This document shows positions 1 through 64,000 of a stretch of 64,000 nucleotides of DNA, in pieces. A program made the position numbers and the translations under genes. Under the pieces are notes generated by a model. That model searched no databases. It was not told the origin of the DNA and was given only the letters and a program-made list of their open reading frames with translations. The DNA lies in the NCBI GenBank assembly GCA_001818315.1, contig MHKF01000011.1, forward strand, positions 44,825 to 108,824, read 5' to 3'. Every line of letters starts with the position of its first letter. Position 1 is the first letter of the stretch. The DNA comes from Candidatus Kerfeldbacteria bacterium RIFCSPLOWO2_02_FULL_42_19 (GTDB taxonomy: Bacteria; Patescibacteriota; Patescibacteriia; HO2-48-17).

Positions 1-959
1 AATTTCAGCTGGTTAAATATTGCATTTTCAAACTTTTTTCCGCTTCCGACATCTGCTAACGCATTCAGTATACCATTATCACAGCAGTATATTTTTTTTG
101 CTTTTACAATTTCCCGGTCGGGATTTTTCGCAATCACCGGTAACAGAGTGAAAAAATATGTTTTTTCTAAAAAATGAATGTAGGCCATTATTGTCGGTCT
201 TGATATCCCAATCAGTCTCGCTATTTTTGCATAGTCAAGCTTTGTGCCGACTCGACTGGCTAACATTTTCATGAGAGCGTAGAATACCTCCTGATCACGG
301 ATATCCAACAATGTATTGACGTCAATATTGACATAAGAACTTACAATGTCGGAAAGAATATCTGTTTTATCCTGCCTATTTCCCGTCAGTGCTACTTCGG
401 GAAAGCCGCCATATTCAATGTATTCTTCATAATATACTTTGATCCGTTCATACTCTGCTGATGAAAAAATGTTTTTTATAAAATTCCCTGATTTCCAAGA
501 TATCTGTTTGAAAGTAAGAAATTCTCCAAAATCAAGCGGATACAATTCAAAAATTTTTTTCCGACCGGCCAATGATTCAGAAAAAAGGTTTTTCAAGTAA
601 TAAGAGCTGGAGCCGGTGACTATAAATTTTACTTCATAATGATCATACAAATATTTCAAAACACTGACAGCTTGCGGTACGAATTGCAATTCGTCGAGCG
701 CTATGTACATTTTTTCTTTTTTATTCAGTCCCCTTTGTTCGAAAGCGGCGAGTATTCCTTCGTAATTCTTTTCCCGAAATAGATCACGGCTATCGAGCCG
801 TTCTAAATCTATGTAGAGTTTATTGCGACTCGGCAGATGCTCAAGCAATTGTTTCAGAAGAGTCGTCTTCCCGGTGCGGCGCATACCAACTATAACGGTC
901 ATCTGTCTTTTTTGCAGATGCTGTGCTAATTGAGAGTATATTTTTCGTTGAAAAAACAT
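1..959 (-). CDS. AAA+ ATPase, DUF4143-type (partial; continues past the window start)
   Basis: Reverse-strand ORF absent from the track because it has no in-window stop. ATG (rc) at 957-959; translation MFFQRKIYSQLAQHLQKRQMTVIVGMRRTGKTTLLKQ... has a Walker A motif (GMRRTGKTT) and the overall pattern of AAA_14+DUF4143 ATPases. Confidence 0.6.
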   Translation of the reverse strand, partial: MFFQRKIYSQLAQHLQKRQMTVIVGMRRTGKTTLLKQLLEHLPSRNKLYIDLERLDSRDLFREKNYEGILAAFEQRGLNKKEKMYIALDELQFVPQAVSVLKYLYDHYEVKFIVTGSSSYYLKNLFSESLAGRKKIFELYPLDFGEFLTFKQISWKSGNFIKNIFSSAEYERIKVYYEEYIEYGGFPEVALTGNRQDKTDILSDIVSSYVNIDVNTLLDIRDQEVFYALMKMLASRVGTKLDYAKIARLIGISRPTIMAYIHFLEKTYFFTLLPVIAKNPDREIVKAKKIYCCDNGILNALADVGSGKKFENAIFNQLK

Positions 960-1126
960 GTAATACCAAAAATACTAAATGATATTTCCATTTTACATCC
1001 AGTATTACTATTTGTCAATCTCATCTTTTGCAACAATGCCCTTGCACTTGATTCCAAATCACCTCGATGTTATTCAGTCTTCAGCGCGATTTTTATCCGG
1101 AATTCGTAGTTATTCAAAAACTATGA

Positions 1127-1153
1127 AGCCTGAAGTGTGACGTCCTTCAGGCC
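1127..1153 (-). terminator. Putative intrinsic terminator downstream of the 140-aa gene
   Basis: On the minus strand: GCCTGAAG-9 nt loop-CTTCAGGC hairpin followed by ATAGTTTTTG. Confidence 0.35.
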
Positions 1154-1168
1154 TCTCATTAATGTACT

Positions 1169-1591
1169 CTACTCCTCCTGCCTGCATTCTGCCGCGGTTT
1201 TGGCACCGTCCTCCCATCCTGCTGGCGCTGGCACACCCATAAGATACATAATCCAGAGTTGCCCTGATTCCTGCCATTGCACGATAAACAGGAGGTCGTC
1301 TTGTTCGAAAAGGAAGCCCTTCGATTCGTCCATTGCATCCAGTAATTTAAATCGCGCTCCCGGTGTTGCTTCCGCGCCAAACTGGAAAGCGAGCATCTCC
1401 TGACGATAAGGCGCAGGAATCATTTGACAAAATTCTTTCTCTGCTATTATTCCCATTCCTCGAGCGTGACACCGGCTCAGCGCTGGGACTGCTTTGGTTA
1501 CCTCTTCGATCCCTATCCACACAACATCTTGAAAAACTTTGAAGTACAATGTCTTCTCCTTTCTTGAGTCACGTTGCGGTATTATGAGCAC
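1169..1591 (-). CDS. Hypothetical protein (140 aa), locally higher GC
   Basis: Longest ORF in a roughly 50% GC patch (versus about 42% background). No recognisable motif; start codon uncertain. Confidence 0.35.
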   Translation of the reverse strand: MLIIPQRDSRKEKTLYFKVFQDVVWIGIEEVTKAVPALSRCHARGMGIIAEKEFCQMIPAPYRQEMLAFQFGAEATPGARFKLLDAMDESKGFLFEQDDLLFIVQWQESGQLWIMYLMGVPAPAGWEDGAKTAAECRQEE

Positions 1592-1820
1592 CCAAACCCA
1601 TGATAGGGGTTCTCAGACGCATGCGCATTCTCTACTTCGTATCTCCATATCTACGGAACTGAACTATGATACATACTTATACCCCCTTTTAGCAAGACCA
1701 AACACGTCAGAGCATTTCGAAATGAGCTAACCTAGAGAATTATTACAGCTTCTTACCGAACTTTGAGATACAATTTTGCGCGCCTTCTCCTTCTGAGGTA
1801 ATATACAAAGACATTCCTCT

Positions 1821-3215
1821 ATGGAAAAAATACCACAAACACAACTTACTACTCTTGGAGCCCTGCCGCCACAAAACCTCGAAGCCGAACAAGCTACTCT
1901 TGGAGCGATACTCATTGATAAAGATGCCCTTATCCGCATTGCCGGTACTCTGCAATCCGAAGATTTTTATAAAGAATCGCACCGCATTATTTTTGACGCA
2001 ATACTCGATCTTTTTAATCATCGCGATCCGATCGACGTTTTGAGTCTTACGAATCGTCTCGAAGAAAAAAAGCTTATTGACGCGATGGGCGGCCGATCAT
2101 ATCTCGTCGCTCTCGCAAGCAGCGTCCCCACCGCGAGCAATATTGAACATTACGCAAGTATTGTTCAGAGGAAAGCAACATTGCGTAGGCTCATTCTCGC
2201 TGCCCATGAAATCATCAAACATGGCCATGCAGAAAGTGAAAATGTTGATATCATTTTGGATCGTTCGGAACAGCTGCTCTTTCAGGTTTCACGAAGGCAT
2301 CTTGTGCAAAATTTTATTCCGATTAAAGGCGCCCTCACCGAAGCTTTTGAACGCATTGATGAAATTCACAAAGAAGGCGGAAAACTTCGCGGCATACCTA
2401 CTGGTTTTGCAGATCTTGATCATGTACTCGGAGGTCTGCAAAAATCTGATCTTGTGATACTTGCTGCCAGACCCTCAGTCGGTAAAACAAGTCTTGCGCT
2501 TGATATCGCCCGTAACGTTGCCGTACAATCCAAAATACCTGTGGGTATTTTCAGCTTAGAAATGTCCCAAGATCAAGTTGTCGATCGTTTTCTCTGCTCA
2601 CAAGCTGGTGTGGATCTTTGGAAAATGCGTACCGGAAAACTTTCTGACACCGAAGATGATTTTCCACGCATTGGTCGTGCGATCGGTATTCTTTCCGAGG
2701 CTCCGTTGTTTATTGATGATTCCGCAAGTTGCAATATTATGGAGATACGCACGAAGGCGCGCAGGCTTCAAATGGAGCATGGGCTCGGCCTTCTTGTGAT
2801 CGATTATCTCCAACTCATGGAAGGACGCACGGTGACGGATAATCGCGTGCAAGAAATTTCGGAAATTTCGCGATCTCTCAAAAGCTTAGCGCGTGAATTG
2901 AATATTCCGGTGTTAGCACTTTCGCAACTTTCACGCGCGGTAGAACTGTCGCACCCCCCTATTCCAAAACTTTCACATCTTCGCGATTCAGGTTCCATTG
3001 AACAGGATGCGGATGTCGTCATGTTTATTTATCGTGAGGAAATGTACAAACCGGAAACTGACCGTAAAAATATCGCAGAAATTTTAATCGCCAAACATCG
3101 CAACGGCCCTACTGGACAAATAGAACTCTATTTTGATGCCAATCACGTGCAATTTAGAAATTTCGCAAAAAATGTACCTGCTCATGAAGTGTCGGCAGCA
3201 CCGGCGTTCCAATAA
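1821..3215 (+). CDS. dnaB: Replicative DNA helicase DnaB
   Basis: N-terminal NLEAEQATLGAIL motif and a RecA-like C-terminal half with Walker A (ARPSVGKTSLAL); 464 aa, typical DnaB length. Confidence 0.93.
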   Translation: MEKIPQTQLTTLGALPPQNLEAEQATLGAILIDKDALIRIAGTLQSEDFYKESHRIIFDAILDLFNHRDPIDVLSLTNRLEEKKLIDAMGGRSYLVALASSVPTASNIEHYASIVQRKATLRRLILAAHEIIKHGHAESENVDIILDRSEQLLFQVSRRHLVQNFIPIKGALTEAFERIDEIHKEGGKLRGIPTGFADLDHVLGGLQKSDLVILAARPSVGKTSLALDIARNVAVQSKIPVGIFSLEMSQDQVVDRFLCSQAGVDLWKMRTGKLSDTEDDFPRIGRAIGILSEAPLFIDDSASCNIMEIRTKARRLQMEHGLGLLVIDYLQLMEGRTVTDNRVQEISEISRSLKSLARELNIPVLALSQLSRAVELSHPPIPKLSHLRDSGSIEQDADVVMFIYREEMYKPETDRKNIAEILIAKHRNGPTGQIELYFDANHVQFRNFAKNVPAHEVSAAPAFQ

Positions 3216-3295
3216 CCTAGAAGCAATATGTAACAGAGTCATAGGCTAGATTTGTTAATCGCATTGTATATCGAACTTCATTTTTTAACTCACAT

Positions 3296-3604
3296 ATGTT
3301 TCAAAAACTCAAACAGTTTAAAGACTTGCGTTCGCAGGCCAAGACCCTTCAAAAAAAACTTTCAGCAGAAACCGTACATCATTCTACCGCTGGCGAAAAA
3401 GTCCATGTGATTATGGACGGCAATCAACAGCTCTTATCAGTCGAAATCGATCCTTCGCTTTTATCGGCTGATCAACAGCAAAAAGTGCAAAACGCTCTGA
3501 AAGATGCTGTGAATGGCGCTATGAAAAAAGTACAATCAATCATGGCACGCAAAATGCAAAAAGGAGAAATTGAAATCCCTGATCTTAGGAGTTTGAAGAA
3601 ATAG
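3296..3604 (+). CDS. ybaB: Nucleoid-associated protein YbaB/EbfC
   Basis: 102 aa; the MFQKLKQ...GGEKVHVIMDGNQQLLSVEID pattern of the YbaB family; sits in the conserved position upstream of recR. Confidence 0.85.
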   Translation: MFQKLKQFKDLRSQAKTLQKKLSAETVHHSTAGEKVHVIMDGNQQLLSVEIDPSLLSADQQQKVQNALKDAVNGAMKKVQSIMARKMQKGEIEIPDLRSLKK

Positions 3605-3617
3605 TCTATGAAGTTAT

Positions 3618-4217
3618 ATGTATTTACCGAAAACAATTCAGAAAGCTATCGAAGCTTTTAACACACTTCCTGGTATAGGGAGTAAGACAAGCGAACGATT
3701 CGTATTTTATCTTTTACATCAATCCAAACCTCAACTTGCGGATTTTGCGAGCGCGATTGCATCGTTGAAAGATCGTGTGACGTTGTGTGAACGCTGCTTT
3801 AATTATAGTGATCAACATCCTTGTCATGTATGTTCGGATCCTAAGCGTGATCCACAACTGTTGTGTGTTGTAGCCGAAAGCGTTGATATTATCGCTTTAG
3901 AACGTTCGCACGTCTTCCGTGGTCTGTATCATGTGCTCGGTGGACTTGTTGACCCCCTGCACGGTATTGAGCCTGAACATTTACGGATTCGTGAACTTCT
4001 TTCACGCGTTATGACTGAGGGCATTCAAGAAGTCATCCTCGCAATGAATCCGACAGTCGAAGGTGAGACCTCTGCACTTTATCTTCAGAAACTCCTTAAA
4101 CAATCGCCAATCAAAATAACACGTCTCGCGAAAGGGTTGCCAACAGGAAGTAACATTGAATATGCAGATGAACTCACCCTCGCTTCTGCCTTTGAAGGCC
4201 GACGCGTTATACATTAG
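3618..4217 (+). CDS. recR: Recombination protein RecR
   Basis: HhH segment (LPGIGSKTSERFVFYLL), C4 zinc finger (CERCFNYSD...CHVC) and a Toprim region; 199 aa. Confidence 0.92.
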   Translation: MYLPKTIQKAIEAFNTLPGIGSKTSERFVFYLLHQSKPQLADFASAIASLKDRVTLCERCFNYSDQHPCHVCSDPKRDPQLLCVVAESVDIIALERSHVFRGLYHVLGGLVDPLHGIEPEHLRIRELLSRVMTEGIQEVILAMNPTVEGETSALYLQKLLKQSPIKITRLAKGLPTGSNIEYADELTLASAFEGRRVIH

Positions 4218-4311
4218 AGGTCTGTCGCCCAGATACCGTTTCTGCTTCAATCGTAGAATTTCGTGACGAAAACGTATTCGACGATAGACCCATTAGATAA
4301 CTTTTCAAATC

Positions 4312-4632
4312 CTACGCGGCGTGAATTTTTTGAATACGCACTTCGGTAAAATACTGCCGATGACCAATCTTACGGCGATACCGAACTTTTGATTTGAATT
4401 TTATCACGTCAATTTTTTTACTACGCGCTGTTTGTACGATAATTCCATCAACTTTTGCGCCTACGACAAAAGGCGTACCGAGTTTTATATCTTTACCCTG
4501 CTCATCAGAAATGAGAAGTACATTTTGAAATGTTACCTGCTCACCCTTTTCACCTTGAATTTTTTCAATGCGAAGAGTGTCTTGTTCTTTCACTTTGTAT
4601 TGTTTTCCTCCGGTTTCAATGACTGCGATCAT
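4312..4632 (-). CDS. rplU: 50S ribosomal protein L21
   Basis: MIAVIETGGKQYKV... The track ORF extends upstream to 4722, but the conserved L21 N-terminus starts at ATG (rc) 4630-4632. Confidence 0.9.
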   Translation of the reverse strand: MIAVIETGGKQYKVKEQDTLRIEKIQGEKGEQVTFQNVLLISDEQGKDIKLGTPFVVGAKVDGIIVQTARSKKIDVIKFKSKVRYRRKIGHRQYFTEVRIQKIHAA

Positions 4633-4726
4633 AAAAAAAGAAAGTTTATGTCTTGAGATTTTTTGAGCTGACAAAAGAGACAAAGTAAACTCATCATACC
4701 TGAATTCAACACCTTTCGTCAAGTTT

Positions 4727-4885
4727 TTGTTATTGAGTTTGGTGAATAATGCTTTTTCGGAAACGGCGCGTTCCCGACGTGTCGGGACGCCTGCACCTCT
4801 CAGCCCCGAGCCCTTCGGGACCGAGCCTCGGGGCTTCCGAGAGCTTCCTCAAAAGCAGTATTCACCAAACTCGTTATTCAATAAC
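4727..4885 (-). ncRNA. GC-rich nested stem-loop element between DUF192 stop and rplU start (candidate terminator plus r-protein leader, or small RNA)
   Basis: Outer 18-25 bp inverted repeat (GAGTTTGGTGAATAATGC / GCAGTATTCACCAAACTC) enclosing about 70% GC helices (GGCGCGTTCCCGAC/GTCGGGACGCC; CTCTC..CCCCGAG[CCCTTCGGG]..CTCGGGG..GAGAG) in an AT-rich genome. Confidence 0.4.
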
Positions 4886-5329
4886 TTGATACTGCAGATT
4901 CTCCCCTATTTTGAGATTATATTGCTCTAGAGCTTCGCCGGATATTTCCAGCACGGCATCCACTGGCACAGGTGATATAAATGTCGGAATCTTTTCATTT
5001 TTCGGCGGCTGGGCATTTTCCACGATGCCAACAATTCTTTTATCTTTAAGCCACACGATATCAAGCGGAACGAGCACGTCCTTCATCCAAAATGTCCGCA
5101 TTTCTTTCTCTGTAAAAATAAACAGCATGCCAGTACCAAACGGCACCTGCTCTCTTCCTTGCAATCCTTTGCGCTGCTCGTTGTTTGTGAGAGCTAATTC
5201 TACCTCAATTGTTGCACCGTTTGGTGTTCGAACTCGAGTTCTTGATAATGCATTGTCTGCATGATTACATCCCACGAAGAAACCCGTCAGAAAAAAAATG
5301 ATCACGAAATAATATTGCGTTGCGATCAT
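4874..5329 (-). CDS. DUF192-family secreted/membrane-anchored protein
   Basis: N-terminal hydrophobic anchor after M at 5329 (MIATQYYFVIIFFLTGFFVGC), then TPNGATIEVELALTNNEQRKGLQGRE...DIVWL, typical of DUF192/COG1430. Overlaps the upstream gene stop by ATGA. Confidence 0.6.
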   Translation of the reverse strand: MIATQYYFVIIFFLTGFFVGCNHADNALSRTRVRTPNGATIEVELALTNNEQRKGLQGREQVPFGTGMLFIFTEKEMRTFWMKDVLVPLDIVWLKDKRIVGIVENAQPPKNEKIPTFISPVPVDAVLEISGEALEQYNLKIGENLQYQVIE

Positions 5330-6426
5330 GTGCGTCGTTGTTTTGCTTTGATCACGAGTACACTTCCTAACAGGATCATAAGACCTACGAGGCCCGCGAA
5401 GAGCCACAGTATACCGCGAGAAGTTACAAAAAGACTCAGGAGTCCGAAAATCAAACTTATACCGTAAAGAATATGAACCGCCTGTCTGTGCGAAAGTCCA
5501 ATGTCGAGTAGTCGAAAATGAATATGCTTTTTATCCGAAGTTTTGAGAGGATGTTTTTTTTCAATGAAGAGTCGCCGCAGTATCACCCATATAAGATCAA
5601 GTAAAGGTATACCTAGGAGTAATAACGCGGTTGCGATTTTTGCACCGCTCAGTATAGCAAGTGTCCCTAACATGAATCCTGCAAAGAGACTCCCGCCCTC
5701 TCCTAAAAATATTTTTGCCGGGTGATAATTCCAGCAAAGAAACCCAAGAAAACTTCCAGTAAGAATCATACTGAGAAGAGCAGTCTCTGGCTGTCCAATT
5801 TCTGTGTTCAAACTCAGAAAAAACAGTATAAACCCGGCAATGACCGTAATCCCGGATACAAGTCCATCAAGTCCATCGAGGAGTTTTGTTGTATACGACG
5901 TTGTTAATAACCAAACGATCGTAAAAACATCCGCAAGGAGTGTGATTTTATATGGCAAATCGTTCGCTGTAAAAAGCGTGATACTCCATTGATTCAGAGC
6001 AATCGTGCCGCCGAGCGGATTGGTAATATATTCGATTCCAATGCCCCCAGCGATCACGATCAATATAGCGACAAGCGGCAAAAGTATTTGATACTGAAAT
6101 CGAATACGATAACGATCATCAATATATCCACCAATCATAATGAACAATCCGGAAAGAAAAAGTGTCGCGAGATGTTTTGGTAGAATATACCCACCAAGCA
6201 ATCGTGGGTTCACAACTGTATACCACAATGTCGCAAGATGAAATGCCGCAAAAATGCTGATCCCGCCTAATAACGGAATAGGCTGCACGTGAATCTTTCG
6301 CTTTGGTTCCATTTCCGGTCGATCGAGGATATTCTTTTTAACAGCATAATAGCGCACGATGCCTGTAATGAGTAACGATAGGCATGCACTCAAAAGTAAC
6401 GGCATTACAAAACTGAGCTTGGACAT
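5326..6426 (-). CDS. Polyprenyl-phosphate glycosyl-1-phosphate transferase (WecA/TagO/MraY family, GT4)
   Basis: About 10 predicted TM helices; IGGYIDDRY and LLDGLDGL motifs; HVQPIPLLGGISI loop; 366 aa. Confidence 0.8.
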   Translation of the reverse strand: MSKLSFVMPLLLSACLSLLITGIVRYYAVKKNILDRPEMEPKRKIHVQPIPLLGGISIFAAFHLATLWYTVVNPRLLGGYILPKHLATLFLSGLFIMIGGYIDDRYRIRFQYQILLPLVAILIVIAGGIGIEYITNPLGGTIALNQWSITLFTANDLPYKITLLADVFTIVWLLTTSYTTKLLDGLDGLVSGITVIAGFILFFLSLNTEIGQPETALLSMILTGSFLGFLCWNYHPAKIFLGEGGSLFAGFMLGTLAILSGAKIATALLLLGIPLLDLIWVILRRLFIEKKHPLKTSDKKHIHFRLLDIGLSHRQAVHILYGISLIFGLLSLFVTSRGILWLFAGLVGLMILLGSVLVIKAKQRRT

Positions 6427-6818
6427 TGTTTGTCTAAGTAATTTTGTAAAATAATTTGCGCTGCATGAGCGTCGGGACGTTTTTGTTTCTTATAGTTTTT
6501 TTTCTGATACGCTGTTGAAAGTTTTGTAGTGAGTCTCTCATCCATCGTTGCAATAGGAATTTTCACAATACTTTGCAACCATACTATAAATTTCTGAGTT
6601 GCCTGTGTTTGGGCCGTTGCTTTCCCATCGAGTCGTACAGGCAGTCCGACAATAATACTCATAATAGCTTCCTTGTGAATCACTTCTGCGATTTTTTTTT
6701 GTATTTCTTGATGGGAAGTATTTTCCCATACGTCTTTCGGCACCGCGATCCTACCTTGATCGTCGCTGATTGCGACGCCGATGTAACGTGAACCGTAATC
6801 TAAACCAAGGAACCGCAT
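6405..6818 (-). CDS. ruvX: Holliday-junction resolvase-like RuvX/YqgF
   Basis: MRFLGLDYGSRYIGVAISD... RNase H-like YqgF signature. The first in-frame conserved start is ATG (rc) 6816-6818; the track ORF extends to 6833. Confidence 0.85.
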   Translation of the reverse strand: MRFLGLDYGSRYIGVAISDDQGRIAVPKDVWENTSHQEIQKKIAEVIHKEAIMSIIVGLPVRLDGKATAQTQATQKFIVWLQSIVKIPIATMDERLTTKLSTAYQKKNYKKQKRPDAHAAQIILQNYLDKQCPSSVL

Positions 6819-6819
6819 A

Positions 6820-7587
6820 TTAGATGGAATCATGAGTTTCGCCCGCTGTCAGTATCAGCGGACCTTGTTTTGTAATGGCAATTGTATGCTCAAATTGTGC
6901 AGCAAAGCTATCATCCTTTGTAACAACCGTCCATCCGTCTTCAAGTACTTCGACTTCGTACGAACCGCATGTCAGCATTGGTTCAATCGCCAGTACCATA
7001 CCCTCTGCGAGTTTCATATCTGCATTCTGTCCCACAAAATTTGGTACCTGCGGAGACTCATGTACCGCATAACCAACCCCATGACCTACTAAATCTCGCA
7101 CGACGCCAAATCCACGCGCTTCTGCGTATTTTTGCACGCAAGCACCGATGTCGCCAATTGTGTTACCGAGTTTGGCCTTGAGTATTGCCTGTGTGAGAGC
7201 TCTCTGTGTTGTTACAAGTAACTTTTTCGCCGTTTTAGAAATTTTTCCGACGCCAAGCGTTATAGCCATATCCGTACACAAACCATCATACCACATACCA
7301 ATATCAAGTCCCACAATATCTCCGGATTTCAAAATTTTTTCTTTTGTTGGAATGCCGTGCACGACTTCTTCGTTCACAGATACACATATCGATGCAGGAA
7401 AACCTTTATATCCTTTAAAGGAGGGCGTACCACCCTGCGCATGAATTTCTTTTTCTGCTTTTTGATCAAGCTCATAGGTAGAAATTCCTGTTGCGACCGA
7501 CTGCTGCACCTGGGAAAGTATATACGCCAAGCGCTTTCCATTTTCACGGAGTAATTGAATCTGTGCTTTTGTTTTAAGACGAATCAT
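6820..7587 (-). CDS. map: Methionine aminopeptidase type I
   Basis: 255 aa; pita-bread fold motifs (GDIVGLDIGMWYDG, VGHGVG, EPML). Confidence 0.92.
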   Translation of the reverse strand: MIRLKTKAQIQLLRENGKRLAYILSQVQQSVATGISTYELDQKAEKEIHAQGGTPSFKGYKGFPASICVSVNEEVVHGIPTKEKILKSGDIVGLDIGMWYDGLCTDMAITLGVGKISKTAKKLLVTTQRALTQAILKAKLGNTIGDIGACVQKYAEARGFGVVRDLVGHGVGYAVHESPQVPNFVGQNADMKLAEGMVLAIEPMLTCGSYEVEVLEDGWTVVTKDDSFAAQFEHTIAITKQGPLILTAGETHDSI

Positions 7588-8243
7588 AACCTGGCAACCA
7601 TGTCATTGTAGACTGCTTCCACAGATTGATCTGCATTAATACGTATAAGTCTACCAAGTTTAGTATAGTAATCCATAACGGGTTGCACACGTTCCTTGTG
7701 CCATTGAAGTCGCCTGTGTATGGCTGCTGGAGTATCATCCGCTCTTTGTATCAAATTCCCTCCACAAGATTCACACTTTGCACTCCCTTCTCTTTGACGA
7801 TGAGGAATAATACTCGATTTATGACAATTCTCACAGATACGTCGATTTGCAAGTCTCCGAATACTCGCTTCTTCAGAGAGATCAAAAAAGAATACATAAG
7901 TCAGCTCCCTATCATTTGCTTTAAGAATTGCATGAAACGGCTCAAGCTCTGGGATCCGCCTTGGGGTGCCATCAAAAATAATACTTTGGTCCTTTGCAAT
8001 TTTTTGTACTGTTTCACGGAGAAGTTGCACCACTAATTCATATGGCACCATTTCTCCTTGTTTATGAATAATTTCGTCGACTTTTCTACCGAGTGACGTA
8101 TTTTCTCGTGCGATGCTTCGAAGCATTTTTCCAACTTCGAGATGGTACCATCCAAAACGTTCCGCGAGTAAATGTCCTTGCGTACCCTTACCAGAACCTT
8201 GTGGTCCTATCAGTACAATATTTCGTACTTGCGGATCACTCAT
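7584..8243 (-). CDS. adk: Adenylate kinase (Zn-lid type)
   Basis: P-loop GPQGSGKGTQ; lid with CENC...CESCGG zinc site; overlaps the map start by 4 nt. Confidence 0.93.
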   Translation of the reverse strand: MSDPQVRNIVLIGPQGSGKGTQGHLLAERFGWYHLEVGKMLRSIARENTSLGRKVDEIIHKQGEMVPYELVVQLLRETVQKIAKDQSIIFDGTPRRIPELEPFHAILKANDRELTYVFFFDLSEEASIRRLANRRICENCHKSSIIPHRQREGSAKCESCGGNLIQRADDTPAAIHRRLQWHKERVQPVMDYYTKLGRLIRINADQSVEAVYNDMVARL

Positions 8244-8279
8244 AAAAATTTTAAAGTTTATTACTCAACGAGTCTCATT

Positions 8280-9551
8280 TCAGAAACTCTCGTAATCCCT
8301 TGTGACAATTTGTGCTTCAATCTGTTTGATACTCTCTAATACTACTGATACGACGATTAACAAACTGGTGCCACCTAAACTGAGTGCGTTCAGTTGAAAC
8401 GCCGATTGTACCATGATTGGTAGAATCGCTATAAGTCCAAGAAACGCTGCGCCGGCAAGAAGAATTCTCTGTGAGACGTTTTTTAAGTACACCGCTGTTG
8501 GTTCTCCTGGGCGTATTCCTGGAATAAACGCCCCCTGTCGTTGAAGATTTTCCGCAATTTGATCTGGATGAAAAATGACCGATGTATAAAAATAGGTAAA
8601 AACAAAAACGAGTATAAAATAGAGGGTTGCATACCAAAGATTTTGATTGAAAAATGTCAGTACGTTTGTTGCAACATTCGCAAGCCATGGATATGACGAA
8701 CTGACGAAAAATTGTGCCAAAAACGTTGGAAATAACAAGAGAGAAATGGCAAATATAATAGGAATGACTCCGGCCTGATTCACACGAAGCGGTAAGAAAC
8801 TTTTAGCTCCTCCAGCAGATCTGCCTCGCATCTGTCGCGCATAGACTATAGGTATTTTTCTTTGCCCTTCGGTTATAAATACAACACCTACAATAGTGAT
8901 AAAAGCAAGAGCAATAAATGCTCCTATAGTCAGCAATTGCGATGCGTCAAAAACAGCAACTGACTGTTGCGCGATAGTTGGGAGACTTGCGATAATACCA
9001 GCGAAAATAATCAATGATACCCCGTTGCCGACTTTTTTTTCCGAAATCAACTCTCCTATCCACATCAGTAATACACTCCCGGCTGTCACCGTTGCGATGG
9101 ATATGATCCATTGCCAAGCCGAAAGCGTACCAAGAATTCCTGCGCCAGAACGTTGGAGAAGTACGATAGTGCTGTATCCTTGCAATGCCGCAAGCGGTAT
9201 AGTCGCCAATCGAGTATATTGATTGAGCTTTTGTTGCCCACTAAACCCCTCCTTTTGCAGTTCTGATAAACTCGGTACGATTGAAGCAAGTAATTGAAAA
9301 ATAATTGAAGCCGTGATGTACGGCCCAACTCCCAACAACGCTATTGAGAAATTCGACAATGCACCTCCTGAAAAGATATTCAACAGTCCTAGGAATTGAT
9401 TGGATTGAAAAAAATTTTGAAGATTGCCAATATTCACTCCGGGTATCGGGACATTCGATATGAGACGGAATATCACCAGCATACCGAACACAAACAGAAT
9501 GCGCTTACGAAGGTCCGGAATGCTCCAAATTTGTCGTAATTTTGACCACAT
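8280..9551 (-). CDS. secY: Preprotein translocase SecY
   Basis: 423 aa, 10-TM profile; conserved in position after rplO. Confidence 0.93.
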   Translation of the reverse strand: MWSKLRQIWSIPDLRKRILFVFGMLVIFRLISNVPIPGVNIGNLQNFFQSNQFLGLLNIFSGGALSNFSIALLGVGPYITASIIFQLLASIVPSLSELQKEGFSGQQKLNQYTRLATIPLAALQGYSTIVLLQRSGAGILGTLSAWQWIISIATVTAGSVLLMWIGELISEKKVGNGVSLIIFAGIIASLPTIAQQSVAVFDASQLLTIGAFIALAFITIVGVVFITEGQRKIPIVYARQMRGRSAGGAKSFLPLRVNQAGVIPIIFAISLLLFPTFLAQFFVSSSYPWLANVATNVLTFFNQNLWYATLYFILVFVFTYFYTSVIFHPDQIAENLQRQGAFIPGIRPGEPTAVYLKNVSQRILLAGAAFLGLIAILPIMVQSAFQLNALSLGGTSLLIVVSVVLESIKQIEAQIVTRDYESF

Positions 9552-9565
9552 ATAGTATTCGAACT

Positions 9566-10021
9566 CTATTTTTGTTTGAGTGAAATAATTTCCACTTTCC
9601 CTCCTTGCTTGAGGATTGCTGCTTTTGCTGATCGAGAAAAACTATGAGCCTTGACGTTTAATTTCTTTCCTAATTCCCCATCGCCAAGAATTTTGACCCC
9701 AAATTTTACAGTTTTAATAATACCTTTTTGAACAAGCTTTTGGGGATCGACGTGCGAGCCGTCTTTGAATGCTGTGTTGAGCGTCCCAACATTGACTGTC
9801 AGCATTTTCGCCTTCAAAGACGTAAAGCCCTTTATTTTTTTTAATTTGGTAATAAATTGTTTAACTCCCTTCCGTCGTAATCCTACACGTCCGCCGGTTC
9901 GTGCTTTTTGACCTTTTATACCGCGACCGGAATATGTCCCCCGACCCGATCCGGGTCCTCTGCCGACTCTTTTTTTCTTTCTCCCTTGTAGTGCTGGAAG
10001 ATTGTGTAGTGTTATGAGCAT
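9566..10021 (-). CDS. rplO: 50S ribosomal protein L15
   Basis: GRKKKRVGRGPGSGRGTYSGRGIKGQKAR motif. Confidence 0.93.
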   Translation of the reverse strand: MLITLHNLPALQGRKKKRVGRGPGSGRGTYSGRGIKGQKARTGGRVGLRRKGVKQFITKLKKIKGFTSLKAKMLTVNVGTLNTAFKDGSHVDPQKLVQKGIIKTVKFGVKILGDGELGKKLNVKAHSFSRSAKAAILKQGGKVEIISLKQK

Positions 10022-10029
10022 AACAAAAA

Positions 10030-10650
10030 TTATACTTTCACTTGTGAAGAAGTATCCTTTTTCGAGTTGCGTATTTTAGGTTCTTTGAGTTGCTGCAGCC
10101 CTTCGAGTGTTGCCCGAACATTATTAATTTTATTCCTCGATCCAAGCATTTTTCCTATTACATTCTTTATGCCAGCGAGTTCTAATACAGGTCGCATCGC
10201 GCCTCCGGCAATAATTCCGCTTCCTTCTGGCGCAGGTTTCAAAAGTATGCGCGCTGCGGTATATTTTTGCTCGACTCTGTGTGGAATCGTGCCTTCGGGC
10301 GTCAACTTTATATCTTGCAAATACTTTTTTGCTTGCTCGGAAGCTTTCTGGACAGCACTGGCAACATCTGCACCTTTCTTCACACCCATACCGATTTTAC
10401 CCTGGCGATTCCCAACTACGACGCAAGCACGAAAACTCATACGTTTTCCACCACGCATGACACGTGCTACTCTATCAATCTGAATCACTCGCTGTTCTAA
10501 ATTTTCACCGCCGGTATTCGATCTTTCTTGACGTTTACGTTGTCTTGGATTCCGTGATCTTCGCATTCCAAAACTTCTACGCGCCGTTCTTTTTGCTGGT
10601 GCGTTTTGAGCTTCCGATTGTTGCTGCTCTTGTATAGTTTCTTGTATCAT
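10030..10650 (-). CDS. rpsE: 30S ribosomal protein S5 (with basic N-terminal extension)
   Basis: RVARVMRGGKRMSFRACVVVGNRQGKIGMGVKKGADV core; followed directly by rplO with no rpmD (L30) between them. Confidence 0.93.
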   Translation of the reverse strand: MIQETIQEQQQSEAQNAPAKRTARRSFGMRRSRNPRQRKRQERSNTGGENLEQRVIQIDRVARVMRGGKRMSFRACVVVGNRQGKIGMGVKKGADVASAVQKASEQAKKYLQDIKLTPEGTIPHRVEQKYTAARILLKPAPEGSGIIAGGAMRPVLELAGIKNVIGKMLGSRNKINNVRATLEGLQQLKEPKIRNSKKDTSSQVKV

Positions 10651-10659
10651 GTGATCCTC

Positions 10660-11016
10660 TTAAAATTCTAAACCGCCCGCTCTTGCTCCAAGAGCAAACG
10701 CCTTCACACGCCCGTGGAATTTATAACCAGAACGGTCAAATACAACTTTGCGTATCTGTTTTGTCTGCGCCTTTTTTGCTATAAGTTTTCCGAGTGCTTC
10801 GGCTTGTTGTGTTCTCGAACCCTCTGTTTGTAATTGTTTGACATGTGCTGCAATCAGCGTATGGCCGTGTGTGTCGTCAATAATTTGTGCACTGATGTAC
10901 TTCAGAGAACGAAATACTTGCAAACGAGGCCTCTCGCCTGTTCCAAATATTTTCGCCCTTGAGCGTTGTTTGCGCCGCAGGAGTGCCATTTTCTTTTTTC
11001 GCTCACGATTCGTCAT
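10660..11016 (-). CDS. rplR: 50S ribosomal protein L18
   Basis: [20 protein letters not shown]...[16 protein letters not shown]. Confidence 0.92.
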
Positions 11017-11021
11017 ATGTA

Positions 11022-11567
11022 TTATTCAGCGCTTTTTGCTTGTTTCCCAACTTTTTTCCGGATCACTTCGTCAGCATACTTTATACCCTTCCCTTTATAC
11101 GGCTCCGGTTTTTTTAATGACCGTATACTTGCCGCAACTTCTCCGACGAGTTGTTTATCGATGCCAGTTACGATCAGAACATTTTTTTCTACCTTTATTT
11201 CAATGCCATCTGGAATCGCAAAGAGTACGGGATGCGAAAAACCGAGCTCAAGTTCAAGATTTTTTCCTTTCACAACCGCTCTATATCCCACACCGTTGAT
11301 TTCAAGTTTTTTACTAAACCCCTCCACAACTCCTTTAAGCATATTTGCAGTGAGCGAGCCGAAAAGTCCCCAAAGTGCCCGTTCTTTTTTTTCTTTCGGG
11401 TTCTTCACTGCAATCTTCACATTCGCTCCCTCAATATTGATACTGATACTTGGATGTAATTTTTGCAGGAGTTCCCCTTTTGGACCTTTGACTTTCAATA
11501 CATTCTTTTCTACTTGTATTGCTACTCCGTGAGGGACTGTTAAAATTTTTTTTCCAATACGTGACAT
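11022..11567 (-). CDS. rplF: 50S ribosomal protein L6
   Basis: [33 protein letters not shown]. Confidence 0.93.
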
Positions 11568-11575
11568 ATGCTTCT

Positions 11576-11971
11576 CTAATAAATCTCACAAAGTATTTCG
11601 CCGCCTAGTCTCCTTTTCCGCGCTTCTTTATTTGTCATTATCCCTTGCGATGTTGATACAATAGCAATACCGTAATCGTTCAATACGTGAGGCAGTGCAG
11701 AAGCCTGCATATATACCCTACTGCCAGGTTTACTTATGCGTTTCATTCGTGAAATAGTCATTCGATTTTCAGCATTGAACTTTAATTCAATACGCAGGGT
11801 CGAAAAGTTATTATGTTGAACTTTTTCTACTTTTTGGATATATCCTTCGCGTTCCAGAAGCTTTGCTAATGAGAATTTTAATTTTGACCACGGGACAAGC
11901 ACCGAGGATTTTTTAATCATTCCTGCATTTCTGATTCTTGTAAGCATGTCTGCTATTGGGTCGTTCATCAT
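11576..11971 (-). CDS. rpsH: 30S ribosomal protein S8
   Basis: Conserved N-terminus MMNDPIADMLTRIRNA begins at ATG (rc) 11969-11971; the track ORF over-extends to 12076, across rpsN. Confidence 0.9.
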   Translation of the reverse strand: MMNDPIADMLTRIRNAGMIKKSSVLVPWSKLKFSLAKLLEREGYIQKVEKVQHNNFSTLRIELKFNAENRMTISRMKRISKPGSRVYMQASALPHVLNDYGIAIVSTSQGIMTNKEARKRRLGGEILCEIY

Positions 11972-11981
11972 AGAATATACA

Positions 11982-12176
11982 TTACCAACTCGCTTTACGA
12001 ATACCAGGTACTTCGCCTTTATTTGCGAGCTCACGGAAACAAATTCGACACAAATCAAATTTTCGCATATACCCATGTTTTCTCCCGCAACGCCAACATC
12101 TCCTCACAACACGCGTACTGAATTTTGGCTTCACTAATGATCGTTTCGATTTTGCCTCCTGTGATTTCTTTGCCAT
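11982..12176 (-). CDS. rpsN: 30S ribosomal protein S14, Zn-ribbon (type Z)
   Basis: 64 aa; [25 protein letters not shown]4 motif. Confidence 0.92.
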
Positions 12177-12178
12177 AG

Positions 12179-12727
12179 TTACTGCTTTTTATTCTTGGCA
12201 AATGGTATTCCCAGTGCCTCAAATAAACGTTGACTCTTTATCTTATCCTTCCCTTTGGTAATCAGAGAAACTTCTAAACCATGAACATGTTCGATTTCAT
12301 CTGCCTTAATTTCTGGAAAAACAGTGTGCTCCTGCATTCCGATACTCAGATTGCCACTTTGATCAAGCGACGTAAGTGGAATGCCTCGAAAATCGCGCAC
12401 ACGAGGGAGTGTAACATAAATGAGTTTTTCAATGAAGTCATACATGCGTTTTCCACGCAGAGTAACCATCATGCCAATAGGCATACCTTTTTTGATTTTG
12501 AAGTTTGAAATTGCTTTTTTTGCACGCGTTTTTACTGGCTTCTGACCGGTAATTTTTTTCAGCGTATTTTCGGCTATTTCCATAAATTTTGGATCGATCA
12601 AAACCTTACTTAAACCAATATTTACCACGACTTTGTCAAGTACTGGAATCATGAATCGATTTTTGAGACCAAATTCTTTTTGCATAGTCGGGATAATTTC
12701 TTTTTTGTACTTTGCGTATAAAGACAT
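12179..12727 (-). CDS. rplE: 50S ribosomal protein L5
   Basis: 182 aa; conserved [17 protein letters not shown] motif. Confidence 0.93.
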
Positions 12728-12736
12728 AGATTGCGT

Positions 12737-13069
12737 TTATTCCTTTTTTTCCGTGAGAGTGAGCTTGCATCTGCGACATACCCGAACCTTTGTATCACCT
12801 TGCATTTCGAATTTTGGTCGGGTTGTTTTATTGCAGTGTGGACATATTGGCGCGACGTTCGAAACAGCAAGTGGCGCAAAAAATTCAATACGTTGACCCT
12901 TTTCTTCCTTACGCTTCGATCGTAAATGTTTTATCATTTTATTGACTCCTTCTACAACAATCTTTTGTTCGTTGTGAAATATCTGAGTGACCTTCCCTAT
13001 TTTGCCTCGATCCTTTCCAGAAAGGACTTTGACTCGGTCGCCGATTTTCGTTTTTTTGACGTACAACAT
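12737..13069 (-). CDS. rplX: 50S ribosomal protein L24 with C-terminal Cys4 zinc-ribbon
   Basis: KOW core IGDRVKVLSGKDRGKIGKV; C-terminus CPHCN...17 aa...CRRCK. True start ATG (rc) 13067-13069 (MLYVKK). Confidence 0.88.
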   Translation of the reverse strand: MLYVKKTKIGDRVKVLSGKDRGKIGKVTQIFHNEQKIVVEGVNKMIKHLRSKRKEEKGQRIEFFAPLAVSNVAPICPHCNKTTRPKFEMQGDTKVRVCRRCKLTLTEKKE

Positions 13070-13073
13070 AGTT

Positions 13074-13445
13074 TTATAATACTTCTGGTGCGAGCGAAGC
13101 AATTTTATTAAATCCCTTCACTTTAATTTCCCGCGGAATTGGGCCGAAGATGCGTGTACCACGTGGCTCTTTTGTCTTTGGATCAATCAATACTGCTGCG
13201 TTTTCATCAAAACGAATATAGGTACCGTCGACACGATTGTATTCTTTTCTTTGACGCACAATGACTGCTTTAACAATATCTCCTTTTTTCACTGCACTGT
13301 GTGGGACAGCTTCTTTTACAGAAGCGGTGACAATATCGCCGACCCTTGCATAGCGACGTTTATATCCTCGCATAATATGAAACACGCGGATATATTTTGC
13401 ACCCGTATTATCTGCTACTTTCAACTGTGTATATTTCTGAATCAT
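13074..13445 (-). CDS. rplN: 50S ribosomal protein L14
   Basis: [27 protein letters not shown]. Confidence 0.94.
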
Positions 13446-13452
13446 AACTTAT

Positions 13453-13728
13453 TTATGATTGGGTAGATGCATTTACGTGTGAACTCACTTCCACTACACG
13501 CCAACGTTTTTCTCTCGATAAGGGTCTGCATTCAACAAACGTAACGCTTTCTCCCACATGATGTGTATTTTTTGGATCATGAACTTTGTAACGCTTCGTA
13601 ACGGTGTATTGTTTTTTATACAGCGGATGCCAACGCTTTCGATCCACACGCACAACAATAGTTTTATCCATTACATCACTCACGACTCTACCTTTGAATT
13701 TTCGTTCTATCTTCTTTTGAAATCCCAT
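13453..13728 (-). CDS. rpsQ: 30S ribosomal protein S17
   Basis: KGRVVSDVMDKTIVVRVDRKRWHPLYKK. Confidence 0.93.
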   Translation of the reverse strand: MGFQKKIERKFKGRVVSDVMDKTIVVRVDRKRWHPLYKKQYTVTKRYKVHDPKNTHHVGESVTFVECRPLSREKRWRVVEVSSHVNASTQS

Positions 13729-13732
13729 ATAT

Positions 13733-13930
13733 TTACTTTTTAAGTGAGGGTTTCTTATTCAGGACTGTAAAAACTCGCGCAATATCTTTTTTCAATTGTC
13801 GTTCGGATCTCACATTTTTCTCATCACCTTGGCGTATACGAAATCTTACAGCACGTAATTTTTCCTGCTTCATTGCAAGCATCTTCTGCAATTCAACTTT
13901 CTCTTTCACAATTAATTCTTTTATTTTCAT
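13733..13930 (-). CDS. rpmC: 50S ribosomal protein L29
   Basis: 65 aa; [31 protein letters not shown]. Confidence 0.9.
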
Positions 13931-14337
13931 ATCTTTGCTATAGTTTTCGTTTTAACCGGAAGTTTATGCGACGCTAAACGCAGTGCTTCCAATGCTTCTT
14001 CTTTACTGATACCGTCGAGTTCAAATAAAATAGTGCCTGGTTTCACTGGCACAACATAGTGATCCACCGCACCTTTTCCGCCACCCATTTTAATTTCACC
14101 GCCTTTGATAGTGATAGGATGATCAGGAAAGATGCGAATCCACATTTTCCCACCACGTTTTATGTAACGAATCATCGCTCTTCGCGCTGCTTCAATTTGC
14201 CGAGCAGTCACCCAAGAGCCGGTCGTAGCGCGCAGACCAAAGGAACCAAAACTCAAACTAGTTTTACGGGTTGCAACACCTCTTACTCCTTTGCGGTGCC
14301 ATTTTCTATATTTTACCTTTCTTGGTCCCAGCATCAT
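13927..14337 (-). CDS. rplP: 50S ribosomal protein L16
   Basis: [35 protein letters not shown]. Confidence 0.94.
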
Positions 14338-14340
14338 ACA

Positions 14341-14979
14341 TTATACAAAAACTTCCCCTTTATAAATCCACACTTTGACTCCTACTGTCCCGTACGTCGT
14401 ATACGCCGCATCACGAGCGTAATCAATATCAGCGCGAATCGTTTGTAAAGGCAACTTACCGAAACTCAGAGTTTCGCGTCTCGCAATTTCCGCTCCGTTC
14501 AATCTCCCTGATAATGTCACACGCACACCTTTTCCGCCAGCCTTTTTTACTTGTTGAATTGCCCGTTTCATAATTTGCCGAACTGACATACGTTTTTCCA
14601 CCTGCTCTACGAGCGCTCGACAAATAAGCTGAGCGTCTATATCAGGCTTCTGAATTTCTTGAATCGTTATATTCACCGTAATCTTCTGATTTCCTAGGAA
14701 TGTATCATGAACTTCTTTCTTGAGTAACTCAACTTCTGCGCCACCCCTTCCAATAATGACACCGGGGCGTGAAGAATGAATGATGATATTTATAGTGTGT
14801 GCTGATCGTTCAATTTCAATGGAACCAACACCCGCCTCACGAAGTTTTCTTTTTAAGAATTTTCGTATGCAAACATCTTCCTTCAGCAATATTGAGAAAT
14901 TGTGTTTTGCAAACCATTTTGATTTCGGAGTATACAGAACCCCGAGACGAAAAGCCGTTGGATGTACTTTCTGTCCCAT
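14341..14979 (-). CDS. rpsC: 30S ribosomal protein S3
   Basis: MGQKVHPTAFRLGVLYTPKSKWFA; KH domain. Confidence 0.94.
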   Translation of the reverse strand: MGQKVHPTAFRLGVLYTPKSKWFAKHNFSILLKEDVCIRKFLKRKLREAGVGSIEIERSAHTINIIIHSSRPGVIIGRGGAEVELLKKEVHDTFLGNQKITVNITIQEIQKPDIDAQLICRALVEQVEKRMSVRQIMKRAIQQVKKAGGKGVRVTLSGRLNGAEIARRETLSFGKLPLQTIRADIDYARDAAYTTYGTVGVKVWIYKGEVFV

Positions 14980-14988
14980 AATGTGTAG

Positions 14989-15363
14989 TTACTTCTTCGC
15001 TTTCATTTGTGTGTTAACTTTTGCATTACCTGCGTTGTCTTCAAGAATCAGTTGTACTATTGAGGTTTTCTTTTGTATCGGTGCAGCGCGTCCGTGTGCC
15101 CGTGCCCTCCAGCGATGCAAAGTAGATCCTCCATTTGTCGTAATATGCTTAATGCGTAGCGTTTCCTTGGGTAATTTGAAATTATTCTCAGCATTAGCAA
15201 TAGCAGCACGTAAGAGTTTTAATATTGGTCGGGCACCCTTTTTATTGAGATATATCAATTGACGTTCTGCGTCCACAACTGAAAGACGCCTCACGAGATC
15301 TGTTACAAGTCTCAGTTTTTTAGGTGATATTCGTATGCCACGTAATTTTGCCTGAATTTGCAT
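14989..15363 (-). CDS. rplV: 50S ribosomal protein L22
   Basis: Conserved start MQIQAKLRGIRISPKKLRLV at ATG (rc) 15361-15363; the track ORF over-extends into rpsS. Confidence 0.9.
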   Translation of the reverse strand: MQIQAKLRGIRISPKKLRLVTDLVRRLSVVDAERQLIYLNKKGARPILKLLRAAIANAENNFKLPKETLRIKHITTNGGSTLHRWRARAHGRAAPIQKKTSIVQLILEDNAGNAKVNTQMKAKK

Positions 15364-15388
15364 ATAATTGTCAAATTTGCTTGAGCTC

Positions 15389-15733
15389 TTATGTTTTATT
15401 TTGTAGGTTTTTTTGCGTACTCTCAGTCTGCTGTTGTTGCGTTTTGGATTGGGCTTGTTTTTCTTCTCGAGCCTTTCTTCCACCGTGACCACGAAAAATT
15501 CTCGTGGGAGCGAATTCACCCAACCTGTGTCCTACCATATTCTCGACAACATGTACTGGAACATGTTCACGTCCATTATGCACCCCAAATGTCAAGCTAA
15601 CCATTTCCGGAGTAATCGTGGAAGCACGTGACCACGTTTTGATCATGCTCGTATCGCCATGTTTTTTTGCACTCATCTTTTTGAGAAGTTTTGGGTCAGT
15701 GAATGGCCCGCCCTTCTTTAAACTTCTTGCCAT
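15389..15733 (-). CDS. rpsS: 30S ribosomal protein S19 (C-terminal Q/K-rich extension)
   Basis: [19 protein letters not shown]...[18 protein letters not shown], followed by about 25 extra residues. Confidence 0.92.
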
Positions 15734-15743
15734 GGATATAAAA

Positions 15744-16589
15744 TTATGAAACTTTTCTTGCTCGTGGTTTAAGAATAAAGCGATTGGATTTCTTATGTTG
15801 CTTTCGCGTCTTCACTCCGAGCGCTGGTTTGCCGGTCGGTGTTTTCGGTCGTTTCATACCAATTGGACTACCACCTTCGCCACCACCATGGGGATGATCG
15901 ACTGGATTCATTGCTTTTCCGCGAACTGTTGGGCGTATCCCCAACCATCGCATTCGACCTGCTTTACCGCGTCGTACGTGCCTGTGATCAGTATTACTTA
16001 CTTGGCCAATCGTTGCTGTACAATCTTTAGCAAATATTCTTACTTCTCCTGAAGGCAGACGCACATGTGCATATTCTCCTTCAAGTGAAAGAAGTGTCGC
16101 CAGGGTTCCGGCCGATCGCACTACTTTTCCTCCTTGCCCTGGAAAAAGTTCAATATTATGAATCACACTTCCTGCTGGGATGTTACCGAGTGGCGCTCGA
16201 TTTCCTACTGCAATATCTATCGTGTCTTGAGATACATAAATTTTTTGATCCATTTGCAAACCTTCTGGGGCCAGGATATATTTCTTCTCTCCCCTTTCTG
16301 TTGCAATCAGAGCAATGTACGCAGAACGATTTGGATCATATTCGATAGCAATCACCTTTGCAGTGACTGTTTGTTTTGTCGGTGACGAATACCAATCTAA
16401 TATTCGAAGTTTCCGCTTGTGCCCGCCCCCTCGATGTCGGACGGTAATTTTGCCTTGTGCTCTCCCACCGGAGCTTTTTTTTCCGACTGTTAAATTTTTT
16501 TCTGGTTTTTTCTTTGTGAGAATTGAGAAATCTGCGACACTTGAAATGCGTCGTCCTGGGGAAGTTGGGTTGTAATTCTTAACTGACAT
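15744..16589 (-). CDS. rplB: 50S ribosomal protein L2
   Basis: Conserved start [14 protein letters not shown] at ATG (rc) 16587-16589; the track ORF over-extends across the rplW stop. Confidence 0.92.
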
Positions 16590-16593
16590 AGTA

Positions 16594-17127
16594 TTAGAAT
16601 TCAATGCTTTGTCCTTGTTTGAGAATAACCATCGCACGTTTGGTATCCTTCTGTTTTCCAAAAAATCTTCCGAATCGTACGTGTTTTCCCATACGCTTCA
16701 TAACATTTACACGCCTCGCATGGACACCATACACTCGCCGTATAGCTTCTTTAATCATTATCTTATTTGCACCCACGCCGACTTCAAAAAAATACACATT
16801 GTTCTTCTTCTGCTTTTCTGATTTTTCGGTTACAAGAGGCCGCAGTAAAATCTGAAAAGCTGTTTTTGTATCTTCTTTTGATTGATGCGTCTTTTGTGCT
16901 TGCTCTTCCTTGTCTTGGTCTTGCGTTGCTTTGATTGTTTTGCTTTCACGTGCCTTCACTTCTTGTTGCTTCGCTGTAGCTTCTAAATGCTTTGGCTGTT
17001 TCTGTGGTTCTCCATGAATAGACATTTGAGATTTTTCCTCTCCTGACTTTTGAGGTACACCTTTTTTACCTTCCTGCGAAGGTATCGGTGTTTTTTTCTT
17101 CTGTTTGAGAAAGTCAAAAAATCCCAT
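16594..17127 (-). CDS. rplW: 50S ribosomal protein L23 with roughly 80-aa low-complexity N-terminal extension
   Basis: C-terminal 95 aa (LLRPLVTEKSEKQ...VILKQGQSIEF) is canonical L23. The N-terminal K/E/Q-rich region is lineage-specific. Confidence 0.85.
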   Translation of the reverse strand: MGFFDFLKQKKKTPIPSQEGKKGVPQKSGEEKSQMSIHGEPQKQPKHLEATAKQQEVKARESKTIKATQDQDKEEQAQKTHQSKEDTKTAFQILLRPLVTEKSEKQKKNNVYFFEVGVGANKIMIKEAIRRVYGVHARRVNVMKRMGKHVRFGRFFGKQKDTKRAMVILKQGQSIEF

Positions 17128-17130
17128 ACG

Positions 17131-17763
17131 TTATTTTTTACTGTAAGCTCGACTGATTAATTCAATTCCATCCTTTGGTACCATCAAATACTCATAACGT
17201 AGAAGCTCATAGGCATTGAGACTCTCCAGCGGCATAATTTCTACGGTCGGTAAATTCTGAAATGCACTTATAGACTCTGTGCGTTTCGGTAATGCGATCA
17301 GTGTCGATTTATTTTTTACCGGCAATTTATGTAACCATTGCACAGCAAACTTTGTTTTCGGTTGCGCAAGTTCAAGTGATTCAATGATGACGAGGCGGTG
17401 TTCGGTTTGCTTATTACTCAACACCATACACATGACTTTTCGTTTTACTTTTTTATTGAGATGTCGCGTATAGTTTTTTGTATTTCGAGGTCCGAATACA
17501 ACTCCGCCTCCTTTCCAAAGTGGTGAACGGATAGAGCCATGGCGCGCTCGCCCCGTTCCTTTTTGTTTCCATGGTTTTCTACCGCCGCCACGCACCTCGC
17601 CACGTGTTTTGGTATGAGCAATTCCCTCCCGTGCGTTCGCTCGATATGCTTGGACAACCTCTTGAATGAGTGTCATGTTCGGTGGAACATTCCATACAGC
17701 CTCGTCGAGTTGCATATCTCCACTTTTCTCCCCGAGATTATTATAAACCAATGCTTGTGTCAT
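17131..17763 (-). CDS. rplD: 50S ribosomal protein L4
   Basis: [31 protein letters not shown]. Confidence 0.93.
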
Positions 17764-18371
17764 ATGTTGTCCGTGATCTTTACAAGACCTCCATGTGCAC
17801 CAGGAAGAGCGCCCTTCAGAGTCAGAATGTTATTCTTGGCATCCACCCTCATCACTGTGAGATTGTGTACTGTGCGTTTTCTATTCCCCATATGACCAGC
17901 CATACGTTTCCCTTTTGGAACCTTCTGCACACCGCCAGCACCCAACGAACCAGGCATCCTTAACTGATCTTTATGGCCGTGAGATTTTTTCCCACCAGCG
18001 AATTTATGTCTTTTCACTACTCCCTGAAATCCTCTGCCCTTCGTAGTGCCAGTCACTTTCACGCTGTCGCCTTCTGCAAAAATAGAAGCATCAATAATTT
18101 TTCCACGTTCGAAAGATATCCTTTCCTTTGCGGGAATTCGAAATTCTTGAAGATATCGAAAGTGAGATAATTCCTTCAGATGACCACGTTTTGCTTTGTT
18201 TATTTTTTTTGCTACGTGGAAGCCAACTTGAATAGCTTGATAGCCATCTTTTGCTTCTGTCTTCACTTGCGTAATAGTACAAGGACCTGCCTGAACGTGA
18301 GTCACGGGCACTAATTTTCCTTGATAAAGAATCTGCGTTGAATTTTGTTTATAACCGAGCATGCATTTCAT
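17760..18371 (-). CDS. rplC: 50S ribosomal protein L3
   Basis: 203 aa; KGKGFQGVVKRHKFAGG and the rest of the L3 core. Confidence 0.93.
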   Translation of the reverse strand: MKCMLGYKQNSTQILYQGKLVPVTHVQAGPCTITQVKTEAKDGYQAIQVGFHVAKKINKAKRGHLKELSHFRYLQEFRIPAKERISFERGKIIDASIFAEGDSVKVTGTTKGRGFQGVVKRHKFAGGKKSHGHKDQLRMPGSLGAGGVQKVPKGKRMAGHMGNRKRTVHNLTVMRVDAKNNILTLKGALPGAHGGLVKITDNI

Positions 18372-18462
18372 AATTTCTCATTGAACAAAAAAGCCGCAAT
18401 CTTACTCCAGCGTCTTTTTATGCGAAGGAAGAATTGTTTTCGTGATAATCTTTAGAATAACA

Positions 18463-18798
18463 TTACATTTTAATTTCGATATCGACTCCTGCCGGCAAAT
18501 TCAAATTACTCAGATCCTCAATCGTTTTTGGCAAAGGATTTATAATATCGATCAGTCTCTTATGCACACGCATTTCGTATTGCTCACGAGAATTTTTATG
18601 CACGAATGGAGAACGAATTACAGTATAACGATTCTTTTCTGTTGGGAGAGGTATAGGACCCGCAATATTCGCGCCAGATTGTTGTGTGGTGCGAATAATA
18701 GTTCGGCACGCTTGATCAATGATTTTATGATCGTACGCGCGAATCTTAATACGAATCCTCTGCTGTGTTTCCTCTTCCTGTTTTTTCACTGTCGCCAT
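18463..18798 (-). CDS. rpsJ: 30S ribosomal protein S10
   Basis: [24 protein letters not shown]...GPIPLPT. Confidence 0.94.
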
Positions 18799-18885
18799 GC
18801 GTTGTGCTTATGAAAGAATCTTGATGAAGGAAATCATCAAGCTACGAACCACGTGTTTATTATGTTACGCGGCTCGTGTGCCTGA

Positions 18886-20079
18886 TTATTTCAAAATTTT
18901 TGTAATGACACCCGCGCCTACAGTATGTCCACCTTCACGAATAGCAAACTTCTGTTTTTCTTCCATTGCTACTGGACCGATAAGCTTTACTTTGACCTGT
19001 GTCGTATCTCCGGGCATGATCATTTCTGCGCCTTTTGCAAGTTCATTGACTTCGCCGGTCACATCTGTAGTGCGCATGTAGAATTGCGGCTTATATCCTT
19101 TTACAAAAGGAGTATGTCGACCTCCCTCTTCTTTGGATAACACATACACTTCAGCTTCGAATTCTGTATGCGGCGTAATAGTTCCTGGCTTAGCAATAAC
19201 CTGACCGCGTTCAACGTCTTCTTTCTTCGTGCCACGCAACAAGACTCCGGCGTTATCACCTGCTCGTCCCTCATCCAAAGATTTATTGAACATCTCAATA
19301 CCTGTAATAACTGACTTCTGTGTTTGTTTCAGCCCGACGATTTCGACATTGTCGTTTAATTTTACCATACCACGTTCGATTCTACCGGTTACAACGGTGC
19401 CGCGACCTTCAATGGAAAAGACATCTTCTACCGGCATTAAAAATGGCTGATCAGTTGCGCGTTGTGGTTCGGGGATATAGCTATCCATTGCTGCAACTAA
19501 ATCCAGAATGGGTTTAGTCACTGCTGCATCAGATGGGTTCTCTAAGGCTTTCAGTGCTGATCCTTTAATGATAGGAATTTCGTCTCCTGGGAAATTATAT
19601 TTCTTCAAGAGATCACGCACCTCTACTTCGACGAGATCAATAAGTTCTTTGTCATCAACCTGATCGATTTTATTCAAAAACACAATAATGTATGGCACCC
19701 CCACTTGTCGTGCCAGAAGAATATGCTCACGAGTTTGCGGCATTGGGCCATCTGCTGCCGATACAACGAGAATCGCTCCATCCATTTGAGCTGCTCCGGT
19801 AATCATGTTTTTAATATAATCGGCATGTCCAGGACAATCGACGTGTGCATAGTGACGATTGTCTGATTCATATTCTACGTGCGTCGTGGAAATTGTAATA
19901 CCACGTTCTTTTTCTTCTGGCGCATTATCGATTTCATCAACACTCTTATTCTGCGCTTTTTTTCCGGCAGCTAACAGGACTTTCAAGATAGCGGCAGTGA
20001 GAGTAGTCTTTCCGTGATCCACGTGTCCAATAGTTCCCACATTAATATGCGGCTTAGTGCGTTCGAATTTTTCGGCCAT
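18886..20079 (-). CDS. tuf: Elongation factor Tu
   Basis: [27 protein letters not shown]-motifs; 397 aa. Confidence 0.97.
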
Positions 20080-20253
20080 ACACTTGATTAAAAACTTAAG
20101 TTAGTAATGCCAACACTAACACTTCATTATTTCCTTTATTGATCTCGTGAAGTTCAGGAAGATGAAGTCGCTAGCGGAAACACATGATTGATGATGTGTC
20201 TCGGTAGTAGAGATGTATCCTATTATAACACATCTTTTTCCTTTGGCAAGTTT

Positions 20254-20697
20254 TTATGCGGATCGACTGACTGTAGGCTCTGTATAATGCGCTTTTGCTC
20301 CATTGGGGCGAGCCAAATTTGCATTGGTATCAGTCATCTGTTGCCGATAATTCGCAATGTCTTTGTTTATTTTTTCGAGGAGTTCTTCTTCATTCAGACT
20401 CTCTTGTTGTTCACTAAGTTTTTGCACCACTTTCCTTCCTGCTGATTGTTGTCCTCCTCCTGCTGTTTGGATCGTTTTCTTTTGCATTGCAGACGCTGTA
20501 GACGACATTGGAGGTGTATTTATTTTCTTGATTGGAAGATTCGGCATGCTTGTCTGTGACAAGTTACTGGACATTCGATCCATGAAGCGTTCGTATTCAT
20601 CAAAAGTGACGATGACATAGGCTGGCTCGTCGTTTTCGATAATAATACATTTATCGCCTGTTTTTCTCGCTAACCGCAAGATCCTTTGCATATCCAT
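20254..20697 (-). CDS. Phd/YefM-like antitoxin-fold domain protein with S/Q/N-rich tail
   Basis: N-terminal ILRLARKTGDKCIIIENDEPAYVIVTFDEYERF matches the Phd/YefM core (...I.R.G.P.AVLVS.EEYE.L); about 100 aa of low-complexity tail; diverges from the 677-aa gene across a shared 218-bp intergenic region. Confidence 0.4.
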   Translation of the reverse strand: MDMQRILRLARKTGDKCIIIENDEPAYVIVTFDEYERFMDRMSSNLSQTSMPNLPIKKINTPPMSSTASAMQKKTIQTAGGGQQSAGRKVVQKLSEQQESLNEEELLEKINKDIANYRQQMTDTNANLARPNGAKAHYTEPTVSRSA

Positions 20698-20915
20698 ACT
20701 ATAAGGAATAATAATAAAGTTTTCCCTATCTTAATACAATTATCGCTATTGTCAAGGAAAAATTTTGCAAAAAATGAGAAGGTATGTTACGTTATTCCCA
20801 CTCTATGGAAGTACATGGTTTTTGTATGTATTTTTTTACATTGACAACTGAGTTTGCGTTGGGTGCATAAAGAGCAGTCTTACGCGATGACAGATTTACT
20901 CTGTAGGAGGGTCTG

Positions 20916-22949
20916 ATGAAGAAACTAGTGCTTGGAATACTTGTAGGTCTATTCATTGTAAATGGCTTCTTTCGTAGTGTTCTCTTGTACGAGGAATACA
21001 TCGGTGTGGAAACTACTGGATCTAATATGATGCAGTATCGTGACATGGGTGTATCTGTTCAACAATTCCTTTCTCATCATCACGATGTAATGCCTCTCAT
21101 ATACGCTTTGGAACGCGACCGTGGCTTTGCACTGGCACTGATACTGTCTTGCGGAGTGAAATTCATAGGAAAAAATATCAGTGAAAAAACGGGTGAGCGA
21201 TTGAATTGGGAATCTCCGGATGCCCTGTATCGCCTCGATCATCCAAAAGCTCATCCCACAGATATTCCGGACGCTGAGATTATTGTGTATTTCGACAACC
21301 AAGGTGTATTTGTGGATTTTCAAATTCCCGCAACGCTCTTTGTCTTTGCGCAGTTTCCGAAGTTTTCGTATAACACGCTCATGAAAATGTATTGGACGAA
21401 GGGAGGTGGAAGATCGTCTCTTATGAAAGAATTTGAAAAGTTCGAGCGAACTTTTCGTGAATACCTCGAAAAATATGCAACCGATAATCCGCTTTTCGCC
21501 GCAGCTTCCAAAGTATATACACCGGCAGAACTTGTGAAGCTGAGTTCGTATGCAGCGTTTGACCAGATGCTTCTACAACTTATCCAGACGTACTATGCAA
21601 AACTGCAAAAAGTCGACAAAGCTGCTGTTTTGGAACAATCCATGATAGAACAGGGTCGCATCTGGGTTTTGACGTACTTTAATGCATGCAAGAAAATACA
21701 TGGTCTGTATTTTCTGTGGCTCCAAATTCAACTGTTCTTTCCACTCGGCTGCATAGTACTTTCGCTGGTGTATATTGTGATCCAATTGCGCCGGAAAGAT
21801 TTGTTCGGACTCATTACTGCGGTGCTGCGAGAAAACGATTTGAGAACTTCTTGGTGGCGTATTGATACTCTTACGATCATACTTTCCGTCATACGAAAGC
21901 ATCCACTTCTCTTGCTGTGGCAACCAACCGATGAACGCGTTCGATGTTCGATTACTCCGACGTGTTCACAACTTCTGCGCGCGTACGAAGAGCGTCAGAA
22001 TCTTCGACTGCTTGCGACGAAGGCTTTAGAACTTTCAGAAACGTGCCGACACCGTTTTCACGGCGACGTGCCCAAGAGTCTTCAAGGACTTCTCACTGTA
22101 AGTTTAGATCCAACCCGCACAGTCACTGTGAGAGAGGATGCTCTTCTGCAGATCCGGAAGCATCTTCAATTGTCTCCTCGCAATGGAAAAAACGGTTCTG
22201 GAACTTACCCGAGACCTGCTTCACAAGATCTCCGGAAAGATAGTGTTCCACAAGCATGGCAACAACGAAAGGAGGTCATCGAAAAAATTCTTGCTCTCAC
22301 GAGCGAACATGCGCCTGATATAACTCCTATTGACGCTGCTTTTTTTGAGACTTTTTCATGGCGCAAAATCGAAATGTGTGAGCGGACGGTGAGAATCCTC
22401 GCACACGAACCGCTATTCTTGGAAAAATTCTTTGGACTTTCCAAAGATCAGATCAAAGGTCTTCTCAATCCTGATTCTAGGTTTCTGTGTGCCGTGTTGA
22501 CGGAAGACTTTGATGCTCTTGGGCAACTCTTGGGTGTTCGTGTGGATGAAACACAAACCGCAGAAGTATCTCTGGTAGAAAATAGTTCGCGTCTGCTTGC
22601 TGGTCAACGTGTTGTTATTTTTGGCGGCGCGCGGACTGAAATACCAGATATTCAAAAGCGTCTCATAGATGTCGTACTGAAACTTGGCGCTCAATCGTGC
22701 GAATTCAGATACTGCAACGATCTTGGTAGATTAATGAGCAGCATCACTGCTGCGGTTGATATATGGATTGTACTGATCGCTACGGTACCGCACCTCATCA
22801 CAGACAAACTCACTGCGGAAATACGTTCGGAACTTCTCTTGAACATACGGTACCTCAACGCGGAACGATTCCGCAGTGAACTGATCCAAAAAATACAACT
22901 TGCAGAGTCCAGGAAGAGTTCGAGAAATAGGATTTCCACTCTGCCGTAA
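20916..22949 (+). CDS. Hypothetical 677-aa membrane protein inserted between tuf and fusA
   Basis: Good SD (GGAGGG) 7 nt before the ATG. N-terminal signal-anchor (LVLGILVGLFIVNGFF) and a mid-protein TM pair (~aa 265-295). C-terminal roughly 110 aa has an alpha/beta pattern (VVIFGGAR...LGA...VDIWIVLIATVPH) reminiscent of DUF2325-type Rossmann-like modules; this is from memory and unverified. Confidence 0.6.
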   Translation: MKKLVLGILVGLFIVNGFFRSVLLYEEYIGVETTGSNMMQYRDMGVSVQQFLSHHHDVMPLIYALERDRGFALALILSCGVKFIGKNISEKTGERLNWESPDALYRLDHPKAHPTDIPDAEIIVYFDNQGVFVDFQIPATLFVFAQFPKFSYNTLMKMYWTKGGGRSSLMKEFEKFERTFREYLEKYATDNPLFAAASKVYTPAELVKLSSYAAFDQMLLQLIQTYYAKLQKVDKAAVLEQSMIEQGRIWVLTYFNACKKIHGLYFLWLQIQLFFPLGCIVLSLVYIVIQLRRKDLFGLITAVLRENDLRTSWWRIDTLTIILSVIRKHPLLLLWQPTDERVRCSITPTCSQLLRAYEERQNLRLLATKALELSETCRHRFHGDVPKSLQGLLTVSLDPTRTVTVREDALLQIRKHLQLSPRNGKNGSGTYPRPASQDLRKDSVPQAWQQRKEVIEKILALTSEHAPDITPIDAAFFETFSWRKIEMCERTVRILAHEPLFLEKFFGLSKDQIKGLLNPDSRFLCAVLTEDFDALGQLLGVRVDETQTAEVSLVENSSRLLAGQRVVIFGGARTEIPDIQKRLIDVVLKLGAQSCEFRYCNDLGRLMSSITAAVDIWIVLIATVPHLITDKLTAEIRSELLLNIRYLNAERFRSELIQKIQLAESRKSSRNRISTLP

Positions 22950-23022
22950 TATTTATTCACCCTTCCCTATCCTCGTATGAGTGTCAGAAATTTTTCTGCC
23001 AACTTGTGCGAGGATAGTTTGT

Positions 23023-25107
23023 TTATGCGCCCTGTTTTTCTTTGATCGCATCTACAATACTCTGCGGTGCTTGAGCGTATTGCGAAAATTCCATCGTGTA
23101 ACTTGCTCTGCCTTGCGTCATGGAACGTAATGTCGTTGCGTAACCAAACATTTCCGCGAGTGGCACTTCCGCTCGAATGATCTTCATCATACCGCGATCG
23201 GTCATTTCGTGAATCTTTCCGCGCTTTGCATTTAAGTCACCGATCACATCGCCCATATAATTTTCTGGAGTGATCACTTCTACTTTCATCATCGGCTCCA
23301 ATAATACCGGCTTTGCCCTTCTGGATGCTGCTTTCAAAGCTATAGAACCAGCAATTTTGAATGCAGCTTCTGAAGAATCAACTTCGTGATACGACCCGTC
23401 ATATACGGCTACTTGAATATTGATCAGCGGATATCCTGCAACAACACCTTTATCCAAAGCTTCTCGTACGCCCTTTTCGATCGCTGGAATGTACTCTTTT
23501 GGAATCACGCCCCCTTTGATCGCATCTTCAAAAGTAAATCGTTCTGTCGAATCTTTCAGCGGTTCCACTCGTAAGAAACAATGGCCATATTGCCCACGTC
23601 CTCCAGATTGTCGAATATACTTCCCTTCTGCTTCAGCTGTCTGTGTTATCGTTTCTTTATACGCGACCTGCGGTTTTCCGACATTTGCTTCAACATTAAA
23701 TTCACGCTTCATACGATCCACGATAATTTCGAGATGGAGTTCGCCCATACCTGAAATAACAATTTGATTCGTTTCTTCGTCGCTCTTCACACGGAATGTT
23801 GGATCTTCCTCTGTAAGATGAGAGAGCGCGAGTCCCATTTTTTCCTGATCTGCTTTTGTCTTCGGTTCTATTGCGATAGAAATGACAGGCTCTGGAAAAG
23901 TAATATTTTCCAAAGCAATGGACTGATTGATATCACACAACGTATCGCCGGTTTTAATACCTCTCAGCCCAACGACTGCTGCGATATCACCTGCTTGTAC
24001 TGCTTTAACTTCTTCCCGATGATTTGCGTGCAAACGCACAATGCGAGAAATACGTTCTTTTTTTTCTGAATTACTATTCAGCACATATGTTCCAGCTTGC
24101 AACATTCCTGAATACACTCGCACGAATACCAATTTTCCAACGTACGGATCAGTAGCAATTTTAAACGCCAACGCCGCAAGCGGCTCAGTGCTTGAGGTTT
24201 TACGTTCAAGTGTTTTTGTTGTGTCTCTCAGTTCAGTTCCCTTGACTGGTGGAAGATCTAACGGCGATGGAAGGTAGTCTACGATCGCGTCGAGCAGTTT
24301 TTGTACTCCTTTATTTTTTAATGCGCTCCCGCAGAGTACTGGCACAAGAGTACCGGTAATTGTATTTTTGCGGAGTTGTTGTTTTAAAGTTTCTAAAGCA
24401 ATTGTTTTTCCTTCAAGATACTCGTGCATCAGTGTATCATTGTGCTCTACAATCGCTTCAATAAGTTTACCGCGATATTCCGTGACTTTTTCTTTCATGT
24501 CAGATGGAATATCTGTTTCTAGGATCTCTTTTCCAAGATTGTCTTTATAAATGTAAGCCTTCTCTTTGAGAAGATCGACGATACCTTGAAAATTTTCTTC
24601 CGTGCCAATAGGAAGTTGCAGAGGGTGAGCATTTTTTGAAAGGCGCTCATGAATGGAAGCGAGATCAGCATAAAAATCAGCGCCTGTGCGATCGAGCTTA
24701 TTAATAAAACAAATGCGAGGCACGTGATATTTTTCTGCTTGATGCCAAACTGTTTCGGACTGCGGTTCTACGCCTGCTACACCGTCAAAAATAACAGCGC
24801 CTCCATCGAGCACCCTCAGCGAACGTTCGACCTCTACCGTAAAATCCACGTGACCCGGAGTATCGATAATATTAATTTGTTTCCCATTCCAAAAACACGT
24901 TGTTGCTGCCGCAGTAATTGTTATGCCTCGCTCACGTTCCTGTTCCATCCAATCCATCGTTGCTTCACCTTTGTGTACTTCTCCCATCTTATGTTTTTTA
25001 CCGGTATAAAAAAGCACACGCTCCGTGACGGTTGTTTTCCCCGCATCGATGTGAGCAATAATTCCAATATTGCGTATATTTTCAAGTCGTTTAATATCTG
25101 CGTCCAT
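23023..25107 (-). CDS. fusA: Elongation factor G
   Basis: [21 protein letters not shown] motifs. Conserved start [16 protein letters not shown] at ATG (rc) 25105-25107. Confidence 0.96.
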
Positions 25108-25159
25108 GCTATTACGTGTTAAAAATGAGACGTGTTCATGAATGATTTTTCTCAATCTA

Positions 25160-25834
25160 TCAACATACTTCTTGATTGTTTTTCATCTCGCAACTCTTTA
25201 AAAATGTTGTCCCACCTGTTTTTTTATCTACCATTTCATAGATGATAACTGATTCCGGAAAATTCGTTGCGACAGTTGCGATGAGAAAAAAATCTGTATT
25301 TATCCATCCTCGTAATTCATATCTTTGTGCTGCATTTTTATCTCCCGCAGGTTGAGAAACAGGAAGCATCGTGACACTTGTATCTCCATTCTTCCAGTAC
25401 CCAATTTGTTGCGCTGGCACTTGCGCTGTATCTCCCGCACTTCTATTTTCGAGCATAAATATGACATGGCCATCTTTCTGATTCCAGCACAGTTCTACTA
25501 CTTCTTGAAAACCCTGCGCATCAGATGTGATGTATTTCCCTTCTGCTTTTTGAAAACTTTGATACCAAGTTACTTGCGCTAATTCGGAAGGTAATTTTGT
25601 ACACAACGAAGAGAAATGATCCAATGGCACACGTGATGACTGCGTCTGTTGCGCCGTGTTTATTATACTGCTTTTCGTATTGCTCTCGTTTTGATTTTTA
25701 ATCGATACCTCCGACACCTCCCGTGTTTCATTTGGTTGTTCTAGCACTCTTTGTATTTTAAATCCGTTCTTAACTAATAAAACACTAAACGCCCCTATCA
25801 AGAGCACCGCCAAAATTGCTTGTATTTTTTTCAT
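25160..25834 (-). CDS. Hypothetical membrane-anchored protein inserted between rpsG and fusA
   Basis: Start at [21 protein letters not shown] (single N-terminal TM); extracytoplasmic Q/S/N-rich linker and a roughly 150-aa domain with no recognisable motif. Confidence 0.5.
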
Positions 25835-25850
25835 AAGCAACGCAGGAAAC

Positions 25851-26315
25851 TTAAGCAAAGTGCGCAAAGGCGCGATTTGCTTCTGCCATACGCTGTACAT
25901 CTTGCTTCTTTTTCACTGCGTCTCCTTCGTTTTTGCTTGCCGCGATAATTTCTTCTGCAAGCTTTTCTCGCATCGGTTTTCCCTTACGACTCGCTGCAGC
26001 ACCAATAATCCATCGAAAGGTGAGTGCTGTTCTTCTAGTCCCTTTTACTTCAACCGGAACCTGATAATTAGAGCCTCCGATTCGTCTCGAACGCACCTCA
26101 ACCATGGGCGTAACGTTACGCACTGCAAGATCAAACATATCAAGCGGATTTTGATTTGTTTTTTTCTGTATAATATGAAAGCAATCGTAGACAATTTTCT
26201 GTGCTACGGTTTTTTTTCCCCGTTCCATGATCGCATTAATAAACTTTGCTATAATCGTGCTGTTATATTTTGGGTCTGGATCAATGTCTCGTTTAGGTGA
26301 TTGTTTTCCACGCAT
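25851..26315 (-). CDS. rpsG: 30S ribosomal protein S7
   Basis: PDPKYNSTIIAKFINAIMERGKKTVAQKIVY. Confidence 0.94.
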   Translation of the reverse strand: MRGKQSPKRDIDPDPKYNSTIIAKFINAIMERGKKTVAQKIVYDCFHIIQKKTNQNPLDMFDLAVRNVTPMVEVRSRRIGGSNYQVPVEVKGTRRTALTFRWIIGAAASRKGKPMREKLAEEIIAASKNEGDAVKKKQDVQRMAEANRAFAHFA

Positions 26316-26337
26316 ACGTTAATATTATTCTTGAATT

Positions 26338-26757
26338 TTATACTTGCTTCGCTTTTTCTTGTTTCGCGCCATACAGGCTCCTGCCTTGCTTACGACCCTC
26401 CACGCCGCCAGCGTCATAGACTCCACGCACAATATGGTAGCGTACTCCTGGCAAATCTTTCACACGACCGCCGCGCACGAGAACAATAGAGTGCTCCTGT
26501 AAATTATGTCCGATACCCGGAATATAAGCAGTAATTTCCATGCCATTCGAAAGTCGTACTCGAGCAATCTTTCGCAGCGCGGAATTTGGTTTTTTTGGAG
26601 TCATTGTTGTCACCTTCACACACACGCCGCGCTTTAATGGATTTCCTTTGAATTGGATTTTTTGCTGGCGCTTTAATGCGTTAAGATTTGATTGCAATGC
26701 TGGTGTTTTCGACTTTTGCCGAGTGATCGAGCGACCCTTGCGAATCAACTGATTCAT
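26338..26757 (-). CDS. rpsL: 30S ribosomal protein S12
   Basis: Conserved start MNQLIRKGR at ATG (rc) 26755-26757; [16 protein letters not shown] and [10 protein letters not shown] motifs. Confidence 0.92.
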
Positions 26758-26827
26758 CGTAGCCACAGGATTGTTGTGATTAAAAATAAGTAGTGTATTG
26801 GATATTAGCAAAAAAAATTCGCTTCCG

Positions 26828-27478
26828 TCAAATACCGAGCACAATGCGTTCGATAATAAAATTATATACGAAACTGATTACAGTTTGTAGCAACGATCCG
26901 CCGACTATGATAAACACAAGTAACAAGATTGCTCCGTATCGTTCGAGGAATTCGATGATATGATTCTTTGAATACGGCAGAAAGCTATAGAGGAGTTTAG
27001 AGCCGTCGAGCGGTGGGATAGGTATAAGATTGAAAAGCAATAATACGAGATTGATTTGCAGTAAGCTTAGAATAAATCGCAGGAGGAGATTCCCTTGCCC
27101 AAGTTCAGTTTGATTCCAAAGCAATTTGAGCGCAAAAGCAAAGATTATGACTGCAATAAGGTTTGCAAAAGGTCCTGCAAGACCTACAAGTGCGGGACCA
27201 AAACGTTTATTGCGCAAAGCATAGGGATTAAATGGAACTGGCTTTCCCCATCCGAATCCAACGAGAATGAGTAAAATGAGTCCGAGATAATCAACGTGCG
27301 CCAATGGATTGAGCGTGAGTCTTCCTGCTTGTTCTGCGGTTCGGTCGCCTTGTAAATGACCTGCGAGTGCATGCGAAAATTCATGAATCGTAATACCAAA
27401 AATTACTGCGAGTATCCATATTAAAAATAGTGAGGGTTCGGAAAAAAGATATGTAAGCCCCATATTGATGCTGAACAA
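26828..27478 (-). CDS. Site-2 protease-family zinc metalloprotease (peptidase M50)
   Basis: [10 protein letters not shown] (HExxH) in a TM helix, LNPLAHVD and GPFANL motifs; 4-6 TM helices. Confidence 0.8.
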
Positions 27479-27543
27479 AAAATATGTTATGATGAAAATC
27501 TATCTTTATCTATTATAGCTAAAATTTTGATTTTGATCGATAT

Positions 27544-27720
27544 ATGGCGCGACAATGTGCTTTGTGCGGACGTAGTGCCCTCACTGGGAATACCCGCAGT
27601 CATTCCAATCGAGCGACGAAACGGAGACGATTTGTTAATCTTCAACGACTCCTTGTAGACGGTGCTTCTGTGAAGGCGTGTACGGCATGTATCCGCACCC
27701 GAACAAAGCATTTTGCATAA
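27544..27720 (+). CDS. rpmB: 50S ribosomal protein L28 (58 aa; below the ORF-track length cutoff)
   Basis: ATG 27544, stop TAA 27718-27720: MARQCALCGRSALTGNTRSHSNRATKRRRFVNLQRLLVDGASVKACTACIRTRTKHFA. Matches the bL28 pattern (C-x2-C...GNNVSHSNRKTKRRF...C-x2-C). Confidence 0.8.
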   Translation: MARQCALCGRSALTGNTRSHSNRATKRRRFVNLQRLLVDGASVKACTACIRTRTKHFA

Positions 27721-27746
27721 CCTAAGCGTGTTGAATAATAGTCCCA

Positions 27747-28349
27747 TTATAATTCCGAAAAGAGTTTCTGTTTGAGACGCGAGAATTGATGTGCATTCAT
27801 ATTGAGTGTTGGAACCTCCTTTGTGCTTTTGAGGAGTTCTGTTAATTCTTTTTGATATGTTTGCAGATGTAATTGTTGCACAAGTTTTTTATATTTTTTC
27901 ATATCGAAGTCTGTGGTTAAAAGACTTATGACATCTATTGTGTCCTTCTCACCCTTCAGCGTCAACTTTCGATCATGAAATGCCTTTTGTTTTAATAACA
28001 ACAATACTTCTTTCTTTGGAAGAATAAATCCTTCGATCGAGACTGTTTGTTTTTGAATTGCATCAATAGGCACACCAAGTTCCGAAAAAAAAGAAACATA
28101 AATATCAACATCGACTTCTTCGATAGTGATTTCATATTTTTTCAAGCTTGGATTTTTTCTTAATTCGTATGTTTGTCTTAAAGATTCGAGCGTGTCAAAT
28201 TCGCAAATGATGTCTATATCTTTTGATTTTAATTTTTTTGTATAAAGATAAACCGCCCATCCGCCAATGAGAATGAAATCATATGCACGTCTGAGGTTTT
28301 GTAAAATACGCCAACTCTTTTCCGTTATAAGATCATGATAGTAAGGCAT
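27747..28349 (-). CDS. Minimal nucleotidyltransferase, AbiEii/AbiGii-like (putative type IV toxin/abortive-infection effector)
   Basis: ILIGGWAVYLYTKKLKSKDIDII matches the pol-beta NTase motif (hGG...S.DIDh) as found in AbiEii; 200 aa. Confidence 0.5.
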   Translation of the reverse strand: MPYYHDLITEKSWRILQNLRRAYDFILIGGWAVYLYTKKLKSKDIDIICEFDTLESLRQTYELRKNPSLKKYEITIEEVDVDIYVSFFSELGVPIDAIQKQTVSIEGFILPKKEVLLLLKQKAFHDRKLTLKGEKDTIDVISLLTTDFDMKKYKKLVQQLHLQTYQKELTELLKSTKEVPTLNMNAHQFSRLKQKLFSEL

Positions 28350-28353
28350 ATAT

Positions 28354-28971
28354 CTAAACTGAAATTTTCATTTTCTGTTTCAGTGCCGCAAGAAAATCTT
28401 TTGCATACCACTCTTTGAGATTCCAAATGTCCACAAATGTTTGAACATCAGGAGTAGTTTTCCCGAAAGAAGCGAGATGTGCATCTTCTTTGAGAACAAA
28501 AAGATTCGGATAGCCCTTCTTTTTTGGAAAGCGTTTTTCTATTTCTTTTATTTCATTGGTGTAGACGTATATCTTGTCGTAATCTGCCGGAGGATCTTGA
28601 TATTTCAAACGATACGCAGAAAAGGCAGCAAAAATAACATTCGGTGGCATGATGCCTTCGGCTTTTCTCATGGGTGTATCAGTGTGTGTATAATAGATGA
28701 TTGCTTTATCGAGATTTCTGACTGTAGCCCAAAAGAGAAGGAATTTTTCAAAATCCCGAACACGAAAATTTCTCCCAGAAACTTCGATAGCGCCACTCGC
28801 TCTTGGAATTTTGAGTGCGTTAAAGATTGTGCTGAGAGAAAAAGAAAATTTCTGTGCCAGCGCTTTTTGTGTGAAAATTTGCTGACCTTCGAGAAAATCG
28901 TTCAGAATGTGACGCCAGATTATTTCTTTTTTGGTCATGTTTCGAATTTCTACTCTTTTATATGTCCTCAT
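28354..28971 (-). CDS. wHTH regulator, AbiEi-like putative antitoxin
   Basis: N-terminal winged-helix (IFTQKALAQKFSFSLSTIFNALKIPRASGAIE) plus C-terminal domain; lies 4 nt upstream of the NTase gene, giving the antitoxin-then-toxin order of AbiE modules. Confidence 0.45.
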   Translation of the reverse strand: MRTYKRVEIRNMTKKEIIWRHILNDFLEGQQIFTQKALAQKFSFSLSTIFNALKIPRASGAIEVSGRNFRVRDFEKFLLFWATVRNLDKAIIYYTHTDTPMRKAEGIMPPNVIFAAFSAYRLKYQDPPADYDKIYVYTNEIKEIEKRFPKKKGYPNLFVLKEDAHLASFGKTTPDVQTFVDIWNLKEWYAKDFLAALKQKMKISV

Positions 28972-29043
28972 TTCTATGATATTCGAAACTTAAGTTTTTG
29001 TCAAAGTACTCATGAAACTGCCGCCAAATACCGTTTCTTGTAC

Positions 29044-29134
29044 AATGCGCAGAACAAAAGAGGAGGATGACTCTCGCTTTCGAAGCACTAACACTGCACA
29101 GTGTGCTGAGAAAGGAGAGTCTTCCTCCTCTTTT
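29044..29134. repeat. Palindromic repeat element, copy 1 (bidirectional terminator / REP-like)
   Basis: AATGCGCA..AAAAGAGGAGGAtgactctcGCTTTCGAAGCACTaACACTGCACAGTGTGCTGAGAAAGGagagtcTTCCTCCTCTTTT; second copy at 50101-50192 with about 90% identity. Confidence 0.7.
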
Positions 29135-29254
29135 GCGTTATATATCGAACAAGAAATAACATTCGGCGACAGCCTCCTCATGTGAAGCTTACTCAAATAC
29201 ACTTATTTCTAAGTAACCTAGCCATGGAGCGAACGTATAATTCTCAATTGAGTT

Positions 29255-32170
29255 TTACCGACACTGATATTCTATGAGCAGCTGAGGCCCAAGATTTTTG
29301 CTCTGATTGTCGAATTTATTCGCTCCGAATATATCTTGGAATCCTTGCGTACCTGCTGCGCGCAATTGAATTCCAAAATTTTCGCTCGCGCCTTCATGCC
29401 ACTGACGTACAAGAGCAGTAATATTGAATTGTTTTTCAATAGTGTTTGCTCTTTGTGGGTTTTCTACGAGCACCTCTAAGAGTCGTTCGCCAATAGTTCC
29501 ACCAAATTGTCGCCATGCTTCTTGCTCGCTTGATGAAGACGTTCGGTTATAGGCATCGTAGGCACCTTCTCGCAATCGCATAGACGCGTGTCCACTTCCA
29601 TCTGTTCCCCAGAATTCAAGCAATGGATAAATCATCAGTGTTTCGTTTACATATTGCTGATAGAAATTCAGTAGGAGTTGCGCTGACGTGACCTCGCTAT
29701 CGTCTGGTAGCGCATTTGTAACTTCTGGAAACAGAACGTTATAAAAACTCGTTTGATTGATCCGATTGTCAGGTGCATCATATCCGAAATCAGGGTAGGA
29801 ACTCGAGAGGCGTGATTGAATGACGCTATTGATGTTCTGAGGTGTGTTTTGAATGCGCACACTTCCCTGACACGCCGGAGTACAACTCTGCGAGACCGGC
29901 GGCATACTATTCGTATCTCCACATTCATTCACATCGTAGCACGTTCTTTCTTGGGTTCCATTTCGATCACACGTACCCCACGGAGTACATTCCCATTGCG
30001 GTGCGCACACAAACGTACAGGATTGTTGTTCTACAGGTCTCCATCGCGTTGTGCCACAATTATTGCGATCCGCGCATGTGCGCTGCTCGCTGCCATCGCG
30101 TTGACATGCGTTCCATTCCTCACAGACCCACAATTCTGTACATGAGACTTGTTGAGGCACATACTCGCGTGCGCCAATATCAATAACTCCAATACTTGGC
30201 CGCTCGAAGGCTTCTGGGAGTCCAAATTGCTTGGTTGGAAGATATGAAGCTGCATTCCCTGCATCTCTGAGCGCGGAAGTTTCAGAAGGTGTGAATTCAA
30301 ATCCAAGTCTCACGAGCCCTGGATCCGTCCCAATGATAGAGTTCAAAAGCTCTATTGCTCCTTGTGCATCAGGCAACATAAAATTGTTGGAACCCTTCAT
30401 TTCCCCGCCTTGGCGATCGGGATTCGTGTTACCTGTGAATTCCAAATTTCGGAATCCGAGCATGTTATTATTCAGGTACAGCATTTTTTTACCTTCCGGT
30501 GGGGTGCCAACCCGAAACAACGGCGTATTCCGTCCTTCCTCCTCAACATCGATAAACGTGTTATTCGTTGCATAGAGAGCTCCTGAATGCTGTAAACTTG
30601 CTCCGTCCGAAAAAAACGTAAATATTTGACCGGAGTTGACGGGTTCGGGATCAGGAATCACAGTGTTTCCGGAAAATATATGTTCGCAACCTGCTGGATT
30701 CTCGTCATCAGGGTAATCGATCTCAAAGTTTTTTGCGAATGTAAAAGTGCTCGCGTGGACTTTTGTATTACACGCTCGTACTTTCAAATCCTGCCCTCCA
30801 AGCGCGTATCCGGAAAAAACATTTTCTACGGTGTGATTACTTCCACGCAAATAGATATTATGATAATGTCCAGCGCCCGGATACCCGCTTCCGACGACGC
30901 GACTGTTCTGGAAAACAAGATTATCTGAATTATTCGAACTCCGCACTCCCATACCCGCGTTGGTAATTTCAACTCTGTCGATCAGTACATTTTTACTATC
31001 GGTAATGTTCATTGCGGTAGCATTTTCTGCATAACCAAAATCACTACCGGCATTGCGTAAACGTAGGTTTTTGACGACAAAATATTCGCCTTCGAGTGTG
31101 AGTAAATCCCCTTCTCGACCTGCCTGACATTTTTGCTTGGCAAACGTGCCATCGAGTGTTGCGTCAGATGTAGCGCCCTGAATCGTTACAGGTGTGTCTT
31201 TTGTTCCATTGACGCGAAAGATAGCACCACACGGTACGATTCCATGAATCCAAATTGTATCCCCGCTCGTAAGGAGCACCTCACTTCCATATTTCGCTTG
31301 GTATCCTGCAAACGGTTCTCCCCAACGATCGGCACTATCAAATTTAGGAAACGTATATTCTGCGCCACTCGCCTTTTTCAACACAACAAATCCGCCTTCA
31401 TGAGATTCGCGTTGGTATTGCACTGTGGCATTCGTTGGTCCGTAGAGTTGTATTTGTTCAATATGTAACGGCAAATCAGCATAAGGCGATCTCCCAACAG
31501 CTACTCCAGTGAGAAGATCCTTGCTCGGATCAAACACAAAGCCATCTTCTAATTGTATCGCAGTCCATGGAATACGCACTTCAGTTGAAACTCCTGGCTT
31601 AAGTTTTGGTATTGTAAAATTAAAATCACGCGCAGGAGCGATACCTGTTCTCACGTAACCCGTCCCGTTTTGTGTGTGCCAGTCAAGATATCCAGTTAAT
31701 CTTACATTTTCAAAAACTTTCGCACCCGTATTTTTCATAATCATTCGTATCCCTGTAAAATCTGAAACCCGCAAAGCAAACTCATGATTCCTTCCAGCGA
31801 GTTCTGTACCGCATCTTTGGTATGTGCCTCCACGAAGCGCACAGACATTGCTGGAAGCACTTTTCACGATCGTTGCTCCATACAGATAATTTTTCCATTG
31901 CTCAGGTTTTTGCCCGCTAAAATTCGTAAGCGTGTAAAAAGTTCTGAGTGCCGGCGCGACTCCTTGTTGCATATGCGATTCCTGAGTGTTGTTCGCACTG
32001 GATCTGTTTGTGAAGCGCATGTTATTGAAAGTATCATTTTGCCAATCTGGAATAATATGCGCGTAGACTTGCGTTATTGTAAAGAGTGCAATGAAGATAA
32101 AAAAAATAACCACAATGTGTGTGATCGTGAGATCAGGTTGCATGATGCCTCCGTTTGCATGCTTGTTCAT
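29255..32170 (-). CDS. Large membrane-anchored surface protein: parallel beta-helix repeats plus tandem Cys-rich modules
   Basis: N-terminal TM (HIVVIFFIFIALFTITQVYA); PbH1-like repeats (NVLIDRVEITNAGMGVRSS / NLVFQNSRVVGSG / HNIYLRGSNHTVENVF); two tandem modules near the C-terminus, each with 4 spaced Cys (...CEEWNACQRDGSEQRTCADRNNCG... / ...CTPWGTCDRNGTQERTCYDVNECG...), plus other Cys in the region. Confidence 0.75.
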   Translation of the reverse strand: MNKHANGGIMQPDLTITHIVVIFFIFIALFTITQVYAHIIPDWQNDTFNNMRFTNRSSANNTQESHMQQGVAPALRTFYTLTNFSGQKPEQWKNYLYGATIVKSASSNVCALRGGTYQRCGTELAGRNHEFALRVSDFTGIRMIMKNTGAKVFENVRLTGYLDWHTQNGTGYVRTGIAPARDFNFTIPKLKPGVSTEVRIPWTAIQLEDGFVFDPSKDLLTGVAVGRSPYADLPLHIEQIQLYGPTNATVQYQRESHEGGFVVLKKASGAEYTFPKFDSADRWGEPFAGYQAKYGSEVLLTSGDTIWIHGIVPCGAIFRVNGTKDTPVTIQGATSDATLDGTFAKQKCQAGREGDLLTLEGEYFVVKNLRLRNAGSDFGYAENATAMNITDSKNVLIDRVEITNAGMGVRSSNNSDNLVFQNSRVVGSGYPGAGHYHNIYLRGSNHTVENVFSGYALGGQDLKVRACNTKVHASTFTFAKNFEIDYPDDENPAGCEHIFSGNTVIPDPEPVNSGQIFTFFSDGASLQHSGALYATNNTFIDVEEEGRNTPLFRVGTPPEGKKMLYLNNNMLGFRNLEFTGNTNPDRQGGEMKGSNNFMLPDAQGAIELLNSIIGTDPGLVRLGFEFTPSETSALRDAGNAASYLPTKQFGLPEAFERPSIGVIDIGAREYVPQQVSCTELWVCEEWNACQRDGSEQRTCADRNNCGTTRWRPVEQQSCTFVCAPQWECTPWGTCDRNGTQERTCYDVNECGDTNSMPPVSQSCTPACQGSVRIQNTPQNINSVIQSRLSSSYPDFGYDAPDNRINQTSFYNVLFPEVTNALPDDSEVTSAQLLLNFYQQYVNETLMIYPLLEFWGTDGSGHASMRLREGAYDAYNRTSSSSEQEAWRQFGGTIGERLLEVLVENPQRANTIEKQFNITALVRQWHEGASENFGIQLRAAGTQGFQDIFGANKFDNQSKNLGPQLLIEYQCR

Positions 32171-32277
32171 GGCTTTGATTTAATGATTATCCCTCCGCAT
32201 ATTTCTCACCTTCTTTATTCGTTCAATGAATCTTCGCGTAGCAAACTGATGCGGAATTATTCAGTTAAAACGTTTAT

Positions 32278-32336
32278 ATTATCAAAAGGAAAAAAAATTC
32301 TGTCAACTTGACACGGATTTGAATATATGATATAAT
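32278..32336. promoter_or_regulatory. Overlapping divergent consensus promoters sharing a palindromic -35 (TGTCAAcTTGACA)
   Basis: Plus strand: TTGACA(32308-13)-17 nt-TATAAT(32331-36). Minus strand: TTGACA (rc of 32301-06)-17 nt-GATAAT (rc of 32278-83), correctly placed about 110 nt upstream of the 971-aa gene start. Confidence 0.55.
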
Positions 32337-32434
32337 TATTTTACAAAAAAATTCACTAACTACGGCCCTGCGCACTTTATGGCTTACGTGCAGATAAAAC
32401 AAGAATAGACCTGCTGTATTGGATCAAGTTTAGT

Positions 32435-32839
32435 TTATGCTTGTGCCACTGTTGATGCTGTTTGTGTGCGCTTCGCTGCCCACAGAGCCCAAATGCCTAC
32501 GACAATATGCAAAATCGTATCTGCTGGATTTTGCAATTGCGCACCTAAGAGATTATTCCCCTCAGTCACTGGCCCAAATAAACTATAGAGTCCGACAACA
32601 ACACCAACGATGCCGAGAAGAAGTACAATCGGTTTTTGGAGTGTTGCTGGTAAAATAAAGGATCCGATCACACCGACAATGCCGAGCACAAGGTGTGCCC
32701 AATTTTCAGCGTTGTCGAAGAACCAACTTTGCTTAAAAATACTTTGTGCTGCTTCAGGGCCTATGACCCCGGCAAAACCCAAGATGGCAACGAGAATAAG
32801 CACGATGCCACCTATGAGAAGAAATTGTTTTGCATTCAT
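32435..32839 (-). CDS. Small hydrophobic membrane protein (4 TM)
   Basis: 134 aa; four clear hydrophobic helices; no motif recognised. Confidence 0.55.
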   Translation of the reverse strand: MNAKQFLLIGGIVLILVAILGFAGVIGPEAAQSIFKQSWFFDNAENWAHLVLGIVGVIGSFILPATLQKPIVLLLGIVGVVVGLYSLFGPVTEGNNLLGAQLQNPADTILHIVVGIWALWAAKRTQTASTVAQA

Positions 32840-32957
32840 ATGAGGTGGATGAAAAAATAAATTATGAGCGTCTTAAGTTATTAAGCGCCTCTTCCCACCA
32901 AATCCTCCAAATTTTGTTTTTCAAAACACTCCCTACTGTGGCAATTGTAACACTTTT

Positions 32958-33275
32958 TTATTGCAATGTCTCTTCACCGGTATAAGAGAGCACAGAACGA
33001 TCTGCCCAGAAAACTTTATCTTCCGGAGCCCATGGAAACGCACCTTCGATATTTTGAATATACATGTACGTATTCACTTCTGGAAAACTTGTTATCCAAC
33101 GCGCGCCGTCAACACCAACTGTGTCTACGAGTATTTGAGTATTATTTGGAGATTCGATGCGTACCGTCACTTTCGCGCCTTCGGCTGGTTGTACAGTATT
33201 TTTTGTGGAATCGAGACTTGCACCTTGCACAATGTCCAAAATCCATGTTGCTGATTGCCGCGTTACAAGATCCAA
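32958..33275 (-). CDS. Hypothetical protein (105 aa)
   Basis: Only supported by ORF length and codon-usage context. Confidence 0.3.
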   Translation of the reverse strand: MDLVTRQSATWILDIVQGASLDSTKNTVQPAEGAKVTVRIESPNNTQILVDTVGVDGARWITSFPEVNTYMYIQNIEGAFPWAPEDKVFWADRSVLSYTGEETLQ

Positions 33276-33390
33276 TTCGAGATTGCTTTCTTGTACCCAA
33301 TAACTTGTCTGCCCCTGAATTTTTCTTTCTGGATAAAGATTGTCGAGAATGGATTCGCTATGTTTTTTTTCATAATTGTACCTCGAATGA

Positions 33391-34776
33391 TTATGTTTTG
33401 ATTGTTTTTGATTTCCTTCGTTTACTCACCTTTCTCCATTTTACACCTTCTTTTGTATCGTAGACTTGAATACCCAGAGTTTCCAATTTTTTTCGAATGG
33501 CGTCAGCTTTGGCGAATTCTTTTTTCTTGCGCAACTCCGAACGCTTAGCGATGAGCGCGTTGACTTCTTCATCACTGCTATTGGTTTCTAATTGAACAAT
33601 ATTAAAGAGATCATTGACTTCCTGCAAAAACGCTCTTGCGCGCTGCCCTGGTTTTCCATGAAGGTTCATGTGCGTGATACAATTGAAAAGTGCCGCGAAA
33701 GCTTGTGGAGTATTAAAATCGTCGTCCAACGCTGCGTAAAAATGCTGCTTATATTTTTCGATCGTCTGCTCATTCTTCTTGTCATTATGAGTTGTATCGA
33801 TGTTAAAAACAAATTCTTCGATGCGCCGGAGACCGTTCTTCGCTTGTTCTAAAGTTTCTGTGCTAAAATCTAAATTCCTCCGATAGTGGACACTCAGAAA
33901 AAAGAATCGGAGTGTTCTGTAATCATACTGCGTGAGCACCTCGCGAATCGTTTTAAAATTCCCTTTGCTCTTTGACATTTTCTCTCCATTGATATTCAAA
34001 AGCCCCGTATGCAGCCAATATCGAACAAACGGAGTTTTCTCTCCCGCAGCTTCCATCTGTGCAATTTCGGCTTCGTGATGAGGAAAAATTAAGTCAATTG
34101 CTCCGCCGTGCATATCATACTGCGGTCCAAAAAACGATTCTGTTATGGCCGTATCTTCAATGTGCCAACCGGGACGACCCTTTCCAAACTCTGTTTCCCA
34201 TGCTGGTTCTCCTGATTTATATGCTTTCCACAAACAAAAGTCATTCCAATTTTTTTTATCTTCGCTTTCGTCAATGCGCGACACTGAATCCTCTTTTTTG
34301 AGCTCCGTGCGTCCAGAGAGTTTTCCGTAATCATGAAATTTCGTTACGTCATAATACACCCCGCTCTTTGTGTGATACGCGTATCCTTTGTCGAGAAGTG
34401 TTTTGACTTGCTGCACAATCTGAGGAATGTATTCTGTAGCGCGCGCGTACTTCGTTACTGCAGTATTCTGTAGCGCGTTCATGTCCTCTTGATAAATTGT
34501 TTCGAACTCTCGTGCAAGCACATCCCACGCAATGTCACGGTCCTTGGCGCGCTGAATAATCTTGTCATCAATATCGGTAATATTTTGCAGGTAAAAAACA
34601 TCGTAACCTTTTTTGCGCAGATACCGAACTATGAAATCAAACTGGGTGTATGTTTTTGCGTGACCAAGATGCGGCGCGTCATAAACCGTTGGACCGCACA
34701 CGAAAAAATTAACCCTCTTTTTTGCAAAGGTTTTGAGCGGCTCTTTTTTTTTCGTTAAGGTATTATAGATCTGCAA
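33391..34776 (-). CDS. cysS: Cysteinyl-tRNA synthetase
   Basis: HIGH motif ([16 protein letters not shown]) and KMSKS (KMSKSKGN); 461 aa. Confidence 0.95.
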
Positions 34777-34805
34777 AGTTTCTGCTGTAAGGAATTACGC
34801 GCTTA

Positions 34806-35882
34806 TTATTTCTTCTTGCTTTTGACGACAATTTCTACAGTGTCGCTTTTTTCTTTCTTATACTCTGCGCGGTAAGTCGCGGTCTTCGCGGGATTCAATT
34901 TCTTGGAGAAATAACCATTTTTGTCGGTTTTGACGACCATAAATTTCGTAAATTTTTTCTGCCCCTTCAACTTCCGATAGATCACGACTTTCTCACCTTT
35001 TTTCGCATCTTTCGCCCAACCATAGATTGTTGTCTTTTCGCCTTGCTTGAGGCTTGTTTTTTTGGCAGCAAGACTCACATCTAATTGTTCGCGTACCGTC
35101 AATTCTTTGGTAATACTTTTTGAGCCCTGTGATTCGATGACGGTGCTATTTGATGCAAATGTCAAATTAATCTTCACCAACGCACCGCCGGTAACTTCCT
35201 CTATCTCCATTGATGCTTGGGCGTCGCCGTTAAACACAGCAAGATCCTCAACTATGAGTTCCTTTCCACTGAACTCTGAAAGAAGTTCAATGATGGCGTT
35301 CGGTATAAACATGTGAAAAAAACCTTCCGTTCCCTCTGGCCCTGTGAGCTTGTATCCGAAATAAGGCGCGTCTTCGCTTGGAGGGATAAGTTCCCATTCA
35401 GAAATGTTGGTGGACATCCAACCGCCTCGCATTTCTTCTGGCGGTCCATCAGTTCCTGGTTCGGTAGCAGGTGCGAACGCGATCATTGTGCTTGTTGAAC
35501 CCTCGGGTAAATCTTTATCAACATCAAGGAGCTCTTTCGCTGTAAATGGCACAATGAGTTCTTTACTGTCGGTATCACACGACCAACTATCATCTTCGGA
35601 CAAATCTGCGCCGGGAGTAACAACCATCACAGGACATTCACTCACGGAAAACGTGGCGGTATACGCGGTATCGATAGTTGTAATGAACCCGAAAAGCGCA
35701 ATATTTTCCGGAATATCACCGCCACCAAGTTGATCGGATATATCTTGTGCTTCAGGTGTAATATCTACTAATTCGGCCTCAAATGCTAAAGCAAAACGTG
35801 GGGTGAAAAGAAAAAGTATAGCGAATACCGCTGTAAAAAGGAGAAATTGCATTTTTATTTTCATAGAGCGCTCATGAATCAT
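34806..35882 (-). CDS. Secreted hypothetical protein (acidic body, Lys-rich C-terminal tail)
   Basis: Signal peptide MKIKMQFLLFTAVFAILFLFTPRFALA (probable start about 35864); no known domain. Confidence 0.55.
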   Translation of the reverse strand: MIHERSMKIKMQFLLFTAVFAILFLFTPRFALAFEAELVDITPEAQDISDQLGGGDIPENIALFGFITTIDTAYTATFSVSECPVMVVTPGADLSEDDSWSCDTDSKELIVPFTAKELLDVDKDLPEGSTSTMIAFAPATEPGTDGPPEEMRGGWMSTNISEWELIPPSEDAPYFGYKLTGPEGTEGFFHMFIPNAIIELLSEFSGKELIVEDLAVFNGDAQASMEIEEVTGGALVKINLTFASNSTVIESQGSKSITKELTVREQLDVSLAAKKTSLKQGEKTTIYGWAKDAKKGEKVVIYRKLKGQKKFTKFMVVKTDKNGYFSKKLNPAKTATYRAEYKKEKSDTVEIVVKSKKK

Positions 35883-35933
35883 AAAGTGTAGCTATGATAA
35901 ATTATAAACCTTCTGCCGATTTCCGTAAAATAA

Positions 35934-35981
35934 AAGTGCCTTGCAAATTGATTCGTTCATGAACGAATTTCACAAGGCACT
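35934..35981. promoter_or_regulatory. Nested palindrome in divergent promoter region (operator-like)
   Basis: AAGTGCCTTG..gATTCGTTCA|TGAACGAATt..CAAGGCACT: perfect 18-bp inner palindrome flanked by an 8-9 bp outer inverted repeat, 50-100 bp upstream of the 358-aa gene start. Confidence 0.45.
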
Positions 35982-36292
35982 CATGCGCGAGTTTTGACTC
36001 GCGTTACTTTTGCGAAGATTCTGTTTTTTTGGTGGGGACGGTCTCGAATGTCCCAACAACGAGAGTTTGACAAACAAAGAGAAGATTGGTAACATTTTGT
36101 CAGTAGCGCAAGAGTAAGAAGCAGTTGGAATATAAAATATAAAAAGAGTGTGTAGCCCTGTCAAAATAAGTTTTATAGGAAACGAGGAGAAGGGTCTTAG
36201 AATTTAAGACAATCGGAACTTTTTTTAAAAAAGAAACGAGTATTTGCGGAAACCTTTCCTCTTGCATATATTTCCATTAGTAAGAGTAAATT

Positions 36293-38056
36293 ATGTGCGG
36301 AATTTTTGGTTACACTGGGCAAAGAAAAAAAGCTGCAGAAATTGTTTTTGATGGTCTTAAACAACTTGAGTATCGTGGCTATGATTCGTGGGGTGTTGGC
36401 GTATGCGTTGGAGATAATTTTGTTATAGATAAGCATGCAGGAAAAATTGGTAACGCAGTTGTCAATCTGCCGGATAGATCATTCTCATTTGGTCACACCA
36501 GATGGGCAACGCATGGGGGTGTGACAGATAAAAATGCTCATCCACATCTTGATTGTACAAAAACTATTGCCATTGTTCATAACGGTATTATAGAAAATTT
36601 TCAAGAGATAAGAAAAAAATTGTCGCCTAAACACACGATCATTTCAGAAACAGATACTGAAATTATGGCCCATCTCATAGAAGAATATAGGAAAAAATAC
36701 GATACCGTTGAAGCTATCCGGCTGGCATTTTTGGAGTGTCAAGGTTTATCGGCTTTCCTAATCGCAGATGCAAAGAGCAAGATGCTTATAGCGGTGAAAA
36801 CAGGATCCCCTCTTGTTGTAGGAGTTGGCCAAGGCGAGAATCTAGTTGGTTCAGATGCTCATTGCCTGCTTTCATTAACCAGAAATGTAGTTTTTCTTGA
36901 GAACAATCAACTTGCCGTATTGACTCAAGATAATGTCGATTTCCTTGATGTAAAAGGTGGTCATGAGATTAAACCAAATATACATACACTTGATTGGAAA
37001 CCAGAAAATACAAAAAAAGGAAAATATAAACATTTTCTTATTAAAGAGGTAAGCGAGCAACCTAGAGTTTTGGAAAATATCGCACTTCATTATGCTGAGG
37101 AGGTCAGAAAATTATCAAAACTCATAACGGAGGCATTTGGAACATTTATGCTTGGTTGCGGGAGCGCTTCTTATGCTGCGTTGTCAGGTGTATATTTATT
37201 TTCTAAAATTGCAAAAAAGCATGTAAACTTTGGTATTGGTTCGGAATTCAGCTATTTAGAAGATTATTTGACATCTAAAAGTTTGGTTATTCCTATTTCC
37301 CAGAGTGGAGAAACAATCGACGTTGTTGAACCCGTAAGTAAAGCAAAGAAAAAGGGGGTAAAAATTGCGGCCTTGGTCAATGTGATGGGCTCTACTCTTT
37401 ATAGACAAGCAGATTTTAGACTCATGCTTGGAGCTGGACAAGAAAAAGCAGTAATAGGAACAAAAAGTTTTACTGCAATGTTTGCCGTACTTCTTTTTAG
37501 CGCATATGCGATCGTAAATAAAGAAAAAGTGGCAAAGAATTTACTTCTTGCCGCGTCAAAAAACGTATCAAAAATTCTTGATAAAAAAACCGTCTCTAAA
37601 ATAAAAAAATTGGCAAAAATTTTGAAAGAAAAGGAACACGCTTATGTTATCGGTCGTGGGCTATCATATGCAGCAGCACTTGAAGGGACTTTAAAATTAA
37701 AAGAGACCTCGTATCTCCACGCGGAGGGATTCGCAGGCGGAGAATTGAAGCATGGAGTGATTGCTCTTATTGAGAAAGGAACACCGTGTTTTGTAATTGC
37801 CCCCAACGACGAGACATATGATGAAATTATCTCAAACGCTCAGGAGGTAAAAGCCCGAGGAGGCTTGATTGTTGGTGTTGGACCAAGAGAAAATGATGTT
37901 TTTGATATTTTTCTAAAGACAGAGGACATAAAGGAAGCAACCCTTATTCCACAAGTAGTATATTTTCAATTACTCGGATACTTTTTGGCTTTAGAAAAAG
38001 GATTTAAAGATCCGGATAAGCCTAGAAATTTAGCGAAAAGCGTAACTGTTAAATAA
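36293..38056 (+). CDS. glmS: Glutamine--fructose-6-phosphate aminotransferase
   Basis: MCGIFGY Ntn start; two SIS domains; C-terminal ...KPRNLAKSVTVK; 587 aa. Confidence 0.95.
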   Translation: MCGIFGYTGQRKKAAEIVFDGLKQLEYRGYDSWGVGVCVGDNFVIDKHAGKIGNAVVNLPDRSFSFGHTRWATHGGVTDKNAHPHLDCTKTIAIVHNGIIENFQEIRKKLSPKHTIISETDTEIMAHLIEEYRKKYDTVEAIRLAFLECQGLSAFLIADAKSKMLIAVKTGSPLVVGVGQGENLVGSDAHCLLSLTRNVVFLENNQLAVLTQDNVDFLDVKGGHEIKPNIHTLDWKPENTKKGKYKHFLIKEVSEQPRVLENIALHYAEEVRKLSKLITEAFGTFMLGCGSASYAALSGVYLFSKIAKKHVNFGIGSEFSYLEDYLTSKSLVIPISQSGETIDVVEPVSKAKKKGVKIAALVNVMGSTLYRQADFRLMLGAGQEKAVIGTKSFTAMFAVLLFSAYAIVNKEKVAKNLLLAASKNVSKILDKKTVSKIKKLAKILKEKEHAYVIGRGLSYAAALEGTLKLKETSYLHAEGFAGGELKHGVIALIEKGTPCFVIAPNDETYDEIISNAQEVKARGGLIVGVGPRENDVFDIFLKTEDIKEATLIPQVVYFQLLGYFLALEKGFKDPDKPRNLAKSVTVK

Positions 38057-38074
38057 GTTTTTCACTTGATCATT

Positions 38075-38097
38075 CCGCGCTAGCTTGCTGCGCGCGG
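38075..38097. terminator. Bidirectional intrinsic terminator between convergent glmS and 508-aa gene
   Basis: CCGCGC-tagcttgct-GCGCGCGG hairpin flanked by T-runs on one side and A-runs on the other. Confidence 0.5.
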
Positions 38098-38113
38098 AGG
38101 TTCATTAAAAAAA

Positions 38114-39640
38114 TTATTTTGGAAACAAACCGTATTCTTCTGCTAAAGCCCTTATTGCTTTCTCCCTATTCCCTGCTTTTTTAAAAATTTGAAGCTGTAT
38201 ATCTGCAGGTGTTGTTTTTCTTCGTACACGATCAGAAAGCGGCTCAAGAAAACTCTCTTCTTTCAACCCGCGCTTTTTTAAGCCTTGTGTACTTAAATCA
38301 ATAATTTTTTCAAGTAGTTCTGGAATCCAAATATTATCAACCTTTGAATCCATGGGTGCAAATGGTGCTATTGTAAATACTTTTTTCCAGAAATCATAAG
38401 TGAAATTATTTACGACATATTCAAACGTTTCATCTAAATGAGTCAGTAAACCTAGGTAAAGAGCGAGTGTAGAAAATTCCTCATCTTTAGGCGGGCAACT
38501 GTCACTTCTTACTTCGATATACAATTTTTCAAGACTGCCATCGAGCCATTCTTCTAGCGCAGTTTCTCCGCCTGCAAATGCTTTACCAAATTCATCTAAA
38601 TTTGTCTTGGAGGAAAAGTTGAAGCGTAGTCTTGAAATATAAATTTGTCTTTGGAGTCGCTCTAAATTAGTAAGTTCTGCATGATAGACTTTTGTCCGTT
38701 GACCACTTATAGAGCAAGCGTCCCATCCGCTTATAGGCGGGGTTTTCCAAAAAGAAAAAAAAGTAGGATCAGAAAAAATTCTCAAAGGAAGCCCGTCATC
38801 AGAAAATAGCGTTAACAGTCTCAATCGCATTAAATAAGAAAAATAATCGTGCCAGCTGGTAATTTCCTTTTCCGGCATACCAACACGATCCAAATCATCA
38901 TTGTATGGACTTTTAAGAAAGAGGTTTCTCCACGCCCACGGTCTAATAGACAACATTTTATTTGGACTTATTTTTGATCCACAAATAGCACCTAATCTCA
39001 AAAAGAAGAATGTGATTCCCGTTAATCGAATGATTATTCTTAAAAAGGGAATTGCTTCCTGTACGGAAACGTCAAGAGAAGGATTATTTCCTAAAATCCA
39101 AGAAAACCAATAATGATCAACTCCTCTTTTTCTAAGGTGTGCATATTCACCACGCCAATAGGTATGGAAGAGAGCGTAGTATTGTCTTGTGGCTTGTGTA
39201 ACCGGAGTTGCTTCTGTATACCACATAAAAAGACCTTCTTCTCCTAATAATGGCAATATAGCTTTATCCAGGAAACGTTGCTCCTTCTCTAATTCGAATA
39301 TATTATCTAATGGCGGTAGGGTTGTCTCAAAAATTCCTGTTGTTACATCGGACGTGCACGTCCAATAATTCGCAATTTGAAATTTGCTTGGCCTTTCCTT
39401 TCTCACTCTCAGGACCACTCCTGTTGTAGGATCAAAAATTGGTTCCCAGCCTTTTTCCAATAATTTTTGTAGAAATGATTGGAAAGAAAAAGGAGTTGCA
39501 GACCCGAAAGGAGTACCAAGCGGAGGATAATGTTTTAAGTTTGCTTGATAAACAAGCGCTCTTTCCAATTCAATACTGATTAATCTTTTTTTCATAATAC
39601 TCAAACTTTCGAGAAGAGCTCCGCTTATGGCGGAGAGCAT
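38114..39640 (-). CDS. Hypothetical 508-aa protein; possible GCS2/glutamate-cysteine-ligase-like carboxylate-amine ligase
   Basis: The N-terminal segment ...KRLISIELERALV... and ...TGIFETTLPP resemble the hGhE.E and G.Q.E.S.P motifs of the GCS/YbdK fold (weak; from memory). Start codon overlaps the methyltransferase stop by 1 nt. Confidence 0.55.
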   Translation of the reverse strand: MLSAISGALLESLSIMKKRLISIELERALVYQANLKHYPPLGTPFGSATPFSFQSFLQKLLEKGWEPIFDPTTGVVLRVRKERPSKFQIANYWTCTSDVTTGIFETTLPPLDNIFELEKEQRFLDKAILPLLGEEGLFMWYTEATPVTQATRQYYALFHTYWRGEYAHLRKRGVDHYWFSWILGNNPSLDVSVQEAIPFLRIIIRLTGITFFFLRLGAICGSKISPNKMLSIRPWAWRNLFLKSPYNDDLDRVGMPEKEITSWHDYFSYLMRLRLLTLFSDDGLPLRIFSDPTFFSFWKTPPISGWDACSISGQRTKVYHAELTNLERLQRQIYISRLRFNFSSKTNLDEFGKAFAGGETALEEWLDGSLEKLYIEVRSDSCPPKDEEFSTLALYLGLLTHLDETFEYVVNNFTYDFWKKVFTIAPFAPMDSKVDNIWIPELLEKIIDLSTQGLKKRGLKEESFLEPLSDRVRRKTTPADIQLQIFKKAGNREKAIRALAEEYGLFPK

Positions 39641-40680
39641 TATTTAGTACCTATGCCTACCAAAGCAATTCTGGGCATTTCTGCTACGAATTCGCCGTTC
39701 TCCTGAAAAAGAGAAAGGGATCTTTTCCAATATGGCTTTGCCTCTTTTATGTCCTCCAAATTATATAACATATATTTTTTGATAAGATTGCATACCTTTG
39801 CTCGAGTATTCCTAATATTCCCTCCTTTTTTTAATTTTTCAAGTCCGTACATATCTAAAACGTAATCCATAAGCTTAGAGTATGCTTTATGTTTCCTTGC
39901 ATCACGTATAATAAAAGGGTCATACATATGAGTAATCTTGATATTTTTAAAACCCCCTTTTTTAAGATAATATCGCAATTTATCTATAGTAAAATGATGA
40001 TATGCATGGCCTGTTATTGAATACTTATCAACCACATCATTAAACCATCGGGACATGCAAGAATTCTCTTCAAAATCATGAATAACTATTCTTCCGCCAG
40101 GTTTAAGGATTCTAAAAGCTTCTTTACATGCATTTACTCTTTCTTCTTCCGGTATGTGATGTGTACCATAAGCTATTATAACTGCATCGTATGAATTATT
40201 TTTAAGAAATAAATAATGTGCTGGTTGTCTTATTAACGGGAGTCCGTAGTTGAACGCTTGAGATATCATATCTCCAGCGATATCGCTCGTCAGTATTGGT
40301 AGCCTAAGATTTTTTTGACTCTGGAAAGAACTGAATGCCCGTGCTAAAATTCCATCTCCACCCAGAACGTCGAGAATTTTGTAGGAAGCAGGTGGGTTTT
40401 GAAAGTCATGATTATTGAAAGCGCATTGTAGTAATTGTTTCATTCCAACTACTCTTACAGATGAATTAACTTGTGCTTTTCTGTAGGAATCTCCTCTTCC
40501 TCCCTTTTGACTTCCTTCAAAATCAGTCGTGGTTCGATTCATCTTGTCAATGATTTTAAAAACACCCGGTCGATCAAACCAAAATGTCTTGAAAAATTCC
40601 GGAAAATTACTTGACATGTATGCCAGGTAAGATTCTATACTGAATTGAGGTATATAATTACTGGATAGATGAGTCTTCAT
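39640..40680 (-). CDS. Class I SAM-dependent methyltransferase
   Basis: Motif I ILDVLGGDGILA, post-I acidic residue, motif PGGRIVIHDF; 346 aa; 3-nt gap after the amidotransferase stop. Confidence 0.8.
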   Translation of the reverse strand: MKTHLSSNYIPQFSIESYLAYMSSNFPEFFKTFWFDRPGVFKIIDKMNRTTTDFEGSQKGGRGDSYRKAQVNSSVRVVGMKQLLQCAFNNHDFQNPPASYKILDVLGGDGILARAFSSFQSQKNLRLPILTSDIAGDMISQAFNYGLPLIRQPAHYLFLKNNSYDAVIIAYGTHHIPEEERVNACKEAFRILKPGGRIVIHDFEENSCMSRWFNDVVDKYSITGHAYHHFTIDKLRYYLKKGGFKNIKITHMYDPFIIRDARKHKAYSKLMDYVLDMYGLEKLKKGGNIRNTRAKVCNLIKKYMLYNLEDIKEAKPYWKRSLSLFQENGEFVAEMPRIALVGIGTK

Positions 40681-40683
40681 ATT

Positions 40684-42606
40684 TTAATTTACAAATTCTT
40701 CAACGGGTCGGTTTTGAATAAAAATTTCAAGCCATAATGTAAGAACTAAAACTGCAAATAACAAATCGCTATATTTAATTCGTGTTTTTCTGTCTAAGTT
40801 GGAAATTTTATAGGCTTTATATATTTGGGAAACATACTTACTATTGACAAAATTGTATTTGTCTAACACTTTTGAAGTAAGTAAAAATTCTAGGTTAGGC
40901 GGCAATTTGTTCATCCAAGTTGAAATGGGTCCTGAAAAAGGATGTTTTTTTCTCCATAGAATTTCTTTCGGAAGAAGCTTTGTCTCCTTCATAGCTTTTC
41001 GTAAAATATATTTTTCAATACCTCTTGAAAACTTAAGTGTAGGAGAAACTTTAAAAGCAAATTCTACAATTTGACTATCGAGATATGGAGCCCTGCACTC
41101 AACAGGACAGGCCATGCTTGTTCTGTCCTGAATAACAAGCATAAATCCTTCTAAGCGCAATCTCAGTTCTAAATATAACATAGCATTCTCATGCGGGACT
41201 CCTGCAGTTAATTGTTCTAGTCCGCGAATTCTTATGAGAGGATCGAGTTTGGCAAGCTGTGTTCCTTGCAAGAGCTTTTCTCTAACATGCAAATCAAAAC
41301 AATTATCGTCATCCCAAGCAACGTATCGCTCAAGTACAGAAAGCGATGGATTGCCTAGTTTGGATTTAAGTTTTTCAGCAAGCGAAGGCATTTCTTTTAA
41401 ATAGGCATTACGAACACGAGCATCCAAAGTGTCCCATTTTTTGATAATCCCATCCATAATCAACCTGCCTGAATAACCTGCAAATAATTCGTCGCTTCCA
41501 TCGCCAGTAAGAATCACTCTCACATTTTTATTCCTTGCTTCTTTATAGCACTGATAGGAAGGAATAATCATGCCTGCGGAAATAGGATCTCCCATCAAAC
41601 TTACAATGTTCGGAAGCAGACGAATGTCTTCTGTATTGCAATCGATCCAATGATGTTTGGTTTTAACTTTTCTGACAACTTTTTTAATAGCATTTAAGTC
41701 TTCTGGATCATCTTTGACATGCACACTCAATGAATGGAAGCTGCGTTTTTTAAGAAAACTTTTAGAAAGGCTCGTAATTGCAGAAGAATCAATACCGCCA
41801 CTGAGAGAAGAACCTATTCTTACATTGCTATAAGTTTCAGTGCGCAGTTTCACCGAGTTTAAAAGGAGTTCTTGTAATTCTTCTGTAGCTTTCTCTTCTG
41901 AAATCATTTGCGGTTGAGTCATTTCAGGCTTCCAGTAAACTTTATTTGATATTTTCCAAGTTTCATAATTCAATATAAGAGTTGAAGCTGGCTCAAGTCG
42001 CTTAATTGATTTGATGAGAGTATTGGTATGAGGAACATAACGAAATGTGAAAAATTCGGCAATAGATTGTAGATCCAGATCTTTACTCACCATATTGCTT
42101 GCTAAAATCGGCTGTATGCTAGAAGCAAATAGAAACGACCTGGAATTTATTGAATAATAAAGAGGTTTCTCACCCATACGGTCTCTGGCGAGAACCAGTT
42201 TGTGATTTCTGAAGTCAGCGATAGCAATAGCAAACATTCCCTCAAGTTTTTTTGTAAAATCCAGACCATCTTCTTCGTAGAGATGGGGTAAGACTTCACC
42301 ATCACACCCACTTTTTAATTTGTGGCCTCTACTATTTAACCATTCTTTTAATTCTCTATAATTGTAAATTTCCCCGTTGAAAAAACATCCTATCTTTTTA
42401 TCTTCATTAAAAAATGGCTGATTACCTTTTTGAGAGTCGTTGATTACAAATCTTGTATAACCTAAATGTACGTATACAGAGGGATGAAACTCTTTCAGGT
42501 GATCGGGACCACGATGCTTTAACTTGTTCAGCATCTTTCTTAAAACATCATCTTTATCCTCTGATGGAATGTCTTTTTTGCTTAGATAACCTGCTATTCC
42601 GCACAT
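40684..42606 (-). CDS. Asparagine synthetase B-like glutamine-dependent amidotransferase
   Basis: Ntn Cys (MCGIAGY) and PP-loop SLSGGIDSSAITSL; 640 aa. Confidence 0.85.
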   Translation of the reverse strand: MCGIAGYLSKKDIPSEDKDDVLRKMLNKLKHRGPDHLKEFHPSVYVHLGYTRFVINDSQKGNQPFFNEDKKIGCFFNGEIYNYRELKEWLNSRGHKLKSGCDGEVLPHLYEEDGLDFTKKLEGMFAIAIADFRNHKLVLARDRMGEKPLYYSINSRSFLFASSIQPILASNMVSKDLDLQSIAEFFTFRYVPHTNTLIKSIKRLEPASTLILNYETWKISNKVYWKPEMTQPQMISEEKATEELQELLLNSVKLRTETYSNVRIGSSLSGGIDSSAITSLSKSFLKKRSFHSLSVHVKDDPEDLNAIKKVVRKVKTKHHWIDCNTEDIRLLPNIVSLMGDPISAGMIIPSYQCYKEARNKNVRVILTGDGSDELFAGYSGRLIMDGIIKKWDTLDARVRNAYLKEMPSLAEKLKSKLGNPSLSVLERYVAWDDDNCFDLHVREKLLQGTQLAKLDPLIRIRGLEQLTAGVPHENAMLYLELRLRLEGFMLVIQDRTSMACPVECRAPYLDSQIVEFAFKVSPTLKFSRGIEKYILRKAMKETKLLPKEILWRKKHPFSGPISTWMNKLPPNLEFLLTSKVLDKYNFVNSKYVSQIYKAYKISNLDRKTRIKYSDLLFAVLVLTLWLEIFIQNRPVEEFVN

Positions 42607-42914
42607 ATTTTATGTTTATACATTATTTTAAACAGAAATGGGAATGATTGTATAGGTTACCTTATTTAACATGACATATGCAACTCATATGAGAAAATAT
42701 GTGTATGCGTATACAATCAAAGGAAATCATCCGTTCTCTTAAAAAGAACGGGGGCTTGCCGCGCGGGCTGTCAAGGCAGAAGCATATGCGATGCATTTTG
42801 CATCATGCATAAGTTAAGATACATATTGCACTCGCTCAGGGGAAAAGGAGTATAATAACAATGTAGAATACTCTCATGAAATACATTCGATATAATTGCA
42901 GAAAACTTTCATGA

Positions 42915-43862
42915 ATGACGACCTCGATTTTTGATTCTGGTTTATTTTTTTATAAACATATGCATCCGAACGAAAAAACACCTCAATTGCTTGACGCGGA
43001 AGAAGACGAACAAGCAAAAACAAACCCATCAGAAATCACTTCGGATAAGACGACGTTGACTCTGGAAGATGCTCAAGCTACGCTGAACAACCCTGAATGG
43101 CAAAAAATCATGGACTGGCGCTCATGGGATAAACGAGTATTAACTAATGAAGAAGTTGAAACTGCTTTGAGTATTGTGGAAACGCTTCATCATCAACCAG
43201 AGAATTATTCTTCGACTGAATTAAAACTCCTCCAGCATGCGGTTACGAACGAAACAAAACGTGATACGGTCATGGAGATGCTTCAAAAATATGAAATGCC
43301 GCGTTTCGAAGAGGCAAAAAAACAATTTGCAGAAGAGGTTCGAGATCGAACGTCCCCTCCTCCGACCGAACACTATGCAGCATATGTCTACCGTAGCCGT
43401 GAATTTATGAGAAAAGTGTACGGGTTCAATAATACCGTCAAAGCCATGGTCAATGAGCATGTAGATATTAAAACAAATGAATTACAACAAAACAATAAAG
43501 AGACTATTCCTCAAAATGTATCACAGCAACAGGAAACATGGAAAAAGGAAGGCTATCAACTCTATGCGAGATTGTTAGATGAAGAAGCGCAGGAACTTAT
43601 CGCGGGTCTTCAGCAAATACAAGGCGAAGGAGCGGTACTCATAGACTTCGACGGCGACCATAGCGCACGTGAGGCTCCGACACATCTTGCTGAGCATATG
43701 AAAAAGGCTGGCCTTGATGCCACGTCTCTGCTTCATGAAGCAAAACGAGTCATTCAAGATGGTTATGAAACCGCTCAACGAAAGGGATATATACGCGACC
43801 AAACTGAGGTTCAAGATATTGAGAGGTCCCTTCAGAAGATCGAAAATCTTATAACTTCCTGA
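42915..43862 (+). CDS. Hypothetical acidic protein (315 aa)
   Basis: Long ORF; predicted helical/charged; no motif. Confidence 0.45.
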   Translation: MTTSIFDSGLFFYKHMHPNEKTPQLLDAEEDEQAKTNPSEITSDKTTLTLEDAQATLNNPEWQKIMDWRSWDKRVLTNEEVETALSIVETLHHQPENYSSTELKLLQHAVTNETKRDTVMEMLQKYEMPRFEEAKKQFAEEVRDRTSPPPTEHYAAYVYRSREFMRKVYGFNNTVKAMVNEHVDIKTNELQQNNKETIPQNVSQQQETWKKEGYQLYARLLDEEAQELIAGLQQIQGEGAVLIDFDGDHSAREAPTHLAEHMKKAGLDATSLLHEAKRVIQDGYETAQRKGYIRDQTEVQDIERSLQKIENLITS

Positions 43863-44012
43863 ATGGATGTTTCAATGATCCTATGAAAAATTTCTTTTTA
43901 TTCCTTCTCTTCGCATCTGTCTTTTTTGTCTACACACACATTGGTTGATTTTGATTCAGGTAATGTTTCCGGGACTTATGAGGTCGTTCGCCCCGTAGAG
44001 ACGGAGGGATGA

Positions 44013-44177
44013 CCGGACGATAGAGAAGTTGATACTAATAATTATCAAGTCACGGAAGACAGTTTCGATCCTAAAACACGGGCTCTTACCCCTCTCCTTG
44101 TTGGCATAATTATCGTTGGAATTGTTATTGGAAGTATTATTCTCTTGCTGTTCTGGAAGCGCAGAAAAAATCAATAG
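44013..44177 (+). pseudogene. Start-less C-terminal fragment encoding a TM anchor with KRRKNQ tail (possible gene remnant)
   Basis: In-frame ...LTPLLVGIIIVGIVIGSIILLLFWKRRKNQ* with no ATG/GTG/TTG after the upstream TGA at 44010. Resembles the C-terminal membrane anchor of surface proteins. Confidence 0.25.
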
Positions 44178-44248
44178 AGTTCCGTGCGGCAATCTGCACA
44201 GAATGCTCAAGTTAAAACTTTCACCGAAAAAAATCTCAATGTCTAACT

Positions 44249-44325
44249 TGGTCGGGGTGGCGGGACTTGAACCCGCGACCTCATGCACCCCATGCATACG
44301 CGCTAGCCAACTGCGCCACACCCCG
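44249..44325 (-). tRNA. tRNA-Pro (anticodon GGG), CCA encoded
   Basis: rc = CGGGGTG-TG-GCGCAGTTGGCTAGCGC-G-TATGC-ATGGGGT-GCATG-AGGTC-GCGGGTTCAAGTCCCGC-CACCCCG-ACCA. 7-bp acceptor, T33, G37, GTTCAAG T-loop. Confidence 0.85.
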
Positions 44326-44345
44326 GTGCAAACTATAAACTGATT

Positions 44346-44930
44346 TTATATCATCTCGTCAGTGCGTTGATAATCGTGGATGACCTCTCGTCCTCCAAAC
44401 CAATGTTCGATTTCATGCTGAGCTTCCTCAGGTGTTTCTGAAGCATGGAGAATATTATGTACTGCTCTTTTATCCCGATTGGCAGCAGCTGCGGAATCGA
44501 CTGAAAAATCACCGCGAATGGTTCCTAATTCAGCATCAGCAGGCATGGTTGTTCCTGCCATTTTTCGCATCATAGAAATGACATGAGTACCTTTGACGAC
44601 CATACGAATTAATGGAGCTGACGTCATATATTCTACAAGCCAGCCGCGGACCATTTTTCCGATTTTCAACAAATCGGTCGTACCGAGTTCTGTTGCTAAA
44701 TCAAAACCAAACTTTTTATACGTATTTGCTGTTTTCTCTCCGAGTCTTTTAATCCACGCATCGGCTTTGGGATAATGATTATCGATTTGATCATGCGACG
44801 GTTGAAACATTTCTATAGCAACAATCTTGAGACCAGTCTGTTCGATGCGACGAATAATTTCGCCTGATAATCCACGGCGGACACCGTCGGGTTTAATGAT
44901 TACAAACGTAATTTCTTCTTTTGGATGCAT
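44346..44930 (-). CDS. ndk: Nucleoside diphosphate kinase with roughly 45-aa insertion
   Basis: FVIIKPDGVRRGLSGEIIRRIE..., NIxHAS active-site region (NILHASE); 194 aa versus about 140-150 typical. Confidence 0.85.
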   Translation of the reverse strand: MHPKEEITFVIIKPDGVRRGLSGEIIRRIEQTGLKIVAIEMFQPSHDQIDNHYPKADAWIKRLGEKTANTYKKFGFDLATELGTTDLLKIGKMVRGWLVEYMTSAPLIRMVVKGTHVISMMRKMAGTTMPADAELGTIRGDFSVDSAAAANRDKRAVHNILHASETPEEAQHEIEHWFGGREVIHDYQRTDEMI

Positions 44931-45006
44931 AATACATTGATGATAATAAAAAAAATTACTTCGTACTTATTATTTTTTACTCGCTTTATCCAGAGGACTT
45001 GTGAAA

Positions 45007-45384
45007 TCATTCATCTTTCAAGAGGTCTTTTACTTTTTGAACAATTTCGGAAGGTGTGTGATTCGCTTTAATAAAATAATCGACGGCTCCCAAACTCCTG
45101 CCTTTATTTACGTCGTCCTCTTGCCCCAGGTTCGTGAGTAAAATGACGGGAATGTCTTTTGTCTTTGGGTTTTTTTTCAAACGCTTAAGTGTCACAAAGC
45201 CGTCCATCTTTGGCATAATAATATCCAGCAGAATAAAGTCGGGAATTTTTTCGTTTGCTATCTTCAGACCATCAAAGCCGTTCGTTGCAATAAATACAAC
45301 GTAACCCTCCATTTCAAATTTCTCCGCATAGAGCCCCGCGAGCATTTCATCGTCCTCCACGAGAAGAATTTTTTTCTGCTCCAT
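45007..45384 (-). CDS. Stand-alone response-regulator receiver domain
   Basis: Conserved start MEQKKILLVEDDE at ATG (rc) 45382-84; acidic pocket DD...D (LLDIIMPKMDG), T/K positions conserved; no output domain. Confidence 0.8.
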   Translation of the reverse strand: MEQKKILLVEDDEMLAGLYAEKFEMEGYVVFIATNGFDGLKIANEKIPDFILLDIIMPKMDGFVTLKRLKKNPKTKDIPVILLTNLGQEDDVNKGRSLGAVDYFIKANHTPSEIVQKVKDLLKDE

Positions 45385-45442
45385 AAGGTTTTTTTGAATC
45401 CTTATGAGTTTATTATAACCGAATGACCGCTTCCTGACAAGC

Positions 45443-46876
45443 TCATCCTTTCCGGTACTTCGCACGTACACACTCGTATGTACTGGCAATGCGTAAAATT
45501 TTTTCTTCGGCGTACGCTGGTCCCATAATCTGCATACCAACAGGCAACGTTCCTTTTAAATTTTTTACTGGGATGGAAAGCGCGCAGATACCAGCAAGAT
45601 TTGCTGGCGCTGTAAAAACATCCTGCAAATACATAGCAAGTGGATCTTGATCTTTCGTATGCAACGGAAACGCAACATTTGGACTTGTTGGAGTGATGAG
45701 TGCGTCTACCTTGCGAAAGGCTTTTTCAAAATCCATACGAATGAGTGTACGAACTTTTTGTGCCTGCTTGTAGTACGCATCGTGATATCCTTCCGAAAGT
45801 ACGAATGTCCCTAAGAGCACACGCCGCCTCGGTTCTACACCAAAACCTTGTGATCGACTCATATTGTAAACTTCCGAGATATCACGCGCTGCCTTCGCGC
45901 TGTATCCAAAACGAATGCCATCGTAACGTGCGAGATTGGAACTCGCTTCACTGGGAATAATTATATAGTACGTCGGAATAGCATACGCTGTATGCGGAAG
46001 ACGCACCGATTGTATGCGTGCTCCAAAATTTTTAAGCGCTTCTATCGCTGCTTCCACTGAAACTTTGACTGCTTCTTCGATTCCTTCGGTTTCAAAATAT
46101 TCTTGTGGAATTCCTACTGTGATACCTTTAAGATTCATTGTTTGTATACTGGAAGCTTTTGGTACGGGATGCGGAGATGTTGTGCTGTCATAAGGATCTC
46201 GCCCAGCCATCGCTTCGAATACAATTGCGGCATCATCCACCGTGTTTGTGATCGGCCCAATGACATCTACCGATGACGCAAGCGCGATCACGCCGTAACG
46301 AGAGACGCGTCCATACGAAACTTTGAGTCCAACAACACCGGAAAAGCCTGCTGGCTGACGGATGGACCCGCCGGTATCGGTTCCAAGCGCAAACACAGAT
46401 TCCCCTGCTGCGACCGCGGTTGCTGATCCACCGCTGGAGCCGCCGGGGACGCGCGTTGTATCATGAACATTTTTTGTCGGACCAAAGGCGGATTGTTCGG
46501 TCGAAGCGCCCATAGCGAATTCATCCATATTCGTTTTTCCGAGCAGTACAGCGCCTTGATCCAAGAGTCGTTGCACTGCTGTAGCGGTATAAGGTGGAAT
46601 ATAGTTTTCGAGTATTTGAGAACCGGCGGTTGTTGGCATTCCCTGAACACAAAAATTGTCTTTGACGGCAAAAGGGATACCTGTAATGAGCGTTGCTTCC
46701 CCACGTTTGATGATGGCGTCTGCTTTTTCTGCCTGTTCTAATGCACCCTCTACATTGACATACAGAAAAGCGTGTAAATCAGAGTCTTGCATATTGATCG
46801 CGTCGAGATATTTTTGAGTCAGTTCTCGCGCCGATATTTCGCCCTTGGTGAGTTTTTCATGCAGAACCCTCATCAT
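45443..46876 (-). CDS. gatA: Glu-tRNA(Gln) amidotransferase subunit A
   Basis: Amidase signature GGSSGGSATAVAAG; 477 aa. Confidence 0.93.
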   Translation of the reverse strand: MMRVLHEKLTKGEISARELTQKYLDAINMQDSDLHAFLYVNVEGALEQAEKADAIIKRGEATLITGIPFAVKDNFCVQGMPTTAGSQILENYIPPYTATAVQRLLDQGAVLLGKTNMDEFAMGASTEQSAFGPTKNVHDTTRVPGGSSGGSATAVAAGESVFALGTDTGGSIRQPAGFSGVVGLKVSYGRVSRYGVIALASSVDVIGPITNTVDDAAIVFEAMAGRDPYDSTTSPHPVPKASSIQTMNLKGITVGIPQEYFETEGIEEAVKVSVEAAIEALKNFGARIQSVRLPHTAYAIPTYYIIIPSEASSNLARYDGIRFGYSAKAARDISEVYNMSRSQGFGVEPRRRVLLGTFVLSEGYHDAYYKQAQKVRTLIRMDFEKAFRKVDALITPTSPNVAFPLHTKDQDPLAMYLQDVFTAPANLAGICALSIPVKNLKGTLPVGMQIMGPAYAEEKILRIASTYECVRAKYRKG

Positions 46877-47157
46877 AAGACTTTCTGAATTTTGATATAC
46901 CCGCCTTCTTGCGATGGCACGCTTTTGAGTATATGATCGCGTTCGTGTTTTTCGGTGACCAAGTCATCTCGTGTGATATTACTGAGATTTGTCACTTGAT
47001 GTGTCGGTTCGACCGTTTGCGTTTTGACACTCCGCAAAGTATCAACATGCGCGATAATACGACTTAAATCCTTTGTGATGAGCTCTTGCTCATAAGCATC
47101 CATCGTGATGCGTGAGAGTTGTGCGAGATGTTGTATGAGTTGTTTCTCTAGTTTCAT
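46873..47157 (-). CDS. gatC: Glu-tRNA(Gln) amidotransferase subunit C
   Basis: Conserved start MKLEKQLIQHLAQLSRI...VDTLRSVKTQTVEPTH at ATG (rc) 47155-57 (95 aa); the track ORF over-extends across the ligA stop. Confidence 0.8.
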   Translation of the reverse strand: MKLEKQLIQHLAQLSRITMDAYEQELITKDLSRIIAHVDTLRSVKTQTVEPTHQVTNLSNITRDDLVTEKHERDHILKSVPSQEGGYIKIQKVL

Positions 47158-47206
47158 ATTGTATTTATACGCAATTTCGTGACGCAGGCTCCATTCAGAG
47201 ACAAGT

Positions 47207-50062
<2,856 letters not shown>

Positions 50063-50100
50063 GATCTCTATTGAGACTATCGACGAATACGATTTCTTGT

Positions 50101-50192
50101 GCAATGCGCATAGAAAAAGAGGAGGAAAACTCTTGCTTTCGAAGCACTGACACTGCACAGTGTGCTGAGAAAGGAAAGTTTTCCTCCTCTTT
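50101..50192. repeat. Palindromic repeat element, copy 2
   Basis: CAATGCGCAtAGAAAAAGAGGAGGAaaactcttGCTTTCGAAGCACTgACACTGCACAGTGTGCTGAGAAAGGaaagttTTCCTCCTCTTTTT between convergent gene ends. Confidence 0.7.
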
Positions 50193-50482
50193 TTCTATGA
50201 TGAAAATTCATTTTGCAACAGAAATGGTATTCGGGGCGACAGCTCCATACTATCCCTTCCTTGCTGTCGCCATACAAATTCTACAAAAAAAATGGGGTTA
50301 TTTTCAAATTCTTACTCACTATGACTCTCTAGACCCGTGAGTGAATACGATCGTCAATAACCCCAATAATGTAAGTAAGATCTGATCCGTTTTAGCTCGT
50401 GTATTTCACTTACAACTGAGTATACCAGACACATTGAGTATTTTGCAATCAACCGAGAGAGAAAGCTTGTACCAAGCTCATG

Positions 50483-51385
50483 TTACTTCACAATCCCCTG
50501 TTCGGAAAACAAGACGAAATCAAGGAGACCGGAAACTGGCGCTTGCCATGGCAGCGTCGCAGAAAGAATTTGTCGTGTGCGCCTATGCGTGCCTTCTGAT
50601 TTCAATGTAATGCTTCCTGGGAGTACCACCGGATCTCCGCCAGCATCTGATGCCGCATACGCACGTACGGTCATATTTGAAATATTACAAGTTAAATCTA
50701 CGCTCGAATTTTTGACGCGCACTTGATAACTTTTTGTTGTGTTGAGAATATTACTCGTTGCTGCACAGTTTCCCCCAGCGCATGCGTAAAAATATTTTTG
50801 CGTTGGCGCAGTGCTTTCTGTGATATCACTCCAGATATCCGCCCATTCGGTCGCTGTCACTTCAACCCAAGAATTGCCGGCACAGTCATCTTCCCACGTC
50901 AATTTCAGTGATCGCAAATTCGCTGGTGTTGTCGGCGCATCCGGGTTATATAAATCAATTTGCTGTGACTTCTGTTGTCCAAGATGAAATTGCACTTCTG
51001 TAGCTGTTGTGTTGTTCGCACTTGAGATCCTATAACGAGCATCATTCTGAGTAAGCGTTTCGGAGATGCTGCCACCGAGTGGATTCGTAATACTCGTCAG
51101 TGTCGCTACGACTGTCTGCTTTTGAATGCGTCCTTCGGTCGTCAAATCAAGACTCCGTTCAAGTCCACTTTCTGCCGCGTAAAAAGCTGCGAGAGAACTT
51201 TGCGAATCCCGTGAAGATCGAATTTCTCCGAGTGTCAAAAATGCAATACTCACGGCAATTGCTGCCATAGCTGCCATAATCAAAAGAGACAACAGTGCGA
51301 TGGAACCGCGTTCTTGAAAAAATTTCTTTTGCCAAAATTGCAGCAAAAGATCCTTTTGAAGATGGTCTCTAGATTTATCGTTCAT
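50483..51385 (-). CDS. PilX-like type IV pilus minor component
   Basis: ERGSIALLSLLIMAAMAAIAVSIAFLTLGEIRSSRDSQSSLAAFYAAESGLE matches the PilX N-terminal domain pattern. Start at ATG (rc) 51383-85 preferred; alternatives at 51451 or 51457. Confidence 0.6.
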   Translation of the reverse strand: MNDKSRDHLQKDLLLQFWQKKFFQERGSIALLSLLIMAAMAAIAVSIAFLTLGEIRSSRDSQSSLAAFYAAESGLERSLDLTTEGRIQKQTVVATLTSITNPLGGSISETLTQNDARYRISSANNTTATEVQFHLGQQKSQQIDLYNPDAPTTPANLRSLKLTWEDDCAGNSWVEVTATEWADIWSDITESTAPTQKYFYACAGGNCAATSNILNTTKSYQVRVKNSSVDLTCNISNMTVRAYAASDAGGDPVVLPGSITLKSEGTHRRTRQILSATLPWQAPVSGLLDFVLFSEQGIVK

Positions 51386-51956
51386 AAAAACGTGATACTG
51401 CGGTTGTTTGAGTGATGAGTGTTGCTTCACGATCTGTATCTTCCGTCGCATACACAATCGTCACCCGTGGTTGAATATTCGGTATCCCCGGTACTCTTGC
51501 CCATGGGCTCGTTGTTGGAGCAATGAAAAATTCGAGTGCATTCAAACGCACGTCACTCGGTGTGATCTTTTCCCAATCGTTTGCGTTTTGACACGTTACC
51601 AACTGTTTGATGATGCACAACTCCAACGCCGCACCGCCTCCATCCCACTGATCTACGCCGCCGCTTTTGCGAAATATTTCCGTTTCTTGTCGTTCATTCT
51701 GCAGAGCGAGAATGTGCTGTGGCTGAATATCCAAATCAAATCCTTGCTGTGTATAAAAATCGTAATCGATAGTTGTAAACTGAATGCGCCTTGTAAGAAA
51801 AGTCAACGCGTACCGTGCATCTTCATCAACACTTTGAAATGCGTTAAACCGCGATTGATTTTTGGTCACAATCATAAATGCATTGGTCGCAAGTAGCATT
51901 GTAACCGCAAAAATCGCAAGTACTATCAGCGCTTCGATGAGGGTAAATCCTCGCAT
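51375..51956 (-). CDS. Type IV minor pilin (prepilin-type N-terminal methylation motif)
   Basis: MRGFTLIEALIVLAIFAVTMLL... (G-F-T-L-I-E class III signal) from ATG (rc) 51954-56. Confidence 0.8.
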   Translation of the reverse strand: MRGFTLIEALIVLAIFAVTMLLATNAFMIVTKNQSRFNAFQSVDEDARYALTFLTRRIQFTTIDYDFYTQQGFDLDIQPQHILALQNERQETEIFRKSGGVDQWDGGGAALELCIIKQLVTCQNANDWEKITPSDVRLNALEFFIAPTTSPWARVPGIPNIQPRVTIVYATEDTDREATLITQTTAVSRFYER

Positions 51957-52039
51957 TCTGGCGTTCCATCGCGACCGATGTATCTTGGCATTTTGCAAGC
52001 GTCCATGAATATTATTTTTTTTATACTGCGTGTCCATAT

Positions 52040-52777
52040 TTATTCATCAACAACTCCCGGCTTCCAATTATACACGCGGTCAACGAGCGTGTACGTTGCT
52101 TCTTCTTGTTCTACTCGGTACCGTACTTGCGATTCTATTTCCACACCAACTTTCTTCACTTGCGCACCCAATCCGTTTTGATTCGCGAGATCAGCGCATA
52201 CTTTGCTACTGTCTTCCAATAATGCTTCGGCATTGTTTTCATCACGACAAATAGGACGTAACGTTACGAGTCTCGCAAAAGGCACTTCCGATGTACCTGG
52301 CGGAAGCGCATCGGCATACTGATGGAGTTGGTCTTGTGTACGAAATACTTGCGTACACGTGTGATCCGTACACGTCGTTATAAAATCATTTGCGTCAAAA
52401 TCAAGACTCCATTGATTATTATCTGCATCAAAAAGTGGAATCGCAGTAAATCCTGCAAGGCCGCCTCCGGGCGCTGCTGGATCAAATAGGTCTTGATCCC
52501 ATGTCACGCCAGGTGTGTTTGCTTCGATCGCGAGCCAATTATTATCACGGATACTCCGCGCGACTTCAATACCTTCCCGCGCAAGGTTCGTTGCGATGAG
52601 TTCGTTTTGACTTACGTTACCCGCCTTTGTGCTCGTTATCACCAATGCGATGGTACCGATAATACCGACGGTAATAACACCAATAGCGATAATGACTTCC
52701 AAAAGCGTCTGCCCTGTTTGCGTTGTGTTCGCTTTTTGCGCTGCAACTTTTGAAAATTTTTTTATATCATGATGCAT
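52040..52777 (-). CDS. Type IV minor pilin (PilV-like)
   Basis: ...TGQTLLEVIIAIGVITVGIIG... prepilin motif; Cys pairs in the C-terminal part. Confidence 0.75.
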   Translation of the reverse strand: MHHDIKKFSKVAAQKANTTQTGQTLLEVIIAIGVITVGIIGTIALVITSTKAGNVSQNELIATNLAREGIEVARSIRDNNWLAIEANTPGVTWDQDLFDPAAPGGGLAGFTAIPLFDADNNQWSLDFDANDFITTCTDHTCTQVFRTQDQLHQYADALPPGTSEVPFARLVTLRPICRDENNAEALLEDSSKVCADLANQNGLGAQVKKVGVEIESQVRYRVEQEEATYTLVDRVYNWKPGVVDE

Positions 52778-52814
52778 TGGACACAGATTTTATTCGACCT
52801 AAAATGATACACGC

Positions 52815-53420
52815 TTATGGACCTGCTTCTACTGTGCCGCTCTGCGTGTTCACATTGACTGTTTTTTGTCGACCTGTCGCTGCGCTTTGCAATTTCGTTT
52901 GCATACTTAATTGCGGATCGCCTTCTCCATTGGTAATACTTGCAATCGCGTCGCCGGTTGTAAAAAATATATTACACGCACAAGGCGCTTGCGGCGTACA
53001 GCTTCCCGGAGGTGGCAGTCCTTGCGCTTCACAACTTTCGAGCGTAATCGCTGTTTTCATTGGAACAGTCTGTATAATTGTATCCGATACATTGTATATT
53101 ACTCTTTCTTCGGTCGTCGCAAAAATAAGAGCTTGCGTTCCGGCTGGATATTCGTAGACGACTCCGTATCCGTAAGGTAACACATCGAGACTGCCAGGAA
53201 CTGTTCCAGTAAGCGCCGAATTTTGTGCACTCCGAACGATTTGAATGAATTCTTTTTGCGCTTGTGTGAGATTTTGCGCGCTGTTTCCATACTTGTAGTT
53301 GGCGAAGATGATCGCTGAGAGCATCGCAAACACACCGAGGCTGATGAGTACCTCTATGAGGGTATAACCAAAGTTTCTTTTTATGAACTGCATGATTTTC
53401 TGATTTATGACTTCCTTCAC
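52815..53420 (-). CDS. Type IV minor pilin (FimT/GspH-like)
   Basis: ...RNFGYTLIEVLISLGVFAMLSAIIF... prepilin motif. Confidence 0.75.
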   Translation of the reverse strand: MKEVINQKIMQFIKRNFGYTLIEVLISLGVFAMLSAIIFANYKYGNSAQNLTQAQKEFIQIVRSAQNSALTGTVPGSLDVLPYGYGVVYEYPAGTQALIFATTEERVIYNVSDTIIQTVPMKTAITLESCEAQGLPPPGSCTPQAPCACNIFFTTGDAIASITNGEGDPQLSMQTKLQSAATGRQKTVNVNTQSGTVEAGP

Positions 53421-53421
53421 T

Positions 53422-54183
53422 CTAAAAATACCACGTGTTGAAGATTTTGAGTATGCTGTCGCCGTAAAGAATCATGAGAATTCCGGACGCACTTAAAAAT
53501 GTTCCGAAAGGAATGTGATCCTTGCGTGTTTTTTTTCCGACAACGAGGAGTAGCATTGCAATTACGGCGCCAACAACATAGGCGATCAACAGCGCAAGAA
53601 TCGTTTGCTGCCACCCAAGAGTTGCGCCGAGTAAAGCCCCGAGGCGAATATCCCCTCCTCCAATCCACGTGCCTCGTGAAAGAAAAAATTGCAAAAGGAA
53701 AATTCCAGCTCCTATCGCAATGCCAAGAAGAAGTGATGTGACGTTTTTTCCTAACAGCAAATTACCAAGAAAAGCAATCAGCAATGCTGGCACTGTCACA
53801 CGATCTAAAATCAGATAGTATCGCAAATCCGTAAGAAAAATAACAAAAAAGAAAGCAAACATCACAAGCGCAAAAATAAGTTCTGGAGTGAACTGAAAAT
53901 AAAAAAACGCTCCTGCAAAAAGTATGCCACACACAAGCTCTGTGAATGGATAACTCAAACTGATCCGACGCTGACATTTTCGGCATTTTCCTTGCTGCAA
54001 GACAAAACTTACAAACGGAATGAGCTCATACCATGCGAGTGTTTTTTCGCAATGCGGACAGCGCGATCGTGCTTGTATCCACGAAATTTTCTTCGGGAGG
54101 CGCAAAGCAACCGTATTTAAAAAACTCCCAGCAACGGCGCCGAGAATAAAAAATGCGATGACGAAAAAATTATTGTATTCCAT
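53422..54183 (-). CDS. pilD: Prepilin peptidase (A24 family)
   Basis: N-terminal TM, C-x2-C...C-x2-C zinc site (CPHCEKTLAWYELIP...CRKCQRRIS), aspartyl protease TM core; 253 aa. Confidence 0.9.
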   Translation of the reverse strand: MEYNNFFVIAFFILGAVAGSFLNTVALRLPKKISWIQARSRCPHCEKTLAWYELIPFVSFVLQQGKCRKCQRRISLSYPFTELVCGILFAGAFFYFQFTPELIFALVMFAFFFVIFLTDLRYYLILDRVTVPALLIAFLGNLLLGKNVTSLLLGIAIGAGIFLLQFFLSRGTWIGGGDIRLGALLGATLGWQQTILALLIAYVVGAVIAMLLLVVGKKTRKDHIPFGTFLSASGILMILYGDSILKIFNTWYF

Positions 54184-54649
54184 TGGGTGTGAGCGTGTGT
54201 TCGCCAGCGCCTAGATTTCCGACTCCGCGTTCGAGGGTAAAACGAATCGCGTACGTTGTTTTCGTTGGCACAGTTTGTACGATGTATTCAAAATCACCCG
54301 GATCTTGTATTGCATCAATATTTGGTAAATACTCTTTTAAATTACAGAATTTCACTGGCATACCTTCCTGCTCACACCCAACTGCCGCTGTCAGGTATGA
54401 ATATTCATCCTGAAAAAGCATTTCTAAAGCAGTCTGTACCATCTGTATGTGTGTGACACGTTCCAGATCGCGTGCCATTTGATTGCCCCGACTAAAAAGC
54501 CAAAAATAGGCTATAAATCCAAGAGCAATAATTATCGTGCTTGTTCCGAACCATCTCAAAATTCGTCTTGTATCCCAGAGTACTGGAATTGCGGACTTTG
54601 CTTTGTGAAAATCTTTTTGTGCTTGACGAAAAATATCGAGCTTGAGCAT
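54170..54649 (-). CDS. Hypothetical membrane-anchored protein in pilus locus
   Basis: One TM (TSTIIIALGFIAYFWLF) after a short N-terminus; no prepilin motif. Confidence 0.45.
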   Translation of the reverse strand: MLKLDIFRQAQKDFHKAKSAIPVLWDTRRILRWFGTSTIIIALGFIAYFWLFSRGNQMARDLERVTHIQMVQTALEMLFQDEYSYLTAAVGCEQEGMPVKFCNLKEYLPNIDAIQDPGDFEYIVQTVPTKTTYAIRFTLERGVGNLGAGEHTLTPNGIQ

Positions 54650-54753
54650 TTTTATTTTTTATTTAATTGTTATTGTTGAGCTTCCCGTGAGAGCATTAAA
54701 CAACTTTTTTTACTTGCTTCATTATTTACACTATACCACAATTTTGCAATCTG

Positions 54754-54779
54754 AAAAAGGGCCAAAAAGGCCCTTTTTC
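54754..54779 (-). terminator. Strong intrinsic terminator downstream of pilA
   Basis: AAAAAGGGCC-AAAAA-GGCCCTTTTTC: perfect 5-bp GC stem with T-tract (works on both strands). Confidence 0.75.
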
Positions 54780-54803
54780 TTTGAATATCAGATGCTTGTT
54801 GTG

Positions 54804-55358
54804 TTAATCGTCACCCCTACAAAAACCCCTGGTTGGATTTGCATCGGCACATGCGACTACATTGTTTGCTTCACCTGGTGTACCATCGGAAGAAACTATT
54901 CTAAAATCACCTGCGACGTCGCCCCAGTCTTCTGAGGTTCCGTTTACACCGTAAGTACCATCAAAATCGCTTAGAAGAGCATTATGACCGGCATCCTCCA
55001 ATGTTGACTTTACGACGTATTCTTGTCTGAGCGTAAATGGCGCCACAGAAGTGGGGTTCACAGCGTACACATATTCTTCTTGCGTCGGATTTGGTGGAAC
55101 TGGCAAGGTCTTAATATATGGCGCGAGCGCTGTTTGCAATTCTGCCCACGTTGTAGGTAATGGATATACTCCGGTATTTTCATTGTAAAACAATTCGATC
55201 GCCGTTTCCATTGCGCTAATATCAGACACACGCTTTGTATCACGCGCGCGCTGCTGAGCATTGCGCAAAGATACGACAGCCAACGTCGCGAGCAAACCAA
55301 TAATCGCGATCACGACGAGAAGTTCGATGAGTGTAAAACCTTTTTGATTGTTTTTCAT
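54804..55358 (-). CDS. pilA: Type IV major pilin
   Basis: MKNNQKGFTLIELLVVIAIIGLLATLAVVSL: canonical class III leader plus alpha1 helix. Has both a strong SD and a strong terminator. Confidence 0.9.
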   Translation of the reverse strand: MKNNQKGFTLIELLVVIAIIGLLATLAVVSLRNAQQRARDTKRVSDISAMETAIELFYNENTGVYPLPTTWAELQTALAPYIKTLPVPPNPTQEEYVYAVNPTSVAPFTLRQEYVVKSTLEDAGHNALLSDFDGTYGVNGTSEDWGDVAGDFRIVSSDGTPGEANNVVACADANPTRGFCRGDD

Positions 55359-55363
55359 GTGTT

Positions 55364-55372
55364 CACCTCCTT
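55364..55372 (-). promoter_or_regulatory. Shine-Dalgarno of pilA
   Basis: rc = AAGGAGGTG, 6 nt before the ATG. Confidence 0.6.
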
Positions 55373-55581
55373 CCGTATGAAGATCATTTTACCTAAATGA
55401 GGTCGCGGTATGAAACCGCATTTACTTGGAGTATATCAAGCTTTTGATAAGAAAACAACATGAACATCGAGGCTACACAAGCGCCATTAAAAATATATCC
55501 GCACTGATAATACGCACCTCATCTTCCACAATATCAATATGCGAAGGTTTTACAAGGAGAAAAAGGAAGACCTCCTACAAG

Positions 55582-56790
55582 TTAAAATGCTCCGCTGAGA
55601 TTATACAACGGCAGAAGTATCGCAACGACGAGCGTAAATACACCGAGACCGAGCAAAATAATAATGATCGGTTCCACAAGTCTCACAAGGCCTCGCACGA
55701 GCGCGTCCACTTCTTTTTCGTAAAACTCTGCCATTTTCACTAACACTTGATCGAGTTTTCCGGTTTCTTCGCCAATGCGCATCATCTGACCCACCATGGA
55801 AGGAATTTTTGACGCTTTGTTGATTTCCGTCGCTACAGATTCTCCGCCTGTCACGGCTTGAATCGTTTTACCCAAAACTTTTTGATAAAAAGCGTTATCC
55901 ACGACATCAGCTGTGATTTGTAAAGCTTCTGTGAGCGGCACGCCGCTGGCAAGGAGTGTCGCAAAACTTCTCGAAAAACGCGCAAGATACACTTTGTTAT
56001 AAATATTGCCGAAAATTGGTATCTGGAGCTTCACATAATCAACGACAAGCTTGCCCGCCTTCATTGAAATTGCAACGCGCACACCGAGCAGTGCAAAAAG
56101 AACAAGAAAAATCAATATCCACCAAAAACTTTGAAAAAAGTTGCTGAATCCAATAAAAATGCGCGTTGGAAGCGGCAGCGCTTGACCGGTTTCTTCCAGA
56201 ATCGCCGTGAGTTTTGGAATCACGGAAATCATCATAATAATACCGACCGCGACCATACCCGCAACGACAAACACCGGATAATACATAGCACCCTTCACTT
56301 GATTCAGCACGTCGTAATCTTTTTCCTTTTGATCAGCAAGATACTGCAGCACTTCATCTAATTTTCCGGTTGTCTCTCCCGCGCGAATAATATGCACAAA
56401 AAAACCATCAAAAGCTTCCGGGTGTTTTTCCATCGCTTTCGAAAGTTTCACGCCGTTGTCAACATCCTCGGCGATTTCATTAATCACTGCACGAAATTTT
56501 TTATTCGATGTCTGAGTCGCTAAAATCTTCAACGCTCTTACAATCGGAATATTCGCTTCTATCATTACAGCGAATTGCCGACCAAAAATGACGATATCTT
56601 TTGCGGAGATTCTGTTGAAGACATGCAGTGAAGTTTCCCAAATAGTTCCTTCAATCTTTAACCGGAGAAAAATGACAATCAAACCGCGCTCAATAAGCGC
56701 TTCCTGCGCCGAAGATTCGGAAACAGCTTCCACCGTTCCATGAAAGGTTTCGCCTTCTGCATTTTTAGCTTTGTACGTAAACAACCCCAT
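55582..56790 (-). CDS. pilC: Type IV pilus platform protein PilC (GspF family)
   Basis: Two T2SS-F repeats and 3 TM segments; 402 aa. Confidence 0.9.
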   Translation of the reverse strand: MGLFTYKAKNAEGETFHGTVEAVSESSAQEALIERGLIVIFLRLKIEGTIWETSLHVFNRISAKDIVIFGRQFAVMIEANIPIVRALKILATQTSNKKFRAVINEIAEDVDNGVKLSKAMEKHPEAFDGFFVHIIRAGETTGKLDEVLQYLADQKEKDYDVLNQVKGAMYYPVFVVAGMVAVGIIMMISVIPKLTAILEETGQALPLPTRIFIGFSNFFQSFWWILIFLVLFALLGVRVAISMKAGKLVVDYVKLQIPIFGNIYNKVYLARFSRSFATLLASGVPLTEALQITADVVDNAFYQKVLGKTIQAVTGGESVATEINKASKIPSMVGQMMRIGEETGKLDQVLVKMAEFYEKEVDALVRGLVRLVEPIIIILLGLGVFTLVVAILLPLYNLSGAF

Positions 56791-56799
56791 ACTGACGTT

Positions 56800-57870
56800 T
56801 TAACGAAAGAAGGCGCGGAATGCTTCTTTATTGTGTGCGTGTTCCATCGCCCGCTCGAGCGCTATTTTATGCTGTTGCACAAGTTCCACAAGCGCAAGAT
56901 CGAAGGATTGAATACTCTCTTCCTGCGAAGTCTGAATAATATGTGAGAGTTGATACAGCGATCCTTCTTTGATGAGCGTGCGAGTCATGGAATTTGGAAT
57001 AAAAATTTCCATCGCAAGCTTGAGTCCGCCGTCGACTCCGGGAATGAGTTTCTGTCCGACAATTGCTTCGAGCACACTCGAAAACTTACTCATCATATAC
57101 GTTTTCTTCTCCGATGACAGCATGTTAATAATTCTTTCTATCGCACTAACGGTGTGACTCGCATTCATTGTAGAATACACTAATCTTCCAGACTCAGCTA
57201 CTTCGAGAATCTTTTCGAGCACCTGCTCACCCAACACATCACTCACTACAACAAGTTGCACATCTTCATCCAACACACTCTCGAGCGCTTGACTCCATGT
57301 CGACGCGTCTTTACCCACCTCACGTTGTTCGATAATGCTTTTATTGTCAGCAAAAATGTATTCGACAGGTTGCTCAATCGTAATAATACGCCAAGCCTGC
57401 TGATTGTTGATATGATTCACGAGCGATGCCACGGTTGTCGTTCGACCCGAACCAAAACTCCCTACGTAAAGTACCAGCCCTTGATGAATACCGAGCAAGC
57501 GCTGTGTTATCTGCGTTGGGATCCCAAGTTGATCGGGTGTTGGAATCATGTTATGGATAGAACGAATGGAAGCAGATATATACCCTTGCTGAAAAAAGAA
57601 ATGGATGCGAAAACGTTTCTTGCTTTCAAAATCGAATGTGACTATAAGTTCTTTTTGCTCCTGTAATTTTTGTTTTTGATCTGCCGTTAGTATGGCATCG
57701 GCAATCTCTGTCACAAACTTGGGGGTTACGACTGTCTCCTTGATGGGTATCAACTGTCCATTAACACGAAGCGTCGGGGGGTTACCAACCGAGAGATGTA
57801 AATCACTTGCCCTATACTCTTCCACAGTTGCTAAAAATTTTTTGAGCGATAAAAGTGATGCAGTGTCCAT
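56800..57870 (-). CDS. pilT: PilT-like hexameric ATPase with Walker A Lys-to-Arg substitution
   Basis: ASDLHLSVGNPPTLRVNG N-terminus, GSFGSGRTTT in place of GPTGSGKSTT, His-box HTVSAIERI; 356 aa. Confidence 0.8.
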   Translation of the reverse strand: MDTASLLSLKKFLATVEEYRASDLHLSVGNPPTLRVNGQLIPIKETVVTPKFVTEIADAILTADQKQKLQEQKELIVTFDFESKKRFRIHFFFQQGYISASIRSIHNMIPTPDQLGIPTQITQRLLGIHQGLVLYVGSFGSGRTTTVASLVNHINNQQAWRIITIEQPVEYIFADNKSIIEQREVGKDASTWSQALESVLDEDVQLVVVSDVLGEQVLEKILEVAESGRLVYSTMNASHTVSAIERIINMLSSEKKTYMMSKFSSVLEAIVGQKLIPGVDGGLKLAMEIFIPNSMTRTLIKEGSLYQLSHIIQTSQEESIQSFDLALVELVQQHKIALERAMEHAHNKEAFRAFFR

Positions 57871-57874
57871 ATTC

Positions 57875-58267
57875 TTATGAAATATATTTTTGCACTTTTT
57901 TCATGACTTCGCTTGGAATAAAGTGCGTTTTAATTAAATAATCATTGGCTCCAAGCGCAAAAGCTTTATCCACTGCTTCACGTGTGCTGAGGTTGGTGAG
58001 GATTATAATCGGTGTTTTGCGAAATTTTTTATATTTTTTATCCTTACGAATTTTCGCAAGCACCTCAAAACCGTCCACTTTCGGCATGATGATATCTAAA
58101 AGTATAAGGTCAGGTTCAAATTTTTCCAAAGCTCGCAGACCTTGTGCTCCATCAGTTTTCGCGATCACGTGCAAATTTTCCATCTCAAGTTTTGACTTGT
58201 ACATTTCGCGCAAAAAATCATCATCTTCGACAATGAGAATTTTTTTTCGATCAAATGCAGCAAGCAT
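57875..58267 (-). CDS. Stand-alone response-regulator receiver domain (pilus-locus embedded)
   Basis: KKILIVEDDDFLREMY...LILLDIIMPKVDGFEVL...IIILTNLS...GANDYLIK. Paralogous, at about 50% identity, to the protein at 45007-45384. Confidence 0.85.
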   Translation of the reverse strand: MLAAFDRKKILIVEDDDFLREMYKSKLEMENLHVIAKTDGAQGLRALEKFEPDLILLDIIMPKVDGFEVLAKIRKDKKYKKFRKTPIIILTNLSTREAVDKAFALGANDYLIKTHFIPSEVMKKVQKYIS

Positions 58268-58273
58268 ATATTT

Positions 58274-60025
58274 TTATTCTTTGGTTTTGGCAAGCACTTC
58301 TTCAATCGTCGTGAATCCTGCAAGAGCTTTTAAAATTCCGTCCGTACGCATAGGAATCATACCTTGACGGCTCAACTCTTCCGCAATCTTTTGTCCATCA
58401 TAAATACTTCCGTCGGCAAGCATGTTTTTAAGCGTGGGTGTAACGATCACTACTTCGGCCATCGCTATGCGCCCTTTGTATCCAGTATGTTCGCAACGTG
58501 AACATTTTTTCCCTTGGTAAAACGTTAGTGGACTGTCGTGCGAAAAATTCGCTGGCAAACTTTCCGTCGGTATTTTTTCGATCTCCACCTTCACTTCTGC
58601 TTCCACCTTTGGTGAAATTTTGATTTCTGTTCGGCAGTTTGTACATATCTTTCGCACTAGCCGTTGTGCGATGACGACATTCAGTGATGACGCAATGAGA
58701 AAGGGTTCAACCTTCATATCAATAAGACGCGGGAGTGCCCCCAACGCATCGTTCGTATGGAGTGTTGAAAGTACAATATGTCCCGTAAGACTCGCGTGGA
58801 CTGCGAGTTCCGCGGTTTCATTATCACGTATTTCTCCGACCATAATGACGTCCGGATCTTGTCGCAGAATAGAACGTAATCCATTGGCAAACGTGAGTCC
58901 GATTTCTGGTTTAACTTGGGATTGATTCACTCCAGCGATCGAATACTCAATAGGATCTTCGAGCGTAATAATATTGATGCCCTCATGATTGAGCATGCGA
59001 AGTAAGGTATACAACGTAGTAGATTTTCCGGAACCTGTAGGTCCTGTAACCAGAAACATGCCATTCGGTTTCTGAATATACTCCTTCATCACTTCGAGAT
59101 TTCTTCCTGCGAATCCGAGTCTTTCTAACTCAAATATACTCGCCGTTGTATCCAGAATGCGAATAACAACTTTTTCCTGATCCAAAAGCGGCATAGTAGA
59201 AACACGAAAATCAATCGTGCGTCCATCGAGCAACATTCGGAAACGACCATCTTGTGGAAGGCGTGTTTCATCCAACTTAAGATTCGCAAGCACCTTAATG
59301 CGCGCCACAATCGCCGCATGAACATTTTTTGGCAAAATCAACGACGTGTTCAATTTTCCATCCACACGATACCTTACACGCGTTTCTTCTGCGACTGGCT
59401 CAATGTGGACATCGGATGCTTTCCCTTCGATCGCATGACGCAAAATAACGCTTACTATCTTTGCGACAGGCGCGGTCTTCACGACCGCTTGCGGTTCCTC
59501 TTCCTCTTTAGCGGCAATCTCCGGTGTGTACTGTGCAACATCTGCAGCTGCTGTCTGCATTACTTCCTGTACCTGCTCTTTCATATTGTAGTAGGCGCGC
59601 AGAGCCTCTTCAATCGATGTACGAGACGTAATAAAATAATTGAACTTATATTTGTATTTGCGCGCGAGAAAATCGAGCGCTCCAAGTGCCAAAAAATTCT
59701 GAGGATTTGCGAGTGCAATGCCGAGGTTATCGCCCGAACGTTGAAAAGCCACCATTCTATAATTCCTCGCGATCTCTTCGGGAATCACTTCAAGTACTGT
59801 TCGTTCGATTTGTTTCCCTTTGAGATTAATGTAGGGTACATTAAAAATTTTACTTTTAATTTTAGCGAGAATCTCCTCTTGAACAAAATTTTTTACTTCA
59901 AGCACTTCGAGTACATCGACGTTTCTTTCTACTGCTTCTGCAACAATTTGCTCCCGCTGTTGTTGAGTTAAAAGATTATTTTTAACCAGAATATCAAGTA
60001 TGAGTTGTTTGTCATCTTTCTTCAT
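58274..60025 (-). CDS. pilB: Type IV pilus assembly ATPase PilB (GspE family)
   Basis: N-terminal GSPII_E_N domain, Walker A GPTGSGKSTTLYTLL, tetracysteine (CTNC...CSRC); 583 aa. Confidence 0.93.
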   Translation of the reverse strand: MKKDDKQLILDILVKNNLLTQQQREQIVAEAVERNVDVLEVLEVKNFVQEEILAKIKSKIFNVPYINLKGKQIERTVLEVIPEEIARNYRMVAFQRSGDNLGIALANPQNFLALGALDFLARKYKYKFNYFITSRTSIEEALRAYYNMKEQVQEVMQTAAADVAQYTPEIAAKEEEEPQAVVKTAPVAKIVSVILRHAIEGKASDVHIEPVAEETRVRYRVDGKLNTSLILPKNVHAAIVARIKVLANLKLDETRLPQDGRFRMLLDGRTIDFRVSTMPLLDQEKVVIRILDTTASIFELERLGFAGRNLEVMKEYIQKPNGMFLVTGPTGSGKSTTLYTLLRMLNHEGINIITLEDPIEYSIAGVNQSQVKPEIGLTFANGLRSILRQDPDVIMVGEIRDNETAELAVHASLTGHIVLSTLHTNDALGALPRLIDMKVEPFLIASSLNVVIAQRLVRKICTNCRTEIKISPKVEAEVKVEIEKIPTESLPANFSHDSPLTFYQGKKCSRCEHTGYKGRIAMAEVVIVTPTLKNMLADGSIYDGQKIAEELSRQGMIPMRTDGILKALAGFTTIEEVLAKTKE

Positions 60026-60046
60026 GTCGTGTTGTCACAAAGATCC

Positions 60047-60922
60047 TTAGGGTATAAAAGGATTGGTTTTCCCTGTCACGGAGAAAGCAGTATCTTTCGG
60101 TGATTCATTGCCGCTTGTATCAACAGAAGTAACGGTATAAAAATATTCTTTGCCTGTCTTTAAATTTTTGTCGAAGTATTCGATTTGGGTGAGCTCAGAG
60201 ACAATTTTCTGACCGACTTCCCCGCGCGTATCAGAACGATAGATATTAACGCCGGCAAGATCCTTATCTTTTGGCGCTTTCCAACGTATGATAATACTTG
60301 TATCATCTATATTATTTTTGAGTGTGATATCGCTTGGCGATAATGGAGCATGTGTATCAGTTGGAATACCCGCAACTTGTTCTTCGTTTAATGATTCCAC
60401 AGTTGTAGTTCCTTGCGTCAATGTTGAGCGTAACGTGTAATAATATGTTTGTCCGTTTTCTAATTCCTCATCTAACCATACCGTGTCGCTCGTTGGAACT
60501 TCGGCAATTCGTTCACCAAGCGTTCCTTTTTCGATGGATCGATAGATGCGTACGGCTGTTGGAGTTGGTTGTGGATTTTTCCAGAAAATCTGCAGTGTTT
60601 TTCCATACGCCAGATCGATCACCTGAACCTCTTCCGGAGGCAAAGGCATATTTGAGTCGAGTAATTCTAGAGATTGCTGTTGCGTATATCCTAACACACC
60701 GTGAAATTTGAGATTTGCATATTGTGAATTTTCCAGAATCTTCTCTGCCTCAAAATCTTGTACGACTCTGCTCTGTGTTATGCTTTGAATTTCGGAAGCG
60801 CTGCGACTTAATGTTCGGATGTTTGTAATACTGAGAGTAATCACAGTGATTCCAATCACAATGAAAACTACGGTTATTAAGATGAGGATATTTTTTACAG
60901 ATACAGGTAATTGTGAAGACAT
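60047..60922 (-). CDS. Membrane-anchored protein with two fibronectin type III-like domains
   Basis: N-terminal TM (ILILITVVFIVIGITVITL); two repeats ending in ...GQTYYYTLRST... and ...GKEYFYTVTSVDTSGNES. Confidence 0.6.
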   Translation of the reverse strand: MSSQLPVSVKNILILITVVFIVIGITVITLSITNIRTLSRSASEIQSITQSRVVQDFEAEKILENSQYANLKFHGVLGYTQQQSLELLDSNMPLPPEEVQVIDLAYGKTLQIFWKNPQPTPTAVRIYRSIEKGTLGERIAEVPTSDTVWLDEELENGQTYYYTLRSTLTQGTTTVESLNEEQVAGIPTDTHAPLSPSDITLKNNIDDTSIIIRWKAPKDKDLAGVNIYRSDTRGEVGQKIVSELTQIEYFDKNLKTGKEYFYTVTSVDTSGNESPKDTAFSVTGKTNPFIP

Positions 60923-60933
60923 ACGTTACGAAA

Positions 60934-61578
60934 TTATTCAACGAGGTAATAGGTTGTGAGATTCAAGGCATAACTTTTTGTTCCCTCACGGTATTGGAAT
61001 GCGTGAAGATCCGTAAGACGCATATTACTTTCCAGTTCACTCAAAAAATCCTTGAGCGCTGCGTAGGAATCGATACCTTCGATAGAAAAAGTAACATTCA
61101 CTTGATGAATATCTGTATTTTCTATTGCAAAAGGCGACGCTTCCTCTGAGCTTTGAGACTCTCCTAATGATACTGCATCTCCTTCCTGCATCGCTTGCTC
61201 TTTTGTTTGTGCTTCAGAGACATCAATATTCACAAGACGCAATCCGTTATCTTTTGCAAGTGCTTCGAGTGCCACGAGAAGCTCTGGGACATTATTACCT
61301 ACCGGCAAAACAAATCGTAAATTTTCAAGAGCTTTGTGATTGAGTGCGTTATATTTTTCCTGCAATGTTTTTAATTGTTTCAAATACTCTTGCTTTTCTT
61401 TTAATTCTCCCTGAGAAGACAAGTAATTAAAACCACCGCTTTGTTCAATAGCACGGTACTTTGGACCTAAAAGTAAAAACCAGCCGACAAGTATAAAAAC
61501 AAGGATAGTAAAAATAGTAATAAAAATGTAGTACTGATTGATCATCGCTAAACTTCTTTGTGAAAACGAATTTTTCAT
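60934..61578 (-). CDS. pilO: PilO-like pilus assembly protein
   Basis: Short cytoplasmic N-terminus, TM, coiled-coil (LKEKQEYLKQLKTLQEKYNAL), C-terminal alpha/beta domain. Confidence 0.65.
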   Translation of the reverse strand: MKNSFSQRSLAMINQYYIFITIFTILVFILVGWFLLLGPKYRAIEQSGGFNYLSSQGELKEKQEYLKQLKTLQEKYNALNHKALENLRFVLPVGNNVPELLVALEALAKDNGLRLVNIDVSEAQTKEQAMQEGDAVSLGESQSSEEASPFAIENTDIHQVNVTFSIEGIDSYAALKDFLSELESNMRLTDLHAFQYREGTKSYALNLTTYYLVE

Positions 61579-61582
61579 AGAG

Positions 61583-62839
61583 TTATTGACTGAGGAATAC
61601 CATGTTTTTGACTTGTAGTGTAATACCGAAGCTGACGACCTCTGGCTTTACTCCTGCTGTTTCGCTCGCTCCTTCTAGGCTTTCTGGTGCGCCTTCCGTA
61701 CTTCCGCTCTGAACGCTTCCGCCTGTTACCGTCACTTTTTCAACAAAATCAGCAGCTTCAAATGCTCGCACCTGTTCGGCTATTGCTTGAAAACTTGGCG
61801 CAAACGCTGTGAGGTTAAAAGCGCCATTGGTACTGCCGCTGATACTTTCGTAATACACATCTTGAAGTGTTACTTTTTCCAGCTCTGTTAAAAACTTTGT
61901 CCAGTAAATATGCTTCTCGAGTAATTCAGAGGTTGCATCAATGTGTTTTTTTAATTTCAACGCTTCTTCTTGCAGATTGAGATATTGTTTTGTTTGATTA
62001 TCAACATTTTGAATCTCGTCTTTCACTTGCAGTGTCTTGGTACGCAGCTGATAATCATAAAGAATCAGACCGACGTACATGAGGAGAATCACAATCACTG
62101 AGCCTGCAATGACACCCGCAAGCGAGCGACTTTTGTCTTGTGGCGCAAGTGTCGCTAAAAGATCCGAAGGCACAAGATTTACGTCAAGATTCATTCCACC
62201 TTTGTAAGGTCGCGAAATCTTTGGTGCTGTATATTCTAATTTTCCATTTTCTTTTTTCGGTTTCTTGATTTCTTCGAAACTTGGCCGATTTGGCTTCGGA
62301 GATTGTGCCTTTTTTTCGAGGCTCAACTTCTTCACTTCCGGCATGATGATTGGCGTAGGTGTTGGTGACAGCTTGGTTTGAGGTTTCTTTGTCAACAATC
62401 TCTCAAACCAACTTTTATGTTCTTTTGACTTTTGCAGTGGTTCTTTCGCTATTTGTATCTCTATCTTTCTTGGTTCAATGTCTGGTAACTTTGGCAGTGG
62501 TGCTGGCGTTTTTTCTTTTCTTTCAACTTCTTCTGGCTGTTGCAGAGGCTCAGCTGGTTTCTGCGTGATAGACTTTGTTGCGTCCTTCACCGATGGCAGC
62601 GTCCAAAGTTCTTTTTCGCTCTCAGCCGGTTTTTCGAACTTTTCTATGGTTATTTTTACGTCTTCCTCTTTTGACGGCATAAAAGAACGCAAAAAACTTC
62701 GCCATCTTTGCTTGTGCATACGTAATGGTTCTTTTTCTTTTTCCGGTTGAGTATACTGCAACTCTTGCGACACTACGGCCTTCTTTTCCTGCTCTGGCTT
62801 TCCTTCGTCCTTGTCATTTAAAAAATTAATACCCGCCAT
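61583..62839 (-). CDS. pilN: PilN-like protein with roughly 230-aa K/E/P-rich N-terminal extension
   Basis: TM (LAGVIAGSVIVILLMYVGLILY), coiled coil and periplasmic domain in the last 190 aa. N-terminal low-complexity region is rich in KPE repeats. Confidence 0.6.
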   Translation of the reverse strand: MAGINFLNDKDEGKPEQEKKAVVSQELQYTQPEKEKEPLRMHKQRWRSFLRSFMPSKEEDVKITIEKFEKPAESEKELWTLPSVKDATKSITQKPAEPLQQPEEVERKEKTPAPLPKLPDIEPRKIEIQIAKEPLQKSKEHKSWFERLLTKKPQTKLSPTPTPIIMPEVKKLSLEKKAQSPKPNRPSFEEIKKPKKENGKLEYTAPKISRPYKGGMNLDVNLVPSDLLATLAPQDKSRSLAGVIAGSVIVILLMYVGLILYDYQLRTKTLQVKDEIQNVDNQTKQYLNLQEEALKLKKHIDATSELLEKHIYWTKFLTELEKVTLQDVYYESISGSTNGAFNLTAFAPSFQAIAEQVRAFEAADFVEKVTVTGGSVQSGSTEGAPESLEGASETAGVKPEVVSFGITLQVKNMVFLSQ

Positions 62840-62845
62840 GGTTCG

Positions 62846-63991
62846 TTATTTAATAATTTCCCTCAAAGCAAGGCCTATTGATACTGCAAAACTTGGACCC
62901 AATTCATTAAGCACCGGCTTCAAATCAACGGGATAAATAATCTTTGCCCATGGATCGCCTATGAAAGTTCGTATCCCAAACGTTGCATTTAAATAATTCG
63001 GTAATTGTGGGAGCCACGCTGAACCTCCTGTGAGGATAATCTTTTCAAGCGGTTGAGCATATTGATCTTGATAGATATTCATCATATAACGGATCTCATT
63101 CACAATAGAGTTCATCATAAATTCTATTCTTTTCGGTATTTGTGACATTTCTTTTGCATCATCGCTCATGCTCAGACCAAAATCACGCTTGAATTGTTCA
63201 GCGCGCTTGAGATCAATATTGAGACTATTACTAATGGTTTTGGTGATCGTGCTCCCTCCGATATCTATACTTCGGTTAATGAGCGGGATGCTTCCGATCA
63301 TGATACTGATATTCGTAGCTACAGCCCCCATATCAATAGTCATAATCGGAGAAGGATCGTTGCCAATGAGTGATCGTTCGAGTGCAAAAGCTTCAGTCTC
63401 AAGACTTACGAGTTCTATGCCTGCACTTTTGAAGATTTCAATATATCGTTGCACAAGACTTTTTGGTGCAGCGGTAAGCAGAATATGAATATTTTTATAT
63501 TTTTCTTTCGATGTCGGAATGCGCGGAATGTTTGCGGGAATTTGTTCACTCGTTTCTTTTTCGCTTTCTCGTTCTTGCGATTCTTTTACAAGCTCTACGT
63601 GCGGAAATGTATCAAGAATTTTCCAATCTAGTACCATCTCTTCGATGGGCATCGGCACGAATTTTTTTGCCTCCCAGCGCACTGCCGCGGTAAGGTCTTT
63701 TTTGGACATCACTGGCAATTGTATCACCGAACTAAATACTGTATAACTAGGCAATGCTGCTACTGCTTTTCGTGTTGTTGTTACTGCTTTTTCTTGAATC
63801 AGCTTCAGAGCGCCTATAATCGTGTTTTTTGCCTGTTCGCTATCATTGTGTAAAATATCGGTTTCCTGCTCGGTGTAACCATAGGTTACCAATTTTGGCC
63901 TACCCTTTTCATTCTTGAGTTCTGTCATTTTGATTGCCGAACCTCCGATATCGATCCCAAGATAACTTTTGTTTGAAGAAAATAAACCCAT
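62846..63991 (-). CDS. pilM: PilM (actin-like ATPase-fold pilus assembly protein)
   Basis: LGIDIGGSAIKMTELK N-terminal motif; second half of the actin fold (GGSA...) present; roughly 60-aa acidic insertion. Confidence 0.85.
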   Translation of the reverse strand: MGLFSSNKSYLGIDIGGSAIKMTELKNEKGRPKLVTYGYTEQETDILHNDSEQAKNTIIGALKLIQEKAVTTTRKAVAALPSYTVFSSVIQLPVMSKKDLTAAVRWEAKKFVPMPIEEMVLDWKILDTFPHVELVKESQERESEKETSEQIPANIPRIPTSKEKYKNIHILLTAAPKSLVQRYIEIFKSAGIELVSLETEAFALERSLIGNDPSPIMTIDMGAVATNISIMIGSIPLINRSIDIGGSTITKTISNSLNIDLKRAEQFKRDFGLSMSDDAKEMSQIPKRIEFMMNSIVNEIRYMMNIYQDQYAQPLEKIILTGGSAWLPQLPNYLNATFGIRTFIGDPWAKIIYPVDLKPVLNELGPSFAVSIGLALREIIK

Positions 63992-64000
63992 GAAATGGCT

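Follow-up and report, generated by a model that had tools for sequence, protein, structure and literature searches.

Gene order and signals between fusA and tuf

The window, a 64,000-nucleotide stretch of contig MHKF01000011.1 from Candidatus Kerfeldbacteria bacterium RIFCSPLOWO2_02_FULL_42_19, contains rpsL, rpsG, rpsJ and rplC in the expected order. The distance from the fusA stop codon to the tuf start codon is 2943 nt. The first-pass annotation had placed two genes in a fusA-tuf gap of about 2.9 kb; all of the coordinates were confirmed, and EF-G and EF-Tu were identified by Pfam (Table 1). The two genes, here termed ORF147 and ORF677, had been described as a divergently transcribed pair. 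They do diverge, across a spacer of 218 nt; however, ORF147 is transcribed in the direction of fusA and tuf, and the only inverted gene is ORF677. The ENA gene call for fusA uses a start codon choice that yields a protein of 694 aa.

Table 1. Coordinates of the genes and features of the fusA-tuf interval, in window positions.
Feature	Position	Strand	Basis or remark
tuf (EF-Tu, 397 aa)	18886-20079	-	Pfam GTP_EFTU, D2, D3; E down to 6e-65
tuf 5' leader, predicted structured	20080-20215	-	MFE -30.9 kcal/mol, z = -2.73
tuf promoter-like site TTGCCA-16-TGnTATAAT, 11/12	20222-20249	-	Begins 5 nt past the ORF147 stop codon
ORF147 (147 aa)	20254-20697	-	Small-protein family member, directly upstream of tuf
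HYTEP, C-terminal aromatic-acidic motif	20275-20289	-	ORF147 residues 137-141
LxEKINKD(I) helix motif, invariant through D113	20356-20382	-	ORF147 residues 106-114, alignment A4
Phd/YefM-like N-terminal domain	20575-20697	-	ORF147 residues 1-41, sub-threshold PF02604
Conserved block in divergent intergenic region	20701-20851		About 90% identity to L001 (alignment A6)
ORF147 promoter-like site TTGACA-16-TAAGAT, 10/12	20728-20755	-	Conserved in L001
ORF677 (677 aa)	20916-22949	+	Two-TM membrane protein, lineage-specific insertion
TM1 / signal anchor	20922-20981	+	ORF677 residues 3-22; hydropathy; AlphaFold helix 2-34
TM2, then RRKD	21702-21788	+	ORF677 residues 263-291; hydropathy maximum 2.44; one continuous model helix 263-291
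C-terminal α/β domain, predicted CheY-like fold	22602-22937	+	ORF677 residues 563-674
Inverted repeat between convergent ORF677 and fusA	22967-23017		16-nt arms, 81% complementarity; nested 9-nt pair
fusA (EF-G)	23023-25155	-	Pfam EF-G domains

The order rpsL, rpsG, fusA, tuf, rpsJ, rplC on one strand, as in the canonical str and S10 operons, is kept here. In contrast to the canonical str operon, the related loci L009, L015, L017 and L018/L020 have an additional small gene between fusA and tuf, and the window also has the inverted 677-aa gene in this gap and a 246-aa gene in the rpsG-fusA gap; tuf, moreover, appears to have a strong promoter to itself. Multigene insertions between the str and S10 operons are described in Gammaproteobacteria, and an ORF147-type gene is absent from that description (Brandis et al. 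2019, PMC6735719). Literature searches for a fusA-tuf intervening gene in the candidate phyla radiation, or for YefM in Patescibacteria, found nothing relevant, and an Rfam search of the fusA-tuf interval returned no match.

Only two promoter-like sites scoring at least 10/12 were identified between positions 18400 and 26900, one ahead of tuf and the other ahead of ORF147. A similar site follows the small gene, ahead of tuf, in the related loci, and was rare in shuffled sequences in seven of the ten. These patterns suggest a dedicated promoter for the small gene in most loci and a second, strong one for tuf just past the small-gene stop codon. The predicted tuf leader is not conserved, as it is largely absent from the relative L001. 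Both -35 elements fall within the conserved block between ORF147 and ORF677, as does an inverted repeat, TACAT(AC)...(GT)ATGTA, and the identity of the block to L001 is high despite saturated synonymous sites in the flanking genes. The inverted repeat between ORF677 and fusA is possibly a bidirectional terminator.

The small gene upstream of tuf

In each of the ten lineages recovered, most of which are Patescibacteria (candidate phyla radiation) genomes, a homologue of ORF147 immediately precedes tuf on the same strand; the variant locus L019 shows this too. The tblastn maps and ORF lists placed the small gene in this position in L001, L009, L010/L018/L020, L011/L013, L012, L014, L015, L016 and L017. 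The gene order is rpsL-rpsG-fusA-small gene-tuf-rpsJ in L015 and L017, and the same as far as the contig end in L009, L018 and L020. In L016 it is fusA-trmD-methyltransferase-16S rRNA-small gene-tuf, in L011, L012 and L014 uppP...small gene-tuf, and in the L019 variant rpsF-rpsR-small gene-tuf. The small gene and tuf remain together even when fusA is not linked to them. The small proteins of these lineages share only 27-37% identity, yet the adjacency to tuf is kept. By position, tuf has a resident partner in ORF147. According to the first-pass annotation, finding the two genes unlinked and scattered in relatives, with unrelated genes between fusA and tuf, would point to generic filler; they are indeed unlinked, but the small gene is not filler, because it is conserved beside tuf.

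In all of the loci the small gene is flanked by tuf on one side and by fusA, ORF677, 16S rRNA, uppP or rpsR on the other. No toxin gene of the YoeB, Doc, RelE or ParE type was found beside it in approximately 11 loci. The earlier remark that a canonical toxin partner (RelE/Doc) is missing was thus borne out, both for ORF147 and for its homologues in the recovered loci. The 174-nt gap between ORF147 and tuf in the window contains only the promoter-like site and the predicted leader; the corresponding gaps elsewhere (67-236 nt) were screened by ORF lists with cut-offs of 50-80 aa, or for promoter-like sites.

The L001 contig carries an ORF677-like gene, an ORF147-like gene and tuf, arranged as in the window. 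The protein identity between the two was 42% for ORF677 (E 3e-115), 57% for ORF147 and 97% for tuf. The pN was 0.36 for ORF677 and 0.25 for ORF147, with a pS of approximately 0.75, which is saturated. As the arrangement recurs in L001 and pN is below pS, ORF147 and ORF677 are real genes. Within the N-terminal domain of ORF147, 36 of 37 residues were identical to L001 (pN of 0.023, against 0.019 for tuf).

The motifs of the family were defined from an alignment of ten members (A4). Residues L106, E108, K109, I110, N111, K112 and D113 were invariant in all ten, although this invariance is partly built in, because the relatives were found by scanning for LxEKINKD. A motif of the Y-Y/F-x-E-P type was present close to the C-terminus in seven of the ten. 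The family plan comprises a Phd/YefM-like N-terminal domain, a variable linker, the LxEKINKD helix and, usually, the Y-Y/F-x-E-P end. What had been called a disordered Q/S/N tail of ORF147 is therefore not merely disordered, as residues 89-147 are conserved and include LxEKINKD. Eight of the ten members are acidic (pI 4.4-5.3), and the net charge of the N-terminal domain ranges from -3 to +1 across the family. A word-indexed protein search with ORF147 returned itself and one relative, and a profile scan of genome contigs with a two-sequence ORF147 alignment gave no match. The exact-motif DNA scans recovered relatives in 6 of 185,579 species genomes, and the family may be narrow instead of Patescibacteria-wide.

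The relation of ORF147 to Phd/YefM antitoxins is one of resemblance. PF02604 aligned to ORF147 over profile positions 15-51 of 74, with a score of 21.1 bits (E 2.7e-4) against a gathering score of 29.8. Six of the ten family members were matched at E ≤ 1 (best E 6.5e-6), all of them under the gathering score. The hhalign comparison with E. coli YefM gave a probability of 40% over 32 columns, and a PDB profile search placed YefM and Rv2865 among the top four matches, yet with E of approximately 0.8. The YefM-like fold of the ORF147 N-terminus is thus putative, with sub-threshold matches over only about 37 residues. The claim that it matches the Phd/YefM core holds as a likeness, but not as membership of the Pfam family at its threshold.

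The α-β-β-α core of Phd/YefM proteins (PF02604; E. coli YefM, 2a6q; M. tuberculosis Rv2865, 3g5o) aligns with the first 40 or so residues of ORF147, and in both a flexible linker joins the small N-terminal domain to a C-terminal helix. They are also alike in the label given by public pipelines: ORF147 is named 'hypothetical protein' at NCBI (OGY79637.1) and 'Antitoxin' in UniRef, and the L015 homologue 'Phd/YefM family antitoxin'. However, in addition to the scores, the ORF147 family differs in missing the first β-strand region, in having no adjacent toxin gene, in possessing its own LxEKINKD helix and C-terminal motif, and in being mostly acidic. Toxin-antitoxin loci are mobile and patchy, whereas the ORF147 family is fixed beside tuf. 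The automatic 'Phd/YefM antitoxin' label is probably misleading for this family.

ORF677, a membrane protein with a receiver-like domain

The first-pass annotation had given ORF677 a signal-anchor and an internal TM hairpin. The anchor was supported; the hairpin was not, as residues 263-292 more likely form a single long TM helix. Such a helix would give an N-in two-TM topology, with an external domain of 240 aa and a cytoplasmic part of 385 aa. In the AlphaFold model (mean pLDDT 63, moderate; 36 in a single-sequence run), the cytoplasmic part is predicted to be helical and to end in a CheY-like domain.

The predicted fold of the C-terminus is a (β/α) flavodoxin-like one, in which β1 ends in FGGAR and β3 in IATVPH; the family keeps the GG and the H at these positions. 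Unlike CheY-like receivers, the domain has neither the acidic pair after β1 nor the phospho-acceptor Asp after β3, the conserved GG and His standing there instead, and it sits on a two-TM membrane protein without a kinase domain. The sequence identity to CheY-like receivers and DUF2325 was only 4-15%, with no Pfam match to Response_reg or DUF2325. The proposed DUF2325-type assignment was not upheld: PF10087 gave no match at E ≤ 1 to full-length ORF677 and none at E ≤ 10 in seven C-terminal domains, in searches where the HMMER filters can hide very weak matches. ORF677 had no match in Pfam, NCBIfam, PADLOC or the PDB sequences; the PDB sequence searches returned nothing significant, and Foldseek of the model against the PDB returned no match at E < 0.001. 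A B12-binding domain was considered and rejected, as the Foldseek matches were weak and the DxHxxG motif is missing.

An exhaustive HMMER search with ORF677 recovered only nine more proteins at E ≤ 1e-3, eight of which (P0005-P0012, 457-728 aa) were collinear with it; the word-indexed search, with the single sequence or the family profile, recovered only ORF677 itself. The seven contexts in which relatives occur are unrelated and contain neither fusA nor tuf nor a YefM-like neighbour; the genes nearby include NIF3, which is convergent in three cases, a ROK kinase, HemN, an RRM protein and GreA. Conversely, nine of the ten lineages with the small gene are without any ORF677-like gene. ORF677 is a later, separate insertion in reverse orientation, located between fusA and the small-gene/tuf unit and common only to L001 and the Kerfeldbacteria lineage of the window. 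A mobile-element origin was considered and rejected: the GC content was unremarkable, no flanking repeats, integrase or tRNA were found, and a 42% identical copy is present in L001. The PADLOC defence models matched neither ORF147 nor ORF677, and the neighbouring genes are ribosomal and housekeeping. The ORF677 family is a sparse, unannotated group of two-TM membrane proteins with a sensor-like topology, and ORF677 probably serves in signalling or as a scaffold at the membrane, with no relation to ORF147. It adds one more unannotated membrane-protein family with a receiver-like domain, and is otherwise unremarkable so far.

Interpretation of the interval

On balance, we consider that the fusA-tuf interval probably holds two independent things, the tuf-linked ORF147 and the later ORF677 insertion. 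ORF147 is best read as a toxin-less small protein of antitoxin origin with a tie to tuf or to translation, through a mechanism that we infer. ORF147 may be a domesticated antitoxin-type protein, and the full mechanism is offered tentatively, as possible but short of probable. The YefM-like domain would dimerise, and the LxEKINKD helix and the C-terminal motif would bind a protein partner in the translation apparatus; on synteny alone, the prime candidate would be EF-Tu. A bolder version makes the family a new CPR-specific, antitoxin-derived translation factor, in which a YefM-fold dimer docks on EF-Tu, another translational GTPase or the ribosome through the helix and the C-terminal tail, and modulates activity or availability. 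We regard this version as rather unlikely, although docking on EF-Tu or the translation machinery would explain why the gene has stayed by tuf through repeated rearrangements. The genomes of Patescibacteria are reduced and their ribosomes unusual, and to our knowledge few translation components particular to the lineage have been described. The YefM-like gene by tuf, which lacks a toxin partner, is a concrete candidate for a translation factor or tuf regulator in these organisms, and ORF147 would exemplify an antitoxin fold recruited into a core housekeeping locus.

Two other readings of ORF147 start from its likeness to Phd/YefM. It could be a DNA-binding transcription factor of the YefM/Phd kind, which autoregulates and/or controls the tuf(-S10) promoter. 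Characterised Phd/YefM domains are dimers that bind operator DNA, and strong promoter-like sites lie on both sides of the small gene. Furthermore, TAAT-N3-4-ATTA palindromes overlap its promoter-like site in the window, L011 and L014, and in the window the tuf -10 element lies between the arms of an AGATGT/ACATCT inverted repeat, which is shorter in L001. However, the palindromes are absent from several loci, and were dismissed as operator evidence for being too short and AT-rich. Most members are strongly acidic, with little or no net positive charge on the N-terminal domain; in addition to the missing first β-strand region, Arg31 of E. coli YefM, a DNA-binding residue, aligned by hhalign with a column that most members fill with an acidic residue. 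This reading is doubtful. We consider it quite improbable that ORF147 is just a type II antitoxin, orphaned or degenerate, that landed here as the remnant of a toxin-antitoxin locus or as the partner of a toxin encoded elsewhere. The weak PF02604 similarity and the public labels would fit, but not an adjacency to tuf that persists at such low identity and outlasts the rearrangements that removed fusA, nor an N-terminal domain evolving about as slowly as EF-Tu, nor invariant family-specific motifs outside the Pfam model; a toxin gene is beside the small gene in none of the loci.

The first-pass annotation had suggested, as one of two possibilities, a single inserted module, in which an antitoxin-domain regulator controls a divergent membrane effector. 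The conservation of the divergent pair in L001 speaks for this, as do the approximately 150 nt of conserved intergenic DNA that the two genes share. The distribution of the genes contradicts it: the small gene stands by tuf in nine other lineages without an ORF677-like gene, seven genes of the ORF677 family are found elsewhere with no YefM-like gene beside them, and the small gene keeps tuf, not ORF677, as its partner. A single module of this kind appears highly unlikely. Since both the pair and its intergenic block are conserved in L001, a local co-regulation of ORF147 and ORF677 is possible in the lineage of the window and L001.

Gene order and coding content of the fusA-tuf interval

The window belongs to the genome of a bacterium of the candidate phyla radiation. 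The minus-strand order is rpsL, rpsG, a 246-aa ORF, fusA, ORF147, tuf, rpsJ, rplC and the remaining S10 operon. The placement of ORF147 and ORF677 between fusA and tuf by the first-pass annotation was confirmed by this order and by the 2943-nt fusA-tuf gap. At every residue, ORF147 matches NCBI OGY79637.1, a protein of Candidatus Kerfeldbacteria bacterium RIFCSPHIGHO2_02_FULL_42_14.

Coordinates of features in the window and in related loci from other assemblies
Feature	Sequence	Position	Strand	Remarks
246-aa ORF	window	25160-25900	-	between rpsG and fusA
fusA	window	23023-25155	-	Pfam
ORF677	window	20916-22949	+	divergent from ORF147, convergent with fusA
ORF147-ORF677 intergenic block	window	20701-20851		~150 nt
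Promoter-like site	window	20755..20728	-	5' of ORF147
ORF147	window	20254-20697	-	same strand as fusA and tuf
Promoter-like site	window	20249..20222	-	TTGCCA-16-TGnTATAAT; starts 5 nt past the ORF147 stop codon
tuf 5' leader	window	20080-20215	-	predicted structured; MFE -30.9 kcal/mol, z = -2.73
tuf	window	18886-20079	-	Pfam
rplW (uL23) ORF	window	16594-17127	-	177 aa if first start codon used; start putative
16S rRNA gene	L016	3284-4780		complete; between fusA and the small gene-tuf unit
(CTAA)n microsatellite	L018	5824-6000		directly 5' of the small gene
(CTAA)n microsatellite	L019	5753-5898		directly 5' of the small gene

In L001, a contig from a close relative, tuf and counterparts of ORF147 and ORF677 are arranged as in the window. 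The ORF677-like gene (42% identity, E 3e-115) ends at 380 aa with the contig, the ORF147-like gene encodes 153 aa (57% identity), and tuf is 97% identical over its first 89 residues. Synonymous sites are saturated (pS ~0.75) and pN is far lower, at 0.36 for ORF677, 0.25 for the whole of ORF147, 0.023 for its first 37 codons and 0.019 for tuf. Judged from these sequences, ORF147 and ORF677 are both genuine genes.

The 246-aa ORF has an N-terminal membrane anchor and lies on the same strand as rpsG and fusA. It gave no significant match in Pfam, NCBIfam or PADLOC, with sub-threshold Cas4 similarity only (E 0.089 and 0.007). As rpsG directly adjoins fusA in L009, L015, L017 and L018, this ORF represents a second lineage-specific insertion in the str operon. 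Given the first start codon, uL23 in the window has a K/E/Q-rich N-terminal extension of ~75 aa; an extended uL23 (140 aa) is also present in L011.

The small gene as resident partner of tuf

The family of ORF147 (the small gene) was sampled by exact-motif DNA scans only. A metagenome scan (query, a two-sequence alignment) and a genome scan (five-sequence alignment, pattern L[LI]EKINKD) yielded nine lineages beyond the window. In every locus, tblastn mapping and ORF lists placed the small gene directly 5' of tuf on the same strand. The order was rpsL-rpsG-fusA-small gene-tuf(-rpsJ-rplC) in L009, L015, L017 and L018/L020; fusA-trmD-methyltransferase-16S rRNA-small gene-tuf in L016 (16S by Rfam); uppP...small gene-tuf-rpsJ in L011/L013, L012 and L014; and rpsF-rpsR-small gene-tuf in L019. 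No ORF677-like gene was found in any of these loci, so the stable unit is the small gene plus tuf, and fusA and its other upstream neighbours are interchangeable. The small gene is thereby shown to be a resident partner of tuf in 10/10 lineages recovered. Literature searches did not turn up a description of the ORF147 family; Brandis et al. 2019 (PMC6735719) deal with Gammaproteobacteria alone in discussing insertions between the str and S10 operons.

The 16S rRNA gene of L016, a Patescibacteria genome, is accompanied between fusA and the small gene-tuf unit by trmD and the methyltransferase gene. The neighbourhood of one identical 109-aa small protein differs between assemblies: it follows fusA in L018/L020 but rpsF-rpsR in L019. 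L017 (CAYSSY010000019.1) is recorded as 'uncultured Gammaproteobacteria bacterium', yet carries the small gene; its str/S10 proteins resemble those of the window (EF-G 67%, EF-Tu 78%) to the same degree as the Patescibacteria proteins do, and on sequence it is probably a mislabelled bin.

ORF677 as a later, lineage-specific insertion

ORF677 had no match in Pfam, NCBIfam, PADLOC or PDB sequence searches. Among 1.84 billion representative proteins searched exhaustively with HMMER, ten passed E<=1e-3, ORF677 itself included. Eight matches (457-728 aa, E 5e-7 to 1e-3) are collinear with it from TM2 through the cytoplasmic helices to the C-terminal domain, and pairwise tblastn against the window reached E 1e-12. 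In the second-best match, P0004 (2321 aa, E 9.7e-10), 12 separate stretches align to one short ORF677 segment (residues 439-473), which looks like repeat or low-complexity similarity, not homology.

The neighbours of the relatives include a convergent NIF3 gene (three cases), a ROK kinase, a HemN-like radical-SAM gene, RRM and UPF0102 genes, and GreA and cupin; none of these loci adjoins tuf, fusA or a YefM-like gene. The NIF3/DUF34 gene lies immediately downstream of P0006, P0007 and P0008 (L003, L004/L005, L023), which may reflect common ancestry rather than a functional link. GC content of ORF677 is unremarkable, and no mobile-element signature was found there. The analysis shows ORF677 to be a later, lineage-specific insertion from a scattered membrane-protein family, and ORF147 and ORF677 not to be a conserved module. 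The proposed functional pair was thus not borne out, as the small gene stays with tuf without ORF677 and the ORF677 relatives lack a YefM-like neighbour; PADLOC gave no defence-protein match for ORF147 or ORF677.

Topology and fold were taken from hydropathy and an AlphaFold model (9-sequence alignment, mean pLDDT 63). Predicted TM1 (residues 3-22) agrees with the signal-anchor annotated earlier, but the supposed TM hairpin is modelled as a single TM2 (263-291), followed by RRKD. The ~240-aa external domain after TM1 is poorly modelled; confidence is highest in the cytoplasmic helices at ~450-540 (block-mean pLDDT 77-87). Residues 565-674 are predicted to form a β-α-β-α-β-α-β-α domain, with GG conserved after β1 and His after β3 in the family. 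ORF677 lacks the phospho-acceptor Asp of CheY-like receivers. This domain matched neither the Response_reg nor the DUF2325 HMM, and the earlier tentative comparison with DUF2325-type domains is not supported.

The small protein and its putative regulatory DNA

Alignment of 10 members (A4) showed an N-terminal domain of ~40 residues, a variable linker that is long and Q/S/K-rich in Kerfeldbacteria, an LxEKINKD motif within a predicted helix, and an acidic tail. The apparent invariance of LxEKINKD is partly built in, since the motif was itself the search pattern. The tail earlier described as disordered and Q/S/N-rich contains this predicted helix. A C-terminal Y-Y/F-x-E-P motif is present in 7/10 members (HYTEP in the window).

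The Phd/YefM match previously noted for ORF147 was partly upheld: 6/10 members matched PF02604 (best E 6.5e-6), but ORF147 itself reached 21.1 bits, short of the 29.8 cut-off. Its match spans profile positions 15-51 of 74, leaving the first strand region uncovered. YefM and Rv2865 were among the top four in a PDB profile search, at E ~0.8 only, and hhalign against E. coli YefM (an approximate sequence) gave 40% probability. A Phd/YefM fold is thus plausible, short of proof. The reported absence of a toxin partner held, with no toxin-like gene adjoining the small gene in any locus.

We propose that the small protein would be a domesticated antitoxin, combining a dimerisation domain with a helix and tail that would bind a partner. 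Its most likely target would be the translation apparatus, where synteny makes EF-Tu the foremost candidate. In the main rival reading, the small protein may instead bind DNA and regulate the tuf promoter. This reading is weakened by the acidic composition of the small proteins (pI 4.4-5.3 in 8/10) and by the apparent loss of the DNA-binding arginine of YefM.

Only two promoter-like sites (>=10/12) occur within 18400-26900, and both flank ORF147. The one beyond its stop codon would be a putative promoter driving tuf. Sites of similar quality separate the small gene from tuf in the other loci, and shuffled sequences match them in <=2.6% of trials in 7/10 loci. Most small genes have their own promoter-like site, and in L009 a perfect consensus lies inside the 58-nt fusA-small gene spacer. 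Most of the tuf leader is missing from L001 and is therefore not conserved. The ORF147-ORF677 intergenic block is ~90% identical to L001 despite saturated synonymous sites, which argues for constrained regulatory DNA. Both -35 elements fall within it, as does the inverted repeat TACAT(AC)-N-(GT)ATGTA, and it may be an operator or other regulatory element; ORF147 and ORF677 may thus be co-regulated locally in the Kerfeldbacteria/L001 lineage. ACATAC motifs are repeated within the block.

Follow-up and report, generated by a model that had tools for sequence, protein, structure and literature searches.

Palindromic repeats of the window

The 64-kb window, by which the whole stretch of DNA analyzed here is meant, carries two related palindromic repeats between genes and one shorter relative. 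Copy 1 stands between the end of a 971-aa gene and the promoter of the next gene (TTGACA-17-TATCAT). Copy 2 begins 10 nt past the stop codon of a metallophosphatase gene (50060-50062) and lies between convergent genes. The short member has the RecR gene as its neighbor, followed by the convergent gene for ribosomal protein L21. In a blastn comparison of the window with itself, the pair 29013-29134 / 50072-50193 (122 bp, 86% identity, E 2e-34) is the sole significant dispersed repeat, and its 40-nt core, GCTTTCGAAGCACTNACACTGCACAGTGTGCTGAGAAAGG, occurs exactly twice against a chance expectation of 0. The preliminary description had placed an element of about 90 nt at 29.0 and 50.1 kb. Both places proved correct, but the length did not: similarity and palindrome extend outward on both sides, and the complete units measure 163 bp (copy 1) and 174 bp (copy 2). 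The features are as follows.

29014-29176: copy 1, complete predicted MITE (consensus ends; family profile by nhmmer 29016-29175, E 1e-49; extended fold)
29009-29013: copy 1, left 5-bp target-site duplication CTCAT, identical to 29177-29181
29014-29055, plus strand: copy 1, left arm GAAACTGCCGCCAAATACCGTTTCTTGTACAATGCGCAGAAC, which includes AATGCGCA (pairs with the right arm; alignable with left arms elsewhere in the family)
29056-29134: copy 1, hairpin core made of an A-run, a stem of ~30 bp and a T-run (fold, covariance model)
29135-29176, plus strand: copy 1, right arm ending in ...GAACAAGAAATAACATTCGGCGACAGCCTC (fold, family alignment, end consensus)
29177-29181: copy 1, right 5-bp target-site duplication CTCAT, identical to 29009-29013
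50073-50246: copy 2, complete predicted MITE (consensus ends; family profile E 1e-45)
50109-50199: copy 2, hairpin core with a 14-nt loop, TGACACTGCACAGT, at 50148-50161
4218-4291: third member, a predicted mini-MITE of 74 bp that consists of two terminal repeats only (87-91% identity to the ends of the core-B subfamily)
4213-4217 and 4292-4296: 5-bp duplication ATTAG of the third member; the recR stop codon TAG falls within the left duplicate

Each unit consists of a left arm, a hairpin core and a right arm that repeats the left one in inverted form. The left arm begins with GGGWCTGTCGCCGAATAC and continues with TTTCTTGTGCAATGCGCA or a longer variant, and the terminal inverted repeats that bound each unit (~33-40 bp) share GGGWCTGTCGCCGAATAC as their consensus outer end. 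These ends (GGGWCTGTCGCCGAATAC... and ...GTATTCGGCGACAGWCCC), which are inverted repeats of each other, align over 21 complete elements belonging to three subfamilies. Element ends were set by matching consensus 12-mers of the family, in copy 1 through GGGWCTGTCGCC and GGCGACAGWCCC. The elements range from 74 to 187 bp and enclose no gene. Extended folds of copies 1 and 2 turn the whole unit into a long imperfect palindrome; a repeat search reports inverted-repeat arms of 58 nt, 72% complementary, for copy 1 and a perfect outer stem of 23 bp for copy 2 (50109-50131 / 50177-50199, 100% complementary). The stem of copy 1 holds a tandem GA/GA internal loop and is capped by the 14-nt loop TAACACTGCACAGT at 29089-29102. 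An 8-nt leader, AATGCGCA, had been described in front of the hairpin; it is present in both copies (29044-29051 and 50103-50110) but is not a separate feature, as it belongs to the left arm. An unfiltered run of the covariance model over the window returned copies 1 and 2 only and no further diverged cores.

Other repeats are also present. Just upstream of the minus-strand L21 gene, an inverted repeat at 4735-4872 has 28-nt arms that are 89% complementary and stand 82 nt apart; it has no Rfam match and may be a structured leader. A 93-nt intergenic block at 42661-42752 recurs with 94.6% identity on a second contig of the same genome (L004 4328-4419). Within this block, a possible ORF of 23 codons (MTYATHMRKYVYAYTIKGNHPFS in the window; the other copy differs at three amino acids) precedes a GC-rich hairpin. 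The block has no Rfam match and is not a member of the MITE family. It neighbors an asparagine synthase gene in the window and groEL in L004. A link of the block to heat-shock operons was considered and abandoned, since the 640-aa gene next to it in the window encodes asparagine synthase and not DnaK. L004, from the same genome, also has a CIRCE-like inverted repeat (TTAGCACTC-N9-GAGTGCTAA) at 4258-4286, upstream of its groES/groEL region.

Coding capacity and gene context

Two spurious ORFs overlie the copies: one annotated as a hypothetical protein of 78 aa across copy 2 (50104-50340, equivalent to L021 3894-4130) and one of 57 aa across copy 1 (29012-29185). Such short ORFs had been thought to be by-products of nucleotide conservation, and the searches agree: they have no Pfam match, and their database relatives are solely translations of other copies in the same genome. 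A search of 5.8 billion proteins gave just the ORF itself and one other copy of the same genome, and the coding hypothesis was rejected. Several copies carry frame-shifting indels of 1 nt.

Copies of the element are almost entirely intergenic, and several lie 1-12 nt from a stop codon. By rough ORF calls, about 10 are found between convergent genes, 13 between tandem genes and 3 between divergent genes.

Family size and host genome

A scan of public metagenome contigs with the apex 20-mer gave 21 matches at 19 loci, which correspond to 13 distinct bait-carrying copies after the removal of redundant assemblies. Profile and covariance-model searches added copies with variant apices, copies with other cores and divergent copies. 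The family amounts to about 30 members, and not two, dispersed on several contigs of one genome. Approximately 22 have the hairpin core, comprising about 19 elements and three divergent ones (L002 4787-4876, L047 947-1036 and L047 1896-1981). Four core-B elements, which have a different palindromic core, and three or four ends-only or short elements make up the other subfamilies. All three subfamilies share the same ends and differ in their core.

L004 encodes a GroEL and L017 an HtrA-like protease that are identical to proteins of Candidatus Kerfeldbacteria bacterium RIFCSPHIGHO2_02_FULL_42_14, the genome to which the window is assigned, and the remaining loci resemble these two in contig-name prefixes and G+C content. 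All copies are taken here as probably belonging to one genome or species population. The possibility that L002-L020, at 85-90% identity, came from another organism by horizontal transfer was rejected on the exact match of the L004 and L017 proteins to the Kerfeldbacteria genome. Within the elements, at 29085 and 50121 of the window, short-read unitigs of the same strain are interrupted, as is expected because the element is a repeat. Segmental duplication carrying flanking gene fragments, named at the outset as an outcome that would tell against a dispersed element, is excluded since the flanks of the copies are otherwise unrelated.

Outside this host, the apex 20-mer found nothing related in 185,579 species-representative genomes; its one match, in L001 (Stappiaceae), is taken to be due to chance, with no similarity past the bait. 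The apex pattern had 0 matches among viral contigs, and ten viral-contig matches to a 17-mer of the element end are likewise chance hits, none of which extends past the pattern. A plasmid collection searched with a core-B element yielded nothing meaningful. No Rfam family was found in the window or at both loci at gathering or permissive thresholds; the sub-threshold look-alikes included miRNA precursors and plastid psbA 3'UTR, the latter at 27-33 bits where the cut-offs are 48-56.

Some members occur in arrangements of more than one element. In L003 (6149-7313), two hairpin elements with identical cores in direct orientation flank a GDSL-lipase-like gene (270 aa), with CTTAAA and CTGAAA as outer flanks; this arrangement looks like a composite transposon and resembles TIME-COMP structures. 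In L017 (6963-7214), members are nested or abutting: the left end of a hairpin element is replaced by an ends-only mini element, and an end fragment follows. This cluster suggests that members insert into one another or recombine among themselves.

Signs of insertion

Perfect identity of the two 5-nt flanks (5/5) is seen in 7 of 21 complete elements, against 0.5% of mismatched left/right flank pairings, and identity at 4/5 or better in 10 of 21, against 6.9% of mismatched pairings. A/T accounts for 86% of the left 5-nt flanks; the window as a whole has a G+C content of 41.8%. Two perfect duplications, AATAG and ATTTT, fix the element boundary, at which the ends read GGGT or GGGA. The duplications are degraded in about half of the copies; the flanks of copy 2 (CTATT / ATACT) do not form a clean duplication.

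Relatives of the host were compared at the site of copy 2. The syntenic ligA-metallophosphatase-pilin locus (with gatC) of three relatives, whose proteins are ~78%, 50% and 50% identical, lacks the element, and the gap between the convergent genes measures 0 and 3 nt in two of them versus 420 nt in the window. No match to the family occurs in 41 kb of sequence from the relatives. Their intergenic DNA is too divergent for a precise empty site with a single 5-mer to be aligned. Every sampled strain or assembly of the species carries both insertions (copies 1 and 2), which gives no sign of current activity.

Between copy 2 and the pilX-like gene, the window contains a further ~236 nt of non-coding DNA (50247-50482), where two relatives have 0-3 nt between the same genes. 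This stretch starts with GCTGTCGCC, which pairs with the right end of the element, and holds nested inverted repeats (GGGGTTATT...AATAACCCC). The last part alone aligns with the closest relative (L049), and the whole may represent the remains of an older insertion.

Reading as a MITE family

Bacterial MITEs derive from IS elements or transposons; they have inverted repeats and are non-autonomous. The two repeats of the window are very probably copies of one such family in a single groundwater genome of Candidatus Kerfeldbacteria (CPR/Patescibacteria). Their inverted-repeat ends, 5-bp duplications, dispersed copies, absence at the orthologous site of relatives and lack of coding capacity are together the defining features of a MITE; the earlier suggestion of a MITE-like element is the one that these data uphold, with about 30 dispersed copies. 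Like other bacterial MITEs, the Kerfeldbacteria elements are small, have terminal inverted repeats and target duplications, lack an ORF, lie dispersed between genes and fold as a whole into a hairpin. They differ in being a new sequence family, with no match in Rfam or among the plasmid, phage/viral and species-representative sequences searched, and in their CPR host. The sequence family has not been described before; the kind of element is ordinary. No report of MITEs in CPR bacteria was found in the literature searched.

In the proposed mechanism, a transposase encoded elsewhere would bind both ends and move the element in trans. Insertion would take place at AT-rich sites through a 5-bp staggered cut, and repair of that cut would leave the 5-bp direct duplication. 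We infer that mobilization in trans is performed by a DDE-type transposase with a Tn3-like signature. Pfam annotation of the window, of the 10 kb flanking it on either side and of ten ORFs beside element clusters showed housekeeping genes only and no transposase gene with these ends.

A close parallel in form is offered by the Correia elements (CREE) of Neisseria, which are likewise intergenic, of 100-160 bp, and bounded by inverted repeats. Correia element transcripts fold into long hairpins, and an effect on the transcription of neighboring genes and on RNA processing has been reported for them. In contrast to the Kerfeldbacteria elements, Correia elements duplicate the dinucleotide TA, and the ends of the two families are unrelated.

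Pairing and covariation in the hairpin core

RNAfold gives copy 1 a folding energy of -51.0 kcal/mol (z -8.6) and copy 2 one of -51.7 kcal/mol (z -10.1). None of 200 shuffles was as stable, which bears out the long hairpin proposed for both copies. The opposite strands fold nearly as stably (~-51 kcal/mol on the plus strand and -49 kcal/mol on the minus strand). Covariance model R1 scores copy 1 at 105.5 bits and copy 2 at 103.5 bits. Over 20 family members, 92.7% of stem pair cells form standard pairs and 20 of 30 stem pairs show two-sided changes, values that 0 of 500 shuffles reach; when the registers of the core alignment are slid, paired cells fall to 49-65%. Pairing of the hairpin core is maintained across the family.

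The particular base-pair change on which attention had first settled does not hold up. A compensatory change from C-G to T-A was claimed between the copies (CTCTC/GAGAG to CTCTT/AAAG), but in the family alignment its two sides do not lie in register. The C>T change (column 27 of alignment A3) affects one pair and the G>A change (column 69) another, and copy 2 is left with one G.U wobble and one C.A mismatch; RNAfold restores pairing at this site solely through a bulged C. A genuine compensatory change is present a few bases further out, where GAC/GTC in copy 1 corresponds to AAC/GTT in copy 2 (G-C to A-T); beside it, copy 2 has an A-T pair in place of the T.T mismatch of copy 1. The conclusion that selection acts on structure is not established, as it rested on the mis-registered pair.

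The real covariation can be explained without selection at the RNA level. The two-sided changes may reflect selection on the hairpin, arm-to-arm correction in folded single-stranded DNA, or descent from different perfect-palindrome master copies. All four combinations of two arm variants are present, a pattern that points to exchange between arms or between copies. Mismatch cells are balanced, with 19 G.U versus 16 A.C (an A.C on one strand being a G.U on the opposite strand), and in tandem gene contexts the apex is oriented sense in four cases and antisense in five. This absence of strand or orientation bias argues against an RNA gene on one strand. The symmetric pairing fits a DNA-level palindrome or a signal that works both ways.

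A conserved 14-nt loop, T.ACA..RCACAGT, is closed by CAC/GTG. The same loop recurs on stems of different sequence at L002 4787-4876, L012 888-977 and L047 947-1036. The last of these has a perfect 31-bp stem, ~63% identical to the family stem, between degenerate ends; at L047 1896-1981, a perfect stem of ~25 bp also lies between degenerate ends. Apparent conservation of the loop is inflated by the use of the loop 20-mer as bait for most copies, and copies found by profile differ at three or four loop positions.

Possible role in transcription termination

Among the other readings of the hairpin, a possible one, though not the one we favor, is that it is primarily a bidirectional intrinsic terminator or insulator selected by the host, and that the terminal repeats merely reflect how it arrived. 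Copies would then persist, and stay paired, by ending transcription from both sides or by serving as RNase III sites. Nearly all copies read AAAA(A)GAGG...CCTCTTTT(T), so that an A-run, a strong stem and a T-run directly after it are present on both strands, as in bidirectional terminators. Being a palindrome, the core reads nearly alike on the two strands; transcription from either direction would yield a long hairpin with U's behind it, which could end transcripts or lead to their processing. Most copies adjoin at least one gene 3' end, and many lie between convergent genes, again as such terminators do, or separate the end of one gene from the promoter of the following one. Copies with degenerate ends keep perfect stems (31 bp at L047 947-1036 and ~25 bp at L047 1896-1981), and pairing is kept through the 20 two-sided pair changes. 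However, a few copies lie in divergent (5'/5') regions (e.g., L047 1896-1981 and L003 7129-7313), and terminators require neither perfect stems of 30 bp nor a conserved 14-nt loop; the Kerfeldbacteria stem is far longer (~30-40 bp, 14-nt loop) and forms part of a mobile unit. Sites of the same kinds are also taken by members that have another core or none, and location may therefore just reflect where a genome with hardly any intergenic DNA to spare tolerates insertion. The perfect pairing itself may stem from arm correction at the DNA level or from the recent origin of subfamilies. A simple terminator scan gives the hairpin no score because the loop is 14 nt long.

Termination or insulation in both directions, or RNase III processing of the long duplex, is plausible as a by-product or secondary role of the hairpin core. 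A domesticated state of the core is unlikely: here, the host or the element would keep the pairing and the 14-nt loop of a MITE-borne module even after its ends degenerate, as a two-way terminator/insulator or a binding or processing site, distributed over a streamlined CPR genome whose intergenic spacers are very short, or the loop would act as a second signal for the mobilizing enzyme.

Relation to Tn3-family elements

A Tn3-family origin, in which the elements would be TIME-like MITEs mobilized by a Tn3-type TnpA, is doubtful. TIMEs and Tn3-family transposons produce 5-bp AT-rich target duplications (PMC4133298), as do the Kerfeldbacteria elements, and Tn3-family insertion uses a 5-bp stagger with a conserved box A, GGGGT, at the ends (PMC9579193). 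The ends of the Kerfeldbacteria elements are ~38 bp long and start with GGG(T). In the core-B subfamily, the first 11 nt of the end, GGGTCTGTCGC, match the Tn3 repeat (GGGGTCTGACGC) at 10 of 11 positions. The likeness is limited to these outer 11 nt, and homology of the ends to Tn3-family repeats was not found by the box A comparison: they start with GGGW instead of GGGGT, and they have no inner TAAG. In full-length alignment to Tn3 and Tn501-type repeats, the ends do no better than 14-100% of shuffles. The Tn501-type 38-mer used for this comparison is present in thousands of plasmids, and the instance inspected was not beside a Tn3-family transposase. No Tn3-type transposase is encoded in the inspected regions (the window with 10 kb to either side of it, and ten ORFs). 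Furthermore, 5-bp duplications are also made by other groups of transposons. Among these are Mu, Tn7, Tn402 and IS2, whose ends start with TG.

TIMEs share with the Kerfeldbacteria elements the 5-bp AT-rich duplications, ends of ~38 bp, the lack of a transposase and mobilization in trans, which for the Kerfeldbacteria elements is presumed, and mosaic TIME derivatives recall the subfamilies that have different cores between the same ends (PMC4133298). They differ in size (262 bp versus 74-187 bp here) and in their ends (GGGGT versus GGGW). The Kerfeldbacteria elements are described here as working like a Tn3-type MITE, not as members of that family.

Structured RNA and REP-like readings

It is improbable that the repeats are small structured RNA genes, an option raised in the preliminary description, or cis-regulatory RNAs, with a functional (protein-binding or kissing) 14-nt loop. 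The loop with its CAC/GTG closure is the best conserved part of the element and sits on differing stems (L002 4787-4876, L012 888-977 and L047 947-1036), and stem covariation is strong. In contrast, no Rfam family reaches threshold, with just generic hairpin look-alikes far below; neither strand is favored by the mismatches (19 G.U versus 16 A.C); and orientation to flanking transcription is about even (four sense, five antisense). The putative RNA has no conserved promoter. Loop conservation is exaggerated by the bait, with copies found by profile varying in the loop, and terminal repeats with target duplications account for the copy number without any RNA function.

A REP/REPIN-type repeat dispersed by a RAYT (HUH tyrosine transposase), or simple segmental duplication, is hardly credible: the repeats are indeed intergenic, palindromic and multi-copy, and the whole unit is an imperfect palindrome like a REPIN doublet, but the 5-bp target duplications are significant and are not a REPIN feature, the flanks of copies are unrelated, and the annotated regions (the window and 10 kb on each side) contain no RAYT-like gene. 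REPINs have no target duplications and depend on RAYT enzymes. With the REP/REPIN and ERIC repeats of proteobacteria, the Kerfeldbacteria elements have in common that they are intergenic imperfect palindromes, often at gene ends; the REP-like option suggested earlier is not supported, given the presence of the duplications.

Implications for annotation and for CPR genomes

Recognition of the two repeats as probable MITEs bears on how such genomes are read. The element accounts for hypothetical protein calls (e.g., 50104-50340) and for breaks in short-read assemblies of the species. It also calls for caution in the use of covariation, as palindromic mobile DNA gives apparently compensatory changes without being an RNA gene. 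If the core terminates transcription both ways, insertions would supply terminators between tightly packed genes, such as those separated by 0-3 nt in relatives at the site of copy 2. More broadly, a CPR/Patescibacteria genome that is small and streamlined can accommodate a family of non-autonomous transposons that has expanded and whose cores are modular.
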